This document shows, piece by piece, positions 1-17,028 of a DNA stretch of 17,028 nt (within the stretch, counting starts at the first letter, position 1; each line of letters starts with the position of its first letter). Source of the stretch: a virus (lineage: Duplodnaviria > Heunggongvirae > Uroviricota > Caudoviricetes). The DNA lies in the IMG/VR virus record IMGVR_UViG_3300018493_000089, positions 64,001 to 81,028 of that record. One strand, given 5' to 3'. Position numbers and translations under genes: made by a program. The notes beneath the pieces are model-generated. The model was not told the DNA's origin. It worked only from the letters and a program-made list of their open reading frames with translations, and searched no databases.

Positions 1-430
1 GTACATCAGATTCATCAAAGAGGGGAGGGATATATTTACCCGATTTTTGACTTAAATATTCTGCATCACGAACATTGATCCACGCACAATCTAACCACAT
101 TTCTTTAATAATAGGGGTAGAATTTTTAGGAACAATAATTCTTGCATTGCATTTACCGGTAGCATACAAGGCTGGAACCATACCAATATGATCTTGATGA
201 TTATGTGATAAAATAATAATATCAACACGTTTTGGCTTGATTTTTTGTAGCATCACTTTATTTAAACTATAATTCTCAAGGACAGTTTTACCATCCATGA
301 TTAAACCACATTCAAATAAATATGTTTTTCCATGCTACTCAATTTTTGTACAGCTACCAGTTACACCTTCGCAATTGTTTCCAATGATACTGATTTCGGC
401 TTTTTCATTCTTCTTAGAAATAATAATCAT
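1..430 (-). CDS. MBL-fold metallo-hydrolase (beta-CASP/RNase-like), runs off the left edge; one in-frame TAG
   Basis: MIIISKK...EGVTGSCTKIE*HGKTYLFECG...IILSHNHQDHIGMVP has the MBL HxHxDH motif; TAG at 335-337. The start may be a downstream ATT, because the ATG abuts the RBS. Confidence 0.85.
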
Positions 431-437
431 CCCTTAC

Positions 438-659
438 TTATTTTTGTTTTTGCAGCCACTCCTTGTAATCCTTATCATCTACATTTCTGCTCATAGCATT
501 CCATACTTTAAATGCAAGTGTGTCAATCGCCCAATAAGTTTTTGCTCTGGGGTGTGTTTTGGATACTACAGTAATACCTTTACAACCAGCATTCAGGAAT
601 TCTTTTTCCCAACCCATAGATTCAATATAATCTTTTTCTTGTCTTGTAATTTGTTTCAT
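438..659 (-). CDS. Hypothetical protein, 73 aa
   Basis: RBS AGGGAG upstream, TAA stop, tightly packed between neighbouring genes. Confidence 0.75.
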   Translation of the reverse strand: MKQITRQEKDYIESMGWEKEFLNAGCKGITVVSKTHPRAKTYWAIDTLAFKVWNAMSRNVDDKDYKEWLQKQK

Positions 660-678
660 TAGTTTTCTCTCCCTTTAA

Positions 679-1905
679 TCAATTTAGCACAATTGTATAT
701 TCACAAACTTTACCTTTATCCTCTTCAAATACGACGAAAGAAGCGGTGGCATCAGCAGTTTTTCTGATTTTAATACTAAAATCATCAGACCCAACTATAG
801 ATCCAACACTAATGACACCTTTTCTCACGCCTGTATTTTTAAAGGAGGTATGATGTGTATGTCCTGCAACAATCTAATCGATTTTTACGCCATAAACATG
901 GGCATAATCTTTTAAGGCTGTTTCAAGATCAGACACTTCACCATGAATACCTAAAATGTTATATCCAGCAATATTTGTAAAAATAAAGCCAGTTTTGTTA
1001 TAATATACTTGTAAATTCTCATTCTTTTCATTAATAAGCTCAATACAAGTTCTTACAACTTTCTCAATATTATCATTTAAATGAGCACCTTTTCGCCCAT
1101 CTAATAGTCTACATTCACCATGATTGCCAAATGTATCATAATACTCAACATTGACATAGCGAGATAATTCGTGTAACCAATTACCTATATATCTTCCGAA
1201 AATAATAGCACTATCAATAACACCATAACGCAATGTCCACGCCTGACTATGACGTAAAAATCCATCTAAAGCATCTCCTAAATTAAATACTTTGATAGAA
1301 TTAAAATCTTCTTTTTTTACAATGCTGATAGTTTCAGAAAGCAGTAATTCCATTCGATTATAAAATATTTCCGGATTATATTCGTTTATGATCTGGTCAT
1401 CAAATCCATAAATTTTAAAATCTTTACCAAAATGACAATCTGCGAAGTTTAATAATCCGAATTTTTTTGATGTTGTAATATCACGCTTTTCAATTTTAAT
1501 AGGGTGGGGGAGACATTCTTTGATTGAATTAATAACTTTTTCCTCAAAAGCTTCTTCTCTTGCTTGTTCTCTAAGCCACTCATTATATTCACGTTTTTCG
1601 TCTTGTAATTTAACACGCTCAATTCTAATAGCACGTTCTTTTTCATTTAATTTTCTAATAAGCTCATCATTATCAATTCCATTTTTAATCTGGTTTTGAT
1701 AATATTGCATGACATTATAACCGCTAAATGATGTGACATTCGCTGCTTTTCTTAGGCTGTCTGGGTGACAATCTAAACCAAGTAAATCAACAATGTCGCT
1801 CCATTCAAGATCTGCAGGATTCTGTTCAACCTTTAATGTAATAAGGCGCAAACCATATTCCATAAAACTTTCATTTTCCTTTTGAATCTAATTATTAATA
1901 TCCAT
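679..1905 (-). CDS. Calcineurin-like metallophosphoesterase with N-terminal coiled coil, 408 aa with TAG read-through
   Basis: Motifs ADCHFG, LGDALDG, GNHGE and IHGE; the last motif (ID*IVAGHTHH) is reached only through TAG 874-876. A second TAG at 1888-1890 follows ATG 1905 (RBS GAAGGGA). TGA stop at 679-681. Confidence 0.88.
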
Positions 1906-1920
1906 TCATTCCCTTCACAT

Positions 1921-1947
1921 AAAAATAGCATGGCTAATTGCCATGCT
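1921..1947 (-). terminator. Rho-independent terminator
   Basis: AGCATGGC-AATTA-GCCATGCT hairpin followed by a T-run on the minus strand. Confidence 0.7.
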
Positions 1948-1950
1948 TGA

Positions 1951-2097
1951 TTATTCTTCATATCTTTTGTTTTTATGTTTCTCTTTTCTTTTATAGGAGC
2001 CTTTTCCTTTTTTGTTTTTTACAACAAAACCTCGTTTACGATAAGTTAAATATTCCTGCAATTCATCCTTATCCATTTTAAACATTCGTCTATCCAC
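1951..2097 (-). CDS. arfA: ArfA-like alternative ribosome-rescue factor, 48 aa
   Basis: GTG start with RBS AGGAG; MDRRMFKMDKDELQEYLTYRKRGFVVKNKKGKGSYKRKEKHKNKRYEE contains the ArfA KKGKGSYxRKxKH motif. Confidence 0.75.
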   Translation of the reverse strand: MDRRMFKMDKDELQEYLTYRKRGFVVKNKKGKGSYKRKEKHKNKRYEE

Positions 2098-2123
2098 TTA
2101 AATCACTCCTTATAAATTAAAAA

Positions 2124-2205
2124 TGCGGATGACAGGAATCGAACCTGCACGAGTTTACTCGCCAGAGCCTAAATCTGGTGCGTCTTCCAGTTCCGCCACA
2201 TCCGC
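2124..2205 (-). tRNA. tRNA-Leu(UAG)
   Basis: Cloverleaf; CCAGA-TT-TAG-GC-TCTGG, long variable arm, GGTTCGATTCC. Confidence 0.93.
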
Positions 2206-2210
2206 ATAAA

Positions 2211-2282
2211 AGCACAAGAGGGGAATCGAACCCCCATATTCAGCTTGGAAGGCTGACATCATAGCCTTTAGATCACTTATGC
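2211..2282 (-). tRNA. tRNA-Gly(UCC)
   Basis: TCAGC-CT-TCC-AA-GCTGA, GGTTCGATTCC, U73. Confidence 0.92.
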
Positions 2283-2285
2283 ACA

Positions 2286-2371
2286 CAGTAATTAATCAAG
2301 AGAAAGGTAAGACTGACGGAATATGTATGACCTTTCATTATCTGGACGATAATCTCTTAATTTAATTACTG
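2286..2371 (-). ncRNA. Unassigned structured small RNA
   Basis: Closing stem CAGTAATTAA/TTAATTACTG with inner helices AAGAGA/TCTCTT, AAAGGT/ACCTTT and ATTATC/GATAAT. Confidence 0.45.
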
Positions 2372-2374
2372 AAA

Positions 2375-2460
2375 CGCCATAGGTAGGATTTGAACCTACG
2401 CACGATTTCTCGCCTAACTCCTTAGCAGGGAGCCCTCTTCAGCCTCTTGAGTACTACGGC
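2375..2460 (-). tRNA. tRNA-Ser(GCU)
   Basis: Anticodon loop CT-GCT-AA, long variable arm, G73. Confidence 0.92.
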
Positions 2461-2466
2461 ATAGAA

Positions 2467-2540
2467 TTGGGGTAGAGGGAATCGAACCCTCGACCACTGG
2501 CTTATAAGGCCAGCCCTCTAACCTACTGAGGTACACCCCG
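2467..2540 (-). tRNA. tRNA with UAU anticodon (nominally Ile) and an initiator-like C1xA72 mismatch
   Basis: CTGGC-CT-TAT-AA-GCCAG; acceptor CGGGGTG/TACCCCA-A. Confidence 0.85.
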
Positions 2541-2760
2541 ATAACAAATAACACTTTTAGATGTGTGATGGCGTTCCACCCAGTCGTTACAGTTTACGAC
2601 ACTGCACCGACAACGGTTATGGATACGCCTCACTGATCCAAATACCTCAAATTTGAAGTGTGTGTACACATGGTATCACAAGCCCTGCGTCCAGCAGAAA
2701 TTTCTGTCTTCACAATTAAATAGCGATGCATTTCAACTATAAAGATACAAGCAATACCAA

Positions 2761-3302
2761 AGCTGATAATAGGACTTGAACCTAAATAACGATTTTTATA
2801 ATACATTAGATGTTAGCATTATCAATAAGATCCAACTGTTTTGCTAATATATAATCTTTTGCAAAAGACACACCTTTTGTTTGCCCGTTCTTTGGTGAAG
2901 AAAATCTTAAAGTTTTTGATGATGCACATTCAAATACTGGGATCAAATAGCATTCACCATCATAAAATGTTGCAAAATAATCTGTATCATCCGATGTATA
3001 ATAAACATTTTTAACACTCGAACAATTAACATGTGTGCTTCTACAAGAAATAATAATAGCATTATCGCCATCTAATAATGCAGCAGATTTAACTTGAACA
3101 CGAAATATTTTTCTGCCTGTATCAACAATCATGTCCTATTTTGCATTATCACCAAAAGGAATGCTAACCTGACAACCATGTTGATAAAATGCTGTGATGC
3201 ATTGTAACTCTGTAATATTCCCTTTTTGTTTAGTAGTTAAATCCATATATTCACCTATTCTATTATAAAAATCATGCGCTCTGCCAATTGAGCTATACCA
3301 GC
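2761..3302 (-). other. Split tRNA-like element with the anticodon loop replaced by a nuclease ORF
   Basis: 5' half GCTGGTA-TA-GCTC-AATTGGCA-GAGC-G-CATGA from 3302; 3' half AGG-TTCAAGT-CCT...TATCAGC-T to 2761; 14-bp stem 3261-3274/2790-2803 closes around the ORF. Confidence 0.75.
2806..3246 (-). CDS. PD-(D/E)XK homing-type endonuclease (group I intron-associated PDDEXK_5-like), 146 aa, one TAG
   Basis: MDLTTKQKGNITE...VSIPFGDNAK*DMIVD...RVQVKS; TAG 3136-3138 occupies the Tyr of the family's YD motif. Confidence 0.85.
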
Positions 3303-3310
3303 ATGATAAA

Positions 3311-3392
3311 TGAGTGATACTTGATTCGAACAAGTTCAGCAATTGCAACAGATTTACAGTCTGCCCCGGCTCTCCAACTCCGGCGATCACCC
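3311..3392 (-). tRNA. tRNA-Tyr(GUA)
   Basis: GCAGA-CT-GTA-AA-TCTGT, variable arm, G1-C72, A73. Confidence 0.92.
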
Positions 3393-3524
3393 ATATTGGT
3401 GGCATGGCTGAGTTTTTTTAGGGTTTGCTCAAGCGTTGCCAACTGTTCATCCCTACGAGCCTAAAGCCCAATTCACGAGGCTAAACCTCCGAAATACAAA
3501 CTATCTGTGTTATTACCACAGTGA

Positions 3525-3598
3525 TTGCAGCGACAAGATTCGAACTTGTGATTTCAGAGTTATGAGCCCTGACGGATAGACCACTTCCATACGCTGCG
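3525..3598 (-). tRNA. tRNA-fMet(CAU), initiator type
   Basis: CAT anticodon, C1xA72 mismatch, anticodon stem CAGGG/CTCTG. Confidence 0.88.
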
Positions 3599-3609
3599 AT
3601 ATTAAAAAA

Positions 3610-3681
3610 CAGGAGGGCAGTGACTCGAACACTGAACTTCAGTTTTGGAGACTGGTGTTTTACCAGTTAAACTAACCTCCT
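3610..3681 (-). tRNA. tRNA-Trp(CCA)
   Basis: Loop CT-CCA-AA, A1-U72, G73. Confidence 0.9.
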
Positions 3682-3687
3682 AAAAAA

Positions 3688-3760
3688 TTGCAGAGAGGGG
3701 AGTCGAACCCCTAACCTCTGGATTATGAGTCCAGGAATCTTCCATTGATAGTACTCTGCG
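3688..3760 (-). tRNA. Second tRNA-Met(CAU), initiator-like
   Basis: CTGGA-CT-CAT-AA-TCCAG; acceptor CGCAGAG/CTCTGCA-A with C1xA72. Confidence 0.85.
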
Positions 3761-3772
3761 TTAATAATATAG

Positions 3773-3856
3773 TGCAGGAGAGGAGATTCGAACTCCCAAT
3801 CCCTCACGGGCGGCGGATTTTAAGTCCGCATCGTATACCAGTTCCGACACTCCTGC
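3773..3856 (-). tRNA. tRNA-Leu(UAA)
   Basis: GCGGA-CT-TAA-AA-TCCGC, long variable arm, A73. Confidence 0.93.
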
Positions 3857-3862
3857 ACATTT

Positions 3863-4042
3863 ATATCCAAGAATAACTTAATGAGATGAAAAATATTGGA
3901 ACATTACGAAAGGATTAACTGAATATCCTTCAACCAATGTTTCTGTGTCTTTAAATGTGTAATCTGTATAAAACTTTTATATCATCATAGTTTTCTATAA
4001 TTAAATCCTCAAAGAAGTAACTCATTAAACTGCATTGGATAT
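3863..4042 (-). ncRNA. Y-RNA-like gene 1 (AU-rich insert of about 120 nt, no tRNA domain)
   Basis: Terminal stem ATCCAA/TTGGAT; ATGCAGT-TTAATGAG-TTACTTC...CTCATTAA-GTTATTC. Confidence 0.7.
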
Positions 4043-4070
4043 AATAAGAGAATATTATGACCTATTTTAT

Positions 4071-4210
4071 AATTCTGAGTATAACTGAAATAGAAATTTT
4101 TAGCGCTCTCCCAATTGAGCTACGGTGCACAACTTAGTACACCGACAGGACTCGAACCCGCAACCTCTCGATTAACCAGTCGAAGTAACTATTTCAACTG
4201 CATCAGAATT
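4071..4210 (-). ncRNA. Y-RNA-like gene 2, YrlA type (circularly permuted tRNA domain)
   Basis: GATGCAGT..AGTTACTTC, then T arm GCGGGTTCGAGTCCTGT, closed acceptor CGGTGTAC/GTGCACCG and D arm GCTCAATTGGGAGAGC. Confidence 0.85.
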
Positions 4211-4224
4211 TTATTGCATTTTTA

Positions 4225-4353
4225 AGCCGAGAATGTCGTGAATAGTGAAAAAAGTCTATCGCTCTACCAATTGAGCTACCATATTAACCGCAATATAGAA
4301 TAGATTTGAACTATTAACACATAGATGAAGTAACTATTCACACTGCATCAGCT
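4225..4353 (-). ncRNA. Y-RNA-like gene 3, YrlA type
   Basis: Same scaffold; T arm AATAG-TTCAAAT-CTATT precedes D arm GCTCAATTGGTAGAGC. Confidence 0.82.
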
Positions 4354-4368
4354 ATATTTACTTATTAA

Positions 4369-4452
4369 ATCAGAGAATAACTTATATGGTGTTAGCGTTT
4401 TCTGAAGCAAATATGGAGTATTTACGAAGTAACCATATAAACTGCATCTGAT
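4369..4452 (-). ncRNA. Y-RNA-like gene 4 (minimal)
   Basis: ATCAGATGCAGT-TTATATGG-TTACTTC...CCATATAA-GTTATTCTCTGAT with a short hairpin insert. Confidence 0.72.
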
Positions 4453-4469
4453 ATATATTTTTTATTAAA

Positions 4470-4603
4470 AGCATCTCTGAGAAGAGGTGACGAGTGCTAT
4501 TGAGTTGGAAGCTGGATTCGAACCAGCGTTTTCACCGTAAAAGGGTAATGTCTTATCCTCTTGACTATTCCGAAGTAACCCGTCTAACTGCATCAGAGAT
4601 GCT
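4470..4603 (-). ncRNA. Y-RNA-like gene 5 carrying a non-permuted tRNA-Lys(UUU)-like domain
   Basis: 11-bp terminal stem AGCATCTCTGA; insert has a D arm, TTACC-CTTTTAC-GGTGA and GCTGG-TTCGAAT-CCAGC in normal order. Confidence 0.8.
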
Positions 4604-4609
4604 ATTCAA

Positions 4610-6241
4610 TTACTGTTTATTTTTGTTTTCAATTTCATTCCACAGTTCAATCATTCTGGAAGCAAAAATACTTTCTTTGCCTGTCCAACCAGTCATGATA
4701 TTTGTTCTATATGCATATTCTGGAATCAGAATGTTGTTATATCCTGCAGTCTGAATAGAGAATACATTTACTTTTGGATTAACCGCCTTACGGTAATCCT
4801 GGATTAGCTTAAATACATTTACATGATTATAAGCGCATCCATATTTTTCATGATACTCAGAAACATCTTTGCCTGTACCATACAAGCCGCCATGACCAGC
4901 CTGTTGATCGGAATAAATAAAAATGTTATCCCAGTGTTCTTTATTAGCAATTGCATCTCTAAAGAACTTCCAAATGCCACCTTCTGTTGAGCCGCCAACA
5001 TCACTATATCTGCTTTTTGTAATATCTTCAGACTGCTTCAGAATGCCATGTCTTTTGCTGATAGGATATGTTTTTAATCTGTCACCAAATTTACCAACAT
5101 AACCCTCTTCGGAACAAGCTGCAGTAATCACAGAGGAGAGATTATCAATTTCTGCAATACATACACTGCCATATTCTGAAGTAATTGTACCCCATGCAGA
5201 ACCAGAGTTATCAGACAGGCACATTGTTTTGCCTTTCAGCTTTGGCATATTCTGAATAGAAATATCCATACATTCTTCCAAAGCATCGATAATCTGAGGT
5301 TTATGATGGCATTTGCTACCAGATACCGCTTTCAGTGCAGAGTAATATCTGAAAGGGAATTGTTTGCCTTTCAGTACACCAGAAGTTAGTTTTGTAAGGT
5401 ATTCTTTGCAGAATTCTGCATCGTCAACTTCTGTAAATACGCCACGCAGATTTCTTAACAAAGCCATATGACCCATATTCGTTGTTCTGAAAATTTCTTT
5501 CCAGCCCATACCAGAGGATCTTAGTGTTTCCCATGTTTTCTGGTCATCATCAACTTTCAGCGTATCATGCATCAGTTTATCCAGAGTAGGGGAGTTTGCG
5601 TGAGTGATACGAACTGCATTAATCATGCCGATTTCGCTATTTTTATATTTGTTTACCTCGTATTCTCTCAGATTGCTAAGTTTAGAAGCAATAGAACGCT
5701 TCAGAATACTAGGGATATTATTTTTCTGACCTTTATTCAAGAACATATAATAAGCCAGCTGAGTCATTGGCTCATCAGCTCGTCTCATAACCTGTTCATT
5801 GATTTTATTGAACATGCCATTGTATTCTGCGGAGAACACTTTTCTTTTAGGGTGAATGGCAGCACGAACCATGATAATCTGTGGATTCAGTCTCATGTTG
5901 TACTCATTTCTTAACTCAACGGCAAGATTCAGAGTACCCATAAAGTCGTAGTCCAAAGCGTTATCTACACATTCTTCCATAATCTGAGTGGTTGTTTTAC
6001 CATCAGAAAATTTCAGAACCAGGCTGTCTCGCACAATACGATCCAGATAAGATTTACCATCTCTAACTGCTGGTCTATAATAAGACGCTTCGCCAAAAAT
6101 GGAAGATGCCATTACCATTTTCAGTGTATCAAGAGGATTGATAACATAGCTATCTCCACCCATGAAGTTTGTCACTGTTTCATCTCTACGAAGCTTTGCT
6201 TCTTCGTGCATGAACTTTACACTTTTACTCATTTTGCTCAT
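4610..6241 (-). CDS. Ro60/Rsr-like TROVE-domain RNA-binding protein with C-terminal vWA domain, 543 aa
   Basis: NFMGGDSY, TWETLRS, MGHMALLRNLR, QFPFRYYSA, MIDAS-like DNSGS and YSDQQ; RBS AAAGGAGG before ATG 6241. Confidence 0.92.
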   Translation of the reverse strand: MSKMSKSVKFMHEEAKLRRDETVTNFMGGDSYVINPLDTLKMVMASSIFGEASYYRPAVRDGKSYLDRIVRDSLVLKFSDGKTTTQIMEECVDNALDYDFMGTLNLAVELRNEYNMRLNPQIIMVRAAIHPKRKVFSAEYNGMFNKINEQVMRRADEPMTQLAYYMFLNKGQKNNIPSILKRSIASKLSNLREYEVNKYKNSEIGMINAVRITHANSPTLDKLMHDTLKVDDDQKTWETLRSSGMGWKEIFRTTNMGHMALLRNLRGVFTEVDDAEFCKEYLTKLTSGVLKGKQFPFRYYSALKAVSGSKCHHKPQIIDALEECMDISIQNMPKLKGKTMCLSDNSGSAWGTITSEYGSVCIAEIDNLSSVITAACSEEGYVGKFGDRLKTYPISKRHGILKQSEDITKSRYSDVGGSTEGGIWKFFRDAIANKEHWDNIFIYSDQQAGHGGLYGTGKDVSEYHEKYGCAYNHVNVFKLIQDYRKAVNPKVNVFSIQTAGYNNILIPEYAYRTNIMTGWTGKESIFASRMIELWNEIENKNKQ

Positions 6242-6282
6242 AATTAAGCCTCCTTTTAATCCGGTGACTCTGCTTATGCAAA

Positions 6283-6371
6283 GTCGAGAATGCTTGCTAA
6301 GGCGATAAACATGGCCAGAATATGATATTAAAAGTATCATCCTAAGAAGTAGCCCTAGCATCTGCATCGAC
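6283..6371 (-). ncRNA. Y-RNA-like gene 6 (upstream of TROVE)
   Basis: GTCGATGCAGA-TGCTAGGG-CTACTTC...CCTTAGCA-AGCATTCTCGAC; insert hairpin ATGATA-CTTTTAA-TATCAT. Confidence 0.75.
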
Positions 6372-6380
6372 AATATATAG

Positions 6381-6470
6381 CGGAGCGAGTGAGGTTCGAA
6401 CTCACACACGACATCCCTGCCGCCTAATGGTTTTCAAGACCATCCTCTTAGCCAATTTGAGTATCGCTCC
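6381..6470 (-). tRNA. tRNA-Ser(UGA)
   Basis: ATGGT-CT-TGA-AA-ACCAT, long variable arm, G73. Confidence 0.93.
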
Positions 6471-7173
6471 AAAATAATTCGTCAAAATTTATTTTTAATT
6501 TTTGTTCATCTGGGATGTCTCTCCAATATCTCCATAAAAACCCAAATGCTGTTGTGTTTTCACCTCTACGATTACTTAATGAATCGCATATAGCACCACT
6601 ATTTGGATTTTTATTAAATCGTCTATTTGCCTCAGATTTACTCTTATAAATAGAGATAATTGAATATGTAAAAGGATCTATTTGACATAAAAAACCACCA
6701 TTTTCTTTAATTAATAAATCTCTACATTCGTCACATGTTAGCCATTTTATATTATGTTTAGCTAAAATTTTTTTGACTGATTTTGGATCTATATTAAAAT
6801 AACTAGCAGTCCTACCTGCAACATATTTTGCAATAGAGCAATGATATTCAATAATTTCATTATCTGTAAATTGAATATATGGTTTTCCATCACCACCAAT
6901 TGTCGCATTATACCCATTAGATCCATATGTGTTTAGCTATTGAATCCAATATTTTTCTCTTGATTCAATATCATCTGTTTCCTCGATTATTTCAAATGAA
7001 AAATTGTCTATGCCATATTTGTTCATTGCGCTCTACAAAGGACGCTTTTCGCATCTTCTTGTTTTGCTATCTTTTATATGTTCTTTAAAACGGTCATTTG
7101 GATTTAAATGATTTGTTTTGCCAACATATTGTTTTCCATTAATTTTATTAGTGATAACATAAATCTAACCCAA
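6448..7173 (-). CDS. Free-standing GIY-YIG homing endonuclease A with NUMOD1-like C terminus, 241 aa, three TAGs
   Basis: TTG start, RBS GGAGG; MG*IYVITNKINGKQYVGKT...KRPL*SAMNKYG...REKYWIQ*LNTYGSNGYNATIGGDG; TAGs at 7165, 7033 and 6937. Confidence 0.88.
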
Positions 7174-7242
7174 ATTAACGCCTCCAGAAAATACATTATA
7201 ATCCCCATTTTGTTATAGACCTAATGGGCAAGCTGTCTGAAG

Positions 7243-7316
7243 CGGGCAATATGGGATTCGAACCCATGACCTTTCGGTTAACAGCCGAATGCTCTAACCA
7301 ACTGAGCTAATAACCC
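7243..7316 (-). tRNA. tRNA-Asn(GUU)
   Basis: TTCGG-CT-GTT-AA-CCGAA, GGTTCGAATCC, G73. Confidence 0.93.
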
Positions 7317-7349
7317 GATAATATGATAAAACTATAAATTTTATCATAA

Positions 7350-8000
7350 TTATTTTTTTAAATAAGACCATTTATATCCCTAAGCGTGTTTATTTTTTCC
7401 TCTCAAAACTTCATATATTGCCGAAGAAGTTCTGCTTTTGCCAAATGCTTCATTGGCGTCTGCGACACTGTTAAACTGCGCAATAATTTCATTACTTTTA
7501 CAATCAATCTGACAAACAATATTTCCACGCTCAGAGATTAATACCTGATTAACTTCATCAGAATTTAAATGATGAATATTATATTTATCTAAAATAGTAT
7601 TAACGGTTTTGGGATCAAGGTGAAAATAACGAGCAGTTCTCGCAGATATATATTTTGCTTCTGTACAATGCTAAATAATTATATCTTGATCACTATAAGG
7701 CACATAAGAACGCCCATCTCCTCCACGGGTAGCATTATACCCATTCGATCCATAAGTACCGAATTTTTGAATATAATACATTTCTCTATCTTCTGGGGAG
7801 TATGTTTCTTCGATTATTTCAAAAACAAAATTCTCAACACCATATTTATTAAATGCTCTATAAAGAGGGCGGTTTTTGCAACGATCTTTTTTACTATCTT
7901 TTATATGCTGATAAAATCTCTCAATAGGATTTGTTTTTTCTGTTTTTCCTATCTATTTTTTACCATTAATTAAATTTGTAATAGAATATATGTAAGCCAA
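7350..8000 (-). CDS. Free-standing GIY-YIG homing endonuclease B, paralogue of A, 216 aa, three TAGs
   Basis: TTG start, RBS AAGGTGG; MAYIYSITNLINGKK*IGKT...RPLYRAFNKYG...GYNATRGGDG...KHA*GYKWSY; TAGs at 7953, 7671 and 7380. Confidence 0.88.
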
Positions 8001-8025
8001 ATTAAAACCACCTTAGATTTAAAAA

Positions 8026-8109
8026 TGGGTTATGAAGGTACTGCCCCTCCCTGGCTACAATAGCAATTGATTTAGAGTCAACCCGGCCTCTTTATCCGTC
8101 TAATAACCC
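8026..8109 (-). tRNA. Amber-decoding tRNA (anticodon CUA), Tyr-type body
   Basis: Acceptor GGGTTAT/ATAACCC with A73; GTTGA-CT-CTA-AA-TCAAT (anticodon 8073-8075); long variable arm; atypical T loop GGCAGTA. Confidence 0.85.
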
Positions 8110-8118
8110 GAAAATTAG

Positions 8119-8189
8119 CTACCCTGCGTGGATTCGAACCACGACCGTAAGAATCAAAATCTCATGTGCTACCATTACACCACAAGGCA
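8119..8189 (-). tRNA. tRNA-Gln(UUG)
   Basis: TGAGA-TT-TTG-AT-TCTTA, U1-A72, G73. Confidence 0.9.
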
Positions 8190-8196
8190 TCAATAT

Positions 8197-8275
8197 ACAG
8201 CAGGGGCTGGAGATACATGATTTGAAATGAAACAACATAAATGTGTAATATTTGGAAGGATGGTGCCCCTGCTGT
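8197..8275 (-). ncRNA. Hairpin small RNA with a large pyrimidine-rich loop
   Basis: Perfect 11-bp stem ACAGCAGGGGC/GCCCCTGCTGT enclosing 57 nt. Confidence 0.45.
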
Positions 8276-8280
8276 GTCAA

Positions 8281-8625
8281 TTATTCAATTTTATCTTTTC
8301 TTTCTTTATTTACACGAATTTCATAGTGATCTGTGCAAATAGGATAGATTTTTAACTTATCTGGAACAGTTCTTTCTTCGCCAAACAGAGCAATATATTC
8401 TGTATAACCATCTCTTGGTTTAAGTTCAATATTAATACCATCAAGAATTTTAATTGTAGTATTTTTGTCCTTTGGAGAATTTACAATCATTTCGTGTAAT
8501 ACTTCTCTGAAAGCGTCATACATCAAATTAACATCTTTCTGATAAAAATCGCATTTTTTAGCTACTGCTCTTACAATATCTTTCTGACGAATAAAAACCG
8601 TTTCTTTTTCTTGGTTTTCTTTCAT
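8281..8625 (-). CDS. HU/IHF-family DNA-binding protein
   Basis: DIVRAVAKKCDFYQKDV N-terminal helices, IKILDGINIE strand and arm FGEERTVP. Confidence 0.7.
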   Translation of the reverse strand: MKENQEKETVFIRQKDIVRAVAKKCDFYQKDVNLMYDAFREVLHEMIVNSPKDKNTTIKILDGINIELKPRDGYTEYIALFGEERTVPDKLKIYPICTDHYEIRVNKERKDKIE

Positions 8626-8629
8626 TTAA

Positions 8630-9286
8630 TCACTCCTTGAAAATATCCTCTACATTTGTAACAATTTCATCACAAACACCGAGTTCTTTTGCTTCAGACG
8701 CAGAAATAAACCATTCAGAACCAAATTTTTCATCCATCATCTCTTGTGGAATATTAGTTCTTTTCATAATATAAGCTTCCATTTCTTCCATCTGACGCTG
8801 ATACTCCAAGATATGAGCAATAATTTCATCATAAGTTCCTTGAAAATTACCACTGCCTTTATGAATTAAGAAAGTGGCACTAGGCATAGCGTATCTCTTA
8901 TGGCAAGCAAGATACATCATGCATCCTGCACTATATGCCATACCCATATTTACACCAATTACTGGAGTTTTAGATGTTTCAATCAAATCAATCATTGCAT
9001 TATTAACATCTAATGAACCGCCAGGGCTGAAGAACAGTAAATAAATTGGTTTTCTATTTTCAACTGGTAAACCTGTATCATCTTTATTCCACATCATGAT
9101 ATATTTACCAAATTCAAGAAAGCCATCTGTTACATCCATATCCAGCCAGAGAATACGATTCTCTAGGTTTTTATACTATGTAAGTAATTCTGGAGAGGGG
9201 AGCTGTAAATTCTCAACATATTTAGGAATTAAAGCTTGAATCAGCTGTTCCTCTGTCATAATTTGTTTTTGATTATTATTATCCAT
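8630..9286 (-). CDS. ClpP-like peptidase, 218 aa, one TAG
   Basis: FSPGGS, AYSAG and LIHKGS; RBS AAGGAG before ATG 9286; LPSPELLT*YKNLENRILWLD with TAG 9176-9178. Confidence 0.88.
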
Positions 9287-9362
9287 AGTTCTCCTTTTTG
9301 CTGACAATATTTTTTAGTTTAGAGTTGTTTAAAAAAATATCGCTCAACTAACTTACAAACTT

Positions 9363-9391
9363 ATTATATCATAGATCGTTTAGATTGTCAA
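9363..9391 (-). promoter_or_regulatory. Consensus sigmaA promoter driving clpP-HU-tRNA island
   Basis: TTGACA-17 nt-TATAAT with extended -10 TG. Confidence 0.85.
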
Positions 9392-9444
9392 CAGTATTTT
9401 TTAATTTAAACAATATTTTTTTATTTAAAATTTTGGTAGATAGA

Positions 9445-9464
9445 AGCAGGGGAGTACCCCTGCT
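9445..9464. terminator. Hairpin, possible terminator after the RNAP operon
   Basis: AGCAGGGG-AGTA-CCCCTGCT; weak U-tract. Confidence 0.45.
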
Positions 9465-9534
9465 ATATTTCTTATCCTACCATATTAGAAAAATGAAAAA
9501 CGATTTCCTAAAACACACGGAATCTACATATGTT

Positions 9535-10446
9535 TTATTCAAATTCATCATTTTCTGGTCTGTGGACATTTTTTATACTATCTCGTTGCAAAGCTTTTTG
9601 TTTTGTATAATAATTTTTCCGATAAACAGTATAACAATCACTACATCTCTCGGATCTTGTATCTTTAATGCTTGTCTCAAATAGTTTTCCGCAGTCGATA
9701 CAAACGATATATTTCGTAGTAACAGGCGATAACTTAGAGCATTGTTTACAAATCTTAGAATGAGACGAACCTTTGCTTTTTATTTTTTGTTTTGGAAACT
9801 TTTCATATTTGCCACATACATTACAGAAGAATCCTTTTCCAGATAAAACCATATACTGATTACCAAGATCAACAAGACTGGTGATAGGGTAGTTTTCTCC
9901 ATCAGACATAATTTCAACTTTAATGTTTGTATTACTACATTTAAGTGATAATGAAATTTGTCCAGAATTCTTTAAGTAATGAATTTTAAGCATTTTAGAT
10001 TTTTTATCACCATTCATATTAGCAAGCTTAAATAATTTTACCCAATCCACATTAACCCAGTTTGAGTTCTCTGGTCTGGCAGCATTATACTATTTAGCAA
10101 GACATAGACAAGTGAACATTAATTTTTCAGCTTGATCGTCACATAAAGATTGTATTTCATCAAGCTCTGAATCACTAATATAAATAGTGTCCACCTCTAA
10201 TAATGGCTATTTTTTTGCGTTGTTGATATATTTACAAACAACATCATACCATTCGTCAGAATTATATCCCGAATAGTTTTTCATCATAAATTCATCAATT
10301 TTTTGAAGAATGATTTTCTTTCTATATCCAGAAATATGCCAAAAATATCTGACGAGTAACTGCACTGTGGCTGAAGGCTTCTTGTCAACAATTCCTTGCT
10401 CCAGAATTTTTTCAGCCTATTTTCTTTCATTTAACAATAATTCCAT
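9535..10446 (-). CDS. Hypothetical protein with C-terminal CxxC Zn ribbons, coupled to the RNAP gene, 303 aa, three TAGs
   Basis: TGATG stop/start overlap at 10444-10448; TAGs at 10417, 10207 and 10090; CNVC, CKQC, CIDC and CSDC. Confidence 0.82.
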
Positions 10447-13190
10447 CAAATATCACCTCCCGAAATAACCTTTTCTTTAATTGCAAATCGCTCACCGCAA
10501 TAAACAATATCACCATCGGCATCTTTAGCAGGGTATTTGATTGTCATATTATTTTTTTCAAGCAAATTAGATAGGATAGTGCTACCACATAAATCCCATG
10601 CAAATTGTTTAGACTTGTTATTTGTATAGCAAAGATCAATTACAATATTACATAAGCGTTTTGCATTAGGACAAATTTCATAACATTCTCTAACAAAAAT
10701 ATCTTGAAACATTTGCCTTGCAACTTTTCTGCTTTCTTCATCTATGTTGTCAACTTTAACATCCTGTGCATACTGTTGAACACGCTTACCATATTCAAGG
10801 TATATATTTTTAATTTTCTCAAATTCATCTGCTGTGTATTCAACATCTGATTTTAAAATAGATGCATCAAATTCTGGATATACATAATCAAAATCTGGAT
10901 AATGTTCTACTTTATGACAAATGCGATTTACAACACAGTCAGTATCAGTAACAGGAATGTTATTATGATAATACATTAGGAATATTTCTTCATCTGTGGT
11001 TCTATCATCAGAACTCAATAAATCATTTAATGATTTCCCAAACGATCCCCAACATTTCATATCACAAGCATTAACATATTTATCATAATCACTTTTCAGA
11101 TAATCATAATTCTACATGAAGAAATAGGGTTTCTTACACGCTGCCGTTCTCTGATAGATCATCTTCAACTCTTTTACATCATCTGGATCATCATCATTGA
11201 TACGGTTAACCTTATTGTCATACCAGTGTCTAGGCATGGGTTTTGCAATAATCCCTTTTGCTTTATCAATTTGGTTTTGTTGCTCCAACTGCCCACAAAT
11301 AATACGCTATTGTAGCACTTCATACTCTGGGCTTCCTTCTGGATACATTGCTTGTAAACAAATCTGAGAAGTAATAATGTTTGTAGTTGAACCGATGGCG
11401 TCACCAAAGCTCAACTTATTTGAAGTAATTAAATCTTCCTCAGTTGGAATTTTCTTTTCTGCTTTACGCTGAATACACTGAATTACAGGAAGATTTTTTG
11501 TATTCCGTAATAAAATTTCTGAATTAGTGGTATAAAACATATCGCCATCATGATCACTACCATTTAATGCTTCTGCGGTTGTATCCCAACTGTTTAATAG
11601 CATACATGTGGTAATCTATTTATACCAATAATCTATTTCTGCGTTTGATACAGGCTTCATTTTTCTGATATTGTATTCAGAAGACATTGGTGCTCTGAAG
11701 CAGACAATTTCTTCTACATTTCTATCAGACCAGTACTTATGCTAACATTCACCTTTTTTCAAAAGCCCAGTAACTTCTAACCCAAACATATTTTGTGCCA
11801 ATGAATAAGGATCTCCGCCGGTAACAGCAAAGTTCGCATCAAGTTTAAGTACACCAATTTTTGCCTGTTTGATTTTTTTCTTTACCATGTGGTAGATTTT
11901 GCTTCTGATAAACGGATCGTTAATCAGTCTGCTGTCAACCATCAGCGCTTTTGCGAAATCAAAAAAATCATCAGAGAATACATTTTTATCATTAATGCCA
12001 AATCCACAAAGGAACAGTGCCGACTTTCTCCAATCCATACCCATTACATCACAGATTTCGTCCATAGTAGGTTTGATGAGTGCATCAACTTCTACATCAG
12101 AAAGTTTCTAGTTCTGTAAAAATTGATAATTTGTTTCACGGACGCTATCTAATTCGTAAGGTGTAACTTTAGAAACAGCAAAACTATATCCGTTTTCTAT
12201 GGTATTAATCCAATAATCCTCCCAAGATGAATAATGATCCCATAACTTTAACATTGAAGCAGTCAAAATAACTTCTGCGTCTCTAACATCTCGTTTTGTA
12301 CCCCAAACATCTATGATTTCATATGTTCCTGCAACTTTTTCTGCAAAATCAATAAAATCAAATGTAAAGAGCATTCCTTTAGACCAGGGTAAACCCCTTG
12401 TGTTTACGCCAGAAATATATTTGCCATATTCTCCACCAAGTTCAATATTCCAACGAAAGGATAAGGAAGGGAGCATAAAACCATACCCATCGCTATCAAC
12501 CAAGGATATTTCTTGATTTTTTAAAAAGGAAAGGGTGGGCTCTTCACCTTCGCTATCATCGACCCGAATGATGTCCTCAAAGAATTTTGTTTCGCAATCC
12601 GGCACAACAATAATACCATTTGGATTTGATACAGGAATAGATCCACTACAAACCAACGCTTGGTATGCCTCCAGCTTTGCGGGGACAATAGGAATTTCTT
12701 TGTTTCTGCCATTGTCAATTCTTCGCTTTAACTCTGGGTACAAACGCTCACTGACATAAACAATTGTGGAGTTTTTAATACCACCATTTGTGCCAAGTAA
12801 TCGTTTATACTGAACACCATTAATAGAAAAACCTTTATTGGCTCGATCATAATCAGAATCTCTATCAATAATCAAACACATATAATCTTCTTGAAATTGT
12901 GTTTCCTATAAGGCTTTCTATAGGCGTTTCATGTGTTCTTTATTCTCTTGTGAAGTTTCTTGTCTTCTTAATCTTTTAATTTCGTTTTTTAGCATTTTAG
13001 CTTTTGCATCAGTGTTTACACAGTTCAACTCGTCGATGAACCGTAAAATCTGACTATCAGAAAGAGCGATAACATCTGTTTTGTTCTTTAGTGCTACATC
13101 AAGAGGTAGCTCTAAATCCCATTTTGCCTTTCTAAGACGGCTGCTATGCAGTTTGTAAATCTACTTATGGCAAGCCTTTTGTTTAGCTAT
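10446..13190 (-). CDS. YonO/RdRP-like single-subunit (two-barrel) phage RNA polymerase, about 914 aa, eight TAGs, probable ATA start
   Basis: One frame joins four track fragments; motifs DSDGYG, KGMLF, NYQFLQ, FRAPM, NGSDHDGD and IDKAKG; TAGs at 13161, 12918, 12906, 12108, 11742, 11616, 11307 and 11112; RBS AGAAAGGA. Confidence 0.9.
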
Positions 13191-13249
13191 TACTATTCAT
13201 CCTTTCTACATGTAAACCATATCAGTTTAAAAGTACCCCCATTTTTTAG

Positions 13250-13593
13250 GTTTGGCTGGATAATTTTTGCATTTAATTTTTCAGATGAGGAATTCCTTAA
13301 CTTAAACCAGTTATCTCAAATTCCTTCCAGTCAAACTCAAAATTCTGGGGTAAAACACCCATTCTAGTCAAAAAGTTACACTGAAAATTTTGTTTAGATG
13401 AAAAGTTTTAGGATTGCCGAATCAAATCAGTGTAACTAGCAACAATGTGAATCCTCAATTTACATATGTTATAATGATTTATTACATGCTAACAATATTT
13501 TTTAGTTTGGCTGGATAAAAAAATAAATCAACCCCTCAGATGAGGAATTGGTCATCCTTGAGCTGTTACCCTTAAAATTTAGGGTTTGGCTGG
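13250..13593. repeat. Degenerate direct repeats upstream of the RNAP gene
   Basis: GTTTGGCTGGATAA at 13250 and 13505; TCAGATGAGGAATT at 13281 and 13536 (both offset 255); third GTTTGGCTGG at 13584. Confidence 0.7.
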
Positions 13594-13626
13594 GAGATTT
13601 TCGGCTAAAAAGGGCATTCTGAACAT

Positions 13627-13899
13627 TTAGTTACATTTACGCTGTGCATTTACTGCCAACATCCGTTCAGCTTGCTCTGGCGGAACATCTCTAATCTTAC
13701 TTCTGATGGTGATTAATCTTTTGGGAAACTTATAGGTTTTGCCATAAGCATCCTCTGAGTAAATACTAAATAGGGAAGGGTTGGCTTCGACCAGTTTCTC
13801 CATTTTAGTGATCCATGTAGTATCAGAACAGTATAGCTATGCATATTCGTCTGTCCGCATTGCGGTGATATGCATTTCTTGTTCATCTTTTTGAACCAT
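13627..13899 (-). CDS. Hypothetical protein, 90 aa, one TAG
   Basis: RBS GAGGTG; MVQKDEQEMHITAMRTDEYA*LYCSDTTWITKMEKL...KTYKFPKRLITIRS; TAG 13837-13839; TAA stop. Confidence 0.8.
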
Positions 13900-13952
13900 T
13901 GTGCTCACCTCGTTTTGTTTCGCATTGATGTGCGGAATCAACGCTTAATGTG

Positions 13953-13981
13953 ATTATAGCAGAAGTCTTGTGAAATATCAA
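13953..13981 (-). promoter_or_regulatory. sigmaA-type promoter
   Basis: TTGATA-17 nt-TATAAT with extended -10 TG. Confidence 0.75.
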
Positions 13982-14015
13982 CAATTTGAAGCCAAAAGGT
14001 TGTTGCATAATTGTA

Positions 14016-14420
14016 CTATTATATCTAATTATAATTATATATATTATATAATTTATTAAATTTATAATTATTATATCTATAACTAATATCTATTGTATTA
14101 TATATATTAATATATATATTATATATATTATAATATTTATATATTATATATAAATAATGTTTACTAATAATATCTTTAAGTAGATATTATAGATTATTGT
14201 TTACTAATATATATATTTATTTAGATATATTATAACATTGTTTAATAATCTCTTTTGTTTTTTAGATACGATTTTTTAAATTGTGTTAACAATTTAAAAA
14301 GAATATAGAATAGTAAACCAAGATTATTAGTAAACCTTTTTATTAGTAAACCATGTTTAATATTAAGCTATATAGTTAAACAATGTTTAATAATAAGCTA
14401 TATATAATAATATAACGATT
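14016..14420. other. Extremely AT-rich tract with short iterated motifs; candidate replication origin
   Basis: TAGTAAACC at 14311, 14328 and 14344; inverted GTTTACTA at 14159 and 14199; lies at the coding-strand switch. Confidence 0.45.
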
Positions 14421-15130
14421 TTCTCTTTTCTTGCGAATGTCGCAAGGAATGAGAAAGAGGAGTACCACTACAATGTAAGGTTGCCAGAAAAGAGAATATG
14501 TGGTACGAACTCAGCTAAGATCTCATTTGTTAAATTATATCTGTTGTTGTTAACACACAAAGCACTTTTCCAACTGATGGATTTTTCGGCCATGTTGATC
14601 AGTGAAAAGATGCTTTGCTGTTTTTCGCTCTGCTGTAGCAGCGCTCAATGAAAAAACAAATCATTGAATAAGGTTCTCCTGTTTCATATTGCTTTCTCCT
14701 TGGTTTATCGGGTATTCATTTTTTAGCAAACCAATATTTCAACAGGAGAACTCCGTGTGTTTTCTGATCATCGAGCTTCAATGATATGTGTTTTTCCGCT
14801 TTTTATCTAATTTTTTAAAATTTATACTTATTTACCGTTTGTTTTTAAGGGTATGCTTGGAATTTCCCTAGTTTTTTGTAGGGGTATTCTAGCATACCTT
14901 TTTTTAATTTGTTTTCGATATTTAGGACGCATTTGCCGAAAATCTATCAAATGATGAAAACATGAGGGTGAAGATGAGGAGATTTGGACGGAAGTTGAGA
15001 TTTTGGGTGAGTTTGTGGAGGGACTAGCTCCCCCTGTATATATAAAAAGCCCGGAAAATCAAGGTTTTTTGTACCCCCGGTTACGCTCCTAAAATTTTCG
15101 TAAAATGCCCATTTTTCGACCCTCAAAATT

Positions 15131-15160
15131 TTGCAAGACAGCCTCGATTTTCGGTACTAT
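15131..15160 (+). promoter_or_regulatory. Putative early sigmaA promoter
   Basis: TTGCAA-18 nt-TACTAT followed by 5' hairpin CTGCCACCG-ACGG-CGGTGGTAG. Confidence 0.55.
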
Positions 15161-15237
15161 GTACCTGCCACCGACGGCGGTGGTAGAAACTATATAACTA
15201 TCCCATTGAGGGACATCGAAGAAAAGAGGTTTTAAGT

Positions 15238-15732
15238 ATGACAAACACAACAAACAACAACACAACAAACAACAACGAAGTAACAAGAAACGATGTAGTC
15301 AACACACTGAAAAAAATGAAAAAAGATGAGTTAATCAATAGCATGATTACACTCATGGAAGTAACAAACAATCTGCAAAAACAGATTGACGAATTGAAAG
15401 CCGACAAGGTTTCTGCTAAAGCAGAAAAGCCTAGCAAGAAAGCAGAGCCTAAAAAAGAGTACGGCGAAAGTAATACAATTACTTTCACAAAACTCGGCAA
15501 AAATGGTATCGAATACGAATATGCCGATGGCGGTTATGTAAGACATAAAGGCTTCAGAATGTATATCAATTCCGTACTTAAAAACAACGGAGCAAAGTGG
15601 AATAAAGATGCGAAAGAATGGCGTTTTGATACCACTAAAGCTCGTGACGCCTTCATGAAAGCCAACAAGGGCGAATTGGTATTCACAACAAAACAAGTCG
15701 ATGAATATTTTGCAGGACTGCCTCAGAAATGA
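15238..15732 (+). CDS. Hypothetical protein, 164 aa (probable early gene)
   Basis: RBS GAGGT, clean ORF, TGA stop; C-terminal LKNNGAKWNKDAKEWRF motif. Confidence 0.85.
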   Translation: MTNTTNNNTTNNNEVTRNDVVNTLKKMKKDELINSMITLMEVTNNLQKQIDELKADKVSAKAEKPSKKAEPKKEYGESNTITFTKLGKNGIEYEYADGGYVRHKGFRMYINSVLKNNGAKWNKDAKEWRFDTTKARDAFMKANKGELVFTTKQVDEYFAGLPQK

Positions 15733-15746
15733 GTGCAACCAAAGTC

Positions 15747-15776
15747 GAGGGGTGTAAAAACCCCTCACTTTTTTTA
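15747..15776 (+). terminator. Rho-independent terminator
   Basis: GAGGGG-TGTAAAAA-CCCCTC followed by a T-run. Confidence 0.75.
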
Positions 15777-16473
15777 TGCCATTTTATTCCGGATCAACTC
15801 CATAGTTGGTCAATTTTTTTCGCTCTCTGTCGGTACAGTTTTGCAGGGTTCAACTCCCTAGGAGCGATTTAATAAAAACCGTCACTCCACCCTATTTTGA
15901 GGGGCGGTTAATAAACAGCCGAAATCTGATGTGTGTTTTATGCTAGGCGTTGCCGTAATCAGATTGCAACTCGGTTGGTACTTGCATGACAAGTACAACA
16001 GCACATTGACAATAAAGATTTCCGCAATAGATGACTACAAGAAATTGAGGGCTTCTAGGAAATCGGAATAAATGCTTGTAGGGATAACAGTGAACCTATA
16101 CATCTTTGGCAGTGAGGAAAAATTGCCAGTACACAAGACGCATCAATACTGTTGGGTGCGTTGCAGGTGAAACCGCTGATGACACACTTAGCATGGGAAG
16201 GAGTGAATAATAATAATGCTAAACAACATCAGCCGTTAGCGTCACCTCGTACAGAAGATGCACACGGCGGAGAAGGACGCTAGGAAGGGGAAGAAGCATG
16301 AGCATGATTGTGGTTTGGTTGTAAGTATTCAGCTTTATACCTATATATGCATCAGTATATGGTGTTAATGTATATATACATACACTATATATTGATAAGT
16401 ATATAGGTATATGGGTGTATACATACACCTCAATAATATTACTCAACTATATACATGAAAGGTGGTCGTCATT

Positions 16474-17028
16474 ATGACAACAACAGACAAAACAAAAACA
16501 ACAACAACAAAAAAATCCACAACAAAAACAACTAAGACAACAAAGATGCAGACAGTTGGTAGAGTACACATGAGAGTGAAGAAAGTTGATTTCTCCAATG
16601 TCACTCAGTTGACAATCCAGTACCTCAAAACTTATCAGGTGCTGTATCTTGCTCAGGCTCGACTGGCTAATCACTACACAAATGTTGTGGCTGGTCTGAT
16701 GAAACAGATTGAAACCATCGACGAAAGATGTGCGACAGAGGACAATAGACCTCGTACACCTGAAGAAGAAGAAGCAGTACACGCAATTAAATTAAAACTG
16801 ACACAGGAAGAAACAAAAAATACTGACCGCAAGAGCAAAATCAACGAGGAGAAAAAGAAAGTAATGAATTACTTTTTCAAGGATCGTGAATATGAATACG
16901 ACCTGTTCAACGCCTATAAAAAGATGGTGGAAAACGGAAGAAACGCAGATGCAACAGGAAGATGGGAATATATCCATGCTTGTGTAGACTTCCTGAAAAA
17001 AATGGGTTGCATCGACAAATATGACAAC
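16474..17028 (+). CDS. Hypothetical protein with Thr/Lys-rich N terminus, runs off the right edge
   Basis: RBS GAAAGGTGG; 185 open codons MTTTDKTKTTTTKKS...GCIDKYDN; absent from the ORF track because it has no stop in the window. Confidence 0.85.
   Translation, partial: MTTTDKTKTTTTKKSTTKTTKTTKMQTVGRVHMRVKKVDFSNVTQLTIQYLKTYQVLYLAQARLANHYTNVVAGLMKQIETIDERCATEDNRPRTPEEEEAVHAIKLKLTQEETKNTDRKSKINEEKKKVMNYFFKDREYEYDLFNAYKKMVENGRNADATGRWEYIHACVDFLKKMGCIDKYDN

Follow-up and report, generated by a model that had tools for sequence, protein, structure and literature searches.

Genome-wide use of TAG as a probable tyrosine codon in a gut phage

What does TAG mean to a phage that carries it inside nine genes of one short region, and what reads it there? 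A preliminary description of the window (the whole 17,028-nt stretch analysed here, part of an 81-kb contig) had answered that TAG is reassigned to tyrosine, in a code distinct from the TAG-to-Gln code of phages. The habitat of this phage is the animal gut, and its relatives suggest a host among the Clostridia.

In-frame TAG codons and the residues opposite them

An exact recount agrees with the 23 in-frame TAGs in nine minus-strand genes first reported for the window, a total that depends on an ATA start for the RNA polymerase gene (position 13190), since a TAG at codon 10 is then included. Internal TAA and TGA are absent (0 across the 12 genes listed in the window), as are frameshifts in the TAG-bearing genes. 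The reported use of TAA or TGA as true stops was likewise confirmed in the eight TAG-bearing genes that terminate within the window; the ninth (2-430) leaves it and stops at TAA in the contig. The nine genes are:

10446..13190, minus strand: YonO-like single-chain RNA polymerase, ATA start; TAG at codons 10, 91, 95, 361, 483, 525, 628 and 693
9535..10449, minus strand: 304-aa gene after the RNA polymerase; TAG at codons 11, 81 and 120
8630..9286, minus strand: ClpP-like protease gene (PF00574, E 3e-26); TAG at codon 37
7350..8000, minus strand: GIY-YIG endonuclease (PF01541); three TAGs, one being the Tyr of the YIG motif
6448..7173, minus strand: GIY-YIG endonuclease paralogue (PF01541, paralogue alignment); three TAGs
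2806..3246, minus strand: PD-(D/E)XK endonuclease inserted in tRNA-Thr (PF11645, E 1.5e-26); TAG at codon 37
679..1905, minus strand: metallophosphoesterase-like gene (PF12850, weak match); TAG at codons 6 and 344
2..430, minus strand: metallo-beta-lactamase-fold gene, 5' part (PF00753); TAG at codon 32
13627..13899, minus strand: small gene; TAG at codon 21

The RNA polymerase is the largest gene of the window. Its translation contains DHDGD, which fits the YonO catalytic DxDGD, and it matches annotated YonO at about 26% identity (tblastn, E ~1e-17) and Enterocloster phage PMBT24 at 41%; PF05183 matches many of its homologues and not the protein itself. Full-length homologues opening MAKQK back the ATA start. 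N-terminal truncation of the homologues P0002 and P0004-P0006 was rejected as TAG evidence, since gene callers skip an ATA start.

Seven of the eight TAG columns in the polymerase hold Tyr in 104-114 of 114 homologues, and the codon 10 column reads F47/L22/gap21/Y17. Codons 81 and 120 of the 304-aa gene are each Tyr in 8/10 non-redundant homologues (codon 11 is variable), codon 16 of the 7350-8000 GIY-YIG gene in 15/15, codon 37 of the ClpP-like gene in 7/10 and codon 344 of the metallophosphoesterase-like gene in 7/19, where Tyr is the commonest residue. For codon 21 of the 13627-13899 gene, no standard-code homologue column was found. The comparison of the two GIY-YIG paralogues, originally offered as database-free evidence, is as claimed: four of six TAGs stand opposite Tyr and the remaining two opposite F and K.

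The whole contig (70 genes) holds 65 in-frame TAGs, or 5% of its Tyr codons, making TAG a rare third Tyr codon. Standard-code homologue columns exist for 42 of the 65. The whole-genome tabulation of these columns, proposed earlier as a check, gives a Tyr majority at 20/42 TAG sites and at 335/699 ordinary TAT/TAC sites, which is the same rate; the 22/42 TAG sites without a Tyr majority likewise occur at the rate for true Tyr codons. Among well-conserved TAG columns, 14/17 are Tyr. Gln holds the majority at 3/42 TAG sites, against 126/491 for true Gln codons, and the summed log-odds at TAG columns are +41.9 for Tyr, -13.1 for His, -13.4 for Phe and -33.7 for Gln, bearing out the claimed distinction from TAG-to-Gln.

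A survey of related genomes, also proposed at the outset, found one recoded relative, G001, which is 72-79% identical to this contig (G000) and exchanges TAG with TAT/TAC in both directions. Opposite 27 TAGs of this contig, the relative has TAT at 14, TAG at 9, TAC at 1, a Phe codon at 2 and an Asn codon at 1; opposite its own TAGs, this contig has TAT at 13, TAG at 9, TAC at 2 and other codons at 2. Scored alone, the relative gives Tyr at 15 of 40 TAG sites and Gln at 2. Scans of terminase and capsid loci (101 loci) found no Tyr-recoded genome beyond it. Sister phages on the terminase tree, a quick tree whose row L107 is a long-branch artefact, use the standard code. The genomes G008-G010 form a second candidate TAG-to-Tyr lineage.

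The homologue columns, the two-way exchange and the tRNA described below support the original proposal that TAG stands for tyrosine. We put at roughly 0.9 the probability that the phage swaps TAG for Tyr codons genome-wide and stops at TAA and TGA, with a phage-encoded CUA tRNA as the likely decoder, probably charged by the host tyrosyl-tRNA synthetase.

A putative suppressor tRNA and its host

The likely decoder, overlooked in the earlier sequence-only reading, lies in a tRNA array. Three tRNAs of the window bear on the question:

8026..8109, minus strand: putative amber-reading tRNA with a tRNA-Tyr-like body, anticodon CUA at 8073-8075; found by BLAST with the tRNA of the relative
8118..8189, minus strand: tRNA-Gln(UUG), immediately upstream of the CUA tRNA (ARAGORN, Rfam)
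3310..3393, minus strand: tRNA-Tyr(GUA) of the phage (ARAGORN), its acceptor stem resembling that of the CUA tRNA by alignment

Bacterial tRNA-Tyr identity rests on G1-C72, A73, U35 and a long variable arm. By sequence, fold and nearest neighbours the CUA tRNA has this feature set, with G1-C72, A73 and a long variable arm alongside an atypical T-loop (GGCAGUA) and a 4-nt link before a 3-bp D stem. Neither ARAGORN nor Rfam called a CUA tRNA, the gene scoring below their thresholds; BLAST against the CUA tRNA of G001 (70% identity, E 8e-5) was the only route that found it, and some recoded phages described as suppressor-less may carry one that escapes these tools. Its minimum free energy fold is a cloverleaf, no more stable than shuffles (z = -0.5; the phage's own tRNA-Tyr gives -0.8), and the D and anticodon arms are missing from its centroid structure. 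In a set of 210 distinct phage tRNAs, the nearest non-suppressor to each of the three members of the CUA-tRNA family is Tyr(GUA), and the gene could have arisen from a phage tRNA-Tyr by one base change, G34C.

A long arm and a CUA anticodon are by themselves not diagnostic of a tRNA-Tyr type. At 93 viral loci with long-arm CUA tRNAs, Tyr was clearly top only at the G001 locus and most informative loci gave Gln, in a control set where 80 of the 93 were taken with flanks and many lacked informative columns. The distant phage fragment G002 carries the same tRNA family, yet none of its 176 Tyr codons (11 genes) is TAG, so the tRNA alone does not imply recoding.

The closest laboratory parallel is E. 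coli supF (su3), an amber suppressor tRNA-Tyr(CUA) made by a single anticodon change, which is charged by the cell's TyrRS and puts Tyr at UAG in competition with RF1. Whereas supF is a laboratory mutant, the phage tRNA occurs naturally and is conserved, and dozens of phage genes seem to rely on it; it offers a natural supF-like tRNA whose activity is open to a simple reporter.

If the CUA gene were a relic, TAG might be read by near-cognate pairing of tRNA-Tyr(GUA) or by editing. The phage does encode a tRNA-Tyr(GUA), and the CUA tRNA, atypical in form, is missed by tRNA finders. We find this improbable: the eight TAGs of the RNA polymerase need efficient decoding, and all four stems of the CUA tRNA are kept in three phages, whose D and anticodon stems differ by compensatory changes. 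The CUA tRNA remains the likely decoder of the TAGs.

It would be just as surprising if the host bacterium itself read TAG as Tyr and the phage merely matched its code. Early, replication and late genes alike contain TAGs (13/259 Tyr codons in the plus-strand metabolic arm, 22/212 in the RNA polymerase and tRNA region, 30/733 in the structural and lysis arm), as a shared code would predict, and there is no standard-code block of the kind seen in dual-coded phages. Against this, the phage brings its own CUA tRNA, its sister phages are standard-coded and the 5' bias described below suggests active competition with RF1. A search of 185,579 prokaryote genomes with the CUA-tRNA pattern gave four matches, none tRNA-like, and no host was found thereby. 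In metagenomes the pattern gave seven matches, one identical to the G001 sequence and six not tRNA-like; a third recoded genome was found in neither search.

Glutamine, error and the codes already known

Far less probable still, at around one chance in a hundred by our reckoning, is that TAG means glutamine (code 15), the reading used by most recoded gut phages and assumed by protein databases. Glutamine is the usual phage reassignment in the accessible part of Borges et al. (bioRxiv 10.1101/2021.08.26.457843), a tRNA-Gln(UUG) adjoins the CUA tRNA, the database translation of this RNA polymerase carries Q at all seven TAGs, and Gln ranks first in a distant clade of the phage group to which this contig belongs (21/110 in G006; 11/139, tied with K and L, in G007). 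The column majorities and log-odds given above count against it, as do the codon comparison with G001, where Gln is never opposite TAG, and the TAG that is the tyrosine of a YIG motif.

Equally remote is an origin of the TAGs in sequencing or assembly error, or in nonsense mutation as a prophage decays. The source record is an uncultured partial contig, and the six Logan assemblies that contain 798 of 798 sampled words are all possible sources of it; among the listed carriers of these words there are no RNA data sets, which has no bearing on expression. The earlier doubt about assembly is answered by strain X8 of a 2022 study, about 1% divergent, which keeps the polymerase TAGs at 6 of 6 covered sites (seven compared); of 38 listed differences from the contig, none falls at a TAG and 32 are synonymous. 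With TAG read through, ORFs of 150 aa or longer cover 84% of the contig instead of 65% (68% with TGA read through, 78% with TAA), and ORFs of 100 aa or longer cover 89% instead of 75%. Because of this gain and the retention in X8, the TAGs are not chance or assembly error. The relative also has its own TAGs at different Tyr sites, internal TAA/TGA and frameshifts are absent, and a cognate tRNA is encoded; motif-driven error was ruled out, the sequence around the TAGs showing no fixed motif.

No gene of the contig is demonstrated to end in TAG, and TAA is the stop of 46/71 genes and is never seen internally, in a gene set whose long genes end in TAA/TGA by design of the gene calling and whose starts were assigned by a simple ribosome-binding-site rule. 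Five TAGs fall in the last 10 codons; homologues extend beyond four of them, where they show Y in 61 matches, Y and L in G001, and a NUMOD-like motif with G/H/Y columns; the fifth has no homologue. Among short ORFs led by a ribosome-binding site, 8/9 stop at TAA/TGA; TAG ends only the ninth, a 36-codon frame within the tRNA array.

The NCBI tables that read a stop as Tyr are 29 (Mesodinium nuclear; TAA and TAG) and 14/33 (TAA only), as given in the Biopython copy. They resemble the present code in reading a stop as tyrosine, but here only TAG would be Tyr and TAA is the main stop, a code without an NCBI table. The TAG-to-Gln gut phages (crAss-like, Lak, Agate, Garnet and Topaz; table 15), as far as the available text of three preprints goes (bioRxiv 10.1101/2021.08.26.457843; 10.1101/2022.01.06.475225; 10.1101/2023.12.19.572299), share with this phage in-frame TAGs, TAA/TGA stops, a phage CUA tRNA, the gut habitat, standard-code sister lineages and no phage synthetase found. 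Unlike them, this phage has Tyr as the residue, a Tyr-type tRNA, TAG at only 5% of Tyr codons and a concentration of TAG in the first 50 codons rather than confinement to late genes.

In the literature within reach of our search, which took in neither subscription papers such as Ivanova et al. 2014 nor bioRxiv supplements, no phage was described as reading TAG as Tyr. Phages coding unlike their hosts showed only TAG-to-Gln and TGA-to-Trp in the portion of Borges et al. available (bioRxiv 10.1101/2021.08.26.457843), a generalisation that TAG as Tyr would break. Two sources, in the parts at hand, tie a phage CUA tRNA to tyrosine but describe no genome with TAGs aligning to Tyr: Kienbeck et al. 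(PMC10879173) predicted a Tyr isotype for 1.1% of 180 phage tRNA-Sup, and tRNA_CUA-27 inserts Tyr with Prevotella TyrRS in a cell-free extract (bioRxiv 10.1101/2025.10.30.685624). The latter is short-armed and unrelated in sequence to the long-armed tRNA of the window, whose first nine bases are absent from both supplement files of that preprint. If TAG is Tyr here, automatic table-15 pipelines turn conserved tyrosines into Gln, a mistranslation that database copies of this RNA polymerase show and that corrupts catalogues and proteomic searches.

TAG position and a possible translational switch

TAG makes up 28/199 Tyr codons within the first 50 codons of genes and 36/1032 later (odds ratio 4.5, p 7e-8); G001 gives 23/140 and 32/707 (odds ratio 4.1, p 3e-6), and ten other rarer codons give odds ratios of 0.6-2.0. 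TAGs common to both phages are 8/12 in this 5' zone and 1/12 elsewhere, and the ClpP-like codon 37 is one that both share. The base after TAG is A in 33/65 cases, against 378/1163 for TAY (p 0.004).

TyrRS (PF00579) and release factor (PF00472) profiles had no match in five records, all partial and including both recoded phages; the present contig is 63% complete, which bounds any absence. Because neither gene was found in these partial genomes, the CUA tRNA is likely to compete with host release factor 1, and such competition would explain why TAG is rare, followed by A and mostly within the first 50 codons. One regulatory element stands upstream:

9363..9391, minus strand: predicted sigma-70/sigma-A-type promoter, TTGACA-17-TATAAT with TG (12/12 match)

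It is the sole exact consensus match in the contig and heads the ClpP-like gene, a 114-aa gene and the downstream tRNA array with the CUA tRNA; G001 has a similar site (TTGACT-17-TATACT) upstream of the same ClpP-like gene. From this promoter (9391-9363) the host polymerase would transcribe the CUA tRNA, so that the code would come on ahead of any synthesis of the phage RNA polymerase, whose own gene contains TAG.

An early TAG may cost little whenever termination wins, or it may act as a gate, such that without suppressor there is no RNA polymerase, terminase or capsid; the odds between the two are about even. TAGs were not concentrated in late structural and lysis genes in the regional counts, gene-to-gene heterogeneity in TAG use is not significant (p 0.22), and chance could account for an integrase without TAG (p 0.3). 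The portal, the integrase and an 1839-aa tail protein are key genes without TAG and, with the p of 0.22, limit a strict gene-by-gene gate. We give somewhat less than an even chance to a fuller account, in which the code works as a switch on translation: the Tyr suppressor tRNA is made first, from a host promoter, and conserved early TAGs, chiefly that near codon 10 of the RNA polymerase, hold the lytic programme off until the tRNA beats RF1. On the same account the tRNA passes from one phage to another across unrelated lineages, and the change of TAG to Tyr has more than one origin, with G008-G010 as the second candidate lineage. The 5' crowding and conservation of TAGs, one of them at the RNA polymerase start, make recoding as regulation versus tolerated drift testable.

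YonO itself, in Bacillus phage SPbeta, transcribes late genes according to the accessible text of Forrest et al. (PMC5467207). SPbeta and PMBT24 have a YonO-like polymerase, as here, but use the standard code, and 16 of 78 long ORFs in PMBT24 stop at TAG.

Residue encoded at TAG codons

We give about 90% probability to a genuine TAG=Tyr code in this phage, with the phage's own tyrosine-type suppressor tRNA as the very probable decoder. The preliminary description had counted 23 in-frame TAGs in nine minus-strand genes with no internal TAA or TGA, and an exact recount agrees. One of the 23 is codon 10 of the largest gene in the window, which encodes a YonO-like RNA polymerase and appears to begin at an ATA behind an AAGGA site:

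10446-13190, minus strand: YonO-like RNA polymerase gene, apparent start codon ATA at 13190

This start matches the full-length polymerase homologues, with MAKQK beginning at the same point; most near database homologues are called from a later start. The whole contig (a linear virus record of 81,028 bp, 63% complete, with the window as its final 17 kb) has 70 genes of 90 aa or more when called with TAG read-through. They hold 65 TAGs alongside 958 TAT and 209 TAC codons, and they stop at TAA (46) or TGA (24); with refined starts one TAG falls upstream of its gene, leaving 64. With read-through, the part of the contig lying in ORFs of 150 aa or longer grows from 65% to 84%.

To assign the residue, we compared the contig's proteins with 132 fetched loci giving matches. 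The database excluded loci from the contig itself and two duplicate copies of G001, a recoded relative; seven loci with many internal TAGs were kept out of the count. A homologue column was available for 42 of the 65 TAG sites, of which 20 (48%) were Tyr-majority and 3 Gln-majority. Ordinary Tyr codons, taken as a control, were Tyr-majority at the same rate (335/699, 48%), and Gln codons gave Gln at 126/491. A redundancy-reduced log-odds sum, with three further loci dropped, was +41.9 for Tyr, −13.1 for His, −13.4 for Phe and −33.7 for Gln, and in controls every residue tried (Y, Q, F, W, K) was recovered correctly. Well-conserved columns had Tyr in 14 of 17 cases. Among 114 more distant polymerase homologues, Tyr stood in 104–114 sequences at seven TAG columns, and the codon-10 column was aromatic or Leu.

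Opposite the TAGs of our phage, G001 has TAT 14 times, TAG 9, TAC once, Phe twice and Asn once; in the other direction the codons are TAT (13), TAG (9), TAC (2) and two others. Scored alone over 40 TAG sites, G001 gave Tyr at 15 and Gln at 2. The homologue columns and the exchange of TAG with TAT or TAC thus bear out the original proposal of Tyr rather than Gln. Database entry P0121 is identical to the polymerase over its 828 residues apart from Q at all 7 TAGs, and the protein of an 88%-identical relative carries Q in 5 of the 40 columns where Tyr is conserved, which suggests, at the protein level, a third recoded member.

Assembly error, raised at the outset as one outcome that would undo the assignment, is contradicted by a divergent strain and a separate record, and we reject the view that the TAGs are an artefact. 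A strain about 1% divergent, in a run from a 2022 study (X8), covers 6 of the 7 polymerase TAGs compared and keeps all 6; none of the 38 differences listed for three strains touches a TAG, and 32 are synonymous. G001 is recoded likewise at 72% (polymerase) and 79% (terminase) identity. All sampled words of the contig occur in six assemblies, which may be the source of the record, and the sequence is present in animal faeces and gut runs. We infer a Clostridia host from the polymerase relatives, which lie in Enterocloster phage PMBT24 (41%) and SPbeta-like phages (26%).

Borges et al. (bioRxiv 10.1101/2021.08.26.457843) report only TAG-to-Gln and TGA-to-Trp for phages coding unlike their host. 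Mgcod modelled TAA-to-Tyr and reports no support for it. Kienbeck et al. (PMC10879173) predict a Tyr isotype for 1.1% of 180 suppressor tRNAs. A 2025 preprint (bioRxiv 10.1101/2025.10.30.685624) describes Tyr at UAG with Prevotella TyrRS and a phage tRNA unrelated to the one described below. A code in which TAG, and no other stop, means Tyr is absent from the NCBI tables, and the open papers and preprint texts searched yielded no genome-level report of phage TAG-to-Tyr.

A candidate decoder and its predicted promoter

8026-8109, minus strand: predicted amber-reading tRNA; cloverleaf fold whose anticodon loop carries CUA; G1-C72, A73, long variable arm; z −0.5
9391-9363, minus strand: predicted sigma-70-type promoter, 12/12 consensus, heading a clpP-like gene, a 114-aa gene, tRNA-Gln and the CUA tRNA

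On the contig, ARAGORN and Rfam reported only tRNA-Tyr(GUA) and other sense tRNAs, probably missing the CUA tRNA owing to its odd T-loop. G001 carries a CUA tRNA of its own, which as a BLAST query matches window 8022-8109(-) at 70%, and a third family member lies in a distant phage fragment, G002. Compared with 210 distinct phage tRNAs, each of the three has a tRNA-Tyr(GUA) as its closest non-suppressor match; one of these matches is encoded on G001's contig and shares the 4-nt link and the T stem. As a control we assembled 93 viral loci whose CUA tRNAs have long arms (80 with flanks); many of these loci had no informative column and most others gave Gln, with Tyr clearly top only at the G001 locus. 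Neither TyrRS nor a release factor was found in the phage records searched, all partial, so we infer that host TyrRS would charge the CUA tRNA; supF offers an analogue for such charging.

In many long-armed CUA tRNAs of TAG=Gln phages (L165-L255), the variable arm forms a hairpin whose loop contains CTGA or TTGA, resembling a second Gln anticodon. An atypical tRNA called as CUA (L038, 6449-6525, minus strand) belongs to G004, a standard-code relative with TAG stops in 4/108 long ORFs.

A promoter scan found 39 promoter-like sites against 35 in shuffles, no excess, and therefore only the perfect match and the conservation of 9391-9363 count. Nowhere else in the contig is the consensus matched exactly; G001 has a similar site in the same place, and a hairpin (9445-9464) stands between 9391-9363 and the polymerase operon. 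If the predicted promoter is active, host polymerase could make the CUA tRNA before TAG-containing proteins are needed. SPbeta late genes are transcribed by YonO (PMC5467207); if the polymerase here acts as YonO, its TAGs would place late transcription downstream of the suppressor tRNA.

Placement of TAGs within genes

TAGs make up 18% of Tyr codons at codons 1–25 and 14% at 26–50; further into the genes their share drops from 5% to 2%. Once gene starts are refined, the odds ratio for 5' enrichment is 4.5 in our phage (p 7e-8) and 4.1 in G001 (p 3e-6); it is 0.6–2.0 for ten other rarer codons and 1.9 and 1.1 for TAG in Gln-type relatives. A follows TAG more commonly than it follows TAT or TAC, and a following A is a context favouring suppression.

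Two explanations fit this crowding. Early TAGs may be cheap failures when release factor 1 wins, a reading that agrees with the absence of TAG from the portal, integrase and tail genes and with the lack of detected gene-level heterogeneity in TAG use. Alternatively, they may be retained gates, as the conserved positions favour: aligned TAGs are also TAG in G001 at 8/12 sites in the first 50 codons and 1/12 elsewhere, and the comparable rare codon ATA is kept at 5/31. Both phages have a TAG in the polymerase start zone, the two lying at tyrosines next to each other, and Q stands at our phage's early-TAG position in two homologues from the databases. We regard the regulatory, gate reading as plausible but unproven, at somewhat below even odds.

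Relatives and the tRNA array

In a quick terminase tree (35 rows, from 104 once near-duplicates were removed), our phage and G001 form one clade (SH-aLRT 100) amid standard-code phages, and a Gln-type recoded clade is far away; on this placement, the phage group has recoded TAG at least twice. TAG stops are rare in two standard-code relatives (2/117 and 4/108 long ORFs), as expected for precursors in the Borges model, whereas PMBT24 differs with 16/78. G002 is distant (terminase 22%), and its CUA tRNA (L015, 8874-8960, minus strand) is close to G001's; across 11 genes TAG is absent among 176 Tyr codons and as a stop, suggesting that the tRNA was transferred and that G002 may represent a stage before recoding.

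G006 and G007 (L088, L091) belong to the same group but are distant from our phage; both contain numerous TAGs in frame, and their CUA tRNAs are different. Opposite TAG, Gln ranks first in G006 and shares first place in G007. An unrelated small phage of 54% G+C (G008, G009 and G010; L166, L178 and L200) encodes a CUA tRNA with a long arm immediately upstream of its terminase gene. Its late genes have single TAGs early in the frame, among them terminase (codon 7) and portal (codon 47). Six homologues have F, F, F, F, Y and V opposite the portal TAG, and from this one informative column and the gate-like placement we consider it a candidate second TAG-to-Tyr lineage.

The tRNA array of the window also holds inserts and a further module:

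2766-3302, minus strand: PD-(D/E)XK endonuclease gene splitting tRNA-Thr at the anticodon, with a 13-bp flanking inverted repeat
4010-6241, minus strand: TROVE (Ro60-like) gene region, PF05731
4066-4192 and 4236-4340, minus strand: YrlA-like Y RNAs, E 2e-5 and 2e-4, under the gathering score
6401-7201: GIY-YIG gene between tRNA-Asn and tRNA-Ser, skipped in run X8

The inverted repeat lengthens the tRNA-Thr anticodon stem, and an X8 contig joins 2784 to 3269 with the UGU anticodon loop intact, so the endonuclease insertion is optional. Beyond the TROVE gene, a GATGCAG..GTTACTTC motif occurs five times and the two Y RNAs are found, together a predicted phage Ro60/Y-RNA module within the array. 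The GIY-YIG gene is a mobile insert, since X8 lacks it, and TAG makes up 3 of its 16 Tyr codons.
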